Shown here: one piece after another, positions 1 to 64,000 of the stretch
Position numbering within the stretch: position 1 is the stretch's first letter
How the letters are laid out: the number at the start of each line of letters is the position of its first letter
Sequence record: NC_007023.1
Strand: one strand, 5' to 3'
DNA from: Escherichia phage RB43
Length of the DNA: 64,000 nucleotides
Program-made: the position numbers and the translations under genes
Notes under the pieces: generated by a model
Database searches by the model: none
Told to the model about the DNA's origin: nothing
The model's input: only the letters and a program-made list of their open reading frames with translations

Positions 1-594
1 TTCAGTAAAATTATGGGGGCGTTAAGCCCTCGCCTTGTTACTTCCCTGTTTGGTGATAGCGTTTACGGACAACTGTTGACAGAATTCCGTGATAAAATGA
101 TGTACAATATGGGGTTGAGTATCGTCGGTGTTCAGTTGCCCGGTAAAACACTGGGATATGAATATGTTTATAACGGCGGTGTACCCCAGATCCGATTTAC
201 CCGACCGGAGAATGGAGAGCTATCTCTTACATTCCGTGTTGATTCAGAAGCACGTAACCTGAAAGTGTTTAACGAATGGATATCCGCTATTCGTGATGAC
301 ATTACAGGGCAGTTTGCTTTCATTGATGAAGTATCCAGCGCGATCCAGGTTAACTTACATAACCGTGATGGTGTTCCGCATAGCACATACATATTCCAGA
401 AGTGTTTACCTGTTAAGGTCAGCAGCCCTGAATTAAGCTATGAAACAAACAACGAAATCTGGACATTTACGGTTGACTTCGCATATAAAACTGCGTGGAT
501 CGTAGAAGCAGACAAAGAAGGTTGGGACGGATTCAAACAATCAATGATTGAAGGTGCAGCGGTTGCCCTTCGTGGTGTGGTATCAGGACAATAA
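1..594 (+). CDS. late structural protein, probably 5'-truncated at window edge (baseplate/tail-tube-associated; gp54/gp48-like is a guess)
   Basis: Frame open from nt 1; no RBS before ATG at 13; same strand and directly upstream of baseplate hub genes; hairpin terminator ~596-616. Confidence 0.35.
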   Translation, partial: FSKIMGALSPRLVTSLFGDSVYGQLLTEFRDKMMYNMGLSIVGVQLPGKTLGYEYVYNGGVPQIRFTRPENGELSLTFRVDSEARNLKVFNEWISAIRDDITGQFAFIDEVSSAIQVNLHNRDGVPHSTYIFQKCLPVKVSSPELSYETNNEIWTFTVDFAYKTAWIVEADKEGWDGFKQSMIEGAAVALRGVVSGQ

Positions 595-621
595 GGGGCG
601 TAAGCCCCTTTTGAGGTTAAT

Positions 622-1365
622 ATGATTGATGTAATTCGCGTCAAACTCCCTTGTGGGGTAAAACGTTTTCCGATGTTCACTGTACGCGATCAGTTGAGTT
701 TCTTGCTCACCAGCGCGGATATGGAAGGGAAAACATTAACAGAACAGCAGCAGATCCTTGATGAAATTTTAGATATTCTTTATCCGGGTTATTCAAAAAC
801 CGAACAGGAAAATATATTCACTAAGGTTTATTGTGTATCGTTTGGTAAGAACGTCATTAAGATCCGAATCAAAAACAAAGACAGTTACGCAGAAACATTC
901 ATGCAGGTCAAAGACTATGAATTGCAGAATGAATATGCTCTTGATGATTCTCTGACCCTGGGGTTCCGGTTCCCAAAACACAGAAAGAGCAGTGAAGAAT
1001 TGTTCCTTGAATGTATCCAGTATGTCAAGCAAAATGATACCCGTTATGAATGGGAATCACTCGACGAAGACACGAAGAATGCTATACTTGATTTGGTATC
1101 TATCACCGATATGGAAAACATTGTGAAGATGTTACGTAAATCCTGTCATGTTGTCGTTCGCGACCTTGAATTCAGTGATTTGCTTACCCTTTACAAGATC
1201 CTGTTTAACAAATCAGAATTGAATGAGTTCTTCAAGACAAACTATTTGTTAAATAAGAATGAAGTACATATTGAACCTATCATGAATGCAAGCCCGATGG
1301 AACGGTCAATTTACGTTGCAATACTGGCAGAAGATTTAAAACAGAGACAAAATACAAATGCGTAA
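622..1365 (+). CDS. 51: baseplate hub assembly protein, gp51-like (by size and synteny)
   Basis: 247 aa vs ~249 aa in T4; order 51-26-25 on one strand as I recall for T4; RBS GAGG before ATG. Confidence 0.45.
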   Translation: MIDVIRVKLPCGVKRFPMFTVRDQLSFLLTSADMEGKTLTEQQQILDEILDILYPGYSKTEQENIFTKVYCVSFGKNVIKIRIKNKDSYAETFMQVKDYELQNEYALDDSLTLGFRFPKHRKSSEELFLECIQYVKQNDTRYEWESLDEDTKNAILDLVSITDMENIVKMLRKSCHVVVRDLEFSDLLTLYKILFNKSELNEFFKTNYLLNKNEVHIEPIMNASPMERSIYVAILAEDLKQRQNTNA

Positions 1366-1915
1366 ACATACTCCAAAGCATATCCAAAAATATAATGTGA
1401 CTTATCGCCCGTTGACTATTGGTGATGTGAATGACACGGATAACTTCATTTTAGAAGGGAAGGTGTTTAAGCATCAACGCGATTATGTGTATCTTATGGC
1501 CTTGTTTGATTCAATCAATAAAGATACTGTCGACCTACAAATCAAGTGTCCTGATTGCGGTGAACTGATTAAGTTCACGTTAAACCGTCATCATATCATG
1601 ATTGACGAGTTCGAAGAAAAACTCTTCGGTAATGAAATTAAAATTGCGGTCAGCCCGTATGTTACCGGAAAAGAAGAATTACCGGATCTGATTAAGTTTG
1701 TTGTCATCGACGGCGAACAAATCTTATGGGAAGACTGCAAAGAGTCAGAAAAGGAAGCGGTGTTAGATAGCATCGACTATCCGGTCTTTAAATCGATAAA
1801 TACCGCGCTGGAATCCCCAGCAATGGTCGCAAACATTCCGGTCGGGTGTTCGTGTGGCTATAAACACATAGTCTCTCTGCGTGGCTTAGAGGCGTTTTTA
1901 AAGGTGGTTGGATAA
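1358..1915 (+). CDS. 26: baseplate hub subunit, gp26-like (by size and synteny); Cys-rich (CPDCG...GCSCG)
   Basis: 185 aa; overlaps upstream gene by 8 nt; sits directly before gp25. Confidence 0.45.
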   Translation: MRKHTPKHIQKYNVTYRPLTIGDVNDTDNFILEGKVFKHQRDYVYLMALFDSINKDTVDLQIKCPDCGELIKFTLNRHHIMIDEFEEKLFGNEIKIAVSPYVTGKEELPDLIKFVVIDGEQILWEDCKESEKEAVLDSIDYPVFKSINTALESPAMVANIPVGCSCGYKHIVSLRGLEAFLKVVG

Positions 1916-2308
1916 ATGGCTGTTAACCTTCGCTTACTATACAGCGATATCGATCCGAACCTTACGAAAGATTGGAATAAAGATGTTGCCGCCTCGAAAG
2001 GGGCGGCAGCAGTAAAGAACAGTCTGATCGGTATCGTTACTACCCAGAAAGGCACACGTCCTTTCGATAGCAATTTTGGATGTGAGATCGGGGAACAGAT
2101 ATTCGAAAACATGAACCCGCTAACAGCGGAATCAGTACGAACTTCGATTACCTCCGCAATACGAACCTACGAACCCCGCGTTTATAACCTTAATGTTGAA
2201 GTGATCCCGCAGTATGACGAAAACGCGATTACTGTTACGATTTACTACAGCATCATTGATGAACCGGAAGAAGTAGAAAAAATCAAACTCCAGCTTTCAT
2301 CCTCATAA
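1916..2308 (+). CDS. 25: baseplate wedge subunit gp25 (lysozyme-fold)
   Basis: 130 aa; LYSDIDPNLTKDWNKDV...GTRPFDSNFGCEIGEQIFENMNPLTAESV...IKLQLSSS matches the T4 gp25 sequence as I recall it. Confidence 0.85.
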   Translation: MAVNLRLLYSDIDPNLTKDWNKDVAASKGAAAVKNSLIGIVTTQKGTRPFDSNFGCEIGEQIFENMNPLTAESVRTSITSAIRTYEPRVYNLNVEVIPQYDENAITVTIYYSIIDEPEEVEKIKLQLSSS

Positions 2309-2310
2309 CA

Positions 2311-2337
2311 AAAAGCCCCTTTCGGGGCTTTTCTTAT
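2311..2337. terminator. bidirectional rho-independent terminator between convergent gp25 and early block
   Basis: aaaaagccccTTTCggggcttttc hairpin with flanking A/T runs. Confidence 0.6.
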
Positions 2338-2831
2338 TCCATCACGATCCAGCCCATTAGCTGTTGATATCGCAATTCGAACGGGGTGATGAAAGAGCGG
2401 TTATTGATAACCTTCGTCCCGTTGTAGGACTTAATCACTTCCTCACCACGAAGCACATATTCGTATACTTCGTCCATAGTGTCGTAACGCACTTCTTCGA
2501 CTTCGAAGCAGAAGTTGGAATACTCAATCATCCCAATCTTGTTCGCGTAACGGCGTTCGATACAACCCTGTTTTTCAACCAGAGTGATCGCAGTATCAAT
2601 GAACTGCGCAAGTGCTTGCATGAAATTACCACATTCGACTTCACGCCCCCCGCTTGAGATAGCCAGATAAACGCGGCTCAATCCATCATTGCCGATGTAA
2701 CCGATGCAATCACCACCAATGTTAACAGACCACACTTTGCCAATCGGCCCCATACCCATTCTGTTTTCACTGCGAGAAACACCTTTCAGTAACAGTGCCA
2801 TGATGCCGCCGCGAACGTAATTCATTTTCAT
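2334..2831 (-). CDS. hypothetical protein (165 aa)
   Basis: ORF with RBS; first gene of leftward block. Confidence 0.5.
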   Translation of the reverse strand: MKMNYVRGGIMALLLKGVSRSENRMGMGPIGKVWSVNIGGDCIGYIGNDGLSRVYLAISSGGREVECGNFMQALAQFIDTAITLVEKQGCIERRYANKIGMIEYSNFCFEVEEVRYDTMDEVYEYVLRGEEVIKSYNGTKVINNRSFITPFELRYQQLMGWIVME

Positions 2832-2841
2832 GATAAGCCCC

Positions 2842-3072
2842 TTATTTTTTCAGGTTGATTAACCAAGACGGTTGGGTTTCTAAACTAACCTCTTTCCAAG
2901 CATATGCAACACTATAACCGGAATACGTCTGACATACAACAGCATTTTCATTTAAATATTTCACTTTGTGATCTGCCTCTTGTTCATTCAGGGCAGCACA
3001 TACGATATTCTTTTCATACACTCCGCCGTTTGGCTGGATAATTGTTTCTTCAATCAGATAAACGCTGTTCAT
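2842..3072 (-). CDS. hypothetical protein (76 aa)
   Basis: ORF; overlapping stop/start (ATGA) with upstream gene. Confidence 0.45.
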   Translation of the reverse strand: MNSVYLIEETIIQPNGGVYEKNIVCAALNEQEADHKVKYLNENAVVCQTYSGYSVAYAWKEVSLETQPSWLINLKK

Positions 3073-3281
3073 GCTAATTCCTTCTCGATTGCTTCGATGA
3101 TGTGGAGAACATAACCATTCAATCTTTCGGCTTGTTCAGCGGCTTCGATCATACCGTAACGAGGAACTTCTAAAACGTCGAAACCTTCGATCGGGTTGCT
3201 TTCGATATCAACGATGATATAGCTTTCACCGATCACAGCACCTTTTCTCCAGTCTTTTACGAATTTCATTTTAGCGTTCAT
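3069..3281 (-). CDS. hypothetical protein (70 aa)
   Basis: ORF immediately downstream of promoter-hairpin element A. Confidence 0.45.
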   Translation of the reverse strand: MNAKMKFVKDWRKGAVIGESYIIVDIESNPIEGFDVLEVPRYGMIEAAEQAERLNGYVLHIIEAIEKELA

Positions 3282-3284
3282 TTT

Positions 3285-3360
3285 CTCGTTCCTTTTGTCT
3301 GTTCCGTTTCAACACCCCTAATATACAAAAACCCCTCGCGATATGCAAGGGGGTTTTCGA
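3285..3360 (-). promoter_or_regulatory. PeSL-like element A: sigma70-type early promoter (TTGCAT-17-TATATT) with GC hairpin in spacer
   Basis: minus-strand -35 at 3343-3348, -10 at 3320-3325; hairpin CCCCT...AGGGG; member of 6-copy repeat family. Confidence 0.55.
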
Positions 3361-4004
3361 TTAATTAAACTTATTGTACAGCATGAAGTTTACACCGATT
3401 GAACTTAGGGAGGTACAAGCTCGTTCCAGGTCGTCCGCTTCAATTTCGATAACGAATTTCGTTCGTATTAAAGCTGGCGCGACTTCTTCGACAGAAGGTG
3501 TAGTGACTTCTACGACAGGTTTATATACGTTCTTATCATGATCAGGAACATCATCGAGATACTTCAACATTTGATTGATGTATCGTTTATCTGAGTATAC
3601 AAACCGCTTCGCATTCGTCAGAAGAGAACGCATTTTAGAGCGGGTTGTAACTTTTGTACTTTCTTTGTATCCGCTACTTTCGGTGTTAAGAAAGTTTGGA
3701 TTGCTATCCAGCATAATGATAGACGCTAGATTGTTTTTGTGGAAGTATCCCACGAGTTCATTACGAGACTGAGAGAAACAAGCACATAAGCCTCTTCACC
3801 TACCAGATACATTTGTATATGTACTGGCGCTGTAAACATTTTGTTTATGATTTTATGGAATCGAGTGTTTTCCGATAAACTGCGTTGTCTTGTATAACTT
3901 TTGAAAATGTTATCTTTGACAATGGTCGCCATCGTTTCGATGTGGTTTAGCGATTTCCCAAGTAACGGGTTCAGAAAAACTTCTTTTTTCGGTACATAAG
4001 CCAT
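3361..4004 (-). CDS. hypothetical protein, apparently split by a frameshift (ORFs 3361-3753 and 3726-4004 overlap near an A5 run)
   Basis: Two overlapping same-strand ORFs, both frames open across the junction ~3740-3800. Confidence 0.3.
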
Positions 4005-4020
4005 ATTTCAAATTCTCTTT

Positions 4021-4311
4021 TTAGTGCATGAAAGATTTAACGTACTTCAATATTTCTTCACGACATGTGTCAACGCTTGTGTTTTCGGCAATCATAGCAT
4101 GACAAAGTATCTCACCGTCAAGCCAAAACGTCAGCATGTATTGAATATCACGACCTTCTGTTGCTTCCTGATGATACTTGATTTTCGCGAAAGCAGTTTC
4201 GATACTTTCGGTTACTGTCAACATTTCGGAATCACCATCTACAGCAGCCATTTCCCCAGCTTCTTCGCTGAATTCGCTTTCCAGTTCTTCCCAGTATACT
4301 ATCGTTATCAT
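4021..4311 (-). CDS. hypothetical acidic protein (96 aa)
   Basis: minus ORF preferred over mirror plus ORF 4024-4314 (Phe/Cys-rich, atypical). Confidence 0.4.
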   Translation of the reverse strand: MITIVYWEELESEFSEEAGEMAAVDGDSEMLTVTESIETAFAKIKYHQEATEGRDIQYMLTFWLDGEILCHAMIAENTSVDTCREEILKYVKSFMH

Positions 4312-4444
4312 TGATTACCCCAAACATACTTTACATTTGCATAAAGGGCATTCAGCCTCTTTGATGCGTAGACGTTTCGTTGTTGTCTTCTTCTCCGTAT
4401 TGTGATCATATACATGAAGACAACGGAAGCAGATCACCCAACGT

Positions 4445-4912
4445 TTATCCGTCATAACCGCCACCGCACTTAACCTCACCTTCAATGAACAGTTCGCGGT
4501 TGTCTCTCAAAAGATTGTATTTCTTTTCGAGTTCCGGCCCGAATGCGTCAGCGTCTTCATAATAGCTATAATTATAACAACCGCATTCATCATCCCATTC
4601 AGGTTCATCACCGCGTTCGTTGAAGTGTACGACTTTGAGATCGTCAACTCCAGACTCTTTCATTTTATCCCAGATATACCGGATGTCAACGCTATGGTAA
4701 CTGAATGCTTCAAGGGTGATGTTATCACCATCGATTTGAGGGATACCCCATTTAGGACGTTGGTCATCGGTGATGATATCAAGCAAAGATTCTACGTTTT
4801 CGTGTCCGTAAATCTTCGCGACCTCTTCCTCTTTACCAGGACGAACAAGCCCGATCCCGATAATAAAGCTACTGCTTGAACTGTTACTTACAAAACCAGA
4901 ACGGATCTTCAT
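4445..4912 (-). CDS. hypothetical protein with conserved N-terminal leader MKIRSGFVSNSSSSSF (paralog A)
   Basis: 155 aa; N-terminal 16 aa identical to gene 8362-8844 with synonymous nucleotide differences; acidic W/Y/C-rich C-terminus. Confidence 0.6.
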   Translation of the reverse strand: MKIRSGFVSNSSSSSFIIGIGLVRPGKEEEVAKIYGHENVESLLDIITDDQRPKWGIPQIDGDNITLEAFSYHSVDIRYIWDKMKESGVDDLKVVHFNERGDEPEWDDECGCYNYSYYEDADAFGPELEKKYNLLRDNRELFIEGEVKCGGGYDG

Positions 4913-5100
4913 CGTCTTGCCTCATATTTCGCGTTCTCCGCGATTTTTTCTTGATAGATGTTATATGACATTACCAGAGGCGCAATCGCCACGATAAGCC
5001 CTATAAAGCACACAGAGAACTCACGTTTATTGAAAGCCAGGAACGCAATTGCGCTCCCGACTACAAACACACCTAATGCCAGTAAGAAGAATAGCGTCAT
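4909..5100 (-). CDS. small membrane protein (2 predicted TM helices)
   Basis: 63 aa hydrophobic; ATGA overlap with downstream gene. Confidence 0.5.
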   Translation of the reverse strand: MTLFFLLALGVFVVGSAIAFLAFNKREFSVCFIGLIVAIAPLVMSYNIYQEKIAENAKYEARR

Positions 5101-5714
5101 TTCGGCAACGTGTCCATTTTGCGTGATTTTTCCAACAGGGTGTTGATTACCGTATCCATCGCCTGTTCTGTATCACCATCATGATAGATGATCGCGGTTT
5201 GATGCAAACCTTTCACCAGACGATTAATAATGTACGCCATTTCGGTCGGTAACAGTTTACCCGTTTCGTTGAATTTTTCAAACAGTTTGAACAGTTCTTC
5301 ATTATTCCCTTTCTTACTGAAATTGAAATCGTGCATACCAGACAGAAGACCATCCAGATACAGAACTGTTTTGTTATCAGAGCGGAGGTGTCCACCGATT
5401 TTGTAGTAGTTGCTGAAAACGTATGGCGCTTCACGAACATCATTGATTTCGAAACCAGCATCATCGATATTGCCTACGTGGGAGAAGAAATCCGCATCGT
5501 TATCGAACAGGTTGATCGCGCCTTTCTTGTACGGGAAGCCAGCCAGGTTAATGACTCCCTTTTCATACGCATCATCGTTATCAACGACAACGTATTCAGG
5601 AAGCATAGGGGCATACGGTTTGTTTTTGTCGTGGTTTTCGCGATACGCTAAAGGTTCAGCCAGATAGAGGATATCGCCTTGTTTGACTTCATCCCAAAAG
5701 ATATTACGTGACAT
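5097..5714 (-). CDS. hypothetical protein (~205 aa)
   Basis: Start moved to internal ATG 5712-5714 (RBS GAGGAA) because ORF-track N-terminus overlaps the vWA gene stop. Confidence 0.5.
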   Translation of the reverse strand: MSRNIFWDEVKQGDILYLAEPLAYRENHDKNKPYAPMLPEYVVVDNDDAYEKGVINLAGFPYKKGAINLFDNDADFFSHVGNIDDAGFEINDVREAPYVFSNYYKIGGHLRSDNKTVLYLDGLLSGMHDFNFSKKGNNEELFKLFEKFNETGKLLPTEMAYIINRLVKGLHQTAIIYHDGDTEQAMDTVINTLLEKSRKMDTLPK

Positions 5715-5754
5715 ATTAAATTCCTCAATATGCCCCCTTTCGGGGGCTATTTCA

Positions 5755-7974
5755 TTACAGTTTAACTTCTTTTTCTTCCAGAACGATTTCGCAATCGAAT
5801 GTTGCACCTTCCCAGAATTTATGCGGGATAATGTCAGTCGCTTTAACCGATACTTTGGTTTCTTCAAAATCCAGATCCGCAAACCAGGCGTGGCCTACAA
5901 CGATACCATACATTACACGGCTCAGGCGCTTGTTCAGTGCGCGTACTTCGTTGATGGTTGCCTTTGTTTCTTTATCAAGGTACTCGATTACCTTATCCTT
6001 GTCAAGCGCTGCGAGTTCAGCTTTAACAGAATCGTAAGCCCACAGGATGATCAGGTCGCCGTTGTTCAGTTTCTTCTTACCTTCGGCACGTTTCGCAACG
6101 GTTGCCGCTACAGCAGGAAGGGAGGAAACACCCTTGATTTTCAGATTCAGTTCTTTCGACATATAAACATCAGTCGAATCGGTACTGGTTACTTTCGGGG
6201 AGAATCCATAATCACGAATACCCTGTTCAGATAACCATTCACCAGCGGCTTCACCGTATTTCTGTTTCAGACCTTCGGCATTACGTAAACCGATCGCGTC
6301 GTCACGGAAGAACTTCATCACCTTCTGGCGACCTTTCAGGATTTCCAGACGGATAGAGTCGTTTACATACTCTTTACCGGAGATCCCGCGAGTCATCGCA
6401 CGGTTAACCAGGGGCAGACTGGTAAAGTCAACCAGTACCGACATGCGGTCTTCACCGATTTTTGCCAGCGGCTTGATAGTCAAACCAGAAGCGCGAAGGT
6501 TTTTCAGTGTCGGAATATCAGTTTCCAGCGGCAGAACCTTAACGTTTACGATACCGTCTTTAACGATGGTAAAGTTACGTACCTGCTTAGTTTCGATCTG
6601 TTCAGGCAGTTTCAGTTCTTTCTGTTTGCTTTCTGGGATAGTTACGTAACCCATCAGATCCGTGTTAATGGAAATGTTAGGACGTGAACTGTTACCGACC
6701 AGGTGCTTAACCGATACTTTGGTTGTAGTCTGGGTAAATTTCGGTGTCCAGATTTCATGCGTTACCATTTGCGCCGCAAGTGCTTTGCGTTCTTCCGGTG
6801 TTTTCGCGTTTGCAATCTGTTCAGACAGTTGATCCAGAGTATCATCTTCTTTCTGTACCGTCTGACGGCCTGTGCGGTTGTACGCCCAGTGTTCAGAGGA
6901 CAGGTCGATCACAGTGTCGGTTTCTGCCAGCAGTTCGAGAGCGTCAACCAGAGTGAACGCGTTTTCGTCTGGAACCATGTTGTAATCAACACCATCGAGC
7001 AGACGTTTAGCCGGATCAACTACCGCTTCCGCGATCAGGTCTTTCGCGTTGGAATAGTCCTGTTTGGTAAAGCAGTTATCATACGCCTTAATCAGACGAA
7101 CATCACCCAGCTTTTTCAGCACTTTCCATGCAAGGTCAGGGTTCATTGTGTGTAGCGCATGATACAGCACGACATACAGAACCTGTTCACCTTCCAGAGT
7201 AGCCGGATCGAAACCGTCGATGTCGTTGATTGCGTTATCACCCAGCGCCCAGATGTTTTTGATGTGCTCAGGAACCAGAACAACACCGTTTGCAGCGTTC
7301 AGGACATACACACGCCCTTCGTCCAGGTAGATAGCATGGGTTGCGTCAGCAACTTTAACTTCGACGCGAGCGGAGGTTTGCGCGGTGATGATTTCAGCAA
7401 ATGCTGGCTCGTATGCGTCGAAACCTTCAACGAATTTATGCAATGCGTTGGTTGCTTCTGCCATTTTTTCCAGCAGAGGACGGTTAACATAATAGCCGTA
7501 TTCCAGGAATGCAATGCTGTTAAACGTCAGCGGGAGAACCGCACACGCTTTCAGGATGTCATCGGTACGCCAGCAGTTATCATAACCATCAGTCAGGAAG
7601 ATCAGGCTGTTCAGGTTGCCGTTTTCGGATTGCAGGTCGGTTGCGATTTCAGCAGCCAGATTCAGTGGTTCAACAAAACCAGTACAACCAGTAGGTTTCA
7701 GATAACGGTCGATCGCGGTACAGATATTGGTCAGATCCGATACGTTGCTAACCTTCTCACCACGGAACACAGTACCGTAATCGCCTTTGCTGGAGAAGTA
7801 CAGGATCGAAACGGTGTCATCCTGTTTAACCAGACTCGCCAGGTTTGCTTTCAGGTGCTTACGGATCTTCGGCAGTTCGTTATACATTGAACCGGAAACG
7901 TCGCAAACGAAAACGTGGTTGGTCGGAGTCGGCTTAGATACTGCGTTTTTGAATTCGATATTTGTAATTGACAT
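5755..7974 (-). CDS. von Willebrand factor A (vWA) domain protein, 739 aa
   Basis: N-terminal MIDAS motif VFVCDVSGSM (DxSxS) and downstream IFLTDGYDN; long C-terminal region of unknown function. Confidence 0.8.
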   Translation of the reverse strand: MSITNIEFKNAVSKPTPTNHVFVCDVSGSMYNELPKIRKHLKANLASLVKQDDTVSILYFSSKGDYGTVFRGEKVSNVSDLTNICTAIDRYLKPTGCTGFVEPLNLAAEIATDLQSENGNLNSLIFLTDGYDNCWRTDDILKACAVLPLTFNSIAFLEYGYYVNRPLLEKMAEATNALHKFVEGFDAYEPAFAEIITAQTSARVEVKVADATHAIYLDEGRVYVLNAANGVVLVPEHIKNIWALGDNAINDIDGFDPATLEGEQVLYVVLYHALHTMNPDLAWKVLKKLGDVRLIKAYDNCFTKQDYSNAKDLIAEAVVDPAKRLLDGVDYNMVPDENAFTLVDALELLAETDTVIDLSSEHWAYNRTGRQTVQKEDDTLDQLSEQIANAKTPEERKALAAQMVTHEIWTPKFTQTTTKVSVKHLVGNSSRPNISINTDLMGYVTIPESKQKELKLPEQIETKQVRNFTIVKDGIVNVKVLPLETDIPTLKNLRASGLTIKPLAKIGEDRMSVLVDFTSLPLVNRAMTRGISGKEYVNDSIRLEILKGRQKVMKFFRDDAIGLRNAEGLKQKYGEAAGEWLSEQGIRDYGFSPKVTSTDSTDVYMSKELNLKIKGVSSLPAVAATVAKRAEGKKKLNNGDLIILWAYDSVKAELAALDKDKVIEYLDKETKATINEVRALNKRLSRVMYGIVVGHAWFADLDFEETKVSVKATDIIPHKFWEGATFDCEIVLEEKEVKL

Positions 7975-7984
7975 TTAGTTTTTC

Positions 7985-8221
7985 TCAGTATTTGGATTTG
8001 GTTGTTTTGTGTACATTTAAAATGCTTTGGATTTTTTCGGAAATCGTTTGCTGGTCTGGTTCACATCCCAACTTACCGCCAATCGCCTTGTAAAAATCTT
8101 CAACAGAGCTTACGTTGAAATCCGGCATATGGAAACCTAACGAGTACATATGCGGATTGTGGAATTCGTAAACATCCACATTGTATTCGTTAAGATCGAA
8201 ACGTTCAAGATATTTCTTCAA
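7985..8221 (-). CDS. hypothetical protein (78 aa)
   Basis: ORF in operon context. Confidence 0.45.
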   Translation of the reverse strand: MKKYLERFDLNEYNVDVYEFHNPHMYSLGFHMPDFNVSSVEDFYKAIGGKLGCEPDQQTISEKIQSILNVHKTTKSKY

Positions 8222-8361
8222 AGAAAATAAATCGAACGGTAATGGGAGGTGCTGTTCAATCGTTACAGGTTCCCCCAGCTTGTGCGCTTTCAGGGGTTGC
8301 CCCTTTCGCGTATGTCAGTTCTGTTTTCATCAGTGGTGACTCTTTTGATGTATATTCAAGG

Positions 8362-8844
8362 TTACGGAAAGATGTTTCCATGTTCCAGTTGGGTTCCAAT
8401 CGGGCCGCACTCGTCAGAGTACGTAAACTCGTAGATAAACACGCCGTTTTGATTCCCGTACTTCGTGTTGTATTCTTCATACAGCCACATCTTGATCAGA
8501 GCGTCTTTCTCTTCGGTTTCTAAATCGTACCAATCCCGACCATCATATGCAAGCGCAATTTGCGGATTTGAACGATAACGGGTTTCGGCGCTGTCTTCGG
8601 TTTCCCAATCATAACGCTTATCATCATAATACGATTCAAAGCTATTACCCATGTGACCGCCTAAGTCACGGTGAACGTGTTGAACAACTTCTTCGGATGT
8701 CAGCGGAGGATTATAATAACCGCAATTGGGAGAACAATCACCCATCATTTCGCGAAGGTTGTCGATATCAATCGGATCTTTCGGGAACCGGACGATAAAA
8801 CTACTTGATGAACTATTGCTCACAAAACCAGAACGAATTTTCAT
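8362..8844 (-). CDS. hypothetical protein with conserved N-terminal leader MKIRSGFVSNSSSSSF (paralog B)
   Basis: 160 aa; shares 16-aa N-terminus with 4445-4912. Confidence 0.6.
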   Translation of the reverse strand: MKIRSGFVSNSSSSSFIVRFPKDPIDIDNLREMMGDCSPNCGYYNPPLTSEEVVQHVHRDLGGHMGNSFESYYDDKRYDWETEDSAETRYRSNPQIALAYDGRDWYDLETEEKDALIKMWLYEEYNTKYGNQNGVFIYEFTYSDECGPIGTQLEHGNIFP

Positions 8845-9086
8845 TTTAACGCCTCGAATTTGATTTCTTTCAGTGATTGTGTGTGATTATAACAAACCAC
8901 TCCGCGATGTGTTTTCTTTCCGGTAAATCCGTCGAATATGGTGACATAATAATGATAGCAACAATCATCAAGAGGATTGTTTCTGATATAGTCTAACACA
9001 ACGTCCAACGATACGGTAGAGCATACGCAATCAGATTCATTGTCACGACCATCATAGAAATCTTTTTCAATACTATAAATTTTCAC
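8841..9086 (-). CDS. hypothetical Cys-rich protein (81 aa, GTG start)
   Basis: ORF; ATGA-type overlap with downstream gene. Confidence 0.4.
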   Translation of the reverse strand: MKIYSIEKDFYDGRDNESDCVCSTVSLDVVLDYIRNNPLDDCCYHYYVTIFDGFTGKKTHRGVVCYNHTQSLKEIKFEALK

Positions 9087-9352
9087 GATACTTGCCTCAT
9101 GTTAGACATAATTTCTTCAAAAGTCACGGGGAATTCTTTGGGTTCGCAATCGTCATCCCATTCTTCTCGATATCCGTTAATTTTGCTAACCGCGATCATC
9201 TTATCGTTTTTCCCATACAGTCACTTCAATACGATCACCAAGATAGGGAAAGCTGGGGTGCTTGTTGATTACATCAACACACGTTTGAAGAGATTCAGAT
9301 ACTTGAATTACTTCACCAAAATCATAATCGCCGTGACGCGACAGAACATAAA

Positions 9353-9544
9353 TCATAAAACCCTCGCCCACCAAATAATGTCAGTAATTACGTCATAGAT
9401 CATGAGAGGGAACACTGTAAGAGCAATACACAAAATAAACACAGTTGCCCACAACCCCAAAACTTTACGACCCGATAAAACACATCCAATAACAGCAATC
9501 ATTCCTACTACTGCAATGATCAACATAATGATAGATGCAACCAT
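9353..9544 (-). CDS. small membrane protein (63 aa)
   Basis: two hydrophobic helices. Confidence 0.45.
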   Translation of the reverse strand: MVASIIMLIIAVVGMIAVIGCVLSGRKVLGLWATVFILCIALTVFPLMIYDVITDIIWWARVL

Positions 9545-9585
9545 AATAAAACCCTCACGAAAAGCCCCTTTCGGGGCTTGATTAA

Positions 9586-9873
9586 TCAGTGTCCGAAGAT
9601 GTGTTTAACAGACTCAGCGAAAGCGTAAAACACCGGATTGTTTTCTTTTAGCATCGCTTCTGATTTCAGAAGATACTCGCTTTTGAACTTAGCACCGAAC
9701 AGGCAGTAAGAAAACGATTTGTCCCAGTAAAAGCAGTTGTAACCACCATCAACAAATCTCACTTCAACCAACAGATAACCCACATCTTCCGGTTTGGTAT
9801 TCGAATAATCTTTCAGAAGATTCGCGCTTACTACTTCGTATGCTTTGCCAGCAACCAAATCGTTATAAGTCAT
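9586..9873 (-). CDS. hypothetical protein (95 aa)
   Basis: ORF preceded by terminator hairpin 9554-9578. Confidence 0.5.
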   Translation of the reverse strand: MTYNDLVAGKAYEVVSANLLKDYSNTKPEDVGYLLVEVRFVDGGYNCFYWDKSFSYCLFGAKFKSEYLLKSEAMLKENNPVFYAFAESVKHIFGH

Positions 9874-9887
9874 GATGTGGTTCCTTT

Positions 9888-10358
9888 TCAGTTTCGTTTC
9901 GATAAAGTTAAGGTATCACTGTTCTTACGAAGATGCAAACACTTTTTTGAAGAATTTGTTTCCGGTCTTTCTTTGTATGGGCGCATGGTCAACCGCTTAC
10001 CGTCCAATACTGTTGGTTTTCCATCCAGTTCAATCAGGATAAAGTTGCCTTTGCGATACTTCAACACGCCCTGGCTTGCCGACCATTCATCGTTATCCCA
10101 GTGGTTGTAATGCCATTCAACAACGGTATCGATTGGTATTTCTGGTTGATTTCTCATATTTGCTTTCCTTCGTTCTGATGCTTCTTTCAATTGTCGTATT
10201 TGTGGTATCAACTGTTGTGGTGGAACAGTATCTTCCCGTTTCAATGCCTTTCGAACTTGATCAACAAACCATTCGTATTTCGGACGGCGGTTAAGTTCTT
10301 CCCTTAGTCGGGCATTCTCTTGTTCGGCAATGCTTGCGCGTTTTCTGTAATCGGTCAT
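9888..10358 (-). CDS. hypothetical protein (156 aa), translationally coupled to methyltransferase
   Basis: 4-nt overlap with dcm-like gene. Confidence 0.45.
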   Translation of the reverse strand: MTDYRKRASIAEQENARLREELNRRPKYEWFVDQVRKALKREDTVPPQQLIPQIRQLKEASERRKANMRNQPEIPIDTVVEWHYNHWDNDEWSASQGVLKYRKGNFILIELDGKPTVLDGKRLTMRPYKERPETNSSKKCLHLRKNSDTLTLSKRN

Positions 10359-11263
10359 AGAACTTTCCTTATCTGTTTGGCTATTGCCTCGATAACTGGC
10401 ACGGAAACGGAGTTACCCGCTTGCTTGTATGCTTGTTTTTTACTCGATGGAATAATAAACGAATCTGGGAAGCCCTGCAAGCGAAAACATTCACGCGGGG
10501 TTAATCGTCGTGGGTTCTTCCCATCCTGTAACACCAGACACTGAACGCCGTCCTTGTAGTATTGCGCTGTGATGGTTCCTGTGTGCGTAGAATCGGCTGT
10601 GACGGCCTGATAACCAAACCCCTTACCGTTTGCCTTATTTCGTTCCTTACGCTCTCTAAAGCCTTTCCACGCGTTATCTGATAGGGTGTACGAATCATCA
10701 ACATCTTCGAGGATATCACCTACGCGCGTAGGGGTGCGCGGGGGAACCGGAAACGAAAAGAATACATCATCCAGGAAGCAGACAATAAACACACGTTCAC
10801 GTCGCTGGGGTAATCCGAAATCTTTCGTATTCAGTCGTTGATAGAATACGTTGTATCCTTCGGCCTCCAGAAGCCCGTAAATCGTTTTAAACGTCTTTCC
10901 CTTGTCATGGGTTAGCAATTCAGGCACATTCTCAAAGAACAGCACACGGGGCTTTTTAGCGCGTATAATGCGGAGGATTTCAAAGAACACCGTACCGCGA
11001 ACATCATCGAAGCCCAGTTTTAATCCGGCTTTACTGAATGCCTGACACGGGAACCCAGCCAACAGGATATCGTGATCAGGTACTTTGTTTTCATCAATGG
11101 CGAACAAGTCACCTTCGAGATTATCACCGCCCCAGTTAGCGGCGTATGTTTGCTGTGCGAATTTGTCGATCTCAGCAGTAAGCACACATTCAACACCGTC
11201 AAATGCGCGATCAAAGCCCATACGAACGCCACCAACGCCAGCGCATAAATCAATCAGTTTCAT
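10355..11263 (-). CDS. DNA (cytosine-5)-methyltransferase, Dcm-like
   Basis: C5-MTase motifs: LCAGVGG (I), GFPCQAFS (IV), ENV (VI), QRRERVFIV (VIII), QGFPDSF. Confidence 0.9.
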   Translation of the reverse strand: MKLIDLCAGVGGVRMGFDRAFDGVECVLTAEIDKFAQQTYAANWGGDNLEGDLFAIDENKVPDHDILLAGFPCQAFSKAGLKLGFDDVRGTVFFEILRIIRAKKPRVLFFENVPELLTHDKGKTFKTIYGLLEAEGYNVFYQRLNTKDFGLPQRRERVFIVCFLDDVFFSFPVPPRTPTRVGDILEDVDDSYTLSDNAWKGFRERKERNKANGKGFGYQAVTADSTHTGTITAQYYKDGVQCLVLQDGKNPRRLTPRECFRLQGFPDSFIIPSSKKQAYKQAGNSVSVPVIEAIAKQIRKVL

Positions 11264-11290
11264 AAATATACCTAAAAAGAGGGTAATAAC

Positions 11291-11992
11291 ATGCTAATAT
11301 CAGCAAGCAGTGTAGACGAATTGAACAGCAAGGTCAACGAAATGCTGTCACAAGGGATGTACTTATGGGGAAGCCCGTTCGTTGTCCCATCCGATTATCT
11401 GAACCAAACACGATTCTTTCAACAGGTTTCAAACGTAAATCCTTCGAGCGGCGGAACCGATGGAAAGAGTGCGTATCAACTATGGGTTGAACAACCAGGC
11501 AATGAAGGGAAAACACTAGATGATTTCTTTGATTCCATTGCAGGGGTTCGCAAAAAATCAGAGGTGTTCTGGACGGGGCTTAGTCTGGTGATCCCAGAGG
11601 ATACGCCGACCAACTTCATCAACCTGATTAAAGGGACCATTCCGACTACCGGAACATTAGAACCGTTCTTCAAAATTACAGACAATAAGTTACACCCGTT
11701 TAACGAAAACTCAACATTAACGTTTAAGCTGAACCTGAAAGGTACTTTCACAGGGGCAACAACCGCACAGCGTAGCGTTACACTTGATTTTGTCGGTACA
11801 CAGGGCAACACCCTCACTCTGAACCGCAGCCAATCGGTAACTACTAGCACCCTTTCTTTCGTCACGTTCTTTAGTGTCGATAAAAACGGAAATATGGTTA
11901 CTAATGGTACTGCATTCAACATTTTCGCAAACGGTAGCCCGTTTACTGTATCCGAAGTTCTTTTAGTCGCCGAACAGCGTACTACTCAATAA
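11291..11992 (+). CDS. putative virion/tail-fiber-like protein (Thr/Asn-rich, GKSAYQLW motif), opposite strand to surrounding early genes
   Basis: 233 aa; GGTDGKSAYQLWVEQ resembles fibre-protein motif; RBS AGAGGG; near-consensus late promoter upstream; bidirectional terminator downstream. Confidence 0.5.
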   Translation: MLISASSVDELNSKVNEMLSQGMYLWGSPFVVPSDYLNQTRFFQQVSNVNPSSGGTDGKSAYQLWVEQPGNEGKTLDDFFDSIAGVRKKSEVFWTGLSLVIPEDTPTNFINLIKGTIPTTGTLEPFFKITDNKLHPFNENSTLTFKLNLKGTFTGATTAQRSVTLDFVGTQGNTLTLNRSQSVTTSTLSFVTFFSVDKNGNMVTNGTAFNIFANGSPFTVSEVLLVAEQRTTQ

Positions 11993-11993
11993 C

Positions 11994-12019
11994 AAAAAAG
12001 CCCCGAAAGGGGCTTTTCT
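11994..12019. terminator. bidirectional rho-independent terminator
   Basis: aaaaagccccGAAAggggcttttc. Confidence 0.6.
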
Positions 12020-12253
12020 TTATGCTTCAAAATCAATTTCGTCGATCTTGTAAGACTCTTCATCGATATCAGCCCACAGAGTGACTTTAACCGTTTTACG
12101 GTCTTCGTACATGTCACGACCATCATAGCCGCCCGTGTACTCGCTGTGCGTCTGTTCATCCACTTCTAAACGCAGACTATCGCGCATGATTGGACAACAG
12201 CCTGTCCAGCGTAACAGAATCTGGGTGCTGTTCTGTGCCACCAACTCGAACAT
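12020..12253 (-). CDS. hypothetical protein (77 aa)
   Basis: ORF. Confidence 0.4.
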   Translation of the reverse strand: MFELVAQNSTQILLRWTGCCPIMRDSLRLEVDEQTHSEYTGGYDGRDMYEDRKTVKVTLWADIDEESYKIDEIDFEA

Positions 12254-12280
12254 CTTTCAGGTGTAAAATAATATCGCTCA

Positions 12281-12559
12281 TTAGTAGAACTTTCCATATG
12301 TGTTGAAATTGATACTTTCGTGGTTACGTTCATTGATCGTGATTTCATAATCGTAATCTTCATTAGTAACCGCGCGGTCGTGTTTGATAACGTTCACGTC
12401 ATAAACGCGGGATAACGCATGATACAAAGAATCACGGATCTTTTCAGCAATCTTCGCGGGTTCGCTATACATATTGAGCATATCAGCAACAATACCTTCT
12501 ACTCGCTGAATATCTCGCTGTTCGATGTATCCTACGTACAGGCTTACGTCTTTAATCAT
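12281..12559 (-). CDS. hypothetical protein (92 aa)
   Basis: ORF coupled to upstream nucleotidyltransferase. Confidence 0.45.
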   Translation of the reverse strand: MIKDVSLYVGYIEQRDIQRVEGIVADMLNMYSEPAKIAEKIRDSLYHALSRVYDVNVIKHDRAVTNEDYDYEITINERNHESINFNTYGKFY

Positions 12560-13554
12560 TTGTAATACCCCAGAACATGATCTTTGTATACCTGTTCGAT
12601 AAAGTCATTCCAGAATTCCCGATCGACTTCTTTCGGATAGGTAGAGATTGCAGCAAGGCGTTCAACTTCGCCCATCACTTCCTCCAGTTTTTCCTGTACT
12701 TCGGCAAACGGGACATTACCAGCTTTAACCGATTTCAACAGGTCACTCTCAGGAAGAGGGTACACGATATCGCCGTGTTTGTAAATCTGTACTAACTGCA
12801 TACCACCGCGCAATGCGTGACTTAATGCTTTCCAATCGATCCCGTTGTTGGCTTCTGCTTGTCGTGCGCGTTCGCCATATTCATCCCAGAGCTTGTACAC
12901 GGATTTCTTCATTTCCGCTACGGTGATCGTGAACTGGAATTTACGACCCAATACTTCATAGAAATTCTGCATACCGCCTTTTTCGCTATAATGCAAAATA
13001 GAACGACAGAATTCATTGGTCGGTAGTTGGTCTTTGATGTCGCCAACTTTGATGTTTTCTATTGCATCACCCAGATTGGAAGGCATACGCACAACGCGAG
13101 TATTTGGGGTGTCTTGTAACACGTCATACACTTCACGCAGTGCAGCCAGGCGAGAACCTTTCACACCATATTTCGCGGCTTGCTTACGGACATAACCGAA
13201 CAGGCCAGTTAACTCCGTAGTGTAGAAACGCCAACGGTTAGCGCGGATATACTGCCAGATTTCAGAGTTAGCGATCAGCTTGCTATCATCAGCATGAAGC
13301 ATATCGAGCGCTACGGTATCACCATCACACGCAAGGCTGATGAACTTAGGCAGACTATACAACTGACGGTCTACGTCATCAACGGTGTTTTTAGAGTTCT
13401 TATCGCCCGTGCTCGTGTCGATAGTCTTCGGGGCTTTACCTAGCAAGATATCGCGTGGATGCGGGAGGAAGATCCCTTTATAATCTTTGTCGCTTGTCGG
13501 GGTGTTCAGCCCGTACAGGTGAGAACCGAACACAGTTTCCATTACAATTTTCAC
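12556..13554 (-). CDS. Pol-beta superfamily nucleotidyltransferase (function unknown)
   Basis: 332 aa; N-terminal VFGSHLYGLNTPTSDKDYKGIF (hG[GS]...DxD) plus later VALDM acidic residue. Confidence 0.6.
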   Translation of the reverse strand: MKIVMETVFGSHLYGLNTPTSDKDYKGIFLPHPRDILLGKAPKTIDTSTGDKNSKNTVDDVDRQLYSLPKFISLACDGDTVALDMLHADDSKLIANSEIWQYIRANRWRFYTTELTGLFGYVRKQAAKYGVKGSRLAALREVYDVLQDTPNTRVVRMPSNLGDAIENIKVGDIKDQLPTNEFCRSILHYSEKGGMQNFYEVLGRKFQFTITVAEMKKSVYKLWDEYGERARQAEANNGIDWKALSHALRGGMQLVQIYKHGDIVYPLPESDLLKSVKAGNVPFAEVQEKLEEVMGEVERLAAISTYPKEVDREFWNDFIEQVYKDHVLGYYK

Positions 13555-13943
13555 AATTCAACTCCCAGAGTTTTTGCAATTTCTTTCAATTGGTCAGTTG
13601 TGATATCAGGAACAGTCACACCGTAACTATGTCCAAACACGTATTTGATCTTAGCGGATAATTCCTCGCGATACAACTTTTCTTTGTACGCCTCTTCGCT
13701 GCGATAAACCTTAATACCGTTCCAATCGTTAGAACTTCCGGTTTTGCGGTCCAGCTTTTCGACGCAATATGATTTAAGATCTGTTTCTGTAGGGTTAGGC
13801 GATGCGTACAGATACTGACGCGCAACCTTATGAACATACAGAATACGCGGTTTTACACGGCAACGGTTATCATATCCACGTTCACCAGGATCATATAAGG
13901 TATCGCCTACTTTAACATCTGTTAAACTCATTTCATTTTCCAA
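13551..13943 (-). CDS. hypothetical protein (130 aa)
   Basis: ORF; 4-nt overlap with NTase start. Confidence 0.5.
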   Translation of the reverse strand: MENEMSLTDVKVGDTLYDPGERGYDNRCRVKPRILYVHKVARQYLYASPNPTETDLKSYCVEKLDRKTGSSNDWNGIKVYRSEEAYKEKLYREELSAKIKYVFGHSYGVTVPDITTDQLKEIAKTLGVEL

Positions 13944-14179
13944 CGTTTTGTTTTATCACAATAGAATACTGGCAATTTGGACAGGACAGGAGTCACCACA
14001 TCTTCACCAGTTTTCGTGTTATGCGTCATTTCGATTGTCAGCGAACGACCAGGCACGGGTTTCACAATATCCAGTTCCATGATCTCCCGATTACCTTTTG
14101 TGTTGATTTCTGCAACATAGTAATCGTTCCCGTTGATGTTAACAACATCACCCATAATTACGCTTCTGCTGTGTTTCAT
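13928..14179 (-). CDS. hypothetical protein (83 aa)
   Basis: ORF. Confidence 0.45.
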   Translation of the reverse strand: MKHSRSVIMGDVVNINGNDYYVAEINTKGNREIMELDIVKPVPGRSLTIEMTHNTKTGEDVVTPVLSKLPVFYCDKTKRWKMK

Positions 14180-14565
14180 TTGTTAATAAACCTTAACGTA
14201 ACGTGCAGGGATTCTAACACTCGTGCGTCAGTACCGTCAATAATCATCATTCCGATAAATTCTTTAGAGCTAACGGAATACATGCGACATAACAGGGAAC
14301 CATCTTTCGCGATATATTCAACGATATACTCACGGCGTGATGATTTGAACGAATCACCGACCATGACCGGACGTTCGACATTCTGGCGTTTTTTGGCTGT
14401 ATAACACAACTCGTTTTCGCCGTTTGGTGCGCAATCTTTACTTCCGATCGACATATCCGTTACAGTAACAGAATTCACAGAACCGCCGATCAGTAAGCTG
14501 GGTTCGCCAGCACCTACTTTCATGATTAGTGTCGAACGGTTTGCAACGGTTTCAGTCACAAACAC
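14176..14565 (-). CDS. hypothetical protein (129 aa, GTG start; possible upstream extension)
   Basis: ORF; 32-aa upstream ORF in another frame suggests possible frameshift. Confidence 0.4.
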   Translation of the reverse strand: MFVTETVANRSTLIMKVGAGEPSLLIGGSVNSVTVTDMSIGSKDCAPNGENELCYTAKKRQNVERPVMVGDSFKSSRREYIVEYIAKDGSLLCRMYSVSSKEFIGMMIIDGTDARVLESLHVTLRFINK

Positions 14566-14716
14566 GTAGCACTGTGGATTCGTTTTCTTTGGCGATTGAC
14601 TGCAAAATGAATTTGGTCTTCTCAGGCGTTCTCGAATGTCCGATTTAAAACACGATCACCGATCGTCAATGTTGTGGTTGAATCGACATCTTCGGTAGTA
14701 CGAATAATTGCTGTTT

Positions 14717-14986
14717 TCATGATAATTTCCTCTCAAATTCTTCATCAGATTTCCAGTACACGTTAAAGTTACGGCAATCGTGATCAGAAGTCAACGTATA
14801 TTTTTCATTTGTTTTTTCATCGGTGATAACCATCGTTTCATTCTCGATCGAGTCAACACCGTACACAAACACTTTGTCACCGCGTTTATTCAGGAACGCA
14901 TCACCTGTTTCAATCAACTGCCAGCAACTAACTGGCAACCCGCCCGAACAGATCGGACGGTTTACTAAACAGTAAGGATGTTTCAT
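14717..14986 (-). CDS. hypothetical protein (89 aa)
   Basis: ORF. Confidence 0.45.
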   Translation of the reverse strand: MKHPYCLVNRPICSGGLPVSCWQLIETGDAFLNKRGDKVFVYGVDSIENETMVITDEKTNEKYTLTSDHDCRNFNVYWKSDEEFERKLS

Positions 14987-15171
14987 TAATCAGCAAGCCT
15001 TATATTGTTCGGATCGGGAACGAAAGTATCCTTTTGAGTAACCATAAACACCAGGAAAGTAGCGATTTCAGGATCATCAATCACGTTGAATTTACGCTTA
15101 CCTTTCCAACGCACAGCGAGTTTGCCATTGTCCAGTTTCTTGATTGCTGCGACTTCTGATTTCGTAGTCAT
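14986..15171 (-). CDS. small hypothetical protein (61 aa)
   Basis: Start at ATG 15169-15171 after RBS AGGAGA; ORF-track N-terminal extension would read through the promoter element. Confidence 0.4.
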   Translation of the reverse strand: MTTKSEVAAIKKLDNGKLAVRWKGKRKFNVIDDPEIATFLVFMVTQKDTFVPDPNNIRLAD

Positions 15172-15240
15172 GATTATCTCCTTTCGTTTCAGTACCCCTA
15201 ATATAACAAAAGCCCTACACGAATGCAAGGGCTTTTTCAA
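15172..15240 (-). promoter_or_regulatory. PeSL-like element B (TTGCAT-17-TATATT with hairpin AGCCCT...AGGGCT)
   Basis: -35 at 15223-15228, -10 at 15200-15205 (minus strand). Confidence 0.55.
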
Positions 15241-15333
15241 CTTATCGACAGAAAGGACAACTAAAAGAGTCGCCGCTTCCACCATGTTTACGACACGCCG
15301 ATTTCTCGATCGGTGTCATTGTTAAAATTTTCA

Positions 15334-16392
15334 TTAGATACCTGTAAATGCTACGACAATCTGATAGTGGTCATCGAAGAATTCCCCTTGTCGTTGTACG
15401 ACCTCATGTAAGGGCATCCAGAACGCGTCTAACGCATCGTCAGAACCGCCCATAATACGTGGTAAACTTCCATCATTGTTAGGTTCTAACTTGATGTATT
15501 GCGCCACAGTCGGTTTTGAGAAGTGTACAGAACGCTTCGGATGATCGAACAGCATCGAATTGCGGATTGAACCACGAATAACCTTTTCAGGAACCTTGAT
15601 CCGAACCTCTTCGAGCAGTTCGCGGATCGCACAATCCAGGAACGTTTCATTTGCGTTTTTGTGTCCACCTGGCAGGGCTAGTGCGCCTTTTCCTGGTGCA
15701 AACTTACGACGAATTACCAGCAGGTGATTGTTGCACACAACCACGTTATCACCCGTGCAGCAGTTTAGCGCTTCTGGGTATGGGTAATTTTTGAATTTCT
15801 CCAATTCACTTTCCCATTTTTCGAATTCGTAGTACAGTCGCCAAAATGTATCCGTCATCATCCATGAATTGATATAACTCACAGTAGACGGAGGAACATA
15901 ACGAGATAGTTTCTTGTCCCATCCATTCTTATGCAAAAAGGATGGTTGGTCGTAAATCGGTCGCAGATAAATCTTCCCATCAACCTTAACCGGATCTACC
16001 GGAACATGAGTCCATCCAAACGCTTTCAGCCAGTATGAATCAGCATCTTTTTCGTAACCATAGATCGCGATGTTATCGCCTTTGGTTTCGTTGATTGCTG
16101 TACGAACAGAAGTTTTCCATTTTTCTTCGTTGTAAAGATAATCAGGAATATGAGCAAACTTAACACGACAAACATCTTCGTATTTGTATTCAGTCATCAG
16201 CCACGAAAAGATCATTCTTTCGCGTTCGTTCGCGGTCAGAGGATTTAAAACGTTGGGGTATGCGTAGGCAGAACCCAGGAGGATGTAAACGGTCTCCGAC
16301 TCTTCCAGTGCTTTACGCACCATCGCCGCATGACCATTATGGAAAGGTTGGAATCTGCCAATCACGACAGCTTTATCAAATTTGTGTTTCAT
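15334..16392 (-). CDS. bifunctional nicotinamide-mononucleotide adenylyltransferase / Nudix hydrolase (NadM/NatV-like)
   Basis: GRFQPFHNGH (HxGH nucleotidyltransferase motif) plus Nudix box GGHKNANETFLDCAIRELLEEV; start likely ATG 16390-16392 with GGAG RBS. Confidence 0.85.
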   Translation of the reverse strand: MKHKFDKAVVIGRFQPFHNGHAAMVRKALEESETVYILLGSAYAYPNVLNPLTANERERMIFSWLMTEYKYEDVCRVKFAHIPDYLYNEEKWKTSVRTAINETKGDNIAIYGYEKDADSYWLKAFGWTHVPVDPVKVDGKIYLRPIYDQPSFLHKNGWDKKLSRYVPPSTVSYINSWMMTDTFWRLYYEFEKWESELEKFKNYPYPEALNCCTGDNVVVCNNHLLVIRRKFAPGKGALALPGGHKNANETFLDCAIRELLEEVRIKVPEKVIRGSIRNSMLFDHPKRSVHFSKPTVAQYIKLEPNNDGSLPRIMGGSDDALDAFWMPLHEVVQRQGEFFDDHYQIVVAFTGI

Positions 16393-16417
16393 AACGTGCT
16401 CCACGTTTAAAGGGTAA

Positions 16418-16515
16418 TCATAAAACAGACGCAATAATCAATACACCAAGCAAACCGCCAATAAAGCCGAAGAATGACGAAATGAAGATAGACAATATAA
16501 TCTGTTTTATGTTCA
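16418..16515 (-). CDS. possible 32-aa hydrophobic peptide
   Basis: Short ORF MNIKQIILSIFISSFFGFIGGLLGVLIIASVL with weak RBS. Confidence 0.25.
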
Positions 16516-16588
16516 TTGTAGTATTCTCGTTTTAAGAGTCAAGCCCCCAGAACGGGGGCTTTAAAATCTTATTTACGAGAATCGAAAA

Positions 16589-17494
16589 TCACTTTGCCAG
16601 CGTAATCAGAACCCATGACAGTTTGAGGTACACCACCTTGTAGCGGGTAGAGTAGTTCATCTGTACATCCAGTTCTTTCCAGCGGATCATTTCTGGTGTA
16701 ATGGTGCGCTGCAACACGGCGTTCGCTTCTGCTTCTTTACGGGCCGCATACAGTTTAGCATCAGCATCACGTTCGTTTGCGAGTGCTTCATTTTCACGCG
16801 CCTGACGATTTGCTTCTGCCTGTTTTACCTGTTGTTGAGAAGTTTGCTCAACCTTCGCCAGTTCAGCACGAGCGGCGTTAACCTGTTCTTCACGGATCTT
16901 CGTGTTAGTTACCTGTTCCATGATAACATCTGGCAGGGTAATATCCTGCAAGAATACCTGTTTCACGGTGTAACCATACGGTCGCGCATACTCTTCAACT
17001 TCCTGCTGAATCGCAGTTTGCAACTGGTTCTGGATCTTTGCGTCGAACAGATCCTGTGCTTTCGGAACTGATTTACCGAATTCGCGAACAGTGGACAGCA
17101 ATTTTTCGGTTACGTATTTATCCAGAGCTTGTTCCTGGTCGCCAGCGTTGATACGGTTAATCGGTGCTTTGTTACCGTCGAATTGCAACATCACGGTCAT
17201 GTCAACAGTCGATTTAAATTTATCCTGGGACGGAACCTGCAACTTGTCGAATTTCTTCGCGATATCTTTCGTACTGAAAGTATCGAAGTCAGCCAGTGGG
17301 TTTACGATATGGAAACCAGGCATGACAGGTTTCGGAGAAACTTTACCCATAAAGGTCTGGGTTTTGACCGTACCGTCCTGTACGATGGTAAAGGAGTTCG
17401 GAACCAGCCACAGTGCAGCAACTACGCCCAGAGCGATCAGAGTGGTTTTCTTCGGGTTGTCACGGATAGTATTAATATTCATAGTATGTCTCAT
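16589..17494 (-). CDS. SPFH/band-7 (prohibitin/HflK/C-like) membrane protein
   Basis: N-terminal TM helix, SPFH-like core, C-terminal Ala/Gln/Glu-rich coiled coil. Confidence 0.65.
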   Translation of the reverse strand: MRHTMNINTIRDNPKKTTLIALGVVAALWLVPNSFTIVQDGTVKTQTFMGKVSPKPVMPGFHIVNPLADFDTFSTKDIAKKFDKLQVPSQDKFKSTVDMTVMLQFDGNKAPINRINAGDQEQALDKYVTEKLLSTVREFGKSVPKAQDLFDAKIQNQLQTAIQQEVEEYARPYGYTVKQVFLQDITLPDVIMEQVTNTKIREEQVNAARAELAKVEQTSQQQVKQAEANRQARENEALANERDADAKLYAARKEAEANAVLQRTITPEMIRWKELDVQMNYSTRYKVVYLKLSWVLITLAK

Positions 17495-17562
17495 TTGATT
17501 AAAGTTTATGTTTCAATTCGATAGTTATTCTATCATCACCATTTCGCTTGTCAAATACTTTT

Positions 17563-17947
17563 TTAAGAAAGTTTTGTCAGCTTGTAAATCGTTTGATAGC
17601 ACAAGCCTTTGATCTCGTCCAGTATGTTCTTCAATGAACTGTCTACTGATTCGTAGATATCGTTGGCTTCGGTGGCTATTTTACGGAGATACGCTACCGT
17701 GTCAAGCACATTTTCAACTTTTAATACGGGGTTTATAACGTCCTGTAATGCCTATATGGATTTCGGTGAATTTGTCTACCAAATCCTGCATATCTTCGTA
17801 AAAACCCTCGTATGCCTTATGTTGCGAATATGACCCCGTCATAAAATGTGCGCTGTGCATATACGTAACAGACATCAGGCATGTGCCAATAAAGGCATCT
17901 ATTTTACTTGTATTATCGCGCTCGACGATTTCGTTAAACGTTTGCAT
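17563..17947 (-). CDS. hypothetical protein with apparent frameshift near 17750 (weak ferritin-like 4-helix guess)
   Basis: ORF 17714-17947 continues in another frame as ALQDVINPVLKVENVLDTVAYLRKIATEANDIYESVDSSLKNILDEIKGLCYQTIYKLTKLS. Confidence 0.3.
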
Positions 17948-17957
17948 CTTTCATCCC

Positions 17958-18242
17958 TTATGAACGGTGAATAGAAGCAAATTCAGTTGCTACCCTAAGC
18001 CCTAAGCGTTTGCATTCAGGTTCAGATTTACACTGCTTCTGCTGCCATTTTCGTTCCATGTAATTATAGAATAGTTCACTGGTATTTACGCTGGGAGGGA
18101 TGGTGTCTAGATACACCTGTAGCGCTGCATTGATGTAATAGTCGAACTCTTTTGCGACCACAGAACGGTCGTCTGCTTGCGATGCTGGAGACAAAATTAA
18201 CAAACCAAACATCAGCGCTTTTGATATGCGTTTAATGTTCAT
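17958..18242 (-). CDS. small secreted protein (signal peptide ...ASQA|DD)
   Basis: 94 aa; N-terminal hydrophobic signal sequence. Confidence 0.5.
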   Translation of the reverse strand: MNIKRISKALMFGLLILSPASQADDRSVVAKEFDYYINAALQVYLDTIPPSVNTSELFYNYMERKWQQKQCKSEPECKRLGLRVATEFASIHRS

Positions 18243-18347
18243 AGCAATTCTCTAAGTGCTTACGGATCAACAATAGACCCGTTCCTGTATATATTTATAG
18301 CAAAAAAGGGGCTAAAAGCCCCTTATGTTAAATTAATCTAAAAATAC

Positions 18348-18741
18348 TTATGTTATATCGTACCAGCATAAACCACGTTCATAAGCACGGATCTTATTGG
18401 CATTGTGAATGTTTTCATCCCATCCAATCACACCCGCTTTCATGCGTTTCAGTTCCTGGCGCATTTTAACGCGTACTTTTGAATCAATCTTTTTCTTTGC
18501 GATCGAAAGCATCGCGGGAGATATCACCATGCGCCTTGTTGCCGTCACGATTCAAATTGTTATCGAACCGGATATATGCGCAACCTGATTTATGTTTCCA
18601 GTTGGTTGTGTACCAACGAAGACCATCAGGATCGCGCCCGTGTTGTGCATAATACTCAGAATATGCCTTTGTCTCTTCGATCTGTTCCAGAGAAGAAAGG
18701 TCACGGATAGGAACATATTTGTTACGGTAAGTACGGCTCAT
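18348..18741 (-). CDS. hypothetical protein, apparently split by frameshift in an A-run (~18488-18500)
   Basis: ORFs 18484-18741 and 18348-18548 overlap at AAAGAAAAAGA homopolymer. Confidence 0.4.
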
Positions 18742-18771
18742 AGATATCTCCTTTTGTTTTCTAATTGCAGA

Positions 18772-19353
18772 TTAGCAATCTACGCCAACTTTATCAAGCA
18801 CTTTTTCATGATAATGTTTCCGGCATAACGAAACATATTTGTCTTCGGCTCCGATTTCGACTTGCTCCCCTTCGGTTACGAAGTTGCCTTGTGCGTCGAT
18901 ACGCGCGACCGTGGTTGCTTTGCGCCCACAGTGACACATTCCCCGTAGTTCTCGGATCTCGTCAGCCCATGCGAGCAACCAGTAAGAACCCTCGAACAGA
19001 TTCAACTGAAAGTCGGTACGCAGCCCGTAACACATTACAGGAATTTCGAGTTCATCAACAACGCGACACAGATCGAAAACGTTTTTCTTCGAAAGGAACT
19101 GTGCTTCGTCAACAAAAATACAGGAAATATTATTCCGGCGTTGAATGTCCCAGAACAGATCCATGCTGGGTGAAATCAGTTCACATGATGCGCTTAACCC
19201 TACGCGAGAAGACACCGTATGTGAACGAGTATCAAGCATAGGCTTGTAAATCACTACGTTCATACCACGTTCTTTGTAGTTGTATGCGTCGGTCAGCAGT
19301 CGTGCGCTTTTACCAGCATTCATTGATGCGTAATGATAATACAGTTTAGCCAT
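18772..19353 (-). CDS. tk: thymidine kinase
   Basis: P-loop MNAGKS, FVDEAQF, C-terminal Zn motif CHCGRKA...C. Confidence 0.9.
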   Translation of the reverse strand: MAKLYYHYASMNAGKSARLLTDAYNYKERGMNVVIYKPMLDTRSHTVSSRVGLSASCELISPSMDLFWDIQRRNNISCIFVDEAQFLSKKNVFDLCRVVDELEIPVMCYGLRTDFQLNLFEGSYWLLAWADEIRELRGMCHCGRKATTVARIDAQGNFVTEGEQVEIGAEDKYVSLCRKHYHEKVLDKVGVDC

Positions 19354-19529
19354 TTGCAGCGTCCTTGATCTCTTTCTTCACGAACAGAATGATATCTTCG
19401 ATTTTGTTTTCGATGTAGCACATGTTTGACATTACGCGCTTCTGTATCATCATCGGTCGCGTAGTCCATGTATAATTCACCCAGTTCTTTCAGTTTGTGC
19501 GTCAACAGCTTTTCTTCTTGCGGTCTCAT
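19320..19529 (-). CDS. hypothetical protein (69 aa)
   Basis: ORF. Confidence 0.35.
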   Translation of the reverse strand: MRPQEEKLLTHKLKELGELYMDYATDDDTEARNVKHVLHRKQNRRYHSVREERDQGRCKWLNCIIITHQ

Positions 19530-19711
19530 TCGCGAGATTCCCTTCTTTCATCGTCGATTAGCTGGTCGATGAAATCAACGATGTCATCAAACCAATCTAC
19601 GGCTTCTTGAGCAGAAACCGAACCTTTCCCACTACCACTCATAAAGCGTTCGCGAGCGTCAGCAAACTTTTCGAGTTTTGAATACAGCTTTTCTTTATGT
19701 TCCTGGATCAT
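19526..19711 (-). CDS. hypothetical acidic protein (61 aa)
   Basis: ORF; ATGA coupling. Confidence 0.4.
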   Translation of the reverse strand: MIQEHKEKLYSKLEKFADARERFMSGSGKGSVSAQEAVDWFDDIVDFIDQLIDDERRESRE

Positions 19712-20200
19712 GATAAATCTACCGTTTTCATGTTAACGTAGGGATCGAAATGTACCACGATGATTGGATAGTCGCCAGTGGCCTTATCAATGATGTCATA
19801 GATGCGCATCCAATCGCCCCCAGCAAGCCCCGCACCAATAAGAGGGGTAACGATAGGCAATTGAACAGGACACGCCTTAGCGCGTTCTACAGCAGATTTG
19901 AAGCATGATTCAATCGCATCATAATCGACTTGTGGGCCTTCACCCCAAAATTTGTATTGGGTGTACGCGTTAAACAGAAGTTTGTTTCCGTCCTGATAAA
20001 CGGAGTTACGCCCCAACTTAGATTGATTGCCCTTCATCGTCATTGCGTCTTCTTTAAACGCACCAGGGATCTTTTTCTTCACTTCTTTGGCGATACCCGC
20101 GCCCATGTTACCAGAAACCAGTTACCACCCCATGAATTAGGTGTACATCGCGATTAAGGAACAGTTCAACCGCGTTACCTTTGATTTCTTTAATGATCAT
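19708..20200 (-). CDS. macro-domain (ADP-ribose-binding/processing) protein, apparent frameshift near 20107-20120
   Basis: Upstream frame MIIKEIKGNAVELFLNRDVHLIHGV... joins MGAGIAKEV..., reconstructing an HGxN(C)xxxMGAGIA macro-like N-terminus. Confidence 0.45.
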
Positions 20201-20292
20201 TGTTTATTACCCATTCGATAGCCGATCCCAATAACCAGCCCCATTATAATCACAACAGTGATCAGTATTGCAAATTGCATACCTATGCTCAT
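20197..20292 (-). CDS. possible 31-aa membrane peptide
   Basis: MSIGMQFAILITVVIIMGLVIGIGYRMGNKQ; ATGA overlaps on both sides. Confidence 0.25.
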   Translation of the reverse strand: MSIGMQFAILITVVIIMGLVIGIGYRMGNKQ

Positions 20293-20435
20293 TTGAATTG
20301 ATCATCCCATATTTGCCACGCTTCCAGTTCATCATTGTATTCAGGTAATGAACGTTCGCCAGGCTTCATTAAACAGTACCATATGATAATTGCAACAGCA
20401 ATAACCATTCCATAGAAAATAATTAGTCCTATCAT
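20289..20435 (-). CDS. possible 48-aa membrane peptide
   Basis: MIGLIIFYGMVIAVAIIIWYCLMKPGERSLPEYNDELEAWQIWDDQFK; ATGA coupling. Confidence 0.3.
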   Translation of the reverse strand: MIGLIIFYGMVIAVAIIIWYCLMKPGERSLPEYNDELEAWQIWDDQFK

Positions 20436-20758
20436 CAATATAATCCTATTCCGGCGTTGTACTCGTCAACCAAGTAGGTACGCAACTTTTCACAACGTTC
20501 CTTATTTGGTGCGCTAGTACATAGTTTCATCATCGGTTCAGACTGCAAAAACTCACGCTGTTTAGCCAGCTTTTGACGCTTAACCAGGTGCGCGTTTTCT
20601 TCGCCCCACACATAAGCAGCGTCCAGTTGTTCCGCGATCACCTGATAACATACAGCAGTATCTTTAATGTCGCGATGGTCGCAGAGTTCAGAAAGACGGT
20701 TGTCGTCTGCATACGCGAAACCAGAAACCAGAGTCAATAAAAGCGCAAGTTTTTTCAT
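20435..20758 (-). CDS. small secreted protein (signal peptide ...GFAYA|DD)
   Basis: 107 aa; N-terminal signal sequence. Confidence 0.5.
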   Translation of the reverse strand: MKKLALLLTLVSGFAYADDNRLSELCDHRDIKDTAVCYQVIAEQLDAAYVWGEENAHLVKRQKLAKQREFLQSEPMMKLCTSAPNKERCEKLRTYLVDEYNAGIGLY

Positions 20759-20759
20759 G

Positions 20760-21425
20760 TTAACCTCGATATGTCACGTCTTCGATAGGGTTATAGTAAT
20801 GATTCTTGCAAATATACGCAAGTGTTTTTCGTAGGCTTGCGCTGGCAAACAGAGGATCGCGGTTGTACGTCATAGAACGATAGGTGTGTACTTCCCAGAC
20901 TTCCCGATCAGTATCATACACGAAGCAATAGCTTTCATATTCAGACAGCATATGATCCATGATGTCGAAATACAGTTGTTTGTTTTCGTTCATCTTAACA
21001 AACGGCTTGATCAACTTGATTGCTTCATAAACCTGGTCAAGATTGCTATGGTCTTCATTCATCGCAACACGAATAACTGATTGATTCGTGTCTGGATTAT
21101 ATGTGTTGGTTGCAACACCAAGTTCATAAAAGAAGTTAGCAGCATCGCGATATGTTTCACCACCAGTGCGGGGAGAATTCAGGTAATACTCAATACGTTT
21201 TTCTACAGAGGAACTCCGCATAATGACGGCCTTTATGTCATCAATTCGTTCCTGCAAGTCAATACGCTTTTTGTTTAGTTCCGTAGCACGTTTTTGGAGT
21301 GGTTCAAGCTGGGTTCTTACTTCGTCAAACTCACTTGTAATGGCTGTCAACTGCTTTTCTAAGGTTTGGCTCAACATAGAAGTTGCGTTTTCGTTTACCT
21401 TATTCATAGCTTCTGCGTATGTCAT
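20760..21425 (-). CDS. hypothetical protein (221 aa; N-terminal coiled coil)
   Basis: ORF. Confidence 0.5.
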   Translation of the reverse strand: MTYAEAMNKVNENATSMLSQTLEKQLTAITSEFDEVRTQLEPLQKRATELNKKRIDLQERIDDIKAVIMRSSSVEKRIEYYLNSPRTGGETYRDAANFFYELGVATNTYNPDTNQSVIRVAMNEDHSNLDQVYEAIKLIKPFVKMNENKQLYFDIMDHMLSEYESYCFVYDTDREVWEVHTYRSMTYNRDPLFASASLRKTLAYICKNHYYNPIEDVTYRG

Positions 21426-21427
21426 GA

Positions 21428-21829
21428 TTATTCCCCTAATACATATTCAAAACGATGTTCCAGCGCATCATTAACGCTTTCGTAAACTCCCCCAATACGT
21501 GTAGCCTTACGAATGCCGGACTTGACAATATTCATGATCTCGACGTTACTACCCCAAACATTCAGGTTGAAATACAATTCGCAATCGATCGGATGGTCGT
21601 TTGTGTCGTAATACATGTCACAACCTTCGCAAACAAACAGTGTACGCTTTTCGTCGCCATACTGGAAGTGAATGTTAAACGCAGACATACTATCTTTATC
21701 AACAGTAATGTCAATGATGCGAACCTTTGGGTTGCTTTTCAGTTCGGTAAGAACACTTTGGATAACATGCAGAGTGTTCAGCTTGACAATCCCTACTCTG
21801 CCTACAATGACTCGATGTGATGTACTCAT
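21428..21829 (-). CDS. hypothetical protein (133 aa)
   Basis: ORF downstream of promoter element F. Confidence 0.5.
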   Translation of the reverse strand: MSTSHRVIVGRVGIVKLNTLHVIQSVLTELKSNPKVRIIDITVDKDSMSAFNIHFQYGDEKRTLFVCEGCDMYYDTNDHPIDCELYFNLNVWGSNVEIMNIVKSGIRKATRIGGVYESVNDALEHRFEYVLGE

Positions 21830-21896
21830 AATTTAATCCTCAATGGTTGATGCACACATAATAAAAAAGCCCCTGCAAAAATGCAAGGGCTTTTGA
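21830..21896 (-). promoter_or_regulatory. PeSL-like element F (TTGCAT-17-TATTAT with hairpin GCCCCTGCA...TGCAAGGGC)
   Basis: -35 at 21881-21886, -10 at 21858-21863 (minus strand). Confidence 0.5.
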
Positions 21897-22532
21897 TCAA
21901 ATAATTTGCTTTTCTTCTAACAGTTTCGCGGTATGGTTAACCATGCGAGCATATTCACGGGCTTCTTTCTTTCCATACTTAAAGCCAGCGTTATAACTCG
22001 CGAGCGCCTTTTTCAAGTCGCCTTTGTGGTAATCAAGCCAGTATTCCAGTTCATGAATAGCGTACTTAGAACCGCCCCGAAGGGTTTCAAGCGTTTTGAT
22101 TACTACGCGTTTGGAATATGATTTATCCATCCGTGCTAAAGCACTATTTGCGGTTACTTGCCAGCACCCGTAAGCGTGATGACCTTTCTTACCCTTTCCG
22201 GTGTTCTCACATGCGCGAGACTCGATCCAGGCAATAGCCGCTAAATGATATCCCAAACGTTTCGATTGTTCCGTTTCAACAGGTTTTGCAGTTTTGAGAT
22301 CATACTCGTTTCCGATCCTGAAAGCATACTCCAAAACCTTTTTCTGCTTTGGTGTAATTTCGTCCAGTTCCTTCACATATGATGGTGCTTTCTTGATCAC
22401 TGTTGCTTGTTGAAGCGGTAATGTTGACTGATAAGCCGGAAGTTTTTCGATGAATTCCCCAAGCGGATCTGTCTTTGCGTGACCAGAAAAAGAGCATAAG
22501 AAAATGCTGGTCGCTAAAATAATTTTCTTCAT
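21897..22532 (-). CDS. periplasmic lytic transglycosylase-like protein (SLT-type)
   Basis: Signal peptide; SLT-like AIAWIESRA...AYGCWQV...SYNAG. Confidence 0.6.
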   Translation of the reverse strand: MKKIILATSIFLCSFSGHAKTDPLGEFIEKLPAYQSTLPLQQATVIKKAPSYVKELDEITPKQKKVLEYAFRIGNEYDLKTAKPVETEQSKRLGYHLAAIAWIESRACENTGKGKKGHHAYGCWQVTANSALARMDKSYSKRVVIKTLETLRGGSKYAIHELEYWLDYHKGDLKKALASYNAGFKYGKKEAREYARMVNHTAKLLEEKQII

Positions 22533-22584
22533 TGATTAATACCTTTTGTAACAAGAGAGGGCAATGATACCCTCGCCTTATTAT

Positions 22585-23145
22585 TTATGCAAGTACAATC
22601 TTGCATTCCACCAGTTGATTTTGAATGAATTCAGCAACGTTATAGTTCATAATAGAACGGTTTGCATCATACAAAGCAACCAGGTCTTCAAAAGAAACCT
22701 GAACCACTTTTTCGAAGTGTGTACCCCAGTTAGTAGCAAGGATCTCTTTGTTGTCAAATCCACAGTCAGGACTGAATATGGCACGATATTTGTAACCAGA
22801 ATAATCCCGAAGACGGTTAACATTATGCGCGTTGCTGGTAATCAAAAACTGACCATGTTTAGTTTGAACAACGAAGAAATAACCAAAGAGTTCCTCACTA
22901 CCAAACATATTTTCGAACTTATTGATTTTGTCTTCTTTATCAACACGGGTTTCGATCATCTTCCAGACCTGTTCATATTCAGGCCAATCGTGTTCAACAA
23001 CAACCGCTTTCAGTGGTTCCTTTCCGCGTTTAACGCGAGATTTTTCTAATTTGCGCAACAGCGCACGAAGTTTCAGTTGATCATCATAATCCATATGATC
23101 CGTATCTGAAAGTTTGATTACAGCATAACGATTTTCACGATTCAT
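22585..23145 (-). CDS. hypothetical protein (186 aa)
   Basis: ORF. Confidence 0.5.
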   Translation of the reverse strand: MNRENRYAVIKLSDTDHMDYDDQLKLRALLRKLEKSRVKRGKEPLKAVVVEHDWPEYEQVWKMIETRVDKEDKINKFENMFGSEELFGYFFVVQTKHGQFLITSNAHNVNRLRDYSGYKYRAIFSPDCGFDNKEILATNWGTHFEKVVQVSFEDLVALYDANRSIMNYNVAEFIQNQLVECKIVLA

Positions 23146-23318
23146 TTCACAATCACCTTATTAGAACAAACCGGACAAGTGATCACGCGGTAGGTGTCTC
23201 GACCACCAGTGTAATCGGTATGAACTTCTTCACGCACATCAGATGCGACGTAAGACAAACGAGATTCACATTTGCGGCAAGTAACCTCTTTTGGCTTCAT
23301 TTCAATGACTTGTACCAT
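23142..23318 (-). CDS. small zinc-ribbon protein (58 aa; CxxC...CxxC)
   Basis: MVQVIEMKPKEVTCRKCES...ITCPVCSNKV; below ORF-track size cut-off. Confidence 0.4.
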   Translation of the reverse strand: MVQVIEMKPKEVTCRKCESRLSYVASDVREEVHTDYTGGRDTYRVITCPVCSNKVIVK

Positions 23319-23325
23319 AATAACC

Positions 23326-23523
23326 TCAGTTCAATTTTAATTTAACTTCACTACCGCATTTCGGGCAGGTAATGAACTTTATCACTTTGTAGTCAGCAGC
23401 ACGATAGAAACCATTGTAGATAGGTTTCGTCCTGCCTTGAATGTCTTCAAGTTCGTATTCTAACCCACTTTTGCAGGATTCGCAAACAGTAATTAGCTTT
23501 GGTGATACAATAACGTTAATCAT
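23326..23523 (-). CDS. small zinc-ribbon protein (65 aa), paralog of 23142-23318
   Basis: MINVIVSPKLITVCESCKS...ITCPKCGSEV; start at ATG 23521-23523. Confidence 0.45.
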   Translation of the reverse strand: MINVIVSPKLITVCESCKSGLEYELEDIQGRTKPIYNGFYRAADYKVIKFITCPKCGSEVKLKLN

Positions 23524-23560
23524 ATATTCCTCACGAAAAAAGGGGCCGAAGCCCCCTTTG

Positions 23561-24910
23561 TTAAAAGTTATCTTCGACGAATGCAGCGAGTCGCCCACGA
23601 TATACGGTATCCAGGATCACATGACTTGAATGACCGTACTCTTTAAGTTTTTCAACCGCATACACAAAACCGTTGTTTACGGCAGTGTTGCGCGGGTTGT
23701 CAATCTGTTTAATGTTCCCGCATAGTATCAGAAGTGTGTTCTCACCGCAACGGGAAATGATGGATTTAATTTCGTGATTGCTCAAGTTTTGACATTCATC
23801 AACAATCAGAACGGAACCTTTACCCGGATCAGGATGCCCGATTGAGCGCCCACGGAAGTAATACAGGCTGGGGAACTGTACAACGCCTTTCTCTAACAGC
23901 CCTTCGACGTACTTATCAACTTCCGGTTGATCTTTAAACAGAATGTTCAGGCTTGTAATACATGGTTCAATAGACGGTCGTAATTTTTCTCCCAGTGTAC
24001 CAGGTAAGAACCCGATTTCGCCCGACAGTGGGCTATCCGATTTTACATACATCACATTAGCAAAATGACCAGCATTTACCAGGTGCATAGCACCAGCAAC
24101 CGCCAGCATTGTTTTACCGGAACCAGCCGCGCCCATAATGGTCACTGCATCAATGTTTTTATCCAGAATGGAATCAACGAAAGACGCTTGCAACGCATCG
24201 CGAGGTTGAATTGTTTTCATCAGCTTGCGTTTCATCAGGTGTTCGTGTTTCAACGGCAACACTTCAAGCTGAAACTCTCCAGCATCCACCACACGCCCGA
24301 CAACCTCACCATAGGACAGGATGTATTGGTTAGGGTAGAAATCTACCTTGTAGTCGGCAAACGACGCATAGCTAATCAACGCAATATCGCCATTGTACCC
24401 AACAACATCAACGATGTTCCAGAAGTCGGTCAGTTCAATATAACCGGAATACAGAACATCACTATCTTTCAGTGTGTCATCGCCCGTGTACTGTTCAACA
24501 GGACAACCCTTAGACATTGCGATCAACAACATATTGATATCGCGGGTTACTAAGGTCGCTTTCTCCTGCAAACAGGTAGCGATAATGCGAGCATCTTGCT
24601 TATCAAGCGGGAACTCTTCACCACCGACATAATCGACGATACGCAGAGTAACGCTATCGGGTAAAGCTGGGTTTGTTTGGCCCAACGAAACCCCAGTTTG
24701 GGTAATTGCTTCATACTTCTGTCCCAGGACAATTTTAGACAGAAGTCGGATCACTAAACGTGCTTCGCGGGAAGTGTGTTCCTTTGATTTCAGGTGATCC
24801 AGTTCTTCCATTGTTGCAGCGGTAATGATGATCTCAGTACCAGGGGCAACATAAGAATAGATTGAATATGGGTTCGAGATTAAAACGTTGGTATCTAGAA
24901 CATATTTCAT
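23561..24910 (-). CDS. phoH: PhoH-family ATPase with N-terminal PIN domain (YlaK/PhoH2-like)
   Basis: PIN-like MKYVLDTNVLISNP; Walker A GAAGSGKT; Walker B LIVDECQNL. Confidence 0.85.
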   Translation of the reverse strand: MKYVLDTNVLISNPYSIYSYVAPGTEIIITAATMEELDHLKSKEHTSREARLVIRLLSKIVLGQKYEAITQTGVSLGQTNPALPDSVTLRIVDYVGGEEFPLDKQDARIIATCLQEKATLVTRDINMLLIAMSKGCPVEQYTGDDTLKDSDVLYSGYIELTDFWNIVDVVGYNGDIALISYASFADYKVDFYPNQYILSYGEVVGRVVDAGEFQLEVLPLKHEHLMKRKLMKTIQPRDALQASFVDSILDKNIDAVTIMGAAGSGKTMLAVAGAMHLVNAGHFANVMYVKSDSPLSGEIGFLPGTLGEKLRPSIEPCITSLNILFKDQPEVDKYVEGLLEKGVVQFPSLYYFRGRSIGHPDPGKGSVLIVDECQNLSNHEIKSIISRCGENTLLILCGNIKQIDNPRNTAVNNGFVYAVEKLKEYGHSSHVILDTVYRGRLAAFVEDNF

Positions 24911-25029
24911 AGAAGTTTTCCTGTTAATTGCGAGGTACGCGGATTCGCACCCCGCGTACTGCAATTACATACCCAAACGGATAATGTGAATGTATGGGAA
25001 AGGATGCAGGTTACTATTTCTCATGCAGA

Positions 25030-25422
25030 TCATGAGTGTTTGAACCAGTTCCCAACGGTCATCAAATTTTGTATTACATTCATCAAAATCAGATTGATCG
25101 CCTGATGCTTGATACTTCTACCACGAAAGATTGTGGTTAAATCCTGTCTAGCAGACAGCAGCATCAGATTTTCACAGTCGGCTTCATATCGTTGGGCTTC
25201 ACCTACTGCAAGTTGCTTTGTCGGGGCAACATAGATGTTCAGTGTACCTTTCGACTGTCTGATAATTTCAAACGCCGCTTTCGTTTTACCAGATCGACGG
25301 CCCATATCAAGCGCCGTTTCAAACGCCGCAACGCCCGTTGTATCTGCTTGTCCTTCCATTACGCGCATCAGGTGCATATTGCGCGATTGCTTAACAGCAT
25401 CAACGTAAAATTTTGAAAACAT
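25030..25422 (-). CDS. hypothetical protein (130 aa)
   Basis: ORF; GRRSGKT is only Walker-A-like, not canonical. Confidence 0.4.
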   Translation of the reverse strand: MFSKFYVDAVKQSRNMHLMRVMEGQADTTGVAAFETALDMGRRSGKTKAAFEIIRQSKGTLNIYVAPTKQLAVGEAQRYEADCENLMLLSARQDLTTIFRGRSIKHQAINLILMNVIQNLMTVGNWFKHS

Positions 25423-25431
25423 GGTGAGTCC

Positions 25432-25827
25432 TTATGCAAGTTCAATATGCGGTGCGTCGATGAATTTTGTTTCGATCGGAAGATTAGGATCATTCTTCCA
25501 GTTGATACCGAAACGCAGTTTCACACCGAGTTCATCACCAGCTTTTTTCATTGCATTCAGAACAGGCAACCACACTTTCGGGTTTTTCTGCCAACCTTCC
25601 GGCAGTTTGCTAGGATACAGATCCACAGCATCGCCTGTAATGTGTTTTGAATTCATGGTTTGTGACGCGCCAGTGCGAACGTATTCGCGTTGCTGTTCGA
25701 CGGTACGCAATCCTTCACGTACACCGAAATCTTCTGGGGATAGCTCCAGAGCGCGTTGTACAACCTTAACCAGTTCAGGTTTAACACCTTTCAGGTTATT
25801 GATACTTTTTTTGGCTAATTTAAACAT
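25432..25827 (-). CDS. peptidase M15 family peptidoglycan hydrolase (L-Ala-D-Glu / D-Ala-D-Ala peptidase); endolysin candidate
   Basis: 131 aa; Zn-ligand pattern SKHITGDAVDL and DAPHIEL. Confidence 0.7.
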   Translation of the reverse strand: MFKLAKKSINNLKGVKPELVKVVQRALELSPEDFGVREGLRTVEQQREYVRTGASQTMNSKHITGDAVDLYPSKLPEGWQKNPKVWLPVLNAMKKAGDELGVKLRFGINWKNDPNLPIETKFIDAPHIELA

Positions 25828-25893
25828 ACATACCTCTTTATGAAAATACCCTATGGGTTACACAGGGTATTTACGGTTTAAGAGGCGCAACGA

Positions 25894-26316
25894 TTACATG
25901 TCGTACAGAGCATCTTCCGCACGACGAACGATCCATTCACGGTGCATTTTACGGCTAGTCTCTCTCAGTTCGGGAGGGAGTTGGTCGTTGTTGATTTGGT
26001 CAACATATTCCTGTGCATCTTTTTTACTCAGGAAAAGTGCGTGGAAGTTATAATTATTGCGCCCTATTACATTGTGGTCCATTAAAGACATATGTTGACG
26101 ACCTTCCCAATCATCATAAACGGTGATCGCGTCAACGAACAACCCTATACTCAAGTGCTGGAAAGGTAATCCAGTGATAATTTTTTTGGGACCCATTTCA
26201 GCTTTAACACCATTGATGCTAAAAACTTCATACAGGATAGCGCCAGGTTTGATGTCTTTAAGTTGAGCACGTTTTTCAAAAGCATTCATAATATATTCCT
26301 CACAATTAGTTTTCAT
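25894..26316 (-). CDS. hypothetical protein (140 aa)
   Basis: ORF. Confidence 0.5.
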   Translation of the reverse strand: MKTNCEEYIMNAFEKRAQLKDIKPGAILYEVFSINGVKAEMGPKKIITGLPFQHLSIGLFVDAITVYDDWEGRQHMSLMDHNVIGRNNYNFHALFLSKKDAQEYVDQINNDQLPPELRETSRKMHREWIVRRAEDALYDM

Positions 26317-26344
26317 ATACAGATTATCATAATCTGTTTTGGTG

Positions 26345-26665
26345 TCAACAAGGTTTATCGTTTTTTGATGGAAAAGTTAACTGGAACAGGCGATCATGTA
26401 GTGCGTCGATGCGTTCACATGCCTGTTTCAGTATGACTTTATCACCCGCGCTTGTTGTCTCAATGCAGCCTAATTCGTCTGCGTCGATCGCTATAACGTC
26501 ATCCATCAGGGAAGCAAAAACGTTAGCGTCAGGGTGTGTCAGTTCCTGTATCTCCGCTTGCATCCCGTCATGTTGGGATAACAGTTCAATGATATCTCTT
26601 TGCAGATCTCCCTGGTACGGGAAGCCTGTTTGAAGATGGTTAATGATTCTCTCTGCTTTGGTCAT
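26345..26665 (-). CDS. hypothetical acidic protein (106 aa)
   Basis: ORF; terminator hairpin 26676-26698 upstream. Confidence 0.5.
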   Translation of the reverse strand: MTKAERIINHLQTGFPYQGDLQRDIIELLSQHDGMQAEIQELTHPDANVFASLMDDVIAIDADELGCIETTSAGDKVILKQACERIDALHDRLFQLTFPSKNDKPC

Positions 26666-26702
26666 ATTTCACCTACAAAAAAGCCCCTTTCGGGGCTGGG
26701 AA

Positions 26703-26966
26703 TTAAAGGTCTTTACACTGACAAACACCGTATTTGCTGAAAGGCTTTTCACCGCTCAGGTAAGACCAGAAGTCGCAAGCCTGTTCAGCGGTTTCGAAGA
26801 TTGCAGCATCATAGAAGCCGTGTTCTTCGTTACCTTGTTCATTGAGGAACACAGGAAGCCAGCTTTGAGGTTTGTAGCAGTCAGTAACAACTACCCAACC
26901 TTCTTTCGCTTTCATCGCTTCTTTGTTCGCTTCAACCATTTCCAGCATTTCGTTCAGTAAGTTCAT
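26703..26966 (-). CDS. hypothetical protein (87 aa)
   Basis: ORF. Confidence 0.45.
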   Translation of the reverse strand: MNLLNEMLEMVEANKEAMKAKEGWVVVTDCYKPQSWLPVFLNEQGNEEHGFYDAAIFETAEQACDFWSYLSGEKPFSKYGVCQCKDL

Positions 26967-27040
26967 TTTTAATCCCCTTTGTTAATCCGTTTCGTTGTCT
27001 ACGAGAGAGATATTATCACAACGGGGATCTATGTCAACAC

Positions 27041-27310
27041 CTATTCGAAACGAATCGTGCTATTTTTGAAAAATAATCCAGAGCATACCGCACCAGCGAT
27101 CGGCTTACCGTTTACACCTGTTGCGGTGAATCCGGTTGCGTATGTATCCTTTTCAGAACAGGAAAACCAGCTATATCCTGTGAACTGAATATTCGAATAC
27201 CCTTGCGCTTCCAGGATACGTTGTGCTTCTCGTTCATCGGTACAGCCTGATTGCAATAAAACGAGAACCACAACCAGTAATACACATCCAATAACTTTAA
27301 ACATAATCAC
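27041..27310 (-). CDS. putative lipoprotein (signal peptide with ...LLQSGC lipobox-like site)
   Basis: 89 aa; hydrophobic N-terminus ending at Cys. Confidence 0.45.
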   Translation of the reverse strand: MIMFKVIGCVLLVVVLVLLQSGCTDEREAQRILEAQGYSNIQFTGYSWFSCSEKDTYATGFTATGVNGKPIAGAVCSGLFFKNSTIRFE

Positions 27311-27753
27311 ACTCTTTTTAAGTTGGTTTTACTTGCTTGAACCCAGCTAACACCTAACGGACCACCACGGAAACCGCTGATAGCACCGAGACATACAGTT
27401 GTATGGCTAAACGTGTTAGGTAAATCGACCTGGTTATCGGGAGAGATACCCAAATCGTGTACGCTTACATCAGTTGCATACAGATAACCACCAGACACAT
27501 ACAGGGAATTGATTGAACCGTAAGCATCGTTAGGCCATTTAAAACGGTATTTGTCGCCCCATAGTTCAACTTCATACACCTGATATTCATCGAACAGAGG
27601 ATCATTACCCTTTGTTGCTGTATAAAGAGCACTACGCCATTCATACAACTTTGCTTCAATGTCACTGACATTGATTTCTTTGCCAGCGCTTAAATCATCA
27701 AGCACCTGTTCAAGTTTGCGGATTGCCCCGCTTAATTCATGAGAAAGATTCAT
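27307..27753 (-). CDS. hypothetical protein (~148 aa)
   Basis: ORF; start probably internal Met (MNLSHE). Confidence 0.45.
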   Translation of the reverse strand: MNLSHELSGAIRKLEQVLDDLSAGKEINVSDIEAKLYEWRSALYTATKGNDPLFDEYQVYEVELWGDKYRFKWPNDAYGSINSLYVSGGYLYATDVSVHDLGISPDNQVDLPNTFSHTTVCLGAISGFRGGPLGVSWVQASKTNLKRV

Positions 27754-28109
27754 ACAATACCCTCTTCTTCTAGCACTTCCCAAATAAGTTTATCCATGTG
27801 CATTAGGTTCCACATAACAGAGTCATACGAACCCAGTGAGCGGGAGTAAATTACACCCCAGGAACGATACGCTTTTTGAAACTCTTCCGCGCTGTTTGTA
27901 TCGCACGGCATATCATCACCAGAAGCGATCAGAAGTTTCAGAACCATCAGACTATTGAGCAGTTTTGAACTTGCGTCCTGTTCTCTCAGTTTAGACCAAT
28001 ATCTTTCGATAATCGCTTTTGCTTTCGGTTCAGTAATACGTCCGTTGTTACAACGTTCACGATACGCATACATCAGTTCATCGAGTATTTCGGTCATAAC
28101 ACACCCCAT
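27750..28109 (-). CDS. hypothetical protein (119 aa)
   Basis: ORF. Confidence 0.45.
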   Translation of the reverse strand: MGCVMTEILDELMYAYRERCNNGRITEPKAKAIIERYWSKLREQDASSKLLNSLMVLKLLIASGDDMPCDTNSAEEFQKAYRSWGVIYSRSLGSYDSVMWNLMHMDKLIWEVLEEEGIV

Positions 28110-28432
28110 TTACTTTTGATTCTGCTGCATTCTTCCTCACACTCTTTTTCCGCAAGGATTTTGCGAACAACAGTATTTCTGATTTTCCAGAGATAATCAA
28201 TCATCTGCATATCTTCGGGAGTGTGATAACCTTTCATATCACATTCAAATACGATAGCATCGCGTTCTGACATTGCCATTATCGCGGTAGCAGAACAAAT
28301 GGTCATCCCACTATATTTTTCAATCAACGATTCCAGTGTACGCTTTTCTGCCGGAAGGTCAATAGTTATCGGAACAGGACGGATTCTTGTAGTTGAATCG
28401 TCAAAGGATTGATAAATCATATCATCCACCAT
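28094..28432 (-). CDS. hypothetical protein (112 aa)
   Basis: ORF. Confidence 0.45.
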   Translation of the reverse strand: MVDDMIYQSFDDSTTRIRPVPITIDLPAEKRTLESLIEKYSGMTICSATAIMAMSERDAIVFECDMKGYHTPEDMQMIDYLWKIRNTVVRKILAEKECEEECSRIKSKWGVL

Positions 28433-28715
28433 ATTTGAGAGTATTCATATAACCGATGATGTATTCAACAACAGCATCGCGTTCTTCTTCACATTCATAT
28501 CCACCCCACGTTACCGACTGATTATGTGCTAAATGAAACGTAATCGCAGGTTTCCATGTTTTGTTAATACAAGGAATTTTAGCGTCGGTCTGAATCCATA
28601 AAACGTGCTCTACGTTAACAGGATAGTTAACACATTCCACCTCTGCGTTACTATTGTATACAAAATGGTCTGCGTATAAACGTTTATACGATTTAATTTC
28701 TGACACAATAATCAT
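28422..28715 (-). CDS. hypothetical protein (97 aa)
   Basis: ORF; ATGA overlap with upstream gene's reconstructed stop. Confidence 0.45.
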   Translation of the reverse strand: MIIVSEIKSYKRLYADHFVYNSNAEVECVNYPVNVEHVLWIQTDAKIPCINKTWKPAITFHLAHNQSVTWGGYECEEERDAVVEYIIGYMNTLKYGG

Positions 28716-29870
28716 TTTAACTCCACTGCATAAACATCGGTTTCAGGGGCTTTGTGTACGCGCATATCTTTACCACATACCGCATAAGCCGGACAGTTGC
28801 GACAACCGTTATGATCCGTGTTGCCTGTCAGTTCTTTACGGAACTGTTTTGTTCGCGGGTGTTCCCAGATATCTTTGATAAAAATCATCTGCTTCCAGAA
28901 CGTTCAAACCTTCGCCCCAGCCACCTTCAACCCAACGTTCGGTAAACGAGCAAGGGAAGAATTCGCCTTTTTCGTTGATGTAAGAGCTAAACATCGTCGC
29001 TTCGCAATCTTCCGCATACTGCTTGTATTGTTCGAAGTTCGGGTGTCCCTCCATCGCTTCAACGAAAGCGGGTGCTGAACAACTATCGAATCCAAATCCT
29101 ACACCAGAATCGAGGCAATATTCAACAAGTTTTTTGTATTGTTCGCGGGTGACGGTATCCCAGTTCTTACCGCGTCCCTTTTGTTTCAGACCCAGGAACA
29201 CGATCGCATTGACTTGTTTCAGGCGTGGATCGTTACGCACGGCATCAACAACGGTAAACGCATCATCATAGGTCTTTGAGCTAACCATGAAATGTAGGTT
29301 GATTTGCTGTTGTCCTGCTTCTGCCAGGTTCGCTACGGAATCGAAAGCAACATCGAAGCCAGCATGTTTATACACCGATACCGCAACAGCCCCAGCAACC
29401 GCCGCTAAACGCGCTGCAACGTCTTTTGATACATCAGCAATGGTAAGGTTCGGCACAATGCCTTTAGAACGCGCATAGGCCATCATATCAAACATATCAG
29501 GGTTTGTTTGTCCCTGTGCATCAGCACCGAGTGCGCATTGGGTTAACCAGGGCATTTTATCAATGATGGATTTGAAAGAAGCGAGATCCATATTGTAGCC
29601 GTTCGGGTTATTGGACTTGTAACAGAACCCACACAGCTTACCAGCAGGACCGTTGCATTTGGTAGTGACCTCAATATCGAGAATCTCAGGGAATGGGGCA
29701 TAAGTCGGATCGTTGTCAAAGGTTGTACCCCAACGAGCAAACTGACCAGTTTTAACGTTGAAATCGTAATTGTACCATTTGGATCTAGCGTGGCGCATAT
29801 CTCCAGCCTGGTAGATAAACAACGTAGGCGCTTTCATAACAGTATGTGCATTATTCATAATATTTCTCAA
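28712..29870 (-). CDS. putative Fe-S / radical-SAM-like enzyme (non-canonical CX7CX2C), apparent frameshift at A5 run ~28885-28895
   Basis: TTKCNGPAGKLCGFCY cluster; C-terminal continuation in another frame adds CRNCPAYAVCGKD Cys motif. Confidence 0.35.
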
Positions 29871-30055
29871 AATTGAATGTGTGAACGGAATACAGCACGA
29901 GCGGTTACTTCATTATCAAACGGCATTGAAGTACCGGATTTTTCGTTTTCCACGTTAACGCGCCAGAAAGAAGAAATGTCGTTACCTTCAACATACTGAA
30001 ACAGCGTTACAGTTTTGTTTGGTAATTCGCGTTTGTCGATTTCATACTTTTTCAT
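29867..30055 (-). CDS. hypothetical protein (~62 aa)
   Basis: Start moved to internal Met to avoid overlap with upstream gene. Confidence 0.4.
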   Translation of the reverse strand: MKKYEIDKRELPNKTVTLFQYVEGNDISSFWRVNVENEKSGTSMPFDNEVTARAVFRSHIQF

Positions 30056-30314
30056 TTTTGCCACCAAAGCGGGATTGACGTTCTGCCATGAGTTCACGGC
30101 GATAATGTTTAACGTAAACCCCGTTGAGTTTACGCAGTTGTCCGAATACTTTGTTAAACAGGGCTTTCTTCGCCTTGTATTCGTCGGTCATGCGGATAGA
30201 CTCGATGGTCATCCCCATTTCATTTTTCGGATATGCTCTAAGTTCACTTCCTATATCAGAGCACCAGGATTCAAGATAGTCACGCTGGGTTTTGTATTGT
30301 TCAAACGTTAACAT
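30042..30314 (-). CDS. hypothetical protein (90 aa)
   Basis: ORF. Confidence 0.45.
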   Translation of the reverse strand: MLTFEQYKTQRDYLESWCSDIGSELRAYPKNEMGMTIESIRMTDEYKAKKALFNKVFGQLRKLNGVYVKHYRRELMAERQSRFGGKNEKV

Positions 30315-30369
30315 AGTTCACCTCTCCGTTTCTGTATGGGTGTAAGATAACATCATCAAACACCCAGCG

Positions 30370-30549
30370 CAAGCATTATTTGTTGTATTCAAGGAAGAAT
30401 TTAATTGCTTCTTCCGGTGTCATATCATCGGAGAACAAACCAAAGAAAGTACGATGATGATCATTATAGGAAATGTTCAGAGGTTGCAATAAATCCCGAA
30501 CCTGTTCAGCCCATTGGCGATATTTTTTACTAAATGGTTGATTTCTCAT
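30370..30549 (-). CDS. hypothetical protein (59 aa)
   Basis: MRNQPFSKKYRQWAEQVRDLL...; ATGA overlap with upstream gene. Confidence 0.3.
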
Positions 30550-30746
30550 TCTTCCTCTCCTTCCTGTGCGAAGTATTCACACACCGCATCTTCGGGGGTA
30601 CAACCATCAGAGTAAAGGGCATACATGAAATCTTCATCATATGCAGAACTACCCAGCATGTTTTCAACAGAGCGTTTCCATTTGTTGTAATTCTTTTCGC
30701 CCTGGGTTACTTCGTTTTCTGCTTTACACATTTCATACATGTTCAT
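30546..30746 (-). CDS. hypothetical acidic protein (66 aa)
   Basis: ORF. Confidence 0.4.
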   Translation of the reverse strand: MNMYEMCKAENEVTQGEKNYNKWKRSVENMLGSSAYDEDFMYALYSDGCTPEDAVCEYFAQEGEEE

Positions 30747-30892
30747 AAAAATCTCCCAAAATCTTTTGCTACATCTTTCGGATCGGCTTCCAGTTCGTAC
30801 AGTTCACGGGCTAAGGAACTGGGTTTTATATCACGCCCTAAATGGGTGCTAACGTTACGTAACCACTGAATATAGGGATCGAACTTGCTCAT
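30743..30892 (-). CDS. possible 49-aa protein
   Basis: MSKFDPYIQWLRNVSTHLGRDIKPSS...; ATGA couplings. Confidence 0.25.
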   Translation of the reverse strand: MSKFDPYIQWLRNVSTHLGRDIKPSSLARELYELEADPKDVAKDFGRFL

Positions 30893-31050
30893 AACACCAC
30901 CGCATTACCAGACTTTATTGAACGCTCCAGGGATTCAGCAGTGACAGTAAATTCAGGGAACCACACACCGAGATTACTTGACCACCACCAGACATTACCA
31001 CCATCAGTTTTAAATTCAAGATTCAGGTAGTTACTGAAAATGCGTTTCAT
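30889..31050 (-). CDS. hypothetical Trp-rich small protein (~53 aa)
   Basis: Start at ATG 31048-31050 with RBS AAGGGG. Confidence 0.35.
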   Translation of the reverse strand: MKRIFSNYLNLEFKTDGGNVWWWSSNLGVWFPEFTVTAESLERSIKSGNAVVL

Positions 31051-31060
31051 ATTATTCCCC

Positions 31061-31339
31061 TTATGCCATTTTCTTAGCGAGTTTCCAGGCGGCTTTGAAC
31101 GCCGGAACATCGTCAATTTCAATCCAGAAACCAGAACCGAAACCATCATTGTAGCAAGGGCAACCGTCGCAGTAGTTTTCCCAGGTCATCACTTCGCCAC
31201 CAACAGAAGCACCAGTTTCCATCGCACGTAACGCATCTTCAACTTTTTCCAGTTTTTCCGCGTTGTCGTCATAAATGATGAAGTACCATTTGCCGTTGTA
31301 TTCGTTACCCAGTTTGATTGCTTCGCGAACAAGTTTCAT
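31061..31339 (-). CDS. hypothetical protein (~92 aa; CDGCPC motif)
   Basis: Start at MKLVREA just downstream of element C; ORF-track N-terminus is translation of the promoter element. Confidence 0.5.
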   Translation of the reverse strand: MKLVREAIKLGNEYNGKWYFIIYDDNAEKLEKVEDALRAMETGASVGGEVMTWENYCDGCPCYNDGFGSGFWIEIDDVPAFKAAWKLAKKMA

Positions 31340-31412
31340 GATGATTTCCTTTTGTCTGTTTCGTTTCGATGTGTGTAATATAACAAAACCCCTCACCATA
31401 GGCAAGGGGTTT
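31340..31412 (-). promoter_or_regulatory. PeSL-like element C (TTGCCT-17-TATATT with hairpin ACCCCT...AGGGGT)
   Basis: -35 at 31400-31405, -10 at 31377-31382 (minus strand). Confidence 0.55.
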
Positions 31413-31430
31413 CTTTAACAAAAAGTGCTA

Positions 31431-32033
31431 TTACCATCCGTTAGGGTTGCGGAAATGTGTCTGCCAGTAACGCAGTTGTTCGCGGCTCATTTGCTGGGTG
31501 TCAATTACCATGCTATGAATCATTTCTAACATAACACGGGTTTGTGCGACATCCTCCAGGCTCGCTATACGCTGTTTTAAGGCTTCGTTCTCTTTCTCCA
31601 ACTCAACCATACGGTCGTATGCTTTGATGCGCTCCAGTGGCATATCAGGGCGCTCTTTGAGGACACGGGCGCGGGACACTTCACATTCATGATTCGCTTT
31701 CCAGTGTTCAGCCTCTTTGACGGCTTTTTGTTCGTTATGACGTGACATAGAAAGGTCACTAACCAGATCCATAACAGTTTGCGGATCTACGGTTTCAAGG
31801 TAATTCCCCAGATCCGTTTCCCATCCTTTAACCTGTGTCGGACTATCACCATAAGGAACTACATACTGAAATACACGTTTATATTCTTTCCCACTGAATC
31901 CGTAATCTTGATTACCGCGAATAGAACCATTATCAGCAGCAGTCCATTTAGAACCCATCATGTAAGAGACTTTACGCGCCGCCTCAGCAATAGCGCCAAT
32001 TTTCGTATCTTCTAATTTCATTTCATATCCCAT
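31431..32033 (-). CDS. hypothetical protein (200 aa; C-terminal coiled coil)
   Basis: ORF. Confidence 0.5.
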   Translation of the reverse strand: MGYEMKLEDTKIGAIAEAARKVSYMMGSKWTAADNGSIRGNQDYGFSGKEYKRVFQYVVPYGDSPTQVKGWETDLGNYLETVDPQTVMDLVSDLSMSRHNEQKAVKEAEHWKANHECEVSRARVLKERPDMPLERIKAYDRMVELEKENEALKQRIASLEDVAQTRVMLEMIHSMVIDTQQMSREQLRYWQTHFRNPNGW

Positions 32034-32422
32034 AATTCATATTGTGCGCGAAGGATAGCGTACAGGCTACCTATGTGGATCGTGTCTACCGGACACTGGA
32101 ACATATCACTACGCATCATGTTAAACTCAATATCGTTCTGTTCAACGAAGTTGCCGATCATTGATGTCCAGCCCATCACCAGGTTATAGCCGTCCTCCGA
32201 TAACCCGTAAGCCAGCTTAACCATGATACAGCGTTTATCAGCCAGTTCTACGCGCATATGGGTACTGCTATGCGTGACCTTGCTGGGGAATCTGCGGAAC
32301 ATCTTGGTAAGGAGTTTAGCCGTTTCAATATTGAACGCCAGTTCTTGATCCTTACTAACCTGATTATCATGACGACGATCCAGGTATTTTTTCATCTTAG
32401 GGTTAGTGTTCACATGTTGCAT
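32018..32422 (-). CDS. hypothetical protein (134 aa)
   Basis: ORF. Confidence 0.45.
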   Translation of the reverse strand: MQHVNTNPKMKKYLDRRHDNQVSKDQELAFNIETAKLLTKMFRRFPSKVTHSSTHMRVELADKRCIMVKLAYGLSEDGYNLVMGWTSMIGNFVEQNDIEFNMMRSDMFQCPVDTIHIGSLYAILRAQYELWDMK

Positions 32423-32622
32423 AATGTATCCTTAAAACGTTCTTTTCCAGTGCCATTGCATGAACTGCATTTTGGCGATCCGTGGTTATCATACCGACCC
32501 GAACCGTTACATGCAAGACATTTCCGTAATTTCCAACCATACACGAACCGCATATAGTAATCGGTTCGTGCGGCTTTGCGTTCGTGGAAGTTCATACTTT
32601 GCTGTAAACCTGAACCAACCAC
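32410..32622 (-). CDS. small Cys-rich protein with two DnaJ-type CxxCxGxG zinc-finger repeats
   Basis: CLACNGSG ... CSSCNGTG. Confidence 0.45.
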   Translation of the reverse strand: MVGSGLQQSMNFHERKAARTDYYMRFVYGWKLRKCLACNGSGRYDNHGSPKCSSCNGTGKERFKDTLCNM

Positions 32623-32795
32623 ATTTCGATGTTCGGCGCGTAAGTAACGTTTACCATCGGCATAGTGCGGTATTTGTAAGCGGCTTTGTATGCTTCCAGT
32701 TCGGTCGCAACACAGAAAGAGAAACCGTTGTCATAACGTTCTGCGTTAGCAACTTCACAACCAACAACAGCAGCAATGTTTTTGTTCATGTTCAT
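32592..32795 (-). CDS. hypothetical protein (67 aa)
   Basis: Start at MNMNKN downstream of element D. Confidence 0.4.
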   Translation of the reverse strand: MNMNKNIAAVVGCEVANAERYDNGFSFCVATELEAYKAAYKYRTMPMVNVTYAPNIEMWLVQVYSKV

Positions 32796-32870
32796 GATGA
32801 TTTTCCTTTCTCTGTTTCGTTTCGATGTGTGTAATATAACAAAGACCCTGCACGGATGCAAGGGCTTTAA
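32796..32870 (-). promoter_or_regulatory. PeSL-like element D (TTGCAT-17-TATATT with hairpin)
   Basis: -35 at 32856-32861, -10 at 32833-32838 (minus strand). Confidence 0.55.
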
Positions 32871-32875
32871 TGAAA

Positions 32876-33172
32876 TTATTTCGATTCTTTTGGCAATTGT
32901 TCGATAATCGATTGAGTTTGTTTAAGTTCTTCACTCAAATTATTTCGATATGTAGCAAGTTCGCGGATTCTCGCGTTCGCATATGTGATGACCCTTTCCT
33001 CAGTCACCGCATAATGATAACCACCATTAGAAGTAAGTTCCAAACGGTAATTATCCCCCGTTAGGTACTTTGATATGCTGGTACTGTAAAAATACCTTTA
33101 CTGCTTCCAGAAGATTATAGTCTTCTTTACCGATAATAAACTGGTTCGGTTCCATTTCTTCAATATCAGGAT
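32876..33172 (-). CDS. hypothetical protein, apparent frameshift at C5/G5 run (~33051-33055)
   Basis: 41-aa ORF MNPDIEEM...VPNGG continues in another frame as DNYRLELTSNGGYHYAVTEERVITYANARIRELATYRNNLSEELKQTQSIIEQLPKESK. Confidence 0.3.
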
Positions 33173-33709
33173 TCATTTTGTAGCCTTATACATTTCAATT
33201 ACGCGTTTCATGTGCTCTTGTGATTGAGGCACACCAGCGAAGTTCAGTTTAATAAAGAATTCAAGACGATCTTTTTTATTGCATTCATCCAGCCCCAGGG
33301 CAGGTAATGACAGGTTTTCAAAGGCGCGTTGTTCGTGTCGCTGCATATCGTCCCAGAACAGACGGGAACCATCCGGCATAGGAATCCCTATCTCACCTTC
33401 ATAAACCTTGATGATCGTCGTCAATCGTTGTTTGCCGTCGATTACTTCGACCCAGTGAGATTCGTTAAACTCGCTATCAACAGCGATCGCGATAATACCG
33501 CAAGGGAACCCAGTGATCAAAGTTGTCAAGAATTCATCTTGTTCTTTCTGCGTCCACACATAAGGGCGCTGATAGGATGGATTCAGATCCAGATCCTTAT
33601 TTTTCCACCAGTGAATATAACTTCCAACAATGATCGCATGTTCACGGCTTCTGAAAGTTATCTGTTCGCGAATCCGGTTTCTTGCCGGAATATCATCTTT
33701 ATTAGACAT
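33173..33709 (-). CDS. DUF262 / ParB-like nuclease-fold domain protein
   Basis: 178 aa; YQRPYVW and IDGKQRLTT motifs typical of DUF262 (GmrSD N-terminal domain family). Confidence 0.6.
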   Translation of the reverse strand: MSNKDDIPARNRIREQITFRSREHAIIVGSYIHWWKNKDLDLNPSYQRPYVWTQKEQDEFLTTLITGFPCGIIAIAVDSEFNESHWVEVIDGKQRLTTIIKVYEGEIGIPMPDGSRLFWDDMQRHEQRAFENLSLPALGLDECNKKDRLEFFIKLNFAGVPQSQEHMKRVIEMYKATK

Positions 33710-34040
33710 GTTTGACTACCCACATCAATAAACCAGCATTGATAATAGCAAAAGTAGTACAAATCGCAGCATAAACACGCGCATTATGAACGTAGGTTTT
33801 CAGTTCTGCGATCTCTTGATCCTTTTCACTTTCGAACTCTTCACGGGTTCCGTAGTAACCAGGATCAGCAGGAGTAGCAACGCGCACAGCATCTTTTTCG
33901 AATAATGTCGATTTACCATGATCAGGCCCAACAACACCCAAAATGTCACCACGGTCGGTGTTAACGATTCCGTGTGTTCCGGCTTTGGCAAATTTACAAT
34001 CTTTGATTGTGACTACACGATCGCCAGCTTTGTAATTCAT
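33702..34040 (-). CDS. hypothetical protein with C-terminal TM anchor (112 aa)
   Basis: ORF; terminator hairpin 34047-34068 upstream. Confidence 0.5.
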   Translation of the reverse strand: MNYKAGDRVVTIKDCKFAKAGTHGIVNTDRGDILGVVGPDHGKSTLFEKDAVRVATPADPGYYGTREEFESEKDQEIAELKTYVHNARVYAAICTTFAIINAGLLMWVVKHV

Positions 34041-34067
34041 AATATATCCTCAAAGGGGCCGAAGCCC

Positions 34068-34325
34068 CTATTTCGCTTTCTGTTGGAGGTACTCTAACAG
34101 TTTACCTTCTTCCTGCAAAGCAGAAACTTTATTCAGCTTTGCAATGTTCTGGAAATCAGATTGATCGGAATACTCCCAAACACCATCATCAGCAATAATT
34201 GCACCTGCTGATTCTCCGGTATGTGGATTGCGAGTCAATGCCAGCCCCAGGGGATGCAGGATCTCTTTATTGATTTTCCAGAGCAACCCCATTTCAGACA
34301 GAGTATTGAAATCGACGGTTTTCAT
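34068..34325 (-). CDS. hypothetical protein (85 aa)
   Basis: ORF. Confidence 0.45.
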   Translation of the reverse strand: MKTVDFNTLSEMGLLWKINKEILHPLGLALTRNPHTGESAGAIIADDGVWEYSDQSDFQNIAKLNKVSALQEEGKLLEYLQQKAK

Positions 34326-34708
34326 TTTGCAATAATGCCGAAAGCAAGCAAACCACCGCGATGATCGTTATCCGCACTCTCCTGGAAGAAAAAGTATTCA
34401 TCACCGGAAATACTGGTAACACGAACACCTTCTTTCAGATACGGTAACAGATACAGAGGGATCAGCATGATTTCTAAATCATCGCTCCATTTACGGAACC
34501 CCAGATTTTTCATTTCTTCCATCGTCAGGTCATTAGGATCGACGGGTTCAAAATCAGGTGATGCCTGGAGTCGTCCAGGAAGTGAACGTATATGGTTGAG
34601 AGCAAATTCTTCTCCCCATGACTGATACGCGATAGGTTCAGCGGCACGGGTTGCAGTAGCCAACAGAATCATTTGGCAGATTTGGAAAGTCGTTGCTTTT
34701 GTTTTCAT
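34322..34708 (-). CDS. hypothetical protein (128 aa; possible signal peptide)
   Basis: ORF. Confidence 0.45.
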   Translation of the reverse strand: MKTKATTFQICQMILLATATRAAEPIAYQSWGEEFALNHIRSLPGRLQASPDFEPVDPNDLTMEEMKNLGFRKWSDDLEIMLIPLYLLPYLKEGVRVTSISGDEYFFFQESADNDHRGGLLAFGIIAK

Positions 34709-35118
34709 GATGTATATCCCACAAGTTTAGTAAGGAGGTGTCCCATAGTCTTACGCGCATGATCGCGGATTTCGCTATAAGGAACATATTTGAAACCGTC
34801 CATTTCTGTAATGGTTCGACCGTTCTTCACGAACGTTGACGCACAGAAACATTTATCGGCTTCGGGGTAATTATCGCCTTTGTAGATGAACAATGCAAGT
34901 TTTTTCTTACTTGTATAATCCAAAACACCCAGGCTGATCAGTTGGTCAGGACGCACTTCGAAACCAGTTTCTTCGAAGCATTCGCGAATAGCAGCATCAT
35001 ATGGGCTTTCACCCTTTTCTACATGCCCCTTTGGAATATCCCAGTGGGGCGTTTCGGTAGCGTGACCCATTAGAATACTGCCGTTATTCAGAAAGAGAAT
35101 ACCAGCAGATAATTCCAT
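34705..35118 (-). CDS. Nudix hydrolase (MutT/NudE-like)
   Basis: Nudix box GHVEKGESPYDAAIRECFEETGFEV; position comparable to T4 nudE region as I recall it. Confidence 0.85.
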   Translation of the reverse strand: MELSAGILFLNNGSILMGHATETPHWDIPKGHVEKGESPYDAAIRECFEETGFEVRPDQLISLGVLDYTSKKKLALFIYKGDNYPEADKCFCASTFVKNGRTITEMDGFKYVPYSEIRDHARKTMGHLLTKLVGYTS

Positions 35119-35354
35119 TATGCGTTTCCTGAACTAAATTTCTCGTCGTATGCGGAAAGCGCATTATCTGCACGTTTTTTCGCTTCTGTATGTCCACGGC
35201 TATCATTGATACCGCGACGATACATTTCGATCCAGAAAGAACGTCGAGTATCTTCGTTCATTTCGGTCAGTTTAATATCGCGAAATACGTTTTGTTCTTT
35301 GATCAGTCGTGCCAGTTCAGCATCTTGTTCAGTTCTTGATAGTACAGTGTTCAT
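35118..35354 (-). CDS. hypothetical protein (78 aa)
   Basis: ORF. Confidence 0.45.
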   Translation of the reverse strand: MNTVLSRTEQDAELARLIKEQNVFRDIKLTEMNEDTRRSFWIEMYRRGINDSRGHTEAKKRADNALSAYDEKFSSGNA

Positions 35355-35375
35355 AGTTCACCTATTTCTTTCAGT

Positions 35376-35603
35376 TCAGTTTTCAGTTTTTCGAGGAGTG
35401 GATTGGTATTGGATTTGTGAATCACTCAACCGCGCATAGAACAGAGTACGGGTTTCGTTGATTTCAGACAATACCTCTTGATCGAGTTTTTCGATACCCG
35501 CACCGAATGCCATTTGAAACAGAGTTTCAGCAGTTTGCGCGAATCCGTGTTGAAACATTCGATCGAATTTTGGTTCGTATTGTATTAAACGGACACTAGC
35601 CAT
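35376..35603 (-). CDS. hypothetical protein (~75 aa)
   Basis: Start moved to internal Met (MASVRL) to limit overlap. Confidence 0.35.
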   Translation of the reverse strand: MASVRLIQYEPKFDRMFQHGFAQTAETLFQMAFGAGIEKLDQEVLSEINETRTLFYARLSDSQIQYQSTPRKTEN

Positions 35604-35889
35604 AATATTCTTCGTAATCCTCACAATCTGGGAGGTATGTTTCGCAGAACATACAGAGTGTGAAAAATGCGGTTTGGCGAATGCCTGGGTTATCCGGTAG
35701 ATACATCCAGAATGTGTTTGCAAACACAATGAACGTTTTCAGATTTTCAACGGTTACTTCGCTGATACCATCATAACCAGATTGCGCGATCGCTCGCTCC
35801 AGAGGAACAGGATATTGCTGGCAGTAGTCAGCGTAATGTTCACTCGTTACAAGGTCATTAGCGACCTTCACTAAATTGGTGATTTTCAT
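35596..35889 (-). CDS. hypothetical protein (97 aa)
   Basis: ORF. Confidence 0.45.
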   Translation of the reverse strand: MKITNLVKVANDLVTSEHYADYCQQYPVPLERAIAQSGYDGISEVTVENLKTFIVFANTFWMYLPDNPGIRQTAFFTLCMFCETYLPDCEDYEEYYG

Positions 35890-36152
35890 TCAATATACCC
35901 CCAGCGAATCATAATATTATTGTCATCGGCAGGACCGTATACCGAAGGGTACGGATAAACTTCTGCTTTATAAAGATACACGATAGAATGCTTACGCATT
36001 TCATTGATAATATCGCTAAACGTACCTACTGATGTTTTTAGAGGCAGTGCCATTGGATTATCGCTGGTTTCTACTGTTGCTATCGGTCCATCAACCAGGA
36101 TAACACGAACTATCGTATGTTCGGTCAAATAAGCATATATTTTGTTTTTCAT
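35886..36152 (-). CDS. hypothetical protein (88 aa)
   Basis: ORF. Confidence 0.45.
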   Translation of the reverse strand: MKNKIYAYLTEHTIVRVILVDGPIATVETSDNPMALPLKTSVGTFSDIINEMRKHSIVYLYKAEVYPYPSVYGPADDNNIMIRWGYIE

Positions 36153-36469
36153 GCTTTTACGTATTCCACTTTAACAGGTTTTGCGACAAGGCGGTCTTTG
36201 GTGTAACCTTGCCCGTTACAGATATCACACACGTACTTGATATCTTCCATTTGGTCAACCCATCCAGAATCAGGCAAGCCAGAAGGATATGTGTTAACAC
36301 GGCGCACAACATATCCCTTACTTTCGCATTTCGGGCATTTGTGGGGATATTTTGATTTCAGTTCATTGGAGATCTGACGCAGCGTTTTCTCACCGCCGAG
36401 AACGGCGCACATGTGTTCGAGATCTGGAATTCTTAAATCAGCAGCCGTAACCAGGTTGAACTTTGACAT
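36149..36469 (-). CDS. zinc-ribbon protein (~106 aa; CPKCES...CDICNGQG)
   Basis: Start at MSKFN (ATG 36467-36469); ORF-track N-terminus is out-of-frame read of upstream small gene. Confidence 0.45.
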   Translation of the reverse strand: MSKFNLVTAADLRIPDLEHMCAVLGGEKTLRQISNELKSKYPHKCPKCESKGYVVRRVNTYPSGLPDSGWVDQMEDIKYVCDICNGQGYTKDRLVAKPVKVEYVKA

Positions 36470-36479
36470 AATATATTTC

Positions 36480-36620
36480 TCACTTAAAGAATTTTTTGAT
36501 GAAAGATAGGAACAAGCCACCACCGAACATGATCCAGTAACCAGCACCATCGCCATGAAACAAGACATAGACGGCAACACCGTAACAAAATAGTTCTGCA
36601 ATGTTCAGTAAGTTTCTCAT
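36480..36620 (-). CDS. small membrane peptide (46 aa)
   Basis: MRNLLNIAELFCYGVAVYVLFHGDGAGYWIMFGGGLFLSFIKKFFK preceded by strong RBS AGGAGG. Confidence 0.4.
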   Translation of the reverse strand: MRNLLNIAELFCYGVAVYVLFHGDGAGYWIMFGGGLFLSFIKKFFK

Positions 36621-36709
36621 ACCTTCCTCCTTTGTCTACACCAGGTATTTTACCAGAATATAGACCATAGTCAACAACAAAGTTTTATCAACAATACGAT
36701 CGCCTGTCA

Positions 36710-36850
36710 TTAGTAGTCTCCCATAGGTTGAGAAGATGCGACACTCAGAACTTTGAAAGTGCATTTGTTCCACTCACAATAAGTTTTTGCACAGTGAACG
36801 CTACCTTTCATAACAAACCCATTTGAGAAAATAAGCCAGTACAGTTTCAT
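36710..36850 (-). CDS. small Cys-rich protein (~46 aa)
   Basis: Start at MKLYWLIF downstream of element E. Confidence 0.35.
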   Translation of the reverse strand: MKLYWLIFSNGFVMKGSVHCAKTYCEWNKCTFKVLSVASSQPMGDY

Positions 36851-36915
36851 GATTGTCTCCTTTGTTTCAACACCCCCAATATAGCAAAAGCCCCTGCACG
36901 AATGCAAGGGCTTTT
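36851..36915 (-). promoter_or_regulatory. PeSL-like element E (TTGCAT-18-TATATT with hairpin GCCCCTGCA...TGCAAGGGC)
   Basis: -35 at 36902-36907, -10 at 36878-36883 (minus strand). Confidence 0.55.
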
Positions 36916-36916
36916 T

Positions 36917-37453
36917 TCAAATACTTTTCAACATGCGTAGTTGAGGTGGACAATCTGGGGAAGCAATCAGGCGATCCAAGCGCGACATAACGCGACGGTA
37001 GCCGTCATACTCGAACTTGATTTTAGGCGGTACATAGTTAACGTTGATTGCGTTTCTCGCGTTAATGTTCGCCTCATACTCAGGGATCACGGTGCGCAAG
37101 CGTAACGCAATCACTGGCTTTTCTTCTTCGAACAATTGGACAGTACAAACACAGGCAAACACTTTACCGTTAACGCGACGGTATGCGATAAGCTCCCGTG
37201 CTCCACCACCTTTAGTTTGTACTGCGTGATACAGAACGTTACACGAATAATGTTTTGCAAGGCTATGCAAAATGTCACGGTACAACTCAAAATCTTTTTT
37301 GATTGATGCAGAGCGATCGATAAAACGGTCTGCAATATGATCTCGCGTTGCCGATACCTTGACGGTATAGAAATCGCCCAACACCATATTAAACAAGTCG
37401 TTTACTTCTTTGCGTACATCGTTGATACGTGACATTAATCGTGTTCTGTTCAT
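36917..37453 (-). CDS. hypothetical protein (178 aa)
   Basis: ORF. Confidence 0.5.
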   Translation of the reverse strand: MNRTRLMSRINDVRKEVNDLFNMVLGDFYTVKVSATRDHIADRFIDRSASIKKDFELYRDILHSLAKHYSCNVLYHAVQTKGGGARELIAYRRVNGKVFACVCTVQLFEEEKPVIALRLRTVIPEYEANINARNAINVNYVPPKIKFEYDGYRRVMSRLDRLIASPDCPPQLRMLKSI

Positions 37454-37456
37454 AAA

Positions 37457-38080
37457 TCACCCATTATGTTTAAAGTATTCGATCTGACGCAGACGTTTTT
37501 CTGCTGCATCTTTCGAATCATATTCACCAAGTTCTTTCGTGCGGTCCTGATTGAGTATAACCCATTTATCGCCGCGCTGTTCGATGTGCTCCGTGATATC
37601 TTCAACAGTCTTATCGAGATCCAACGATTCAGCATCTTCCTCGATAATAGTCAAATCAACAGGCAGTGTCAACAGCCTTTTCACTCCGCTGATATCTTCT
37701 ATGCGGGAATCATACGCAAGCGTAACATGCGGTTTGTAATCGTCGAAATCATACGTTGCTCCGGCATCCATCGCATCTTTGAAACGGCTATGCAGATAAT
37801 CAGACTCCAGAACACCAACGATTGTATTACCATATTTCGTGTCCCACTTTTCGACATCAACCAAACGGGCAGGTTCAGAGATACCGGACGCAGGGAACAA
37901 ATCAACCGTTTTGCGGCTATACACAATCGTTGTATGCAGTTTTGCAGCAGAAACAGGATTCTCTACACCCAGAAGTTTTTGCACCTGTGCAAGCGCTTCA
38001 CAGGAAGCCTGATCGAACTTCGCACACATATACACACCTGGATCTTTCACAGGTTTTGCAACTTCAAGAAAACTTTTCAT
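37457..38080 (-). CDS. 2H phosphoesterase-family protein; positional counterpart of T4 gene 57B (Acb1-like anti-CBASS phosphodiesterase candidate)
   Basis: Two H-x-T motifs (HTTIVYS, HVTLAY); lies directly downstream of gp57A-gp1-gp3 as 57B does in T4 (from memory). Confidence 0.55.
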   Translation of the reverse strand: MKSFLEVAKPVKDPGVYMCAKFDQASCEALAQVQKLLGVENPVSAAKLHTTIVYSRKTVDLFPASGISEPARLVDVEKWDTKYGNTIVGVLESDYLHSRFKDAMDAGATYDFDDYKPHVTLAYDSRIEDISGVKRLLTLPVDLTIIEEDAESLDLDKTVEDITEHIEQRGDKWVILNQDRTKELGEYDSKDAAEKRLRQIEYFKHNG

Positions 38081-38089
38081 GTGTACTCC

Positions 38090-38117
38090 AAATAAAAAAG
38101 GGGCTTTCGCCCCTGAT
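38090..38117. terminator. rho-independent terminator hairpin
   Basis: aaaaaaggggctTTCGcccctgat. Confidence 0.5.
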
Positions 38118-38138
38118 GGTTAAACGCCTAAGCGTTAA

Positions 38139-38420
38139 TTATGCCTTTGAGCGGTCGATCGCTTCGTCGTCTGCTTTCGCTTCATCAGCTTCTGGAAGCA
38201 GTGCTTTGATAGCACCGATCAGAGCATCAGCGGATACGCCCTGGGAACCGTCGATTTCCAACAGTTGACAAATCTGGCCTACCAGTTGGCGATGATTGGT
38301 CAGCTCTTGTTCTTTACCCTGAATGATTTCATTCAGATCGAAAACACGCGCTTTCAGGATCAGTACATCGTTTTGCAGTTGCTGGGTTTGATTTTGGGTT
38401 TGTTCAGTCATTTTATACAC
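38139..38420 (-). CDS. 57A: tail fibre assembly chaperone gp57A-like
   Basis: 93 aa coiled-coil acidic protein directly downstream of gene 1 as in T4. Confidence 0.5.
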   Translation of the reverse strand: MYKMTEQTQNQTQQLQNDVLILKARVFDLNEIIQGKEQELTNHRQLVGQICQLLEIDGSQGVSADALIGAIKALLPEADEAKADDEAIDRSKA

Positions 38421-38422
38421 TC

Positions 38423-39085
38423 TTAAAAGTTAATTACACTAAGCACGTTAGCTTTCAATTCACTAAGCGTACCATTATTTAGGATGATAATATCAGTTGG
38501 TTGAGGGTTCAAACCTTTCTCAGTTGAATGGCTGTCATCCTCTCCGGTTTTCTCGTTCGATGAATACGAACTTAGGCCCCGAACTTGCTCAGGTATTTTA
38601 TATTCATGTTTTTGTCGAACATCCGTAATGATAAAGTTATCTTTATCGGAACGCAACATTTTCTTCAATACAATATCGACCCATACAATATCGTTATGAT
38701 TACACACGATATCAGTACCGAAAACCTGCATCAGTCGGCGTATTGTCCAGGGCTGTGTATTGGTTCTACAGATTTCATATACTGCTGTATCAACAGCACC
38801 AAGCCAATAGCCCCGCTTCTCTAACCGCTTAACCCCGAAGTCGAAGACTTTTAGTGCATCTTCGTTAGACATCAACAGGGGCGCTTCTCGATCGCCTGTA
38901 TAGAATGGGTTGGTTTTAGTCAGTTCACGCAAGTAACGGTTTCCCGATTCCTTCATCCCGTCCGACAGAATACTTTTGATCTCGTCAGCGAGCGCGAACG
39001 CTTCGACGTTTTGATAGTCATCTAAAACGAACTGGGTAGCGGTGTCTTTACCCGTTCGTTTTTTACCACAAATGCAATAAATCAT
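38423..39085 (-). CDS. 1: deoxynucleoside monophosphate kinase (gp1)
   Basis: P-loop CICGKKRTGKDT; size and synteny with gp3. Confidence 0.85.
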   Translation of the reverse strand: MIYCICGKKRTGKDTATQFVLDDYQNVEAFALADEIKSILSDGMKESGNRYLRELTKTNPFYTGDREAPLLMSNEDALKVFDFGVKRLEKRGYWLGAVDTAVYEICRTNTQPWTIRRLMQVFGTDIVCNHNDIVWVDIVLKKMLRSDKDNFIITDVRQKHEYKIPEQVRGLSSYSSNEKTGEDDSHSTEKGLNPQPTDIIILNNGTLSELKANVLSVINF

Positions 39086-39087
39086 TG

Positions 39088-39621
39088 TTATTTTTTCCGT
39101 GGAGTCGGCACGATTACCTTTCCGTCAATTTCAATCTCCATATATGCGAAGTTGAACATAGCCATACAGGAAACGGCTTCATCCGAATCATTAGTGTACA
39201 TAAGCTCAAGCTCTCCCAGGTTGGAGGGCCAAGCACCATAAAAGCGAAATGTCGCCACAGTTTTTGATTGCGAGTTATCCAGGATATGCAAAGCCATTGC
39301 CTGTTGTGATTCACTCCATCGAATAGATTCGAAGGTGTTAAAATCGACGGTTCCAAGCATCCATAGGTAAACACCAAGATAGGATCGCAATTCTTCATCA
39401 ACAGCAAACCGAATAGTTAACGGATCGAACTCCATTGCTGAACCAGGGATCTTACTACGGATCATTGGGTTCAAGGGTGCATCCGTAATCGGTATTTTGA
39501 TAGATGGTAGTGTAACACCCTGAACCTGTAGTTTCAACCCTTTCATGTAATCATTATCAGGAATGTCTAAAAGAAAGTTGGTTGGTGAAATTTGGTTCAG
39601 GATCATAGCAGTTGTATTCAT
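39088..39621 (-). CDS. 3: tail completion and sheath stabiliser protein gp3
   Basis: 177 aa (T4 ~176); exact late promoter TATAAATA upstream; synteny 3-1-57A. Confidence 0.7.
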   Translation of the reverse strand: MNTTAMILNQISPTNFLLDIPDNDYMKGLKLQVQGVTLPSIKIPITDAPLNPMIRSKIPGSAMEFDPLTIRFAVDEELRSYLGVYLWMLGTVDFNTFESIRWSESQQAMALHILDNSQSKTVATFRFYGAWPSNLGELELMYTNDSDEAVSCMAMFNFAYMEIEIDGKVIVPTPRKK

Positions 39622-39643
39622 AACATGATCTCCGTTTATAGAT

Positions 39644-39651
39644 ATTTATAA
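39644..39651 (-). promoter_or_regulatory. T4-type late promoter (TATAAATA) for gp3
   Basis: Exact TATAAATA on minus strand ~25 nt upstream of gp3 ATG. Confidence 0.55.
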
Positions 39652-39660
39652 CCAAGACCG

Positions 39661-39830
39661 TGAGCGAAGCGAACACACGAACGAAGTGAGTGTTTGGTAA
39701 CTCAACTACAGAACTACATAATTATATTTTAATATTTTATATATAGAGAAAAATGTAGTTTTTGGTATACTTTTTGTACAGATGTTAACTATCCGTCTTC
39801 GCTTCGCTTGACGGAACTCGCTTCGCTCGT
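39661..39830. repeat. long inverted repeat (GAGCGAAGCGA / TCGCTTCGCTC arms) enclosing an AT-rich core with internal palindromes
   Basis: gagcgaagcgaac at 39662-39674 pairs with cgcttcgctc copies at ~39798-39828; core holds ctacat/atgtag repeats. Confidence 0.5.
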
Positions 39831-39903
39831 AACCTTGAAAAAGTTATTGATCAATTCAATAAATAGGTATATCATACCCATACTTTCAAAAGAGATTGAA
39901 AAC

Positions 39904-40512
39904 ATGAAATCATTCAAAGAACTTATTTCTGAATCTGTTCAGAACAAAAAATTTGCAAAGACAGTTGATCTGGTTGACCGTGGTAATGCTTCAAAAGGTC
40001 AGATCGGTTTCTTACACTTCGCACATGGTGCTGACTACGATGTGTATGCTCCTGATTCTCACGATCTGGCTTACTTCGGTAAAGGCGTTGTTCGTTTGAA
40101 AGGTAAAACCACTGGCAAAACTCAGGCTGCTTATGTTGACTGGGCGAAAGGCACGGTTTCATTCTACAGCGGTGATCCTGCTGATGACCTGAAATTTGAC
40201 AAGCCAGCAAAATTCAAAGGTGCTTCCCTGTACAAAGAAGCGGAAGAGAACATTGATCTGTATAACCAGTTAGCGGAAGATTTCGAAATCGATCTTCCTC
40301 TGGATGAAGCGCTGGTGAAAGGCGGGATCTATAAACTGCCGAGTAACGATATGCACTTGCTGTATACCGGACGCACCAAAACCAAACCAACTGGGGAATA
40401 TGCGGTATTCACTGTTGTTGATGCTTCTGGTAAACCTCGTCTGGTATCCGGCGCACGATTCACCCAGGAATACAAAGGCGACGTAGTAGCCAAACTGGAA
40501 AAAGTCAAATAA
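39904..40512 (+). CDS. hypothetical Lys-rich protein (~202 aa) inserted between gp3 and gp2
   Basis: Start at MKSFKEL (ATG 39904) with near-consensus late promoter AATAAATAGG upstream; strong terminator downstream. Confidence 0.55.
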   Translation: MKSFKELISESVQNKKFAKTVDLVDRGNASKGQIGFLHFAHGADYDVYAPDSHDLAYFGKGVVRLKGKTTGKTQAAYVDWAKGTVSFYSGDPADDLKFDKPAKFKGASLYKEAEENIDLYNQLAEDFEIDLPLDEALVKGGIYKLPSNDMHLLYTGRTKTKPTGEYAVFTVVDASGKPRLVSGARFTQEYKGDVVAKLEKVK

Positions 40513-40513
40513 A

Positions 40514-40548
40514 AATAAAGCCCCTTCCTTTCGGTTGGGGCTTTTTGT
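40514..40548 (+). terminator. rho-independent terminator
   Basis: aaagccccttcctttcggttggggctttttgtt. Confidence 0.6.
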
Positions 40549-41402
40549 TAATATCTGTTCCAGACTTTTTTTGCCGAGAACGGTTTTCCTTTCGACACAA
40601 ACGCCTGTGTAGGCAACCAGACAGCTTTAGCCCAATCTTTCGGGGCTATTTCTGCAAGTGGTGAACGCAAATGGGCTGGTAGGTAGACTTTGATCATTTG
40701 ATCAGCCCCGCGCATTCCTTTTACGTTGTTCCAGTTGATTTTCAATCTGGTTTTGTTTGAAAGGCGATCCGTAGATCCGTAACCGCGTTTCAAGAGTTCT
40801 TCTAAGAATTCCTGTCGTGCTTTCGGTGGCGCATAGTGCAAGTTCAATCCATATAGAACCACGTTACCCGCTTTAGAACGTCCTGAACCCAGGAAGATGA
40901 TTAGCGGGAACCGATCCCAGTACGGTAGGGTGTCTTTATACTTCGCGTCATACACGAACGTATACAGGCGACCTGTTGCTGGTTTCGCTACCCTGTGCGT
41001 CTTGATACTGGTTTTGATGAAGTCACCAAACCATTCAGTCGATTCTTTCTGACGTTTCGCAGCGGGAACACCAACTGTAATTTTCCTTAAACTGTTTCGG
41101 AAATCGTTGATGATGTCAACCGTATGTTTTTTGCGATAGTCGTTACGTTTTCGTCGGGCTTCGGTTTCTGCCGTGCGTCGTGCGATTTCGTCATCAATTT
41201 GCTGTTTGTAACGGTGCATCGACTTCGTGAACGTCGCATATGCAATTCCGTTATCGTCTGCGAATTTTTTGGCTGTCATGCCTTTTAATTTTGCGCGTCG
41301 GAATTTAATACCAATCTCAACCCATTCCCCCAGCTTTCGCTTCGGTGGCGGTTTTGGCTTATCTTCTTCTGCGATGATCTCGAATTCAAATATAAAGCTC
41401 AT
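40548..41402 (-). CDS. 2: DNA end protector protein gp2
   Basis: 284 aa (T4 ~274); basic; synteny 3/2/4/53. Confidence 0.7.
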   Translation of the reverse strand: MSFIFEFEIIAEEDKPKPPPKRKLGEWVEIGIKFRRAKLKGMTAKKFADDNGIAYATFTKSMHRYKQQIDDEIARRTAETEARRKRNDYRKKHTVDIINDFRNSLRKITVGVPAAKRQKESTEWFGDFIKTSIKTHRVAKPATGRLYTFVYDAKYKDTLPYWDRFPLIIFLGSGRSKAGNVVLYGLNLHYAPPKARQEFLEELLKRGYGSTDRLSNKTRLKINWNNVKGMRGADQMIKVYLPAHLRSPLAEIAPKDWAKAVWLPTQAFVSKGKPFSAKKVWNRY

Positions 41403-41423
41403 AATTCCCTCCGTTTAGGGTAT

Positions 41424-41891
41424 TTATTGCCCTTTCCATCCGAACACACGTTTTAACGTATCTTCTGTGATGATTTTAAATTCCCAGCCCTTTTGCTTCG
41501 CTGCTGTGTTCGCTGCTTTCCATTTGTCAATGTTCACTGCATAAGTATACAGGGCATCGACAAATTTCTTTTTGTTGTGAACATTATTGTTCGCTGGTTT
41601 AGGCGGGGGCAATGTTTCTTTCATTGGCTTGACTTCCCATAGGTAAGTAACGCCATTATCCATTTCAACATAAAAATCCATGAAGTAACGCCGTCTTTTA
41701 CCGTCTGCGTTGCTGAAATATGGGATCACTACCTCTTCACTGTTCCAGCGTTTTACATGCGGGTTTCTATCAAGCCAGTTCATGATGTATTTTTCCCAGC
41801 TTGAACGATACGTTATCTTTCGCGGATCGCCTTTATATTTTGATATGTTCTGGGGCATAAAAGACCCCTTGTACGTCTGTCTTCCAGCCAT
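41424..41891 (-). CDS. 4: head completion protein gp4
   Basis: 155 aa (T4 ~150); divergent from gp53. Confidence 0.65.
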   Translation of the reverse strand: MAGRQTYKGSFMPQNISKYKGDPRKITYRSSWEKYIMNWLDRNPHVKRWNSEEVVIPYFSNADGKRRRYFMDFYVEMDNGVTYLWEVKPMKETLPPPKPANNNVHNKKKFVDALYTYAVNIDKWKAANTAAKQKGWEFKIITEDTLKRVFGWKGQ

Positions 41892-41935
41892 TATAGATCC
41901 TAAATATAGTAAACATTAGATAGGGGAAATTACAA

Positions 41936-42490
41936 ATGTTATTTTCGTTCTTTCCACCAGTTGATTACAACGGTACACCAACTACTGATATCTTTCGTGA
42001 TTATCGTTTTTACTTTAATCGTGTGATCAGGAATTATAAGCCGCGTACATATCAACTGACAGGTTCATTAAGACCTGAACAATTAGCTGAAACGCTATAC
42101 GGAAACCAACAATATTATTGGGTTATCCTGATGCTCAATGACAACTATGACCCGTTTTATGGTTGGATCACAGATCAGGAAACAGCTTATCAATGCGCTG
42201 TTCAACGTTATTCAAAAGTAGGTGGTGAGCAGGTTCTTTATCACATGGATGGGAAAAACAACCGATATTACAATCTGGTTGAAGATCCTAACAACCCTGG
42301 TCATTGGTATGACAAAGGTGATAAAGACATGCGTTATTTGCAGTATCAGGGAACATTAGTCCCTATTGATATTTATGAAGACGCAGTGTTGAAAAATGAA
42401 TCAATGCGAACCATTAAGATTATTAACCCTTCGGATATTCAATCGTTTGTAAGCGATTATATCAAGGAAATGGAAAAGGCAAACACATGA
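41936..42490 (+). CDS. 53: baseplate wedge subunit gp53
   Basis: 184 aa; directly precedes and overlaps gp5. Confidence 0.65.
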   Translation: MLFSFFPPVDYNGTPTTDIFRDYRFYFNRVIRNYKPRTYQLTGSLRPEQLAETLYGNQQYYWVILMLNDNYDPFYGWITDQETAYQCAVQRYSKVGGEQVLYHMDGKNNRYYNLVEDPNNPGHWYDKGDKDMRYLQYQGTLVPIDIYEDAVLKNESMRTIKIINPSDIQSFVSDYIKEMEKANT

Positions 42491-44256
42491 AATACGGTGG
42501 AAACCCATATTCCCCTTTCTTCGAAGGGGTGGTCGAAAATGTCGATGATCCTCGTTATCTGGGGCGCGTACAAGTTCGTGTGTTCGGTGAACATCCGGCA
42601 CAGAAACAAAAATCTGAAACTATCGGTATTCCGGTAGAAGAATTGCCGTGGATGATCCCTATCCAGGACATCACAAGCGCTGCTGTATCGGGTGTGGGTT
42701 TCTCTCCTACTGGTATCGTAAGGGGTAGCTTCGTTGTAGGTTACTGGCGTGATAAATGGCATCAGGACGGGGTTATATTAGGAACCTATGCAGGACAGTA
42801 CACAGAAAAGCCGGATACGCAGAAAGGCTTCTGTGACCCTCTGGGTGAATATCCACGTTATGTGGGTAACGATGTCAACGTTCTGGCTCGTGGTGGTTTA
42901 GACGGTAAAACATCGTCAAGTGTTGTTATCCGTGATGCAAACAGCACACTCGCTGTTAATCCAGACGATAGGCCGTTAGATGAAATTCCAGAAGATAACC
43001 GACCGGATACTGGGGGCTTTACAATTGAAAAAATGATCCGTGGTGATGAAGGTATTCGATTGACATGGTATTATGATGTCAAAGGGTATACCATCGGGAT
43101 TGGACACTTTTTCTTAACCGCTCCACAAGGTACAGATCCAGCAGTTGTTAACGCAGCGTTATCTAAACAAATTGGTAGAACTGTTACGGGTGTTCCTGGA
43201 TCAATCACAGCAGAAGAAGCGGGTGTTTTATTCCAGCAAGATTTGGCTAAAGTTCGTAACGATATTCAGAATAACAGCAAAGTTCGTGAAGTTTATGTTG
43301 GGTTAAATCGCCCACGTCAAATGGCGATCGAAAACATGTGCTTCCAGATGGGTGTTGGTGGTGTCGCCAAATTTACGAATGCTCTTGCAGCAATGAAAGC
43401 ACAGGATTGGAAGACAGCCTATAATGAGTTGCGAAATTCAACATGGGCTAATCAAACTCCTGGGCGTTCTTCGCGCGTATCTAAAATCGTGTTGACAGGA
43501 AACCTTGAATCATATGGTGTTATGGTTCCAGATCCAGAAGGACGCAGTTTAAGTGCTGCTTTTTCTGGTGTTGTTTTGCAAACTGATTCAAACCCAGAAG
43601 ATCCGTTTGTTCCTGGCGATACTCGCGTAATGTTCGAAGAACCGAAATCATCGTATAACGCATCATATCCATATAACATGGTATTTGAATCACGTTCAGG
43701 GCATATTCAGGAATTCGATGATACACCAGGTTATGAACGATATAACCGAGTACACCCAGCAGGAACATATGAAGAAATTCGACCTGATGGAACCCGCGTT
43801 GTTAAAATAGTTGGTGATGATTATCTTATTGTTCAACAGGGCAGAAAGGTAAACATCAAAGGCAATTTACAAGTGGTAATTGAAGGTGACGCGTTCATTT
43901 ACAATATGGGTAACGTTCAACAGACTGTTGACGGAAACGTGACTGAGTTTGTACGCGGAAATGTTAACCAGACTGTCGAAGGTGAATACGTTGGACGCAT
44001 TAAGGGCAACGCTGAATTGACTGTTGAAAAAGATGCTACCGTAAACGTTGACCAGAATTTAATGGCTAACGTTAAACAAAACGCAACTGTTCACGTCACA
44101 GAGGATGCACTTGTTACCGCGAAAAACGCAATGATGGATATTGAGCAAGATTTCGATCTTAACGCAGAAAATATCACAATGGTTGCGCGAACAAATACAT
44201 TCATCGATTCCGGTTCTCTGACTAAGATAACTGGTGGAACGGTTCAGGTGGGTTAA
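42487..44256 (+). CDS. 5: baseplate hub subunit and tail lysozyme gp5 (cell-puncturing device)
   Basis: 589 aa; T4-lysozyme-like core YDVKGYTIGIGHF; C-terminal beta-helix VxGxxxxx repeats. Confidence 0.9.
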   Translation: MKYGGNPYSPFFEGVVENVDDPRYLGRVQVRVFGEHPAQKQKSETIGIPVEELPWMIPIQDITSAAVSGVGFSPTGIVRGSFVVGYWRDKWHQDGVILGTYAGQYTEKPDTQKGFCDPLGEYPRYVGNDVNVLARGGLDGKTSSSVVIRDANSTLAVNPDDRPLDEIPEDNRPDTGGFTIEKMIRGDEGIRLTWYYDVKGYTIGIGHFFLTAPQGTDPAVVNAALSKQIGRTVTGVPGSITAEEAGVLFQQDLAKVRNDIQNNSKVREVYVGLNRPRQMAIENMCFQMGVGGVAKFTNALAAMKAQDWKTAYNELRNSTWANQTPGRSSRVSKIVLTGNLESYGVMVPDPEGRSLSAAFSGVVLQTDSNPEDPFVPGDTRVMFEEPKSSYNASYPYNMVFESRSGHIQEFDDTPGYERYNRVHPAGTYEEIRPDGTRVVKIVGDDYLIVQQGRKVNIKGNLQVVIEGDAFIYNMGNVQQTVDGNVTEFVRGNVNQTVEGEYVGRIKGNAELTVEKDATVNVDQNLMANVKQNATVHVTEDALVTAKNAMMDIEQDFDLNAENITMVARTNTFIDSGSLTKITGGTVQVG

Positions 44257-44258
44257 TC

Positions 44259-46331
44259 ATGATCATGGATTATGAATCAATAATTGATGGTATTATGCAA
44301 GATTTTCAGCATCCGTGTGATGCTGAAATACCTGCTGGATCGTACAGGCGTATTATCTGGCAGGGACACACAGAAGATTACCCCGCTGTTGGGGTAGAAT
44401 GGGATACAGAAATCATTCCGATCGGGACGCATCTTTACACGCAATCCCCGTTTGGACAGAAAAGCGATCCGCTTCCGGTTGTCAACTCCCCAGGTACAGA
44501 TCCGGGTACTGGGGAAGCAACAGGGATTCTCGTTGCTAAAATTGGTTATTATTTCGCTACTCAACAAGAAATTGATGACTATATCACCTCTATCGGGGCT
44601 ACTAAGCTCGCAGGTAATGATTGGTATGGTGCGGATCTGACAAAAGCGAACCTGTTCAAAAACCCAGGCGAACTTGCAATGTACAAGGTCGAGAACTCAG
44701 GCGGTTATCTACTGACTTCTGGCCCACAATGCGATCAGCGTATCAGACAGGCGTATAATAGCGACACAGGCGCGTTTACAAGCGTTGATTACTATTGGAA
44801 TGGTAATCGTATTGCCTACATGAAACATGACGACACAGGGGCGCACAATTGCAAATACGTGGGTATGGTGGTTAACACCAACGCAGACACAAGCATTCCC
44901 CCTGTACCTCCGGCTATGCCGTCAATTTACGGGGCATTGCCTAGCGAAATTTCAATGATGCGCTCCGGTTTGGGTTGTCTTCCTGCAACGGTAGGTTTTG
45001 CGTACACGAATATCAGTGATGCAATGCTATCCGCATGGAACGAAACGCGCAAGTCGTTTAAGCTCGTGTTTGATATGCTTACGGGTATCACTAAAACGGG
45101 TTCCGGTGGTATCTCCACGATGTACGATGGTTTGTCTATCGCAATGGAGGAAATCACAGCGGGTGCTCTTGCGTTGTCACAGCAAGCATGGCAAGCCGCA
45201 ATTAAGGTGTTCAAAGATATTATGTCTTCTGCGTTAAACATCGTAGGTGGTGCGTGGAACATGATAATGAGTTTTTTACCAACTGTTACGATTCTGGGTG
45301 TTTCAATAAACATCTATGATCTGATTTTCGGTGATAACTCAGTGCAGACACTGAAAGATTCATTCCAGGCGATCATTGATGCTGGTACAGAAACCTATGA
45401 GAACGTCATAAACGCAATATACAGCGCTATAGGCAGTGCATACAATTATACCGTTGAATATGTCAAGGCTGGCGCTCGCGACCTCGTGGATGCTTGCAGT
45501 ACGCTTTTTGACTGGTGTATTACCATGTTTCAAAATGGTTGTGTTGCTCTGGTGGATCTGTATGGGCGAATAATGCAAATCTGGGCTATGCCTCCAACGG
45601 TTCCAAACCCTTTATGGGCTGCTGTTCTGGCTATCCGTAACATTATGATGCAGATCAAGCCGCTTGATGTGATCCTGGGTGGAAACTTCCCTGGGTTTAC
45701 GGCAATGGATTTGTACCAAATGGCACAGGAGAAGGTGAAAGAGTTTATCGATCAGTCGTATGCGCAAATACGCGTGTATTATGAACAGGTGAAGGATCTG
45801 ACTAGCACGTTGACTACACAGACACAAGAAAGGGATGCGATTAAACGCAAGTTCGATCAATACCTTAACTGGATGTGGGGCGCTGTTACAGATGCTGCTA
45901 CCGCTGCATATCAGGCTGCATTAGATGCTGCAAACGAGGCAATCGAGCAAACCAAAGCGCTTATCGCTGGCGTTAAAGCACAGATAGCCGCTCTACAGGA
46001 CGCGATGAAAGATACGTACAGCCTTGCGATGGAAGAACTTAAAAAACTTCCTTTGATGCAGCAGATTAATGAATTCTTAGGCTTCTGTGGGATTGCTTTT
46101 GATGATCTGCTGAAAACCTATGATAACGCGGTTACTGGGGCGAAATCATTATATAAAAACTTTGTTGACAGTTCCCGATCGTTTAAGGATACATGCAAAG
46201 TCATATATAACCAGATATGCACACTTGCTCTAAGTAAGGTGACTCAATACGTGAATAAACTGTTGTCTTTAATCGGACTCGCGATCACTTTTGCGTCAAT
46301 TAATATCTGCGTCCCTATGATTCAACTATAA
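44259..46331 (+). CDS. large hypothetical protein (690 aa) between gp5 and gp6; hydrophobic helices and coiled coil
   Basis: Starts 3 nt after gp5 stop; beta-rich N-terminus, central and C-terminal hydrophobic helices; occupies the slot I recall holding T4 5.1-5.4. Confidence 0.7.
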   Translation: MIMDYESIIDGIMQDFQHPCDAEIPAGSYRRIIWQGHTEDYPAVGVEWDTEIIPIGTHLYTQSPFGQKSDPLPVVNSPGTDPGTGEATGILVAKIGYYFATQQEIDDYITSIGATKLAGNDWYGADLTKANLFKNPGELAMYKVENSGGYLLTSGPQCDQRIRQAYNSDTGAFTSVDYYWNGNRIAYMKHDDTGAHNCKYVGMVVNTNADTSIPPVPPAMPSIYGALPSEISMMRSGLGCLPATVGFAYTNISDAMLSAWNETRKSFKLVFDMLTGITKTGSGGISTMYDGLSIAMEEITAGALALSQQAWQAAIKVFKDIMSSALNIVGGAWNMIMSFLPTVTILGVSINIYDLIFGDNSVQTLKDSFQAIIDAGTETYENVINAIYSAIGSAYNYTVEYVKAGARDLVDACSTLFDWCITMFQNGCVALVDLYGRIMQIWAMPPTVPNPLWAAVLAIRNIMMQIKPLDVILGGNFPGFTAMDLYQMAQEKVKEFIDQSYAQIRVYYEQVKDLTSTLTTQTQERDAIKRKFDQYLNWMWGAVTDAATAAYQAALDAANEAIEQTKALIAGVKAQIAALQDAMKDTYSLAMEELKKLPLMQQINEFLGFCGIAFDDLLKTYDNAVTGAKSLYKNFVDSSRSFKDTCKVIYNQICTLALSKVTQYVNKLLSLIGLAITFASINICVPMIQL

Positions 46332-46333
46332 AT
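46326..46333 (+). promoter_or_regulatory. T4-type late promoter (TATAAATA) for gp6
   Basis: Exact TATAAATA followed by RBS AAGAGGGG and ATG 46355. Confidence 0.6.
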
Positions 46334-46354
46334 ACCCGATAAAGAGGGGTAATA

Positions 46355-48269
46355 ATGGCTACCGTAAAGAAACAAATTAATCAGATCCCCGATATTTTTG
46401 TCGGGGCTACTTTTGATGAAATCAAATCGGAGTTTGATTAACTGGCTCCGAGGTCAGGACGAATTCAAAGATTATGATTTCTCTGGCTCGCGTATGAACG
46501 TGCTTGTTGACCTGCTGTCTTACGCGACATTGTATATTCAACAGATGGGTAACAGTGCTCTATTCGAATCATTTATTCGAACTGCGGCGCTTCGTAGTTC
46601 TGTTGTGCAACATGCTCAGGATTTTGGTTATATGCCGGATTCCCGTACTGCTGCAAACACTTCGATTCTGATTACAGCAAATAACCCACTGAACCCAACT
46701 TCAATTCGTATTCCTCGTGGTACGAAATTCATTGGTACAGTAAAAGATACGAACAGCTTCCCGTTTGTTGTGTCTGATGACGTTGTAATCGTTCGTGATA
46801 AAGATAACAACTATGTGTCGATGCTGAATATCGTACAGGGGCGTTTGGTTCGTACCGAAGTAATCTATGATGGTTCTACTATCCTGATCCGAGATCCGAA
46901 CATTGACCGTAGTCAGGTTCGAGTGACGATCAACGGCGCACAGTGGGACGATTGGACAAACGAAAGTATCGTTAACGCAACGGGCGCAAGTACCGTTTTC
47001 TATATGCGTGAAACGGTAGACGGACATACAGAGGTTTATTTCGGTGAAGGTGAGACAAGTCAACAGGTCGCGGGTGGTGCTCTTACCGCTGACTATATCG
47101 GGGGCTTGAAACCTGCAAACGGTTCTGTCGTTGTTATTGAATACATTTCAACCAACGGCGAAGAAGCAAACGGTGCTGAAAACTTTGTTTACGTGGATAC
47201 GTTGACAAACATCAGCATTACAAGTATTGTTGAGAACCCGACCAACTCTGCTGATTATGTCGGTGCTGATGGTGGTGGTGAACCGGAAGACATTGAACGA
47301 ATTCGAGAATTAGCCCCGATCATGCGTGAAACGCAGCGTCGTTGTGTTACTGCATCGGATTACGAATCATTCCTGTCGCATCGTTTCGGCTCTGTGATTC
47401 AGGCGGTTCAGTGCTTTACCGATAGTGAAAAACCTGGATATGCGTTCATCGCGGTTAAACCGAAATCAGGGTTGCGCCTAACCTCAGTACAGAAAGAGGA
47501 TATGCAAAACTATCTGGCTAAGTATAACCTTGCGACAATTACGCCGTCGATTCTCGACCCTAACTATCTGTATATCGTACAAAGCATTAAAGTCACGTAT
47601 GATATCAGTAAGTTAATCGAGTCAGAAGAATGGCTACGTGGTCAGGTTATCAATGAAATTGACAAGTATTACACTGATAACGTTGAAATTTTCAACAGAT
47701 CATTCAGTAAATCGAAGATGTTGACTTATGTCGATAACGCTGATGTGTCAATCATTGGTTCCTCTGCGACGATTAGCCTGTTGCGTGAACTGGATAACTA
47801 TTACAGTGCGCCGATGTCTGGTATTCACTTCTTAAACCAGGTTGCGTCAAGATCTGTTATTTCTAACGGGTTCAAATATACCAACGCAGATGATGATTCA
47901 TATGATGTGCGCTATGCGTCAACTGATATGGATACATCGACCGGACGTGCTAAGATTGTAATTGGCCCGTTTAAAGATGGTGATATTGCGATAACTCCGT
48001 ATGCTGGTAACGATTTTGATAAATACCCAGGGGTGACAGACAGAACGAAATACTATGAGGTTGGCTATATCGAACATTATAGCGATTTCATCAGCTTCGA
48101 TCTGGGTGTGCTTAACGTCCCAGCAGAACGCTTTAGCGCTGCATATATCGAACTGACTGCAAAACCATTGGAAGAAACCATTTTTACTCGTGATGGTTCT
48201 CTGATTGTATTTGAAAATGACCTTCGTCCTCAGTATACCACGCTGACGATGAATCCAATCAGTCAATAA
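46355..48269 (+). CDS. 6: baseplate wedge subunit gp6 (one-base frameshift near 46430)
   Basis: N-terminus ...IPDIFVGATFDEIKS in one frame, continues ...LINWLRGQDEFKDYDFSGSR... in next; matches recalled T4 gp6; C-terminus FTRDGSLIVFENDLRPQY. Confidence 0.85.
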
Positions 48270-48277
48270 TTTTAACC

Positions 48278-48302
48278 CCTGTCTTATGGCAGGGGTTTTT
48301 TG
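48278..48302 (+). terminator. rho-independent terminator after gp6
   Basis: cccctgtcttatggcaggggttttttg. Confidence 0.55.
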
Positions 48303-48347
48303 TTTGCTAAATATGGGATATAAGTAACGCAAATTTGGAGAAACATA

Positions 48348-51300
48348 ATGATTAAAGCGCCATCAATTACCAGTTTGCGCGTTGATAAACTGGCTGCTAA
48401 CTTCGTTTATTTGAAGTGGGATAGCGTCGGCATGGATTTTTACTATGTCGTAGAAATGGCTGAAACTCGCGGCGCGGGTGGTGCAGTGATTCCAGATGCG
48501 GATTTAACATGGTTTCAGTTAGGCTATGCTTATGCGAACGAATGGTTCTCTACTGCTGTGCAGCCTAATAGCTTCTATAAATTCCGTATTAAGGTTACGC
48601 ATCAGGGCTTTGAACCGTCTGATTGGGTTTACAGTGATGAACTCTGGACATTCACTCTCAACGCCTACGCATATTCAACCATGCGAGAATTTACACCGAG
48701 TGACGCATTTATAAACGAAAAATTCGCTAAAAACAATCAGAACTATGTGAACTTTAACAATGATGTGATCATGGCAGCGCTGATGAAAGAAGACTTTGTT
48801 TTCTCTCCGCTGTATACGGACGTATCCCAGATCAGTGATAAAATTCTTACTCAGGAAAACTATCACGAGATACAGGATCATATTGAACACGTTTGTAATG
48901 ACATTAACAGAACGTTTCTGGTTGCGTCAAATGGTTTGTTATACCTGTTCGAACGTTTTCAGAACATGGCTAAGGTATCCAATGACAAGGGCCAAACATG
49001 GCATTACTACAAAGCGTTTAACGACCGCGTAGGAAACCCTGTAGCGCGTTCTATCGCGTACCAAAGCACAAACACAACTTACGTATTGGGTTACGATCGT
49101 ATCTTCTACGGGCGCACCTCAACGGATATTCGCTGGTCTGCTGACGATGTGCGATTCTCTGCTGACGATATCACCTTTACAAAACTGGGGAACCAGACAG
49201 GGTTAGATTTTGATGTTGACTCATACAATACCTTTGCAAAACTTCCTGGTGATGTATCGAAATATGCAGAAGCAATGGCATGTTCCGACGATTGGCTTTA
49301 TGTTGCAGCGAAAAACATAGTTCGTCGTATTGCTCTGAAACAAACACCGATCGACACCGATCCGAGTTCTCCAACTTTTGGGGAAAAGATTTTCGACGAA
49401 ACAAGCTATACCATTGTTCCAGGCAATGATAAAATTGTTGTTAAGAAAATGGATGTGATGGACAGCAAACTTTACGTGCTCGTTACAGGCGAAGTTAAAG
49501 TTGCTCTGCAAGATCCAACAAAACCGGAAAACGTAGTTCCTTCTGTTGATTCTGGTGTGTATCAGTGGCAAGAAGACACTAAAACCTTTGTGCGCCTGTA
49601 TGGGAACACTGAGGAAGAACGTTTCTTCATTGAACATGAATACACCAATATGTCAACAAACGGAAAAGAAATTTATATTTCTGTTGCCAACTACAAATAC
49701 CCAGGAACTTTGCCAGATCCTGAACTGCTGATAACTAATCCTGAATTGGTTGCTGCTGTTAAGTATGATTTGCGTCCTGGCTATACTGCTAGTCTGTCTA
49801 TCAACTTTGCTACTATTCGAGCAAATATTGATGATCCGACCGTGTGGAAATTCGGCGCACAGGAATACTACAACGAGGCAAATTATAGCTGGTTCTTCCG
49901 TGATTCTGTTCGTACATGGATCACGAATGATAACCGTCCGTTGGTTGTGTATCCGAAAATTGTATATGAAATGGTAACTGATACCGCTGGACCTTCTTCT
50001 ACGTTGCGCGTCAACAAAGAGGTGTGGGATCGTGGACATGTTACAATTTACATTAACAACATTAAATTTACCGGATTTACCAAATACACTAACGGTGTGT
50101 TGTTGTATAAAAGTTCTGGTGAAATTATCGGGTTCTTTGAACTGAGTTACCGCGCTCGTGATAGCCTTACGATTTTCTGGAAACCAGATAACACATTACT
50201 GATTGCGGATCTTATTCAGCAGGAAAGGGAACAACCTTATGTACCGGATTTGTCGCCCGGTTTGATTGATCCTGATTTAAGCCATATGATTACTCGCTTT
50301 GCACCACAAAGCTATCTGGATCAGGAATATTTCGAGAAGTTTGGTGAATATTATTTGCAGTTCGTTTCGTTGGGTGAAAACACCTACTATAACAAATTGC
50401 TGAACCTTATCAGGAACAAATATCCACGCGAGAAGAACTGTGTTGAATATTTGTGGTCGGAAGTAAACCGACGCAATATCTATCTGGATAAAACGAAGCG
50501 TGATCAAGTTGTGCGATTCTTTGAATCCCGTGCGAGTGATTTTTACTCCACGAAAGGTATCGAGGCAAGTTATAAATTCCTGTTCAAACTGCTGTACAAC
50601 GAAGACGTATCCGTAGAAATCGAGAGTTCAAACACTCTGGAATATGATATACTGGTTTCTTCGACTAACATCAGTCAGGACATTGTAGGGCGCACGATTT
50701 ATACACCAACAGCAAGAGCAAACGTGACATATATCGAACGTGATTATGAAGACGGGCAATTGCGATGGTCTATGACTCTGCATAACGTGATCGGTAACTT
50801 CCTTGAAGGACAGGTTGTTAAGTCAGAAAAGACTAATTTCACGGGTAGTATTCTGCGTGGTGTTCGTGGTAAGCAAATGGCGAACAACTCGATCGACTAT
50901 TTCAACCGTGGGCGTTCATACTACGTGATGAAAATCCGTTCAAACCTTCCGGCTTCTCGTTATAAAGATGACGTGTTGCGGTTTGTGCATCCGGTAGGTT
51001 TTGGCTTTATCGGGATCACTATGCTGACGGTGTTCATTAACTCCGGTTTGTCGATGACCCATAGTGAAACAATCATTGATATCCTCCGAAACTATCGCTT
51101 TGATAGCGGATATCCTAAGTATTGGCCCGATCGTGTTGCACGTCTTGACGGTAACGGAAACCAGACATTTGACCTTGTAACAGGTGAAGCATTATATGAA
51201 CCACACCCTAAAGCGGGGCAACCGTTCGATGTTCCACCACAATATGACATTGATGAACAACCGTTAAACGGTGTTTTGCCGTCTGCGCGTCGATTCGATC

Positions 51301-51431
51301 AAAGTCCTCTGTTCGATAGTTCAGCGGTTAAATACTCTCAGTTCCGTAACTTAGTGGAAAAACGATTGAAAGACGATGCGGGTAATCCTCGTGATCCGAA
51401 TCCACCGACTCAGAGAAAGGTAGGAAAATAA
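48348..51431 (+). CDS. 7: baseplate wedge initiator gp7
   Basis: 1027 aa; segments SNDKGQTW, ANTTYVLGYD, DVRWSADDVRFS match recalled T4 gp7. Confidence 0.9.
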   Translation: MIKAPSITSLRVDKLAANFVYLKWDSVGMDFYYVVEMAETRGAGGAVIPDADLTWFQLGYAYANEWFSTAVQPNSFYKFRIKVTHQGFEPSDWVYSDELWTFTLNAYAYSTMREFTPSDAFINEKFAKNNQNYVNFNNDVIMAALMKEDFVFSPLYTDVSQISDKILTQENYHEIQDHIEHVCNDINRTFLVASNGLLYLFERFQNMAKVSNDKGQTWHYYKAFNDRVGNPVARSIAYQSTNTTYVLGYDRIFYGRTSTDIRWSADDVRFSADDITFTKLGNQTGLDFDVDSYNTFAKLPGDVSKYAEAMACSDDWLYVAAKNIVRRIALKQTPIDTDPSSPTFGEKIFDETSYTIVPGNDKIVVKKMDVMDSKLYVLVTGEVKVALQDPTKPENVVPSVDSGVYQWQEDTKTFVRLYGNTEEERFFIEHEYTNMSTNGKEIYISVANYKYPGTLPDPELLITNPELVAAVKYDLRPGYTASLSINFATIRANIDDPTVWKFGAQEYYNEANYSWFFRDSVRTWITNDNRPLVVYPKIVYEMVTDTAGPSSTLRVNKEVWDRGHVTIYINNIKFTGFTKYTNGVLLYKSSGEIIGFFELSYRARDSLTIFWKPDNTLLIADLIQQEREQPYVPDLSPGLIDPDLSHMITRFAPQSYLDQEYFEKFGEYYLQFVSLGENTYYNKLLNLIRNKYPREKNCVEYLWSEVNRRNIYLDKTKRDQVVRFFESRASDFYSTKGIEASYKFLFKLLYNEDVSVEIESSNTLEYDILVSSTNISQDIVGRTIYTPTARANVTYIERDYEDGQLRWSMTLHNVIGNFLEGQVVKSEKTNFTGSILRGVRGKQMANNSIDYFNRGRSYYVMKIRSNLPASRYKDDVLRFVHPVGFGFIGITMLTVFINSGLSMTHSETIIDILRNYRFDSGYPKYWPDRVARLDGNGNQTFDLVTGEALYEPHPKAGQPFDVPPQYDIDEQPLNGVLPSARRFDQSPLFDSSAVKYSQFRNLVEKRLKDDAGNPRDPNPPTQRKVGK

Positions 51432-52423
51432 TGGCTCAACAAAACATCTACCGTGCGGTAGTAACAGGAAAATTCCGCACGGAAAACATGATGAACTTTC
51501 GTGATATGATCGGGGATGACCCCGATCACAACTCGATTTATATGTCAATCGGGAGAACTGAACAATGGGCTGATAACGAATCAGATCCTGAATTCGCTCC
51601 CCCGTATCCAAACGATGATACAGATGGTATTGTTGATATGTGGACGCATATGATCGGGGCGACAAAAGTTCCTGGCGAAATGATTGATGCAATCGTTCCG
51701 CGTAAAGATTGGGGCGATACTCGCTATCCAAACCCTAAAATATTCTATGTGAATGATATCGTGGTTGTCAACTCCGCACCTTACAACCGTACTGACTACG
51801 GGAAAGGATGGATGATTTACCGCGTTGTAGACGTTCCTGATATTGGTTCTTGTTCTATTTCCAGTATCACAGGTAAAGTCGAATGTGTGCGCATTGGTGG
51901 TATCTGGACACCGACCCATGAATCTGTTGAACCTCCACGCGGAGAAGCAAACGGAATTGATATGGGCGACGGGTACAAGTGGGAATATCTTTATACGATC
52001 CCGCCTGATGTCGTTATCAACCGATGCACAAACGAACATATCGTTGTTCCGTTCCCTGATGAACTGGAAGAAGATCCGGTACGCTGGGGTTATGACAACG
52101 TGATCAAATGGTATCCAGATATGTATGATCTGGTGTTCCGTATGAAAGTTCATTCAATGCGATTCCGTGCGTATATGGATTCTCTATTTTTCCCGCAAGC
52201 CTCGCTACCTGGCAACCGTGGATTCCGTCAAATCAGCGTGATTGTTAACCCGCTGTTGAAAAAGGCGCAACCAACAGACCCAGAAGTGAAAGCAACCGGA
52301 CAATTCTATACAAAGGATCAATTCGAACTGGATTCTGGACAGATGATCTATATGGAAAACAGACAACCGATTATTCGATCCCCAGATCAGACCGAAGAAG
52401 TCAGTATTATTTTCGAATTCTAA
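51431..52423 (+). CDS. 8: baseplate wedge subunit gp8
   Basis: 330 aa (T4 334); synteny. Confidence 0.8.
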   Translation: MAQQNIYRAVVTGKFRTENMMNFRDMIGDDPDHNSIYMSIGRTEQWADNESDPEFAPPYPNDDTDGIVDMWTHMIGATKVPGEMIDAIVPRKDWGDTRYPNPKIFYVNDIVVVNSAPYNRTDYGKGWMIYRVVDVPDIGSCSISSITGKVECVRIGGIWTPTHESVEPPRGEANGIDMGDGYKWEYLYTIPPDVVINRCTNEHIVVPFPDELEEDPVRWGYDNVIKWYPDMYDLVFRMKVHSMRFRAYMDSLFFPQASLPGNRGFRQISVIVNPLLKKAQPTDPEVKATGQFYTKDQFELDSGQMIYMENRQPIIRSPDQTEEVSIIFEF

Positions 52424-52433
52424 GGAAACCATA

Positions 52434-53297
52434 ATGGCATATCAAACAGGTAAAAAATTAATTGACGTGGGGCAGATCGGCAACCCGTCAACTGGTGACC
52501 CGCTGTATGACGGCGGTGTTAAACTTAACGAAATCATCACCAACGTGTATAATGCGTTCGGTGATGTGCGTTTGCTGACTGCAAATGATGGTGTTGGTAC
52601 AATGCTGCTTCATGCAACTGGATATTTCCAGAAGTTGCCAAGAACGTATTATTCAGCAAACCCGATCGAACTGGGTTCATTGCATGATATGGATACAGCA
52701 ACAGGGCCAATTACGGTTGTTCTTCCGTCTGGTAAGGCTGGCGAAGGGTGCTATTTCATAAATAGTAACGGTAGTATTTCTGTTGATCGTCCTGTTGTAT
52801 TTCGTCCTCAAGTAGGCGATAACATCAAAGGGGTTAAGGATCAGCTTTATATCACTTCTCCTTACACCCAGATTAAATTATGGTGTGTGAAGAAAGAAGG
52901 TTCAGTAACCACATGGGATTATTCAGTCGAATCTATGTTCGGCTCTAAAACAATGCCCGTGGATACTACCAAACTAATTTTGAAAGCATCACCGACCGCA
53001 ATTCCTTTATTCGGTTACAGTGAATTCAGCGGGGCTAAGTTGCTAGTATATGCTGAAAATATGACAGGTACAGTCAACAAAATGGCTGAACTTCTCCTGT
53101 CTGTGGATCGTATCGCAAGGGGCGTATATTCTACGGAATATGCTGTACTGAAAAATAGCGATGATGACATGTATTCACTTACTTTCACTGTCGGTGCTGG
53201 TGACATTGTATATGCAAACGTCCAATCGGTACTCGAAGATCGAATTAAGTTCTCGATTAAAGCGGTTGACACCATTAAATCAGGGATCGCAGCATGA
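52434..53297 (+). CDS. 9: baseplate wedge / long tail fibre connector gp9
   Basis: 287 aa (T4 288); synteny. Confidence 0.8.
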   Translation: MAYQTGKKLIDVGQIGNPSTGDPLYDGGVKLNEIITNVYNAFGDVRLLTANDGVGTMLLHATGYFQKLPRTYYSANPIELGSLHDMDTATGPITVVLPSGKAGEGCYFINSNGSISVDRPVVFRPQVGDNIKGVKDQLYITSPYTQIKLWCVKKEGSVTTWDYSVESMFGSKTMPVDTTKLILKASPTAIPLFGYSEFSGAKLLVYAENMTGTVNKMAELLLSVDRIARGVYSTEYAVLKNSDDDMYSLTFTVGAGDIVYANVQSVLEDRIKFSIKAVDTIKSGIAA

Positions 53298-55111
53298 AAC
53301 AAGAAATTATTATTGGTAACGTGGTTGATGATGGCGCTGGCGATTACTTACGCCGTGGTGGTCAGAAAACAAACGCGAACTTTACCGAACTATACGAAAA
53401 GCTGGGTGATGGGGAGATCCCACACCCAGCGGGTGCATGGAAAACACATTCAGCACCGACTCTGAACCCGATTTTCGGTGATTCATGGGCGCTGAATACC
53501 AGCAACAACCGTATTACTGTAAACCTCCCTAAAGGCGGCGTAGGCGATTATAACAAGGTTATTCGTCTGCGTGACGTATGGAGTAAATGGGCTGTAAACA
53601 ACGTCCGTATTGTTCCTGCAACTGGTGATACCATCAAAGGATCACCAACTTACAAAGAACTGTACAAAGATTTCATGGATGTTGAGTTAGTTTATTGTGC
53701 GCCTGGTCGTTGGGAATATGTCGAAAACAAACAGGTTGACAAAATCACAACTTCCGATCTGGCTACTGTAGCAAAAGAAACATATATTGCTACACAAGGA
53801 CAGACAGATTTCCCGAATGTGTTTGGCCCTGGTAACTCGTACAACGTCCGTGCTCTGGAAGTTTACTATCGTGGTAACTTGCTGTACATCGACGACAAAA
53901 ACGGATTTGTTGAAGCAAACAGCGATTATGGTTCACCTGGTACAAACCCTGGAGAATTGATTGACCTTGATGGTACTAACATACGCCTTAAACGTCCGTG
54001 TAACGCTGGAGACACGCTTCAATTCGTAACCTATATGGATGGTATAGCGACATGGCGATCGACGTATGAGGCGCATACTATGCGCGTATACAACACGGGT
54101 GATACTGAACTGGTAAGCGTACCTGGTGAAATCTGGGTTGGCAACCTTGCAACCAAAAAAGAATTTACCACTGCTGAATTCGGGATCAGTTCTCGTGTAT
54201 TGATTAATCCGAACTCTTTCGAACTGCTGTTGAACGGTCGCCAACTTGTTAAAGCAGGTGACGCGGATCTTCCTACATTCGTGTGTGAAGGGGCAGAAGG
54301 TTATGATGAAGATAGCTGTTTAGCTAACTCCGGTGCGTGGGTTCCTTCTGGACAGGACTACAGTTTGATCTTTGTTGATTCCATTGTAACAGGTATCAAA
54401 TTCAGTCAACCTCTTGAAAGTCGCGATGTTGTTACGATCCGTTGGTTCAATAACGATATCGGAACTGTAATGGAATGGGAAGGTGTTGGCGGTATTAAAG
54501 AGCATACCGATAAAATCTATCTGAACAACGAAGAAGAGTTAACCCTAGTTGGACGGATTGAATATACCGACTATAACAACCCGTCGCAGAAAACGATGCG
54601 TAAAATTACGGAACCTTTCAGCGGTCGATTGCTGGATCTGCAAGCGTTTTTTGATGTGATTCATCCGATCGGGACGATCTACGAAAACGCGCATAACGAC
54701 GCAAACCCAGGCGAATACATGGGCTTCGGTATCTGGAAACGGTACGCAGAAGGTCAATTTATCGCTGGTTGGACAACTGATGCAGCAGATAGCGATTTTG
54801 GTTTAAACAACAACGATTTGGATGGTTCTGGACAGCCTACACACACAGCAGGTGGTTCTGGTGGTGAACGTGGTTATGAAATTCATCCGATCAACGTTCC
54901 ACAAATTGAATCAACCGATAAAGTTCTGATTAAGGACGACAACGGGATCATTATCATTGGTGGCTGTCAGGTTGACCCAGATGCAACAGGGCCAGGATAC
55001 ACTAAATACCGTGAGGATGTATTGAAAGTAAATCAGGGTAACACTACCCCAGATAAACTTAAAACGCTCCCTCCGTATATTACTGCACATCGCTGGATAA
55101 GGGTAGCATAA
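53294..55111 (+). CDS. 10: baseplate wedge subunit and tail pin gp10
   Basis: 605 aa (T4 602); synteny. Confidence 0.8.
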   Translation: MKQEIIIGNVVDDGAGDYLRRGGQKTNANFTELYEKLGDGEIPHPAGAWKTHSAPTLNPIFGDSWALNTSNNRITVNLPKGGVGDYNKVIRLRDVWSKWAVNNVRIVPATGDTIKGSPTYKELYKDFMDVELVYCAPGRWEYVENKQVDKITTSDLATVAKETYIATQGQTDFPNVFGPGNSYNVRALEVYYRGNLLYIDDKNGFVEANSDYGSPGTNPGELIDLDGTNIRLKRPCNAGDTLQFVTYMDGIATWRSTYEAHTMRVYNTGDTELVSVPGEIWVGNLATKKEFTTAEFGISSRVLINPNSFELLLNGRQLVKAGDADLPTFVCEGAEGYDEDSCLANSGAWVPSGQDYSLIFVDSIVTGIKFSQPLESRDVVTIRWFNNDIGTVMEWEGVGGIKEHTDKIYLNNEEELTLVGRIEYTDYNNPSQKTMRKITEPFSGRLLDLQAFFDVIHPIGTIYENAHNDANPGEYMGFGIWKRYAEGQFIAGWTTDAADSDFGLNNNDLDGSGQPTHTAGGSGGERGYEIHPINVPQIESTDKVLIKDDNGIIIIGGCQVDPDATGPGYTKYREDVLKVNQGNTTPDKLKTLPPYITAHRWIRVA

Positions 55112-55773
55112 TGACACAATTTATTTCAAAGACAAGGGAGGGGGCGAAAGTCCCTTCCCGTGAAGCAGACTTTTTGCAATATGAAATGGGTACTAAAGAC
55201 CCTCTTATCGGTGGTAAACGTACTATCGGTGGTGCAAACGTCGATCAGCTTCGTAAAGGGGTAGATTATCCCAACGTGCAATCAGCAATCGATGACCTGT
55301 ATACTCTGTCTCAACAGATCCCGATCAACGGGGTTATCATGATGACAGAAGACAGTCCTCCGACCGCTGTTCAGCAGGTAGAGACTATAACTTTTGATGG
55401 TACTGTACAAAACACAGATCCAGACCAGACAAAAGCAACAATTCATGTTTATGGATTCCCGTTCGTGTTCGATAACACAACGAACGCATCAACCGTATGC
55501 GAAACAGTCTACAACAAGTTTACTGAATTTGTCAATGACGAAAAATATTTCGATCTGGTAACTCGCAAGGGCTTGAACGGTGAAATTCTGGAAGTTCGGT
55601 TTATTGATTGTGTTCCGCATCCGGTAACAAATACTACTGAAAACGGAATATCTATGGTAGGAACAATCGATGTACAGGCACGATCTGGTTACGGTACGTG
55701 GTCGAAACTGGGTGAGGTGGATCTTGCTGTAACTCCGGCAGTTCCAATTTTCTACTTTAAACGTATTGCGTAA
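55111..55773 (+). CDS. 11: baseplate wedge subunit and tail pin gp11
   Basis: 220 aa (T4 219); synteny. Confidence 0.8.
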   Translation: MTQFISKTREGAKVPSREADFLQYEMGTKDPLIGGKRTIGGANVDQLRKGVDYPNVQSAIDDLYTLSQQIPINGVIMMTEDSPPTAVQQVETITFDGTVQNTDPDQTKATIHVYGFPFVFDNTTNASTVCETVYNKFTEFVNDEKYFDLVTRKGLNGEILEVRFIDCVPHPVTNTTENGISMVGTIDVQARSGYGTWSKLGEVDLAVTPAVPIFYFKRIA

Positions 55774-55782
55774 GGATAACCA

Positions 55783-57174
55783 ATGAGTAACAACACAATT
55801 AACCACGTAAGCGATGCGTCCGTTTACGTGACTTTTGATCCGGCAGGTACGCAATGGCCCTCGACTTTCGTCAACGTACAGCAAGCATTAGCCTCTATAG
55901 GCCCGTGGGCGCGTACTGATGTTGGTTTGCCTAACGCGGCTCCTGGTATGCGTGGTATTGCTGCTATTGCTACCGAGGCGATGATTGACGCAGGGACAGA
56001 CAACGAAACGATCGTTACTCCTGCATTGCTGGCATATCGTTTACAAAATCCTCATGCGTCACAAACCGTTTGGGGATATACCAAATACGCAACTGATGCG
56101 GAAGCGGTTGATGTCGCAAACGATCTGGTTTCATTAACTCCGCGTTCGATCAATGTGGTTTTCAATACCAGACACGCATCAGAAACCGTGTGGGGTTCTT
56201 CTAAACTGTCAACGACAGCACAGGCAACAGCGGGTACTGATGATACAACCTCAATGACACCATTGAAGGTAAAACAAGCAATCTCTGCTCTGGTTCCGGT
56301 ACAATCCAACGCAACAGAAAGCGCGTTCGGTTTGGTTCAGTTGGCTACGGTTTCAGAAGTCCGCGCGGGTACTATTCGCGACGGTTTCGCAATTTCACCG
56401 TATACGTTTATTCGTCTGAATGCAACAGAAAGCGATCTGGGTATTGTTCGCCTAGCAAGTCAGGCAGAAGTAAACGCAGGAACTGATGATACCAAAGCCG
56501 TTACCCCGTTAAAACTGGCTAACCTTAAAGGCTCCGGTGGTTCTTTCGGTTTGGTTAAATTATCAACAGAAGTAAACGCAGGGCTGGCTAACACTGCTCT
56601 TTCTGCGGGTGCTAACGTAGTACCGAGCAACCGTGACAGCGCTATCACTGGTGGTGCATTGTATCAGGGTTCAGTTGCTGCTGCTAATAAATACCAGACA
56701 CATAGCGATATCGAAGCATCGTTACCGATTGGCTGTATGATGATGGCTGCATTTAACTCCGATTACGGAAACCTGTGTATTGCCAACGGTCGCGGGATGT
56801 ATACATACGAATACCCTGAACTGTTTGCACTTATAGGTTATACGTATGGCGGTAGTGGTAACATTTTCAACCTTCCCGATATGCGAGGCGTGGTTGCTCG
56901 TGGATTTGATGCGGGACGTGGTTTAGACCCAGGTCGCGGTTTTGGTACATACCAGCATCACGAAGTACAGTCACATGAACACCCTCTGCAAATGATCTAT
57001 CAGTCTGGTGGTAACTTACCATCATGGCAGTGTGTTTATGAACTGCGTACTGCGGAGAAAAACGACCAGCAATTATACTGGCCTGATCCTTCACTCAGTA
57101 AAGCAATGGCTGTTGGCGGCAACGAAACGCGAATGAAGAACCTTGCGATCAACTATGTAATTCGAGTACGATAA
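55783..57174 (+). CDS. 12: short tail fibre gp12
   Basis: 463 aa; repetitive fibre region; His-rich C-terminal receptor-binding region. Confidence 0.8.
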   Translation: MSNNTINHVSDASVYVTFDPAGTQWPSTFVNVQQALASIGPWARTDVGLPNAAPGMRGIAAIATEAMIDAGTDNETIVTPALLAYRLQNPHASQTVWGYTKYATDAEAVDVANDLVSLTPRSINVVFNTRHASETVWGSSKLSTTAQATAGTDDTTSMTPLKVKQAISALVPVQSNATESAFGLVQLATVSEVRAGTIRDGFAISPYTFIRLNATESDLGIVRLASQAEVNAGTDDTKAVTPLKLANLKGSGGSFGLVKLSTEVNAGLANTALSAGANVVPSNRDSAITGGALYQGSVAAANKYQTHSDIEASLPIGCMMMAAFNSDYGNLCIANGRGMYTYEYPELFALIGYTYGGSGNIFNLPDMRGVVARGFDAGRGLDPGRGFGTYQHHEVQSHEHPLQMIYQSGGNLPSWQCVYELRTAEKNDQQLYWPDPSLSKAMAVGGNETRMKNLAINYVIRVR

Positions 57175-57186
57175 AGGGGTTAATCC

Positions 57187-59475
57187 ATGATTTCAAAACT
57201 TAACCCGTTACCAAAGATCCCGTTTGTTGATGGTGTCCCTTCGGACACCACACAAACCCCGATCAACTGGATAATTAACGGCGAAACTCTCGATGGTGCT
57301 AAAACCAAAGTCACTAACGAGGGTTCTTTAAACAGGTGCGGTGTTCTGGTACAAAAGAACGCGGTGCAATTAGAAACCAACACCATTACACAGACTGCAA
57401 AAATCAACGAAGTTATCGATCAGGTTAACCTCATTAGTGAAAACCTCGCGGCTATTTCTGATGAAAGCGTGATTGACAAACTGGATCAGGTTGTTGCTGA
57501 TGTAGAAGTGTTGAAAGTTGATATGACTGCGGTTCAAGGTTCTACTGCAAGCAATACCCTGAAAATCCAGGATCTCGATAAAGAGATCGGGACGTGGGAC
57601 GCTTCAACAGATCCTAAACACCGTACCATTCGAAAAGATATTATTTTCCTGAAAGGGGAAATGGGTGCGTACCCTGGGTTTAACGAAAACGGCGACGTAG
57701 ATCCGACATCAACGGGTTCCGGCATGAAATACAAAATCATGACGAACGCGCAAGCGATTTCGATTCATGAAGGACGTATTACGCGCCTTGAAGATGATTG
57801 GGCTAACTCAGACGTAGGTCATTTAACTGATGAAGTAACCGATCTGCGTAACGAAATGGGGCCAAAACATTTAGCGACATTTGAATCTGTATATGTTCGC
57901 CTGAACACTATCGGTACTGAGATCACTGGTATCAATTCCGAACTAACCAGCATCAACCAATATATCGGTCGTACTGGCACGGGTGGAACTGGTAGTATTT
58001 CTGCGCGTATGACTACGGCAGAATCGAATATCGCAACCCTGCAAACGCAGATGAATGATTCTGCTACTGGTGTATTACCTCGCGTAATTTCTTTGGAAAA
58101 TGCTGTCGGTAACTCTCAGATCCCTGGTAGTATTCGTTACGACATCAGCGCAATCAAACGTGACATCGGTGATATCAACATGATCGTCGGTGAATCAAGC
58201 GATGATGGTCTTCGTGGGGAAATGGCTCAGGTTATGACCGATATCGGTACTGATTCACAGCCTACGAGCATCAAAGGCCGTTTGCTGAACGTTGAGAACA
58301 CCCAACGTGACGATCATCAGAAACTGATTGACGTTGAATCTGTTGTTGGTAATACTTCAAGTGGACTCGTTGCGGCTAATATCGCGATGGGTAAAGCTGT
58401 TTACGGTGATGCAACGAGTTCTGATCCATTCCTGAAAGACGGTATTCAGAAAACAGCGCGTGACAGTAAAGCGGCTATCGGTGTAAACACAACCGGATCT
58501 GAAACAGGGATCTATAAACTGATTTCGGATTTGACTGCTCGTGTTGCTGCACTTGAAAGCGGTACTGGTGGCGAACTTGAACAACGTGTTTCTGATTTGG
58601 AAACCAATAAAGCATCGCATCAGGACGTTGCAAACGCATTGGTTCCGTATATTACCGAAGCGGAAGCAGATGTTAAGTACGAACCGAAGAAAATTCCGTT
58701 ATCGTTTACGCAAAACCTTGTTGGGCGTGGCGATTATATCGAAGGTGATGACATTTCTTTCATGGTTACGGTAACAGGTGGTAAACTGCCTTATGTCTAC
58801 CAGTGGAAGAAAGGAACCGCTGATGTAGGTACTAACGCATCGAGCATTCTGATCCAAAGCATTACCTCTGCCGACGCTGGCGTGTATAAAGTTGTTGTTA
58901 CCGATGCAGACAACACCGTAATTACTTCTGACGAAGTGACGGTTGCTGTTTATCCGGTTCCTCAGTTTGATACTAACCTGGCTGACAAATCGGTGGTTGA
59001 CGGTGATCCTCTGACTCTGGAAGTTGTATACAGCGGTGGTAAACCTCCGTACACTTACGAATGGTTCAAAGATAACTCTGTTATCTCTGGGGAAACATCA
59101 GCAACATTTACCAAATCTGCTGTTACAAGCGCTGATGCTGGTGAATACTATGTTTCTGTAACTGACGCAATGAACAACCAAAACGATTCAGTGAAAGCAA
59201 CCGTGACTGTAACACCTCGTCCGGCTCTTGCATTCACTACGGATCTGAGTGCTACTAAATCATACAGCACAGGTGCTAACATGGATCTTGCTGTTGTCGT
59301 GACTGGTGGTAAAACACCATATACGTATAAATGGTTTAAAGACACTGCGGAAATTTCCGGTCAGACAGGTGCAAGCCTTACCACTGTAGCAGAAGATGGG
59401 GTGTATAAAGTCGAAGTGACGGATGCACTAACGACTAAAATCACATCAACTGAATGCACGGTAACTGTGGCATAA
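57187..59475 (+). CDS. wac: fibritin (wac) with C-terminal tandem Ig-like domains
   Basis: N-terminus LNPLPKIPFVDGVPSD...INWIINGETLDGA matches recalled T4 fibritin; C-terminal ~90-aa repeats (GGKLPYVYQWKKG, PYTYEWFKD, PYTYKWFKD). Confidence 0.8.
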   Translation: MISKLNPLPKIPFVDGVPSDTTQTPINWIINGETLDGAKTKVTNEGSLNRCGVLVQKNAVQLETNTITQTAKINEVIDQVNLISENLAAISDESVIDKLDQVVADVEVLKVDMTAVQGSTASNTLKIQDLDKEIGTWDASTDPKHRTIRKDIIFLKGEMGAYPGFNENGDVDPTSTGSGMKYKIMTNAQAISIHEGRITRLEDDWANSDVGHLTDEVTDLRNEMGPKHLATFESVYVRLNTIGTEITGINSELTSINQYIGRTGTGGTGSISARMTTAESNIATLQTQMNDSATGVLPRVISLENAVGNSQIPGSIRYDISAIKRDIGDINMIVGESSDDGLRGEMAQVMTDIGTDSQPTSIKGRLLNVENTQRDDHQKLIDVESVVGNTSSGLVAANIAMGKAVYGDATSSDPFLKDGIQKTARDSKAAIGVNTTGSETGIYKLISDLTARVAALESGTGGELEQRVSDLETNKASHQDVANALVPYITEAEADVKYEPKKIPLSFTQNLVGRGDYIEGDDISFMVTVTGGKLPYVYQWKKGTADVGTNASSILIQSITSADAGVYKVVVTDADNTVITSDEVTVAVYPVPQFDTNLADKSVVDGDPLTLEVVYSGGKPPYTYEWFKDNSVISGETSATFTKSAVTSADAGEYYVSVTDAMNNQNDSVKATVTVTPRPALAFTTDLSATKSYSTGANMDLAVVVTGGKTPYTYKWFKDTAEISGQTGASLTTVAEDGVYKVEVTDALTTKITSTECTVTVA

Positions 59476-59476
59476 T

Positions 59477-59502
59477 TTAACAAGGGGCGCAAGCCCCTTT
59501 TG
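59477..59502 (+). terminator. rho-independent terminator after wac
   Basis: aaggggcgcaagccccttttg. Confidence 0.55.
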
Positions 59503-59510
59503 AGGATCAT

Positions 59511-60434
59511 ATGATTACGAACAATCCTGAACAATTGAAGGATGAAATTCTTCGTCGTCTGGGCGCACCAATCATCAAAATCGAAATCACACAAGACCAG
59601 ATTTACGATTGCATTCAACGCGCACTGGATCTGTATGCGGAATATCACTACAACGGAACAAACAAAAGTTACATTATCCTTACGTTAGGCGAAGACAACC
59701 CGCGAAACGTATTTGATTTGAGTAAAGAACATATTTTCGCGGTTACAAAAGTATTGCGTACAAATATCGGTTCATTGGTTTCTATGGACGGTACAGCGGT
59801 TTATCCGTGGTTTACTGATTTCCTGATGGGGCTTACTGGTGGTTCTCTGGGCGGTCGCTGTGCATCAAGCGTGTACGGTATGAATGCATATGGCGCGGAT
59901 CTGGGGTATTTTACACAGATGATGTCATATCAACGTTCAATGCAAGAGTTGCTGGCTCCATTACCTGATTACTGGTACAACGATGACACTGGTCAGTTTT
60001 GTGTATGGGGTAAAGTCAACAACGGTGATATTATTGTCATTGAAGTGATGGTAAGATCCTTTGTCGATGTTCCTAGTGCCGTAGGAAGCGTTGCAGGATA
60101 CGCTACAGCGGGTTCTAACGCAGTAGAAGACCAATCCATAGCCGACATCTACGATAACCCGTATAACGCGGTTGTGGGCGGTGTACGAGCGGGACAGGGT
60201 ACAACTGTTACTGGTGGAACCTCTGCATATAACAACCGTTGGGTAAAAGACTACTCAACCGCGCTGGTAAAAGAAATCAACGGGCAAATTCTGGCTAAGT
60301 TTCAGGGTATGCAATTGCCTGGTGGTGTTGCTCCAGATGGAACACGACTGATTCAGGAAGCGGAAACCAAATTACAAGGATTGCGCGACGAACTGATTTC
60401 TATGTCTGACGCAGTTCCTATTATTATGGTGTAG
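59511..60434 (+). CDS. 13: neck protein gp13
   Basis: 307 aa (T4 309); synteny. Confidence 0.8.
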   Translation: MITNNPEQLKDEILRRLGAPIIKIEITQDQIYDCIQRALDLYAEYHYNGTNKSYIILTLGEDNPRNVFDLSKEHIFAVTKVLRTNIGSLVSMDGTAVYPWFTDFLMGLTGGSLGGRCASSVYGMNAYGADLGYFTQMMSYQRSMQELLAPLPDYWYNDDTGQFCVWGKVNNGDIIVIEVMVRSFVDVPSAVGSVAGYATAGSNAVEDQSIADIYDNPYNAVVGGVRAGQGTTVTGGTSAYNNRWVKDYSTALVKEINGQILAKFQGMQLPGGVAPDGTRLIQEAETKLQGLRDELISMSDAVPIIMV

Positions 60435-60442
60435 GGGGAATA

Positions 60443-61189
60443 ATGCAAAACTGGGATGAAAGTTTATTCGCTCAGTTGTCAACGGGGGAGGGAGTCGATC
60501 GCAACTTAAAGGATCAAGTCACTAACCCGTATGTAAACTGGTACAAATATAACCCAACACAACAGCTACATGATTCACTTACAGCAGAATCAATCCAGAT
60601 GAAATCACCTGATATGTATTATGTCAGACGTGAATTTGTGAATATAGATAAAATTCTGGGTGAAGACCGAGAGTCTAAATTCACGAAATCGTGGAAGATC
60701 GCTGCATATATTGAATCATATGCTAACTATGAAGGACAGCGGGACTTCTTTAGCAAATTCGGGTTGAGTTCTAACGACGAAATGACGCTGGTACTAAATC
60801 CGCGTTTATTTGCACATCAAACTGATGGTGGTATTCCGGTGCTGGGGGATTTGGTTTATTTCCCAATGGATAACAGCTTGTTTGAAATTACATGGGTGGA
60901 AGCAGATCCGTTCTATCAGTTCGGTGATCGTCCTCAACGTAAAATCAACCTGGCTAAATTCATCTACACGGGCGAAGAATTGGCTCCTGAATTGCAGCGA
61001 AACGAAGGAATCCATATCGAACCTGATGCAGAACTGGATCTTGAACCTATTCGAAATCTTGACGGGCTGGCAGATATTAACATTGAACAGTACGAAGAAG
61101 ACAAAGAATTTGAAAGAGAAGGTGACGAGTTTATCGAATCTTTTGATGTTGTCAACGGTCGCGGTTCTCCGTTTGCTACACTGCCCTAA
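60443..61189 (+). CDS. 14: neck protein gp14
   Basis: 248 aa (T4 256); synteny. Confidence 0.8.
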   Translation: MQNWDESLFAQLSTGEGVDRNLKDQVTNPYVNWYKYNPTQQLHDSLTAESIQMKSPDMYYVRREFVNIDKILGEDRESKFTKSWKIAAYIESYANYEGQRDFFSKFGLSSNDEMTLVLNPRLFAHQTDGGIPVLGDLVYFPMDNSLFEITWVEADPFYQFGDRPQRKINLAKFIYTGEELAPELQRNEGIHIEPDAELDLEPIRNLDGLADINIEQYEEDKEFEREGDEFIESFDVVNGRGSPFATLP

Positions 61190-61261
61190 ATACAAATAGG
61201 GGAAACCCTATATATGTTGGGGTGTATGGTGAAAACCTGCACCCGATTCAAAGAGGATCTT

Positions 61262-61876
61262 ATGATATACACAAAACTTAAAGAATGGTTGCCTCATGAT
61301 CTATACGTTGAGTATGTTGATATCATAACGGCTTCACCAAAAACAGAATACACAGAAAAACATCATATATTACCACGATCGCTATTTCCTGAATTTGAAA
61401 ACGACCCAGACAACTTAGTAGAACTTGATGTGATGAAGCATTTGATGGCTCATAGGACATTAGCAAAAACCAATGACCATAAAATGATTCTCGCGTTTTT
61501 CATGATGTTCACCTACGAACATAAACGTTATTCTACATTGTCAGAACAGGAACAACAATTTATTCTTGAAGAAAAGACAAAAGCCCGTGAAGCAATGCGT
61601 GTTGTTAAAAAAGAACAGATGAAAGGTAAATATGATGGTGAAAACAACCCATTTTACGGAAAACGACATACTGATGAATTTAAGAAAATGATGGGTTCTG
61701 TGCATAAAGGTAAGAAGTTATCACCAGAACATTTAGCAAATCTCGTTGCCGCACACAAAGGCAAAAAACGAGAAAAAGTAAAATGCCCCCATTGTGGGAT
61801 AATGTGCGCCGCTAATACAGCAAAGCGCTGGCACTTCGATAACTGTAAGTCTGGACTTGTCCAGCAGGGGGATTAG
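61262..61876 (+). CDS. free-standing HNH homing endonuclease with C-terminal NUMOD-like repeats, inserted between gp14 and gp15
   Basis: HNH core TEKHHILPRSLFPEF...DNLVELDVMKHLMAH; repeated NPFYGKRHTDEFKKMMGSVHKGKKLSPEHLANL; Zn CPHCG...C. Confidence 0.8.
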   Translation: MIYTKLKEWLPHDLYVEYVDIITASPKTEYTEKHHILPRSLFPEFENDPDNLVELDVMKHLMAHRTLAKTNDHKMILAFFMMFTYEHKRYSTLSEQEQQFILEEKTKAREAMRVVKKEQMKGKYDGENNPFYGKRHTDEFKKMMGSVHKGKKLSPEHLANLVAAHKGKKREKVKCPHCGIMCAANTAKRWHFDNCKSGLVQQGD

Positions 61877-61927
61877 AAAATTTTCGGATATTGGTATAAT
61901 AGTTCGCTGCGTAACTATATCGTTCTT

Positions 61928-62703
61928 ATGGGACAATTGTTTAACCATGTTCAAGTTAAACGAGTGCGTGGCGAACAAGAAAAATTCATTAAGGTTCCGA
62001 TTACCTATGCTTCAAAAGAGAAGTTTCTCGCTTCCATGAACAAACTCAACTACACGTTGAGTCAGGAAAACGTAGCGAAAACGGAAACCATTTTACCGCG
62101 AATGAATCTATCACTGGTGGACCTGCAATATAACGCAATTCGTAAAACCAGTATCGCGGTTAACCAGAAAATGTCGCAGTTACAAGCACCGCGTAAAACG
62201 ATCACACAGTTTAACCCTGTGCCATATCGTCTAATCTTTGAACTGGGTGTGTACACTCGTTACGAAGACGATATGTTTCAGATCGCAGAACAGATTTTGC
62301 CTTATTTTCAACCGCATTTCAACTGCAAGATTACCGAACTGCATAAGAACGAAATCAAAGTTGACCGAGACATCAAAATTAGTCTCCAATCGGTTGCACC
62401 AGATACAACGTTTGAAGGTGATGTTACCCAGCGCCGACACGTTGAATGGTCTTTCATGTTTGAATTACAGGGTTATCTGTACCCGCCTGTGACTGATGTC
62501 AAAGGTGAAATCAGAACAGTATACACGGATTTCTTTGCAAATATGAACCCACTGGACAAGGATAACTTTGAATCAGTGGACAGTCAAGCAGATCCGGTTG
62601 ATTTACCGCTTCAAGATTATACAGGCGAAGAATACATTCAGACTTATTCGCGCAACACGCCGATCCCGTCTGGTGATGAACCTCCGAAGCCGAGGGGAAC
62701 ATA

Positions 62704-62704
<1 letters not shown>
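61928..62704 (+). CDS. 15: tail sheath stabiliser and completion protein gp15
   Basis: ETILPRMNLSLVDLQYNA...YTRYEDDMFQIAEQILPYFQPHFN matches recalled T4 gp15. Confidence 0.9.

Positions 62705-64000
<1,296 letters not shown>

What the first reader, a model, noticed from the sequence alone, without database searches (positions are those of the whole stretch)
28712..29870. Fe-S enzyme with non-canonical CX7CX2C cluster motif
The motif TTKCNGPAGKLCGFCY resembles a radical-SAM cluster loop with a six-residue insertion, and a reconstructed C-terminus adds CRNCPAYAVCGKD. A canonical GGE SAM-binding motif is not obvious. This may be a divergent radical-SAM or other Fe-S enzyme, possibly acting on nucleotides or DNA. 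The gene also carries an apparent frameshift at an A5 run.
Basis: partly seen in the sequence, partly recalled or inferred. Interest (0 to 1): 0.5.

Follow-up and report, generated by a model that had tools for sequence, protein, structure and literature searches.

The report
Phage radical-SAM enzyme with tagged partners
This is a real but divergent radical-SAM iron-sulfur enzyme of phage RB43 whose "frameshift" is a sequencing error. Across hundreds of large phages its gene sits beside families of proteins that all start with the same 16 residues, which are probably the proteins it modifies.

Summary
On the minus strand, 28712..29858 encodes RB43ORF169c with a C-X7-C-X2-C loop, and the ORF is broken by one extra A in the run 28880-28884.

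RB43-GVA, GuL6 and about 170 related phages have A4 there and an intact 381-aa ORF. This record differs from RB43-GVA mainly by homopolymer indels, so the frameshift is a record error.

Nothing supports a nucleotide or DNA substrate. Instead, 65 of 86 homologous loci carry 1-8 same-strand genes that begin M-K-x-R-x-G-F-V-S-N-S-S-S-S-S-F, and 45 of 119 motif-seeded stretches contain the enzyme. RB43 has two such genes (4445..4912 and 8330..8844).

My best model is a phage protein maturase acting on this N-terminal tag; the chemistry is unknown. I found no literature on the pairing.

The parts
28712..29858 (-). Radical-SAM/twitch-SPASM enzyme gene (RB43ORF169c). It encodes 381 aa once the extra base is removed. 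In this record it is split into 28836..29858 and 28712..28888.
28880..28884 (.). A5 homopolymer run (T5 on the coding strand, after codon F326) holding the single extra base that breaks the frame.
   Evidence: RB43-GVA and GuL6 have A4 here. Neighbouring DNA shows many similar homopolymer indels against RB43-GVA.
29622..29657 (-). Radical-SAM cluster loop C68-NGPAGKL-C76-GF-C79 (CX7CX2C).
   Evidence: Translation verified. C68 and C76 are in 86/86 and C79 in 85/86 homologues. After excluding regex matches that start at an upstream Cys, the real spacers are n=7 (most), 12, 10 and the canonical 3.
29520..29534 (-). A109-L-G111-A-D113: the likely counterpart of the GGE SAM-binding motif, at the end of predicted strand beta2.
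   Evidence: G111 is invariant and D113 is >=90% conserved. Strand beta2 is residues 126-130 of the model, whose numbering is offset by +19. Translation ALGAD verified. The role in SAM binding is inferred, not shown.
29679..29858 (-). N-terminal extension of about 60 aa before barrel strand beta1. It is predicted all-beta, is conserved (N30, G38, W43, G44, D50, P51), and is a candidate substrate-docking module.
   Evidence: Conservation. Five predicted strands. The function is inferred.
28775..29081 (-). C-terminal twitch/SPASM-like auxiliary-cluster domain. C260, C285-X12-G-X4-C303 and C355 are invariant. C352 (64/86) and C361 (40/86) are additional cysteines in the RB43 subgroup.
   Evidence: Pfam SPASM E 1.2e-5, 25.9 bits against a cut-off of 21.5. 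NCBIfam SPASM and twitch models hit below their cut-offs. Cysteine counts. The profile hits the BtrN twitch region at E 0.011. Codons verified.
4445..4912 (-). Tag protein A (155 aa), starting MKIRSGFVSNSSSSSF (tag codons 4865..4912) and ending ...GGGYDG. Proposed substrate.
   Evidence: No Pfam or NCBIfam family. It occurs in the same isolate phages as the enzyme.
8330..8844 (-). Tag protein B (170 aa in RB43-GVA), starting MKIRSGFVSNSSSSSF (tag codons 8797..8844) and ending ...EHGNIFRNLEYTSKSHH. In this record it is cut to 160 aa by two extra bases, at 8370 and 8346. Proposed substrate.
   Evidence: PHROG 7397, function unknown. In the AF2 model, residues 1-10 are a low-confidence tail.

Best explanation
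The gene encodes a working (in the real phage, unbroken) radical-SAM enzyme. A [4Fe-4S] cluster held by C68, C76 and C79 on an enlarged loop would bind and reductively cleave SAM to a 5'-deoxyadenosyl radical. A C-terminal twitch-type domain with four invariant cysteines would hold one auxiliary Fe-S cluster that handles the electron.

Its most likely substrates are phage-encoded proteins that all begin with the invariant, flexible tag M-K-x-R-x-G-F-V-S-N-S-S-S-S-S-F. RB43 has two: 4445..4912 and 8330..8844. The enzyme would abstract a hydrogen from a residue in this tag. Candidate outcomes, in my order of preference:
- oxidation of a serine to formylglycine, as anSME and BtrN do;
- a Phe7-Ser9 three-residue cyclophane, as MscB makes;
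- epimerisation.

Shown: the fold, the conserved cysteines, the gene association in both directions, and the strictly N-terminal position of the tag. Inferred: SAM cleavage, the number of clusters, that the tag proteins are substrates, and the chemistry.
For: Enzyme identity:
- The leading Foldseek hits (ranks 1-37) are radical-SAM enzymes.
- The cluster-loop cysteines are conserved and the spacer varies, including the canonical CX3CX2C in P0103 and P0110.
- The Pfam SPASM hit is above its cut-off.
- Four C-terminal cysteines are invariant, matching the published twitch definition of 3-4 Cys and one cluster (PMC9477430).

Link to the tag proteins:
- 65 of 86 loci with the enzyme have 1-8 tag genes within 4-8 kb on the same strand.
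- In 15 of 100 loci the first tag gene starts -10 to +19 nt from the enzyme's stop codon.
- Seeding on the tag alone, 45 of 119 stretches (about 8 kb each) contain the enzyme. At least 11 more have it elsewhere on the same contig.
- No other gene family recurs with the enzyme.
- 11 of 19 loci in genome and MAG assemblies show the same pairing.
- The isolate Vibrio phage D479 (enzyme 55% identical) has 5 tag genes within about 10.5 kb upstream.
- Among 50,697 isolate records, the enzyme and both RB43 tag proteins occur in the same roughly 172 phages.

Nature of the tag:
- It is under protein-level selection. Each Ser position uses both AGY and TCN codons.
- It is always N-terminal, in 451 of 451 distinct occurrences.
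- It is predicted to be a disordered tail, with pLDDT 44 for residues 1-10.

Chemical precedent: anSME abstracts a C-beta hydrogen to make formylglycine, and SkfB and TqqB are twitch peptide maturases (PMC10114670). MscB links Phe C4 to Ser C-beta at positions i and i+2 (PMC11002830).
Against: - There is no biochemical evidence at all.
- In RB43 and its close relatives the tag genes lie 20-24 kb from the enzyme, not beside it.
- About a quarter of enzyme loci show no tag gene in the flank held, for example the Vibrio harveyi contig L006.
- Tag arrays also occur away from the enzyme, and I could not build a genome-level presence/absence table.
- Klebsiella phage KLB1 has lost most of the enzyme gene yet keeps tag protein A intact and is viable.
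- The enzyme has no recognisable RiPP recognition element. Pfam Radical_SAM scores only 11.9 bits against a cut-off of 29.5.
- Tag-bearing proteins could simply be a very abundant family in hyperplastic early regions of large phages. That would inflate adjacency, although it would not explain the tight operon-like spacing.
Confidence: 0.55

Rival explanations
1. The enzyme acts on a small molecule, nucleotide or DNA, for example a base or sugar modification. The neighbouring tag proteins would then be unrelated cargo of the same variable genome region.
Confidence: 0.15
2. The enzyme modifies some other protein, from the host or a different phage protein. The tag proteins would be co-regulated partners, for example adaptors, inhibitors or cluster/electron-delivery helpers, rather than substrates.
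For: The tag proteins are full-size folded proteins of 50-390 aa with very diverse bodies, unlike short RiPP precursors. One enzyme gene accompanies many paralogues. KLB1 keeps tag protein A without the enzyme.
Against: The only feature shared by all the neighbours is the 16-residue N-terminal tag, which is what a common recognition or modification site would look like. The tag is predicted to be exposed and flexible. Protein-substrate precedent exists in anSME.
Confidence: 0.15
3. In the sequenced RB43 stock the gene is a true pseudogene, or uses programmed frameshifting at the T5 run, so the enzyme is truncated or made at a low level.
For: The record as given carries the extra base, and the 340-aa truncated ORF is what was annotated (P0002). 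KLB1 shows the gene can be lost.
Against: RB43-GVA is otherwise almost identical and has A4 with an intact ORF. This record differs from it by 17 single-base indels against 3 substitutions in about 22.8 kb, and several of those indels break other conserved ORFs. That pattern is typical of read errors. All other relatives have A4. The truncated product would lack C352, C355 and C361, including the invariant C355.
Confidence: 0.07

Closest known systems
Radical-SAM twitch/SPASM peptide maturases (SuiB, SkfB, CteB, PqqE, TqqB)
   Different: Sequence identity is only 15-16%. No RiPP recognition element is detected; instead there is a conserved 60-aa all-beta N-terminal extension. The cluster loop is CX7CX2C. 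The putative substrates are many full-size phage proteins with the conserved motif at the extreme N-terminus, not short precursor peptides with a leader and a variable core. No protease or exporter gene recurs. The distribution is phage-restricted.
Anaerobic sulfatase-maturating enzyme (anSME/AtsB)
   Different: anSME has 7-8 auxiliary cysteines and two clusters, whereas only 4 are invariant here. Its substrate motif, C/S-x-P/A-x-R (from my own knowledge), is absent from the tag. No anSME family model is hit.
[quoted passage not shown]
   Same: They are radical-SAM/SPASM enzymes that link an aromatic residue to the C-beta of residue i+2, and MscB links Phe to Ser (PMC11002830). The tag contains F7-V8-S9, with F in 414/419 and S in 387/419 copies.
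   Different: No FxsB or Xye family model is hit. Known 3-CyFE substrates are short peptides, often with repeated or C-terminal motifs. The cysteine count does not fit a full SPASM domain.
Radical-SAM enzymes with enlarged cluster loops (QueE CX14CX2C, HmdB CX5CX2C, RadicalSAM.org Megacluster-2-5 CX7CX2C)
   Same: The first spacer of the cluster motif is lengthened while the CX2C and the fold are kept (PMC4389238; PMC9477430). This family itself spans n = 3, 7, 10 and 12.
T4 internal proteins with a shared N-terminal capsid-targeting sequence (analogy from my own knowledge, not tested)
   Same: Diverse, fast-evolving phage proteins share a short conserved N-terminal segment and are encoded in variable regions.
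   Different: The T4 targeting sequence is unrelated in sequence, is removed by the prohead protease, and involves no radical-SAM enzyme. Nothing here shows that the tag proteins are packaged.

Membership tests
Radical SAM superfamily | Three-cysteine motif (CX3CX2C or a spacing variant) just after strand beta1 that binds the SAM-binding [4Fe-4S] cluster | tested here: met
   C68-X7-C76-X2-C79 follows predicted strand beta1. It is conserved in 85-86 of 86 homologues, and two homologues have the canonical CX3CX2C. Spacing variants, including CX7CX2C, are accepted in the superfamily (PMC9477430).
Radical SAM superfamily | Partial (beta/alpha)6 TIM-barrel core | tested here: met
Radical SAM superfamily | GGE-type SAM-binding motif at the end of strand beta2 | tested here: inconclusive
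   There is no GGE. The sequence at that position is G111-A-D113, with G invariant and D >=90% conserved. No ligand-bound model is available.
Radical SAM superfamily | Match to Pfam PF04055 above the gathering score | tested here: not met
   11.9 bits against a cut-off of 29.5, E 0.26. The full-length protein gives no hit. At the sequence level the family is too divergent for the model.
Radical SAM superfamily | Reductive cleavage of SAM to 5'-deoxyadenosine | not testable with these tools
   Needs reconstituted enzyme.
SPASM domain (two auxiliary clusters) | Seven or eight conserved cysteines, CX9-15GX4C ... CX2CX5CX3C ... C | tested here: not met
   Only C260, C285, C303 and C355 are invariant. 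C352 is in 64/86 and C361 in 40/86 homologues. The fourth Cys of CX2CX5CX3C and the trailing Cys are absent. Pfam SPASM is nevertheless above its cut-off (25.9 against 21.5), while TIGR04085 is below (24.7 against 27).
Twitch domain (one auxiliary cluster) | Three or four conserved cysteines on a beta-hairpin plus helix, C-terminal to the barrel | tested here: met
   There are four invariant cysteines. C285-X12-G-X4-C303 flanks the predicted hairpin (model strands 310-313 and 318-320), followed by helices and then C(352)xxC355. The profile matches the BtrN twitch region at E 0.011. The NCBIfam twitch model gives a weak hit. Cluster binding itself is untested.
anSME / AtsB family | Substrate motif C/S-x-P/A-x-R and membership of the anSME sequence family | tested here: not met
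3-CyFE (FxsB/MscB, XyeB, GrrM) | Aromatic-x-x motif in the substrate, and membership of the FxsB, Xye or Grr sequence families | tested here: inconclusive
   The substrate-side feature is present (F7-V8-S9). The enzyme hits none of these NCBIfam models at E <= 10. No product chemistry is available.
Glycyl-radical activating enzymes | Small radical-SAM enzyme without a twitch/SPASM domain, acting on RVxG[FY] near the C-terminus of a glycyl-radical enzyme | tested here: not met

The most novel reading that the evidence does not exclude
This is a previously undescribed, phage-specific post-translational modification system. A single radical-SAM/twitch maturase would install a modification on the invariant N-terminal tag MKxRxGFVSNSSSSSF, which is carried by a very large and hypervariable superfamily of phage proteins. 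That superfamily has about 13,000 clusters at 50% identity, up to 8 paralogues per locus, and a fold with no match for the one member modelled. On this reading the tag is a shared chemical handle on diverse, fast-evolving phage effector proteins.
Probability: 0.45. Interest if true: 0.8.

Novelty: new variant of a known kind. Interest (0 to 1): 0.6.

Why it matters
Taken alone, the gene is a divergent member of a known superfamily that related phage records already annotate as "putative radical SAM protein". CX7CX2C loops are already catalogued, so on its own this is modest.

What is new is the partner. A strictly N-terminal, essentially invariant 16-residue tag sits on thousands of otherwise unrelated proteins of large phages, and it is genomically tied to this enzyme. 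I found it in no family database and in none of the literature I could search.

If the enzyme modifies that tag, it would be a radical-SAM protein-maturation system specific to viruses. It would give a first functional handle on a large block of phage proteins of unknown function in T4-like and jumbo phages. It would also offer a short, portable peptide tag with a dedicated modifying enzyme.

The idea is directly testable by co-expression and mass spectrometry, using RB43, KP15-like or Vibrio phage D479 genes.

Tried and rejected
- **PDB sequence searches.** The single-sequence search found nothing. The profile search gave only a weak BtrN hit.
- **Family searches on tag proteins.** Pfam and NCBIfam gave no family. 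PHROGs gave "unknown" plus a weak "head-tail adaptor" hit for tag protein A, which I treat as annotation noise.
- **Literature.** Searches for the motif strings, for phage radical SAM or RiPP, and for RB43 plus radical SAM found nothing relevant.
- **The shared 48 nt as a DNA-level repeat or recombination cassette.** Rejected, because every Ser position uses both AGY and TCN codons, Arg4 mixes AGA and CGN, and the two RB43 copies differ at synonymous sites.
- **Glycyl-radical site (R-x-G-F).** Rejected on register, N-terminal position and enzyme type.
- **Secretion signal or Tat motif.** Not supported by the sequence: there is no hydrophobic core and no twin arginine (my reading only).
- **Programmed frameshift.** Rejected in favour of record error.
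- **The vWA protein between the two RB43 tag genes as a third component.** It does not recur in other loci.
- **Natural deletion in phage KLB1.** Informative but ambiguous: the enzyme and the tag end of protein B are lost, while protein A is kept.
- **Not done or not possible.** The afdb50 fold library was unavailable. Negative-control scans of the whole T4 and KVP40 genomes were started but not completed, to save calls.

Full report
**Where the window comes from.** The region is 99.9% identical to phage RB43 (Pseudotevenvirus, Straboviridae). The truncated 340-aa product of the window ORF is exactly the database protein "RB43ORF169c", from a 180,500-bp contig (P0002). The window is therefore the original RB43 record. 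Around the finding, the minus strand carries a long run of small early or auxiliary genes, including a DNA methyltransferase, a nucleotidyltransferase, a NadR-like enzyme, PhoH and gp2. Baseplate genes follow on the plus strand.

**The observation.**
- On the minus strand, ORF 28836..29870 contains ...TTKCNGPAGKLCGFCY.... The real start is the ATG at 29858.
- A second ORF, 28712..28888, in another frame contains ...GCRNCPAYAVCGKD....
- The two RB43-GVA records and Buttiauxella phage GuL6 have one A fewer in the run 28880-28884 and an uninterrupted 1146-nt ORF of 381 aa. Its sequence equals the two window ORFs joined at F326/I327.
- About 170 isolate phages carry the full-length gene.

**Is the frameshift biological?** Probably not. 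Compared with RB43-GVA, 13.4 kb around the gene shows 9 single-base indels, mostly in homopolymers, and 3 substitutions. Another 9.4 kb shows 8 indels and no substitutions. Some of these indels break other conserved ORFs: tag protein B loses its last 10 residues through two extra bases. This excess of indels in an otherwise near-identical genome is the signature of read errors in the older record.

**What the protein is.** Sequence models barely recognise it.
- Pfam Radical_SAM scores 11.9 bits against a cut-off of 29.5.
- Pfam SPASM scores 25.9 bits against 21.5 on the corrected protein.
- NCBIfam gives only weak maturase, SPASM and twitch hits.
- PHROG 7293 is annotated "unknown function".
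- A PDB sequence search finds nothing.

The family is nevertheless large, with 2,532 clusters at E <= 1e-3. In 86 homologues of 45-92% identity, C68 and C76 are invariant and C79 is present in 85 of 86. The first spacer is 7 residues in most, 12 in about nine, 10 in one, and the canonical 3 (CDGGCxFC) in P0103 and P0110. A loop whose length drifts while the three cysteines stay fixed is what a radical-SAM cluster loop with an insertion should look like. There is precedent in QueE (CX14CX2C) and HmdB (CX5CX2C) (PMC4389238). The RadicalSAM.org survey already lists a CX7CX2C megacluster (PMC9477430).

An AlphaFold2 model of P0001 (92% identical to the RB43 protein) has pLDDT 94.2 and pTM 0.90.
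- The leading Foldseek hits (ranks 1-37) are radical-SAM enzymes; lower-ranked hits include other TIM-barrel enzymes.
- The model has the usual beta1, cluster loop and beta2-beta6 order.
- At the end of beta2, where GGE normally sits, the family has A-L-G111-A-D113, with G invariant and D >=90% conserved. This is a GAD variant rather than a missing motif.

The C-terminal domain has the hairpin-plus-helix layout of SPASM and twitch domains. Only four cysteines are invariant: C260, C285-X12-G-X4-C303 and C355. C352 is present in 64 of 86 homologues and C361 in 40 of 86. By the published criteria (7-8 Cys and two clusters for SPASM; 3-4 Cys and one cluster for twitch; PMC9477430) this is twitch-like. 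The only PDB profile hit is the twitch region of BtrN, at E 0.011. A conserved, all-beta extension of about 60 aa precedes the barrel, and no RiPP recognition element is evident.

**What it acts on.** I fetched 80 viral-contig loci with homologues, added a few assemblies, and clustered all flanking ORFs. Every recurrent neighbour family began with the same peptide, M-K-[I/V/T]-R-x-G-F-V-S-N-S-S-S-S-S-F, and then diverged completely.
- 65 of 86 loci hold 1-8 such ORFs on the enzyme's strand, usually in tandem just downstream.
- In 15 of 100 loci the first one starts -10 to +19 nt from the enzyme's stop codon.
- After setting these aside, no other family recurs among 129 enzyme loci.
- The reverse test seeded on a DNA pattern for the tag alone.
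- At least 11 more have the enzyme elsewhere on the same contig.
- In species-representative genomes the enzyme is rare: 19 loci, almost all MAG contigs. 11 of the 19 show the same pairing.
- The isolate Vibrio phage D479 (257 kb, enzyme 55% identical) has five tag genes within about 10.5 kb upstream on the same strand.

The loci without adjacent tag genes are mostly RB43's own close relatives. There the tag genes lie elsewhere. In this window they are 4445..4912 and 8330..8844, 20-24 kb away on the same strand. Among 50,697 isolate records, the enzyme (171 records) and the two RB43 tag proteins (172 and 173 records) occur in the same genera in the same numbers.

**Nature of the tag.**
- It is selected as protein, not DNA. 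In 419 unique copies every Ser position uses both AGY and TCN codon families heavily, and Arg4 mixes AGA with CGN. The two RB43 copies encode the identical peptide with several synonymous differences.
- It is strictly N-terminal. Of 451 distinct occurrences, 440 have the start codon exactly six codons before F7. The other 11 have Met plus one small residue before K.
- A profile of one subfamily finds 13,250 clusters (at 50% identity) at E <= 1e-3 among 1.84 billion representatives.
- None of Pfam, NCBIfam or PHROGs gives a function.
- Subfamilies differ at the other end. One ends ...SDExG...EHGxIFRN..H..S-H-H. Another, which includes tag protein A, ends ...GxGYDG. Another is Cys-rich.

**Mechanism proposed.** This is a radical-SAM/twitch maturase that recognises the exposed N-terminal tag of these phage proteins and abstracts a hydrogen from a tag residue. 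There are three precedented outcomes.
- Ser to formylglycine, as in anSME. This is alcohol oxidation, the same class of chemistry as the twitch enzyme BtrN (PMC10114670).
- A Phe7-Ser9 cyclophane, as made by MscB (PMC11002830).
- Epimerisation, as in EpeE/YydG, which is among the structural matches.

I favour serine oxidation slightly, because of the single auxiliary cluster and the serine run, but nothing here discriminates between the three. The fold and the association are shown. Everything about catalysis is inferred.

**Counter-evidence.**
- In RB43-like phages the genes are not adjacent.
- Some enzyme loci have no tag gene in the flank held, for example L006.
- Tag arrays also occur away from the enzyme, and I could not make a whole-genome presence/absence table.
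- Klebsiella phage KLB1 has only a 76-aa remnant of the enzyme. It has also lost the first 75 or so residues of tag protein B, but it keeps tag protein A intact. The enzyme is therefore dispensable in culture, and co-loss is only partial.

**Literature.** Searches for the motif strings, for phage radical SAM, SPASM or RiPP, and for RB43 plus radical SAM found nothing relevant. The library covers open-access papers and bioRxiv only, so prior description elsewhere cannot be excluded.

**Verdict.** The DNA/nucleotide guess is not supported, and the frameshift is a record artefact. The enzyme alone is a divergent member of a known kind. The enzyme-plus-tag pairing appears to be new and is readily testable.

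Noticed in passing
window 8296, 8346, 8370, 9211, 9880, 9958, 12192, 12206, 25084, 25806, 25816, 25837, 33055, 34998, 35007, 35395: Besides 28880, this record differs from RB43-GVA by 16 further single-base indels, mostly in homopolymers, against only 3 substitutions (29628, 30998, 33057) in about 22.8 kb. Several are likely to break or shorten annotated ORFs, so ORF calls from this record should be checked against RB43-GVA.
   Followed up: partly
window 8330..8844 (-): Tag protein B is cut to 160 aa in this record by two extra bases (8370 and 8346). RB43-GVA and relatives encode 170 aa ending ...FRNLEYTSKSHH. That conserved C-terminal motif (SDExG...EHGxIFRN..H..SHH) looks like a metal- or ligand-binding site of unknown function.
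   Followed up: partly
window 5755..7974 (-): A 739-aa protein with an N-terminal von Willebrand factor A domain (DxSxS at residues 25-29; PHROG 2426, function unknown) lies between the two RB43 tag genes. It is conserved in Slopekvirus (annotated vWA in phage KLB1) but does not recur with the enzyme or tag genes in distant phages.
   Followed up: partly
window 4445..4912 (-): Residues 64-147 of tag protein A hit PHROG 132, "head-tail adaptor" (E 3e-10), and a few GenBank records copy that name. Given the context among early-region small genes, this is probably annotation propagation. It could also hint that some tag proteins are virion-associated.
   Followed up: no
L230, L231, L232 (Klebsiella phage vB_KM5a1-KLB1, PP444686.1): This is a natural deletion variant. 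The radical-SAM gene is reduced to a 76-aa C-terminal remnant, which is still annotated "radical SAM protein". Tag protein B has lost its first 75 or so residues, while tag protein A is intact. It is a ready-made comparator strain.
   Followed up: yes
L227 21133..21861 (Vibrio phage D479, OZ195776.1): A homing endonuclease gene sits on the opposite strand, overlapping the 3' end of the radical-SAM gene (VPHD479_0103 against VPHD479_0104). Five tag genes lie within about 10.5 kb upstream.
   Followed up: partly
L208 (NZ_JBHSCL010000010.1, Flagellimonas marina assembly, 178,077-bp contig): A contig the size of a whole RB43-like phage genome sits in the genome assembly of a marine Bacteroidota isolate, with an enzyme 88% identical to P0001 (an RB43-like homologue, 92% identical to the RB43 enzyme). 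It is most likely contamination with an enterobacterial T4-like phage.
   Followed up: no
L218 (JAHPZA010000009.1, Promethearchaeota MAG, 793-kb contig): An enzyme homologue (41% identity) lies on a very long contig binned as an Asgard archaeon, with no tag gene within 6 kb. It could be a giant virus or mobile element, or a genuine cellular copy.
   Followed up: no
L063, L083, L021, L014 and others: One tag-protein subfamily is Cys-rich directly after the tag (for example FICDLCGETF...CEHGHIFC...CPFC), resembling zinc ribbons or treble clefs. The tag is therefore attached to bodies of very different types.
   Followed up: no

What the first reader, a model, noticed from the sequence alone, without database searches (positions are those of the whole stretch)
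33173..33709. Phage-encoded DUF262/ParB-like domain protein
YQRPYVW and IDGKQRLTT are hallmark motifs of the DUF262 (ParB/sulfiredoxin-fold) domain, best known as the N-terminal module of GmrSD-type modification-dependent restriction enzymes. A stand-alone copy in a phage is unexpected: it could be a decoy or inhibitor of host systems, or a nucleotide-hydrolysing enzyme acting on DNA.
Basis: partly seen in the sequence, partly recalled or inferred. Interest (0 to 1): 0.5.

Follow-up and report, generated by a model that had tools for sequence, protein, structure and literature searches.

The report
Stand-alone minimal DUF262 NTPase-fold gene
Phage RB43 carries a small early gene that is only the nucleotide-binding half of a bacterial anti-phage restriction enzyme; the same nuclease-less gene also occurs in many other phages and conjugative plasmids, which makes it a testable candidate for a factor that helps mobile DNA establish itself, though its function is untested.

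Summary
Window 33173-33709 (minus strand) is a 178-aa ORF, 100% identical to a "protein of unknown function" of phage RB43. It matches Pfam GmrSD_N/DUF262 (E 3e-20), and the model has a ParB/Srx fold closest to BrxU and SspE.

It is not a broken GmrSD. No nuclease lies downstream or anywhere in the window. Relatives are nearly all 160-190 aa, and dN/dS is 0.08.

It belongs to a distinct minimal clade:
- Lys replaces Gln in motif II (DGKQR).
- His replaces an acidic residue ten positions after motif III.
- The spacer between motifs II and III is about 58 aa, versus about 139 in BrxU.
- The chain ends about 22 aa after motif III.

The clade occurs in cytosine-DNA T4-like phages, rV5-like phages, ST64B-like temperate phages and hundreds of large plasmids. 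T4 lacks it. The gene moves between these elements alone.

My best reading is a self-contained NTP-binding/hydrolysing enzyme or switch, made early, acting at the interface between mobile element and host, probably in counter-defence or establishment. The fold and intact pocket are well supported. The biological role is inferred. I found no characterisation in the literature.

The family is already annotated in databases, so this is a new variant of a known kind. Interest is moderate.

The parts
33173..33709 (-). 178-aa ORF (21 kDa, pI 6.0) consisting of a single minimal DUF262 / ParB-Srx-fold domain
33554..33574 (-). Motif I, Y46-Q47-R48-P-Y-V-W52 (QRxxxW)
   Evidence: Y46, Q47, R48 and W52 are invariant in alignment A2; motif defined in PMC12065111
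33425..33439 (-). Motif II, D91-G92-K93-Q94-R95 (DGxQR, predicted gamma-phosphate site). It has Lys where GmrSD, BrxU and SspE have Gln.
   Evidence: Invariant in A2 and A3; DGKQR in 163 of 181 relatives against DGQQR in 7; role of DGQQR described in PMC8565348; the codons read GAC GGC AAA CAA CGA
33212..33256 (-). Motif III plus the clade-specific tail, F152-I-K-L-N156-F-A-G159-V-P-Q162-S163-Q-E-H166
   Evidence: F152, N156, G159 and H166 are invariant. His at N+10 occurs in 133 of 148 DGKQR proteins, whereas the classical-architecture relatives P0120 and P0142 have Glu there
33702..34040 (-). Upstream 112-aa ORF whose stop overlaps the DUF262 start by 8 nt (translational coupling). It has a C-terminal hydrophobic helix and is conserved with the DUF262 gene only in closely related genera.
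   Evidence: phrog_7472; junction AAACATGTCTAA; Kyte-Doolittle 1.98; hhalign probability 6.5% against the N-extension of the long relatives. It has no homologue next to the DUF262 gene in JSE, ST64B, DP, the Erwinia phage or the plasmids
32876..33176 (-). Downstream 99-aa ORF (ATGA overlap with the DUF262 stop). In this window an extra base at 33055-33059 splits it into 41-aa and 55-aa ORFs. It is not a nuclease.
   Evidence: Alignment with RB43-GVA; Pfam gives only sub-threshold coiled-coil hits; phrog_15764, unknown function
34054..34069 (-). GC-rich hairpin (AGGGGCTTCGGCCCCT) immediately upstream of the ribosome-binding site of the 112-aa ORF. It marks the upstream edge of the three-gene block.
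32791..32868 (-). PeSL-like composite stem-loop/promoter cassette (TTGCAT-N17-TATATT, with the -35 inside the stem) at the downstream edge of the block. A second copy lies at 31335-31412.
   Evidence: Repeat family D1; 31-nt core exact twice with 0 expected by chance; PeSL concept from PMC4122927 and PMC2839356. The promoter reading is my inference from the sequence.

Best explanation
The gene encodes a self-sufficient, single-domain ParB/Srx-fold (DUF262) protein that binds a nucleoside triphosphate and probably hydrolyses it. It belongs to a distinct minimal clade carried by mobile genetic elements: virulent and temperate phages, conjugative plasmids and megaplasmids. The clade has lost, or never had, the helical DNA-binding middle domain and the nuclease found in GmrSD, BrxU and SspE. 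It also has two changed pocket residues (Gln to Lys in motif II; acidic to His ten residues after motif III).

In RB43 the gene is transcribed with the early, leftward block of small accessory genes downstream of nudE and is translationally coupled to its neighbours.

Proposed mechanism: shortly after the element's DNA enters a cell, the protein uses its NTP pocket as an enzyme or as an NTP-gated (dimerisation) switch, acting on a widely conserved target such as a nucleotide or a nucleic-acid-linked process, to favour establishment of the element. Counter-defence is the most likely role.

Shown computationally: domain, fold, intact and invariant pocket, purifying selection, absence of any effector or partner, mobility as a single gene, and distribution across mobile elements.

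Inferred: NTP binding and hydrolysis (by homology), early timing, and the counter-defence/establishment role.
For: Domain and fold.

Pocket motifs invariant down to 28% identity, with clade-specific K93 and H166.

Strong purifying selection: dN/dS 0.079 at dS 0.78. This is typical of an enzyme, not of a fast-evolving binder of immune proteins.

The short form is ancestral to the clade. The deep search found 244 representative clusters at E<=1e-10. The closest are 160-190 aa, and chains end about 22 aa after motif III.

No nuclease or other effector in cis, in neighbouring genes, or anywhere in the window.

No neighbour is conserved across lineages, and only this gene is shared between phage loci and plasmid arrays. 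The plasmid copy is 67% identical to ST64B Sb33 and 44% to RB43.

Distribution is specific to mobile elements: 299 phage records, 324 plasmid records of which 166 are conjugative, phage-like metagenomic contigs, and essentially none in 5,426 E. coli genomes when searched at DNA level with ST64B sb33, where the one hit was on a plasmid.

On plasmids it sits in a roughly 40-kb co-directional array of small genes that includes a DUF4942/YdiA methyltransferase. That family is listed as strongly enriched in plasmid leading regions.

Precedent: DUF262 domains of BrxU and SspE are NTPases whose DGQQR residues position the gamma-phosphate (PMC8565348, PMC10952713). Genuine single-domain ParB-fold proteins have been noted in phages (PMC12704722).
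Against: No biochemical or genetic data exist for any member; I found none in seven literature searches.

The Lys and His substitutions could mean the pocket binds without hydrolysing, or uses a different ligand.

The plasmid array is not shown to be the leading region. The gene is about 40 kb from the putative oriT/mobI, and the direction of transfer is unknown.

Early timing in RB43 rests on gene orientation and sigma-70-like or PeSL-like elements. The promoter scan of the region is not above chance (9 found against 10.1 expected).

A counter-defence role is a guilt-by-association inference. The same associations also fit inter-element competition.
Confidence: 0.45

Rival explanations
1. Dominant-negative decoy. 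The free DUF262 domain pairs with the DUF262 domain of a host defence nuclease (GmrSD/BrxU, SspE, Menshen NsnA or PD-T4-2) and blocks the dimer-monomer cycle needed for cleavage.
For: The protein is homologous to those sensor domains. The best PADLOC hits are NsnA (5e-16) and PD-T4-2_A (3e-12). BrxU needs cycles of NTP-driven dissociation and re-association, and its nucleotide site is occluded by the partner protomer (PMC8565348). The protein is small, slightly acidic and carried by mobile elements.
Against: RB43 and RB49 carry canonical cytosine and so are not substrates of classical GmrSD (PMC12115623, PMC8056088). T4, which is a GmrSD target, lacks the gene. Catalytic-pocket residues are invariant and dN/dS is 0.08, whereas a decoy is constrained mainly at its interface and usually evolves fast. 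The clade is deep and is not nested close to any host defence protein: the nearest classical-architecture relatives are about 37% identical over about 130 aa at E~1e-12. Host DUF262 domains are extremely divergent from each other, at about 13% identity. The phage domain lacks the roughly 80-aa insertion between motifs II and III present in BrxU.
Confidence: 0.15
2. Sensor half of a weapon carried by the element against competing elements. The DUF262 domain recognises modified DNA, for example from hmC phages, and activates an effector encoded elsewhere. This would be a split GmrS/GmrD-like or Menshen-like system.
For: In every characterised system DUF262 is the sensor or NTPase of a defence system. 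One Klebsiella phage annotation labels the orthologue 'DefenseFinder protein'. Among T4-like phages the gene was seen only in cytosine-DNA genera and is absent from T4. On Klebsiella plasmids it shares an array with a type IV CRISPR-like module. GmrS and GmrD were originally separate proteins.
Against: No nuclease, ABC ATPase or other effector lies next to the gene in RB43, JSE, ST64B, Klebsiella phage DP, the Erwinia phage, the metagenomic phage contigs or the plasmids. No DH[IV]xP signature occurs in any real ORF of the 64-kb window. The protein lacks the helical ParBDB DNA-binding domain that accompanies DUF262 in NsnA, GmrSD, SspE and DndB (PMC12065111). The gene transfers between elements on its own.
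Confidence: 0.15
3. Accessory NTPase for a DNA-modification enzyme. This would parallel the ParB-methyltransferase fusions of phages and the ParB-like ATPases DndB and DpdB, helping the element's methyltransferase mark incoming DNA.
For: ParB-fold/methyltransferase fusions are enriched in phages (PMC12704722). A gene annotated as DNA methyltransferase lies one to five genes upstream in JSE and in Klebsiella phage DP; its 68%-identical homologue in the Erwinia phage is annotated only as hypothetical. A DUF4942 methyltransferase lies about 5 kb upstream in the plasmid array. The DpdB precedent is from my own knowledge.
Against: The methyltransferases are of unrelated types: an FPPC motif in JSE and an NPPY motif in DP/Erwinia, with no BLAST similarity. 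Neither has a homologue in the RB43 window. They are never adjacent to or fused with this clade, and none of the 17 relatives scanned shows a methyltransferase domain. The gene moves alone.
Confidence: 0.1
4. Decaying remnant of a full-length GmrSD-type gene, with no function.
For: It contains only the N-terminal domain of the classical architecture, and there is a frameshift just downstream in this window.
Against: The frameshift lies in an unrelated ORF that is intact in RB43-GVA. Length is conserved at 160-190 aa in hundreds of elements. dN/dS is 0.08 and the motifs are invariant.
Confidence: 0.01

Closest known systems
DUF262 (GmrSD_N, PF03235) domain of GmrSD-family type IV restriction enzymes, e.g. 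BrxU (PDB 7p9k) and Eco94GmrSD
   Different: No DUF1524/HNH nuclease and no linker or middle domain. The spacer between motifs II and III is about 58 aa, versus about 139 in BrxU. Motif II is DGKQR, not DGQQR. His replaces an acidic residue at N+10. It is encoded by phages and plasmids, not by defence islands. The carrier phage has unmodified cytosine.
SspE and DndI (phosphorothioate-sensing DUF262-DUF1524 effectors; PDB 6jiv, 9jfl)
   Different: Those proteins are 560-820 aa with a nuclease or nickase domain and sense phosphorothioate DNA. None of that is present here.
Menshen NsnA and PD-T4-2 component A (nuclease-less DUF262 defence proteins)
   Same: Best PADLOC profile matches (5e-16 and 3e-12). 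Like the RB43 protein, they lack DUF1524.
   Different: NsnA carries a C-terminal ParBDB DNA-binding domain and works with the NsnB ABC ATPase and the NsnC effector. No such domain or partner genes are present here.
Single-domain ParB/Srx-fold proteins: sulfiredoxin, PadC, SerK/SbnI, and the plasmid fertility inhibitor Osa
Short single-domain ParB-CTPase-fold proteins of phages noted in the PF02195 survey (PMC12704722)
   Same: The same idea: a phage protein that consists almost entirely of the NTP-binding fold.
   Different: That survey searched PF02195 and TIGR00180, not PF03235, and does not mention DUF262. Those proteins are about 100 aa.

Membership tests
DUF262 / GmrSD_N domain family (PF03235; ParB/Srx clan) | Profile match above Pfam's gathering score | tested here: met
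   73.5 bits against a cut-off of 33.2, E 3.2e-20
DUF262 / GmrSD_N domain family (PF03235; ParB/Srx clan) | Motif I QRxxxW, motif II DGxQR, motif III FxxxN | tested here: met
   QRPYVW, DGKQR and FIKLN are present and invariant in the family alignment; motifs as defined in PMC12065111. Motif II carries Lys instead of the usual Gln.
DUF262 / GmrSD_N domain family (PF03235; ParB/Srx clan) | ParB/Srx fold | tested here: met
DUF262 / GmrSD_N domain family (PF03235; ParB/Srx clan) | NTP binding and hydrolysis | not testable with these tools
   Inferred only from conservation of the pocket residues
GmrSD-family type IV restriction enzyme (GmrSD, BrxU, SspE-like) | DUF1524 / His-Me finger nuclease domain, fused or encoded by an adjacent gmrD-like gene | tested here: not met
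   The protein ends 22 aa after motif III. Neighbours have no nuclease domain. No DH[IV]xP signature in any real ORF of the window.
GmrSD-family type IV restriction enzyme (GmrSD, BrxU, SspE-like) | Modification-dependent DNA cleavage | not testable with these tools
   Biochemical property
Menshen (NsnABC) | NsnA = DUF262 plus a C-terminal ParBDB domain, followed by the NsnB ABC ATPase and the NsnC effector | tested here: not met
   The PADLOC NsnA hit covers only profile positions 45-205 of 385. There is no C-terminal domain and no ATPase or effector neighbours.
PD-T4-2 | Two-gene system whose A component is about 360 aa | tested here: not met
   The match is limited to residues 35-103 against profile positions 47-112 of 363. 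No conserved partner gene.
Canonical ParB (CTP-dependent DNA clamp) | ParBc N-domain with the GERRxR box, an HTH DNA-binding domain and a C-terminal dimerisation domain; a parS/ParA partner | tested here: not met
   No PF02195, HTH or TIGR00180-type match. The protein is a single 178-aa domain.
Sulfiredoxin | Catalytic Cys in an FGGCHR-type motif | tested here: not met
Plasmid leading-region anti-defence genes | Location within the first genes to enter the recipient, next to oriT | tested here: inconclusive
   The plasmid homologue lies in a co-directional array of small genes that includes a DUF4942/YdiA methyltransferase (a leading-region-enriched family). However, it is about 40 kb from mobI/mobH, and the direction of transfer is unknown.

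The most novel reading that the evidence does not exclude
The minimal DGKQR/His clade is a new family of counter-defence enzymes shared by phages and conjugative plasmids. On this reading, a stripped-down version of the very NTPase module that bacterial type IV restriction and Menshen-type systems use as a sensor has been re-tooled (Gln to Lys, Asp/Glu to His). It would either destroy or sequester a nucleotide needed by host immunity, or poison DUF262-based nucleases, and so promote establishment of incoming DNA.
Probability: 0.2. Interest if true: 0.75.

Novelty: new variant of a known kind. Interest (0 to 1): 0.45.

Why it matters
DUF262 is known only as the sensor/NTPase half of bacterial defence systems (GmrSD/BrxU, SspE, Menshen, Dazbog, PD-T4-2). 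This work shows that a nuclease-less, single-domain variant with altered pocket residues is a widespread cargo gene under strong purifying selection. It is carried by virulent phages, temperate phages and clinically important conjugative plasmids, including IncFIB/IncHI1B Klebsiella plasmids that carry KPC and CTX-M genes.

If it proves to be a counter-defence or establishment factor, it would add an enzyme-type anti-defence mechanism shared by phages and resistance plasmids. It would also give the simplest available model for how the DUF262 pocket works without its partner domains.

If it proves to be a housekeeping nucleotide enzyme, it is still a clean, small, well-folded target for assigning a function to a large family of unknown function (phrog_1583).

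Tried and rejected
1. Lost or frameshifted nuclease downstream. Rejected: the frameshift at 33055-33059 is in an unrelated 99-aa ORF that is intact in RB43-GVA.

2. Split GmrS/GmrD arrangement. No DUF1524 or HNH signature in any real ORF of the window or in neighbours of six other lineages.

3. A conserved partner gene. None is shared across RB43, JSE, ST64B, Klebsiella phage DP, the Erwinia phage, the metagenomic contigs or the plasmids.

4. Linkage to a methyltransferase. It looked promising in JSE, DP and the Erwinia phage, but the enzymes are unrelated to each other and absent from the RB43 window.

5. The upstream ORF112 as a split-off version of the Tudor/SH3-like N-terminal extension found in the 240-355-aa relatives. 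Rejected: hmmsearch gave no hit and hhalign gave 6.5% probability. ORF112 instead has a C-terminal membrane-type helix.

7. A characterised viral structural relative. The BFVD search returned only uncharacterised DUF262/ParB proteins.

8. Literature. Seven searches and eleven papers yielded no study of a phage- or plasmid-borne short DUF262. The ParB-CTPase survey (PMC12704722) did not include PF03235.

9. Leading-region status of the plasmid copy. This could not be settled from annotation.

10. NCBIfam has no model for the family.

Full report
**1. What is there**

Window 33173..33709 is an ATG-to-stop ORF of 178 aa on the minus strand. The window is phage RB43, a T4-like Pseudotevenvirus. 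A 3-kb stretch is 99.8% identical to the two RB43-GVA records, and the protein is 100% identical to a CDS annotated there only as "protein of unknown function".

Pfam GmrSD_N (PF03235, formerly DUF262) matches at 73.5 bits, E 3.2e-20, against a gathering score of 33.2. NCBIfam has no model for the family. The best PHROG is phrog_1583, function unknown, E 9e-59. PADLOC gives partial matches to the DUF262 parts of Menshen NsnA (5e-16) and PD-T4-2_A (3e-12).

The three motifs that define DUF262 are QRxxxW, DGxQR and FxxxN (PMC12065111). Here they are QRPYVW, DGKQR and FIKLN.

**2. It is not a broken restriction enzyme**

The protein ends 22 residues after motif III. There is indeed a frameshift just downstream: an extra base in a C5 run at 33055-33059. 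It splits an unrelated 99-aa ORF that is intact in RB43-GVA and has no nuclease similarity.

None of ten neighbouring ORFs has a nuclease domain. The only recognisable neighbour is the nudE-type NUDIX hydrolase at 34705..35118. A scan of all 374 stop-to-stop segments of the window found no DUF1524 signature in a real ORF, and DGxQR occurs only in this ORF.

The closest homologues in a 5.8-billion-protein search are almost all 164-197 aa. Against the Klebsiella phage orthologue, dN/dS is 0.079 at an unsaturated dS of 0.78. In an alignment reaching 28% identity, the invariant residues are Y46, Q47, R48, W52, G71, D91-R95, F152, N156, G159 and H166. These are the pocket motifs plus a clade-specific tail. 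The short form is therefore the functional, selected state.

**3. A distinct minimal clade**

An exhaustive HMMER search of 1.84 billion representatives gave 3,219 hits at E<=1e-3 and 244 at E<=1e-10. I examined 181 proteins from the two searches, with these results:
- 81 are no longer than 200 aa.
- 93 are 240-355 aa with the DUF262 domain at the C-terminus, the reverse of GmrSD, behind an N-terminal extension. For 76 of these the extension is one family.
- The model of one such protein shows a helix plus a five-stranded small beta-barrel. It resembles Tudor, Agenet, PWWP, KOW and SH3 modules only generically.

Clade signatures:
- DGKQR occurs in 163 of 181 proteins, against DGQQR in 7.
- His lies ten residues after the motif III Asn in 133 of 148 proteins. 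The two classical-architecture relatives have Glu at that position.
- The spacing between motifs II and III has a median of 58 residues, versus about 139 in BrxU.
- Chains end about 22 residues after motif III.

Two coordinated changes in pocket residues suggest chemistry or ligand preference that differs from the GmrSD-type NTPase.

**4. Where the gene lives**

Among cultured phages, tblastn finds it in 299 records:
- Pseudotevenvirus (RB43, RB16, Lw1)
- The related Enterobacter, Cronobacter and Citrobacter phages
- The KP15/KP27/Miro group
- Krischvirus (RB49, JSE, phi1; about 38% identity)
- rV5-like Vequintavirinae (about 42-46%)
- ST64B-like temperate Salmonella phages (45%)
- More distant phages of Sphingomonas, Bacteroides, Moraxella and Vibrio

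RB43 and RB49 lack the hmC pathway and carry canonical cytosine (PMC12115623, PMC8056088). I fetched the whole T4 genome and found no homologue. The best family-HMM E-value over all six frames is 0.36, against 2e-84 for the control in the window.

The gene is also on 324 plasmid records, 166 of them conjugative:
- About 140 Klebsiella, Raoultella and Citrobacter IncFIB/IncHI1B MOBH plasmids encode a 173-aa protein. It is 44% identical to RB43 and 67% identical to ST64B Sb33, with every signature retained.
- Pseudomonas megaplasmids encode a 175-aa version.

In 5,426 complete E. coli genomes, a DNA-level search with the ST64B sb33 gene finds one copy, on a plasmid. Because that search was at DNA level, it would miss more divergent copies.

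**5. Context**

No neighbouring gene is conserved across lineages. When all ORFs of the plasmid loci are compared with the phage loci, only the DUF262 gene is shared. It therefore moves as a single-gene unit.

In RB43 it is the middle gene of a translationally coupled trio:
- ORF112, whose stop overlaps the DUF262 start by 8 nt
- the DUF262 gene
- ORF99, with an ATGA overlap

The trio is bounded upstream by a GC-rich hairpin (34054-34069). Downstream lies a repeated stem-loop/promoter cassette at 32791-32868, with a second copy at 31335-31412. Its 31-nt core is exact in both copies, with none expected by chance. The cassette fits the PeSL elements described for T4-like hyperplastic regions (PMC2839356, PMC4122927).

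The block lies in the long leftward, early-type gene run, just downstream of the nudE homologue. In T4, nudE is followed directly by e.

On the Citrobacter freundii IncFIB/IncHI1B plasmid pKPC2_CFR867 the gene sits in a roughly 40-kb co-directional array of small, mostly unannotated genes. The array contains a DUF4942/YdiA methyltransferase, umuDC, toxin-antitoxin and Hok genes, and a type IV CRISPR-like module. It abuts traD/mobH/mobI. DUF4942/YdiA clusters are listed among the families most enriched in plasmid leading regions (PMC11541004, supplement file 3). I could not establish that this array is the leading region.

**6. How it most likely works**

Shown by computation:
- a compact ParB/Srx-fold domain with an intact, invariant nucleotide pocket
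- strong purifying selection
- no effector or DNA-binding domain
- a mildly acidic protein (pI 6.0; family median 5.75)
- autonomous horizontal mobility
- near-exclusive carriage by mobile elements

Inferred by homology with BrxU and SspE, where the DGQQR residues position the gamma-phosphate and NTP binding drives a dimer-monomer switch (PMC8565348, PMC10952713): the protein binds an NTP and probably hydrolyses it.

Three observations point to an activity that does not depend on a lineage-specific partner. The gene works in very different hosts and elements, it keeps its pocket rather than a surface, and it travels alone. I therefore favour an enzyme or NTP-gated switch acting on a universal target soon after the element enters the cell, most probably to aid establishment or counter-defence (overall confidence 0.45). 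Taken separately, I would put NTP binding at about 0.75 and the biological role at about 0.3.

**7. Rivals**

- **Dominant-negative decoy of host DUF262 nucleases (0.15).** This is attractive mechanistically. It is weakened by several facts: the carrier phages have unmodified DNA, T4 lacks the gene, the catalytic residues are invariant, dN/dS is low, and the clade is deep and not close to any host protein.
- **Sensor half of a competition or defence system with an unlinked effector (0.15).** This fits the "DefenseFinder protein" label and the restriction of the gene to cytosine-DNA T4-likes. However, no effector is ever adjacent, and the ParBDB DNA-binding domain is missing.
- **Accessory to a DNA methyltransferase (0.1).** The nearby methyltransferases are unrelated to each other, never adjacent, and absent near the RB43 gene.
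- **Decaying remnant (0.01).** This is excluded by the conservation data.

**8. Comparison with what is known, and novelty**

By all testable criteria the protein is a member of the DUF262/GmrSD_N domain family. It is not a member of the GmrSD/BrxU/SspE enzyme family, because the nuclease criterion was tested and not met. It is not a member of Menshen or PD-T4-2, because partner genes and the C-terminal domain are absent. It is not a canonical ParB.

In databases it is annotated at most as "DUF262 domain-containing protein". I found no experimental or comparative study of this clade in seven literature searches. The recent survey of the ParB-CTPase fold (PMC12704722) noted short single-domain ParB-fold proteins in phages, but it used PF02195 and does not mention DUF262.

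I rate it a new variant of a known kind. It is a good, cheap experimental target of moderate interest (0.45), not a surprise in itself. The most novel reading still open is a counter-defence enzyme family shared by phages and resistance plasmids (probability about 0.2).

Noticed in passing
window 28334-38000, compared with L001 (RB43-GVA): The window differs from RB43-GVA at only nine positions, six of which are single-base indels (28334, 28880, 33055, 34998, 35007, 35395). The one at 28880 shortens a radical-SAM/SPASM ORF from 381 to 344 aa. The one at 33055 splits the 99-aa ORF. The pair at 34998 and 35007 compensate for each other inside the NUDIX gene. These look like differences between sequence records, not biology.
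   Followed up: partly
window 31335-31412 and 32791-32868 (minus strand); hairpin-only copy at 36887-36927: A repeated composite stem-loop/promoter cassette: CCCTTGCA-TCCG-TGCAGGG with TTGCAT as an embedded -35, a 17-nt spacer, then TATATT, followed by a ribosome-binding site and a small ORF. The 31-nt core is exact in two copies with none expected by chance. It matches the PeSL elements proposed to drive modular gene shuffling in T4-like phages.
   Followed up: partly
window about 28713-29870 (minus strand): A radical-SAM-like protein with a SPASM iron-sulfur domain (Pfam E 1.2e-5). It is annotated 'Fe-S oxidoreductase' in a related Klebsiella phage and lies about 3.5 kb downstream of the DUF262 gene. 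This is an unusual enzyme for a T4-like early region, and its substrate is unknown.
   Followed up: no
window 32410..32622 and 36149..36601 (minus strand): Two small ORFs with CxxCxGxG-type zinc-finger repeats give sub-threshold matches to the DnaJ central domain and to Anti-TRAP. RB43 is already known to encode a functional J-domain protein (PMC3486835), so further chaperone-related accessory genes may be present.
   Followed up: no
L003 1496-2167 (phage JSE); L005 809-1492 (Klebsiella phage DP); L006 899-1579 (Erwinia phage pEa_SNUABM_56): Genes of about 225 aa lying near the DUF262 gene are not recognised by Pfam at E<=0.01. The JSE and DP genes are annotated as DNA methyltransferases; the Erwinia gene is annotated as hypothetical. 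They fall into two unrelated types: an FPPC motif in JSE, and an NPPY motif in DP and the Erwinia phage (68% identical to each other).
   Followed up: partly
P0052 (357 aa): A relative that contains two tandem copies of the minimal DUF262 domain in one polypeptide. This is consistent with the idea that the domain functions as a dimer.
   Followed up: no
L013 4641-8821 (plasmid pKPC2_CFR867): A type IV CRISPR-like module (Cas6/Cse3, a DinG-type helicase, Csf2) lies in the same co-directional plasmid array as the DUF262 homologue, together with umuDC, RES-Xre and Hok/Gef genes.
   Followed up: no

Follow-up and report, generated by a model that had tools for sequence, protein, structure and literature searches.

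The T4 replication origins oriE, oriF and oriG sit at transcription strand switches and have no common motif. oriF and oriG each consist of a MotA promoter and an AT-rich unwinding element, and a minimal T4 origin comprises about 100 bp. According to the T4 rep_origin features, oriF lies at the start of uvsY, while gene 34 contains oriG, at a distance of about 2.2 kb from rnh, and gene 5 contains oriE, some 3.4 kb away from gene 3. The primer RNAs of oriE and oriG are antisense to late genes. GC skew in T4-type genomes follows the direction of transcription and so would not single out origins. RB43 has neither a motA orthologue nor a T4-type middle promoter consensus (Nolan et al. 2006), and MotA is also absent from KP15 and from the many therapeutic relatives of these two among the Klebsiella, Enterobacter and Cronobacter phages. 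A different kind of intergenic element, the promoter-early stem-loop (PeSL), is numerous in RB49/phi1-type phages, where it is found in hyperplastic regions beside ORFans, with GGGG/CCCC terminator stems and at variable loci (Arbiol et al. 2010, PMC2839356).

We analyzed a stretch of 64,000 nucleotides (the window) that matches Pseudotevenvirus RB43 at 100% identity to HE981739.1; a window position equals the HE981739.1 record position minus 63592. In T4, genes 3 and 2 are neighbours separated by a gap of 106 bp. In RB43, gp3 (tail tube terminator/tail completion; 39088–39621, minus strand) was recognized by a match to phrog_45 tail tube (E = 3.5e-41), a weak Pfam match to Phage_T4_gp19 and the gp3 annotation in RB16, Miller and KP15. 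The gene for the DNA end protector gp2 (40548–41402, minus strand) matches phrog_429 with E = 1.2e-71. A preliminary description of this locus had reported that a 202-aa gene breaks the T4 order 1-3-2-4, which is correct against the T4 gene order, and all the features it named lie where it had placed them. By motif and sequence reading, gp3 has a perfect T4-type late promoter TATAAATA on the minus strand (39643–39650), 21 nt 5' of its ATG, and this promoter adjoins the left edge of an element of about 170 bp. The start of gp2 is preceded by AATAAATA at about 41421–41428, 18 nt upstream.

The intervening gene (39904–40512, plus strand; CCL97661.1, phrog_7322) encodes a protein of 202 aa with 25 lysines (12.4%) and a pI of 7.8. 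This protein has two beta-rich domains with no assigned function, belongs to a tiny, phage-only family and gave no significant Pfam, NCBIfam, PDB-sequence or known-fold match. Orthologues occupy the gp3–gp2 interval in all Pseudotevenvirus, in Slopekvirus (KP15, 74% identical) and in the distant Morganella phage vB_Mm5 (35% protein identity). RB43 carries a short allele without the C-terminal module; EcRAM01 also has a short allele, and long ones exist as well. The GC content of the gene is similar to that of its flanks. A TTG start at 39808, which would give 234 aa, was rejected; conservation of the coding frame starts at the ATG at 39904. Judged by sequence and synteny, the gene is vertically inherited in the RB43/KP15/vB_Mm5 branch of the Straboviridae. 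It is no recent addition but a long-standing, syntenic, predicted late gene whose C-terminal modules are exchangeable, and RB43 has lost its module.

T4-type late genes combine a gp55 promoter, TATAAATA, the octamer of which occupies −13 to −6 shortly upstream of the gene, with an intrinsic terminator. The 202-aa gene resembles them in that its predicted promoter region (39835–39875, plus strand) contains the octamer AATAAATA at 39858–39865, 38 nt before the ATG, with seven of eight positions matching TATAAATA. This octamer occurs three times in the 64 kb (both strands), one of them before gp2, and the first position of RB43 late promoters is usually A or T. The form (A/T)ATAAATAG is kept in nine orthologues, EcRAM01 and vB_Mm5 have a perfect TATAAATA, and a late-promoter-like motif stands before every orthologue of the gene. 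The near-consensus late promoter proposed in the preliminary description is credible, given the octamer shared with gp2 and its retention in the nine orthologues and vB_Mm5. Unlike typical T4 late genes, the RB43 gene has an overlapping sigma70-like sequence (TTGATC-17-TATCAT, 39847–39875), in addition to a −35-like TTGAAA at 39835–39840; the overlap suggests that the gene may be expressed early as well. The strong terminator said to follow the gene is also real, and it is bidirectional. This predicted intrinsic terminator (40517–40549) is common to the convergent 202-aa gene and gp2, folds with −17 kcal/mol (z = −4.2; none of 200 shuffles folds as well) and is followed by a T run and preceded by an A run, as expected of an intrinsic terminator on both strands. 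Its sequence is identical in Lw1, and the KP15 annotation places a terminator on both strands. A simple terminator scanner passed over it owing to an internal bulge. Transcription of the 202-aa gene would start at the gp55-type late promoter, possibly also at a weak sigma70 promoter, and would stop at this terminator.

The element between gp3 and the 202-aa gene (39660–39829) is one of three paralogues identified by BLAST and alignment. Its left arm (39660–39692), purine-rich on the plus strand, contains unit A, GAGCGAAGCGAA (39662–39673), and unit B, CGAACGAAGTGAGTG (39678–39692). The left inner words (39704–39719) include a direct repeat of AACTACA at 39704 and 39712, and AACTACAT at 39712–39719 forms the left half of a dyad whose right half is ATGTAGTT (39753–39760). 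The dyad encloses a 33-nt AT-rich core (39720–39752) with the near-invariant TTATATTTTATATATAGAGAAAA. The right arm (39793–39829) comprises a CCGTC..GACGG mini-hairpin and two inverted A units, TTCGCTTCGCT (39798–39808) and TCGCTTCGCTC (39818–39828). The inverted arms, the AT-rich core and the inner palindrome that had been noted earlier were all recovered: GAGCGAAGCGA (39662–39672) and TCGCTTCGCTC (39818–39828) are complementary at 11 of 11 positions, the core has 18–20% GC versus about 45% in the flanks, and CTACAT/ATGTAG is found at 39714–39719 and 39753–39758. A third near-copy of the arm word is present at 39799–39809, and a second inverted arm pairing covers 14 nt at 93%. Allowing one mismatch, the arm word occurs three times in the 64 kb, all within the element, compared to a chance expectation of 0.81; a count of at least three was reached by 5 of 100 shuffles. 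In every copy of the element the GC-rich arm words GCGWAGCGA and CGAACGWAGTGAG stand in inverted orientation, with 3–4 occurrences of arm words A and B and 2–3 of the inner words per element. Sequence reading revealed no convincing DnaA or IHF boxes in the element. TAACC, which RB43 has to either side of the element, was considered as a target-site duplication and rejected: on the left it does not adjoin the element, and the orthologues lack it.

Folding of the inverted repeat had been suggested as a check. The element is more stable than its shuffles, with −50.2 kcal/mol (z = −3.4) as RNA and −25 kcal/mol (z = −2.55) as DNA, but the excess is moderate. A single long hairpin formed by the outer arms was dismissed as the principal feature, since paralogues vary in the right arm and RB16 carries its two units in swapped order. 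The inner dyad, with 8–9 pairs and a loop of 31–33 nt, reaches −5 to −9 kcal/mol with DNA parameters.

The element recurs elsewhere in the genome. A BLAST search of the window copy against the rest of RB43 returned paralogues at record positions ~32161–32323 and ~137973–138141, which are 81% and 77% identical and share its plus-strand orientation; the 64-kb window itself contains no further copy. By the RB16 annotation the three junctions are rnh|55, gp3|ORF (the 202-aa gene) and gp24|uvsY. Three copies per genome in the same orientation are found in 60+ Pseudotevenvirus records. Nearly all of the listed records have the element at all three sites; the few with two places include the partial 61.6-kb KKP_3664 record and Margaery, and no clean empty site was seen in the 60+ records. 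Gene and element are fixed together at gp3–gp2 in about 60 Pseudotevenvirus genomes.

Across the genus the arms and the AT core show little or no variation, and the adjacent sequence is variable. The left arm is near-invariant in nine orthologues and kept in all three paralogues, with EcRAM01 departing within unit B; the right arm is likewise near-invariant in nine orthologues, with a single substitution in EcRAM01. The sole departure noted from the core TTATATTTTATATATAGAGAAAA is a 1-nt deletion in the CfP1 uvsY copy. The arm words are essentially limited to the three elements, and the arms are under strong purifying selection. The inner 8–9-bp dyad behaves differently: both sides have changed in six of nine pairs, and 91.9% of cells are paired. 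Its covariation score is 0.514, compared to at most 0.125 for slid controls, and none of 500 shuffles reaches this value. The extra direct copy of the left inner word covaries too. A given dyad variant is common to all paralogues of one genome, for example AACTACAT in RB43 versus ATGTACTGT in GAP161. Since the paralogues evolve in concert, they must recombine with each other. Exceptions to pairing, read on the plus strand, are two T·G (U·G) wobbles, in EcRAM01_uvsY and Mm5_uvsY, and a C·A mismatch in the rnh copies, equivalent to G·T on the minus strand.

Strong sigma70 promoters with 11 of 12 matches face outward on either side of the rnh|55 and uvsY copies. The leftward promoter of the uvsY copy serves no ORF and runs antisense into late gene 24, and it is kept in six phages. 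A common module, consisting of CACTCACTWCGTTCG, a spacer, TCGCTTCGCTC, 1–6 nt and TTGACY, precedes the outward −35 boxes, read from the right arm and from the reverse-complemented left arm. At the window copy the promoters on either side are late instead of strong early ones, and TTGGTT and TTGAAA occupy its −35-equivalent places. An extended −10-like sequence, TGgTAtnnT, directly follows the dyad stem. At the three copies we found no convincing inward or internal promoter of the T4 R-loop layout, only weak, non-conserved candidates.

Beyond the genus, vB_Mm5 has a homologous element at the same three junctions, with a recognizably conserved AT core and with the rnh|55 copy inverted along with its flanking genes. 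These junctions are occupied in Slopekvirus KP15 by a three-copy sequence as well, which is GATC/AT-rich and unrelated to the element, and promoter sites are clustered there (10 versus 2.6 expected, 7 versus 3.5, and 10 versus 4.2). The preliminary description would have abandoned its interpretation if related phages all carried the gene without the repeat. Orthologues without the repeat occur only in Slopekvirus, with another AT-rich three-copy sequence in its place. Since the KP15 orthologue of the 202-aa protein is 74% identical even though the KP15 element is unrelated in sequence, this protein is unlikely to bind the element. The best explanation of these data is that the gene and the inverted repeat are two separate long-resident features, not one inserted cassette.

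The mobile cassette footprint offered as one option in the preliminary description does not fit an arrangement that is fixed in about 60 genomes, lacks a target-site duplication and an empty site, and recurs at rnh|55 and gp24|uvsY. The element does resemble a MITE-like or selfish repeat in its terminal inverted repeats, which are of the MITE kind, its small size and its multiple copies, and T4-type genomes are known to shuffle cassettes via repeated promoter/stem-loop motifs, the PeSLs. But no flanking direct repeat is kept in orthologues, presence/absence polymorphism was not seen among 60+ genomes, lineages with 202-aa proteins of only 35% identity retain the three positions, the arms are strongly constrained, and the gene is syntenic far beyond the genus with a GC content like that of its flanks. 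We therefore consider a mobile scar highly improbable. The similarity to PeSLs is limited to the composite of intergenic stem-loop, AT-rich DNA and sigma70-type promoters that is repeated and able to recombine; unlike PeSLs, the RB43 element exists in three fixed core-region copies, rather than in many copies in hyperplastic regions, and has neither a GGGG/CCCC terminator stem nor linked variability. A structured RNA, either a small RNA or a leader, encoded by three gene copies and built on the covarying dyad as a stem, is somewhat less remote, if improbable. The RNA fold score, the compensatory stem changes with their two U·G wobbles on the plus strand and the extended −10-like sequence just past the stem would suit such an RNA. 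By contrast, a search of 39300–40800 against Rfam 15 (E <= 1) gave no match within 39622–39903, the weak matches being confined to the terminator; a 31–33-nt AT-rich loop on 8–9 pairs makes for a weak hairpin; no promoter–terminator pair surrounds the element, and the strong promoters point outward. Moreover, the mismatch in the rnh copies is C·A on the plus strand but G·T on the minus strand, and therefore no coding strand is consistent; nor would a hairpin predict the covarying extra left word. The dyad symmetry and an AT-rich centre able to form a cruciform also raise the idea that the element is a hotspot of recombination, a signal for packaging or the site of some other DNA transaction, for example a cruciform cut by endonuclease VII or a place where terminase enters or a topoisomerase acts. 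Concerted evolution does reveal recombining paralogues, and T4 origins are reported to coincide with recombination hotspots. On the other side, T4-type packaging is described as headful without a defined pac site, and nothing connects the three junctions to the terminase genes. Such a role would be compatible with an origin; we give it a slender chance, slightly below that of the RNA.

A replication origin or a site of promoter control is a likelier identity for the element than the remnant of a mobile insertion, and a DNA-level module of one of these two kinds is the reading we infer. The remaining options of the preliminary description, a replication-related structured site or a regulatory element, fit a conserved element whose three junctions correspond to places at, or within a few kb of, T4 oriG, oriE and oriF. 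In a shared transcriptional control region the arm words, which lie at about −40 to −75 of the outward promoters, would serve a regulator of phage or host origin as operators or activator sites, with no role in replication. Such a regulator, for example a substitute for the missing MotA, would co-ordinate rnh, 55, uvsY, gp3 and the 202-aa gene, and the AT-rich dyad would act as a bending or UP-like spacer. The same arm module before each outward −35 box, the TTGGTT and TTGAAA at equivalent places in the window copy, the promoter clusters at the same Slopekvirus junctions and the absence of MotA from RB43 argue for this role, and the unit swap in the RB16 right arm is easier to reconcile with independent binding sites than with a single long stem. 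However, three sites per 180-kb genome are few for a regulated promoter class, the window copy serves late promoters, which require no upstream elements, and a strict 33-bp AT core with a covarying dyad is superfluous for simple activation. We regard a purely transcriptional role as possible, if on the unlikely side. That the three copies are defined replication origins, positional counterparts of oriG, oriE and oriF that function without MotA, is a tentative proposal to which we assign a little less than an even chance. In its favour are the copy number and fixed positions, the conserved arms and AT-rich core with the covarying dyad, and the outward promoters of two copies, among them the antisense one at uvsY. 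On the other side, the strong promoters do not read into the core, the window copy has late promoters beside it, and no strand switch occurs at gp24|uvsY. The positional fit to oriE and oriG holds only within 2–3.5 kb, and it is confounded by the small number of large divergent intergenic regions. In Slopekvirus the counterparts resemble plain early-promoter clusters, which suit a purely transcriptional role equally well.

How do these candidate origins compare with the described ones? The uvsY copy lies in the uvsY promoter region, exactly in the place of oriF, and another copy lies beside rnh, the neighbour of T4 gene 34, which houses oriG. As in oriF and oriG, an AT-rich segment is closely tied to promoters, in an element of about 170 bp versus about 100 bp in T4. 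In contrast to these origins, RB43 has no MotA and no Mot box, hence no MotA-dependent middle promoter, and its strong promoters transcribe outward instead of reading into the AT-rich segment as in T4 R-loop origins. Because the strong flanking promoters face away, we do not class the element as a T4 R-loop origin but only as a possible functional analogue. oriF and oriG lack arms, dyad and repeated words; the RB43 copies share one sequence, whereas the T4 origins share none, and the element has no sequence similarity to the T4 gaps. With oriE, which consists of iterons and repEA/repEB, the window copy has in common the gene neighbourhood 1-3-2-4-53-5 and short repeated words, and the orphan antisense promoter at the uvsY copy recalls the antisense primer RNA of oriE. 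oriE differs in its location, about 3.4 kb away inside gene 5, and in its direct repeats of 12 nt, set at even distances. By analogy, direct and inverted repeated words around a conserved AT-rich core are reminiscent of iteron-type plasmid and phage origins, where repeats bound by an initiator, usually the product of a nearby gene, adjoin an AT-rich unwinding element, and words that are lineage-specific yet uniform within a genome would be expected if they co-evolve with a binding protein, but the RB43 element has only 2–3 inner words.

The sequences themselves show the copy number, positions, conservation, covariation, concerted evolution and flanking promoters; protein binding, DNA opening and origin activity are what we infer for the element as an origin. 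A factor, probably phage-encoded, would recognize the words of the arms and the dyad words particular to each lineage. Transcription running outward from the promoters on either side would supply negative supercoiling, which would open or extrude the AT-rich core, and the opened core would let the gp59/gp41 helicase and a primer load. More broadly, and as a speculation that may well prove wrong, the MotA-less RB43-type phages may carry an undescribed class of sequence-defined origins at rnh|55, gp3|gp2 and gp24|uvsY, with invariant arms and core, a lineage-specific dyad and a co-evolving phage protein, swapped in Slopekvirus for a GATC-rich promoter-cluster version. A literature search of incomplete coverage yielded no earlier description of the element and no virion proteomics of RB43/KP15-type phages.

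It has been difficult to define the origins of T4, which have no common motif and of which the two understood ones depend on MotA promoters. If the proposed origin function is true, the element would be the first origin of the T4 family that can be recognized from sequence alone. The three copies are a concrete and easily mutated candidate for the start of replication or for promoter control of rnh, 55 and uvsY, and the lineage-specific dyad words offer a natural swap experiment. The picture of the neighbouring gene also changes, from a recent insertion to a long-standing, syntenic, predicted late gene with exchangeable C-terminal modules.

The window is 100% identical to phage RB43, a Pseudotevenvirus (HE981739.1; window position = record position − 63592), and all features listed for the gp3–gp2 interval in a preliminary description are present in the sequence. 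Gene gp3 (39088–39621, minus strand) is followed by an open reading frame for 202 amino acids (ORF, 39904–40512, plus strand; 12.4% Lys in the product) and by gp2 (40548–41402, minus strand), gp4, gp53, and gp5. T4 genes 3 and 2 are neighbours separated by 106 bp. The near-consensus late promoter of the ORF, AATAAATA, lies at 39858–39865, 38 nt 5′ of the ATG; this octamer occurs only three times in 64 kb, once 18 nt before gp2. Gene gp3 has the perfect late promoter TATAAATA. According to Nolan et al. (2006), late-promoter octamers of these phages begin with A or T. Since a sigma70-like site (TTGATC-17-TATCAT) overlaps the late motif of the ORF, early expression to some degree is possible. The ORF ends at a strong terminator (40517–40549, fold −17 kcal/mol, z = −4.2), as described. 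In gp2, residues 4–73 match a PHROG of their own, phrog_32288, annotated as an HTH DNA-binding protein (E = 6.4e-16); the match to phrog_429, the DNA end protector family, spans residues 83–284.

The ORF had been described as an extra gene. Searching its protein by tblastn returned matches in 177 phage records, with homologues in all Pseudotevenvirus (89–100% identity), in Slopekvirus of the KP15 type (74%), and in Pantoea phage Phynn (70%), and weaker matches in Morganella phage vB_Mm5 and Aeromonas phages. Yersinia phage JC221 (62%) was found by protein-database search. The homologues in KP15 and vB_Mm5 likewise lie between gp3 and gp2, convergent with gp2; the gene is therefore old and syntenic rather than extra. 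Each lineage examined has a motif resembling a late promoter ahead of the gene: nine Pseudotevenvirus orthologues keep (A/T)ATAAATAG, EcRAM01 and vB_Mm5 have the perfect TATAAATA, and KP15 has CTAAATA. The family is tiny: a set of 5.8 billion proteins yields 17 clusters, and one of 1.84 billion yields 11 representatives. The protein matched nothing in Pfam, NCBIfam, or PDB sequences. According to the family alignment the protein is modular, with an N-terminal domain (residues ~1–125; invariant H38, H41, D44, D51, H53, and D54), an optional second domain (~135–200), and a linker followed by exchangeable C-terminal modules. The RB43 allele stops after the second domain. In-frame deletions totalling ~180 nt relative to Lw1 and RB16 truncate its C-terminus (40470–40512); the module missing relative to Lw1 is helical and ~59 aa long (AKGIREKVIAVLVKRGFNEKDAEKMVDKNLKDAMKVRPGATPGKLAEIVSTL), and the terminator is intact. 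Proteins of the family swap or stack at least three different C-terminal modules, which results in lengths of 202–344 aa. The ORF is an ordinary conserved hypothetical late gene.

The ~170-bp inverted repeat upstream of the ORF (39660–39829; the element) is real, and it is not confined to this gene: the intergenic sequence has three matches per genome in ~60 Pseudotevenvirus genomes. In RB43, besides the window copy at gp3(−)|ORF(+), copies occur outside the window at rnh(−)|55(+) (record ~32161–32323) and at gp24(+)|uvsY(+) (record ~137973–138141), all in the same orientation and named after RB16's T4-style annotation. Within the 164 kb of RB43 examined, the arm words GCGWAGCGA and CGAACGWAGTGAG are nearly restricted to the three copies, and the corresponding T4 gaps lack them. 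No earlier description of the element was found in the searchable literature. The inverted arms GAGCGAAGCGA (39662–39672) and TCGCTTCGCTC (39818–39828) are perfectly complementary, and a third near-copy lies at 39799–39809; these three matches, all within the element, are the only ones in the window (0.81 expected by chance). From left to right, the element comprises a left arm built from units A (GAGCGAAGCGAA) and B (CGAACGAAGTGAGTG), a 6–8-nt word present once or twice, a 33-nt core holding the near-invariant TTATATTTTATATATAGAGAAAA, the word again in inverted orientation, a stretch rich in T, and a right arm of inverted A and/or B units. The core is AT-rich as reported (GC 18–20%). The left arm (39660–39692), GTGAGCGAAGCGAAC-ACA-CGAACGAAGTGAGTG, approximates a mirror repeat and has ~73% purines on the plus strand, and the right arm is correspondingly rich in pyrimidines.

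Arms and core are invariant or nearly so in the orthologues compared, nine for the window copy and six for the uvsY copy, and the neighbouring sequence is variable; only the arms of EcRAM01 and the CfP1 uvsY core, which has lost 1 nt in TTATATTTTATATATAGAGAAAA, depart from this. The inner dyad words vary by lineage with complementarity kept: AACTACAT/ATGTAGTT in RB43, CfP1, and RB16, ATGTACTGT/ACAGTACAT in GAP161, Banach, Cronuts, and Olmo, ATGTCTAC/GTAGACAT in EcRAM01, and GTACCCT/AGGGTAC in vB_Mm5. Counted over 15 copies, 91.9% of cells pair and six of nine pairs change on both sides. The covariation score of 0.514 exceeds slid controls (≤0.125) and shuffles (0.139 ± 0.034; 0/500 reach it), although these statistics come from related sequences. 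Since, in addition, paralogues within one genome always carry the same variant, the independent events number about four, and the three copies evolve in concert. An additional left word in direct repeat often covaries too, and RB16 has its two right-arm units in swapped order, which argue that the repeats may be recognition words rather than stem halves alone. In the uvsY copy, the right arm reads TTCGCTTCGCTC ... TCACTTCGTTCG in RB16 (stretch L012:3210–3480) and TCACTACGTTCG ... TCGCTTCGCTC in RB43 (L003:10930–11190); this opposite order suggests recombination between related A and B words. A 34-aa "hypothetical protein" annotated inside the element of Olmo (L025:165–269) is probably an artefact, since the conservation pattern is non-coding.

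The element extends to vB_Mm5, whose ORF is only 35% identical to that of RB43. Here it is recognisably homologous (arms CGTGAGCGTAGCGAAC and CACTCACTACGTTCG, core TTTTAATATTATATATAGAAAAC) and sits at gp3|ORF, gp24|uvsY, and 55|rnh, the last copy being inverted along with its flanking genes. The annotated uvsY start of vB_Mm5 runs through the element (L034:12727), probably a similar artefact. The vB_Mm5 record (PP397179.1) starts and ends within the gp3|ORF element (L032:1–40, L033:1394–1433) and has ~40 nt in common between its two ends, as if it had been assembled or linearised at a point inside the repeat. Whether related phages carry the orthologue without the repeat depends on the lineage: vB_Mm5 has both, and KP15 has the orthologue without similarity to the RB43 element. 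The gp3|ORF gap of KP15 is filled by a very AT-rich sequence dense in GATC sites, with TGACGGGGTAA and TTACCCCGTCA as its boundaries, present in three copies exactly at rnh|55, gp3|ORF, and gp24|uvsY (L004:2123–2491, L021:11783–12086, L022:11302–11605). These copies contain dense sigma70-type promoter clusters (TTGATC..TATAAT modules), and all have an ACGGGG word by the left edge.

In the rnh|55 and uvsY copies, sigma70 promoters matching 11 of 12 positions point outward on both sides with the arms directly 5′ of the −35 boxes, so that both sides, read outward, are the same module. The leftward promoter of the uvsY copy (TTGACC-17-TATAAT, minus strand, L003:10944–10972, record ~137943–137971) is a strong sigma70 promoter kept in six phages and has no downstream ORF; its RNA would be antisense to the 3′ end of late gene 24. 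The window copy has −35-like hexamers at equivalent positions (TTGGTT left, TTGAAA right), and the late promoters of gp3 and the ORF appear to serve as its working signals. The origin reading favoured below has as its chief rival an operator or activator module of purely transcriptional function, which we rate somewhat less likely. A structured RNA is unlikely: although the region folds better than shuffles, if only moderately (z = −3.4 as RNA, −2.55 as DNA), the inner hairpin alone is weak (−5 to −9 kcal/mol as DNA). A site for recombination or packaging ranks slightly lower still. The scar of a mobile element, proposed as a cassette footprint, is very improbable, and a miniature transposon-like repeat was rejected: there is neither target-site duplication nor presence/absence polymorphism. 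The promoter-early stem-loops (PeSLs) of RB49/phi1-type phages were also rejected, being many, located in variable regions, and built on G/C terminator stems.

In the T4 record, oriF coincides with the start of uvsY, whose transcript is the primer; oriG is within gene 34, at 2.2 kb from rnh, and oriE is within gene 5, at 3.4 kb from gene 3. Both oriE and oriG have primers that run antisense to late genes. According to the Kreuzer and Brister review, these three origins lie at strand-switch regions, T4 origins have no motif in common, and oriF and oriG consist of a MotA promoter and an AT-rich unwinding element. RB43 lacks MotA (Nolan et al. 2006). Given these positions, this architecture, and the lack of MotA, we tentatively favour the reading that the three elements are the replication origins of this clade. 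A putative factor would bind the words, and divergent transcription would drive opening of the AT-rich core. However, the promoters point away from the core, unlike those of oriF and oriG, the window copy is flanked by late rather than early promoters, and the oriE and oriG positions match only approximately. The element thus differs from T4 R-loop origins in two defining features, promoter orientation and MotA dependence, and resembles iteron-type origins by analogy only. In T4-type phages it would act in cis, as an origin or in promoter control. Since KP15 carries its own sequence at the identical sites, the three junctions are special across the whole clade, and the sequence that fills them is lineage-specific.
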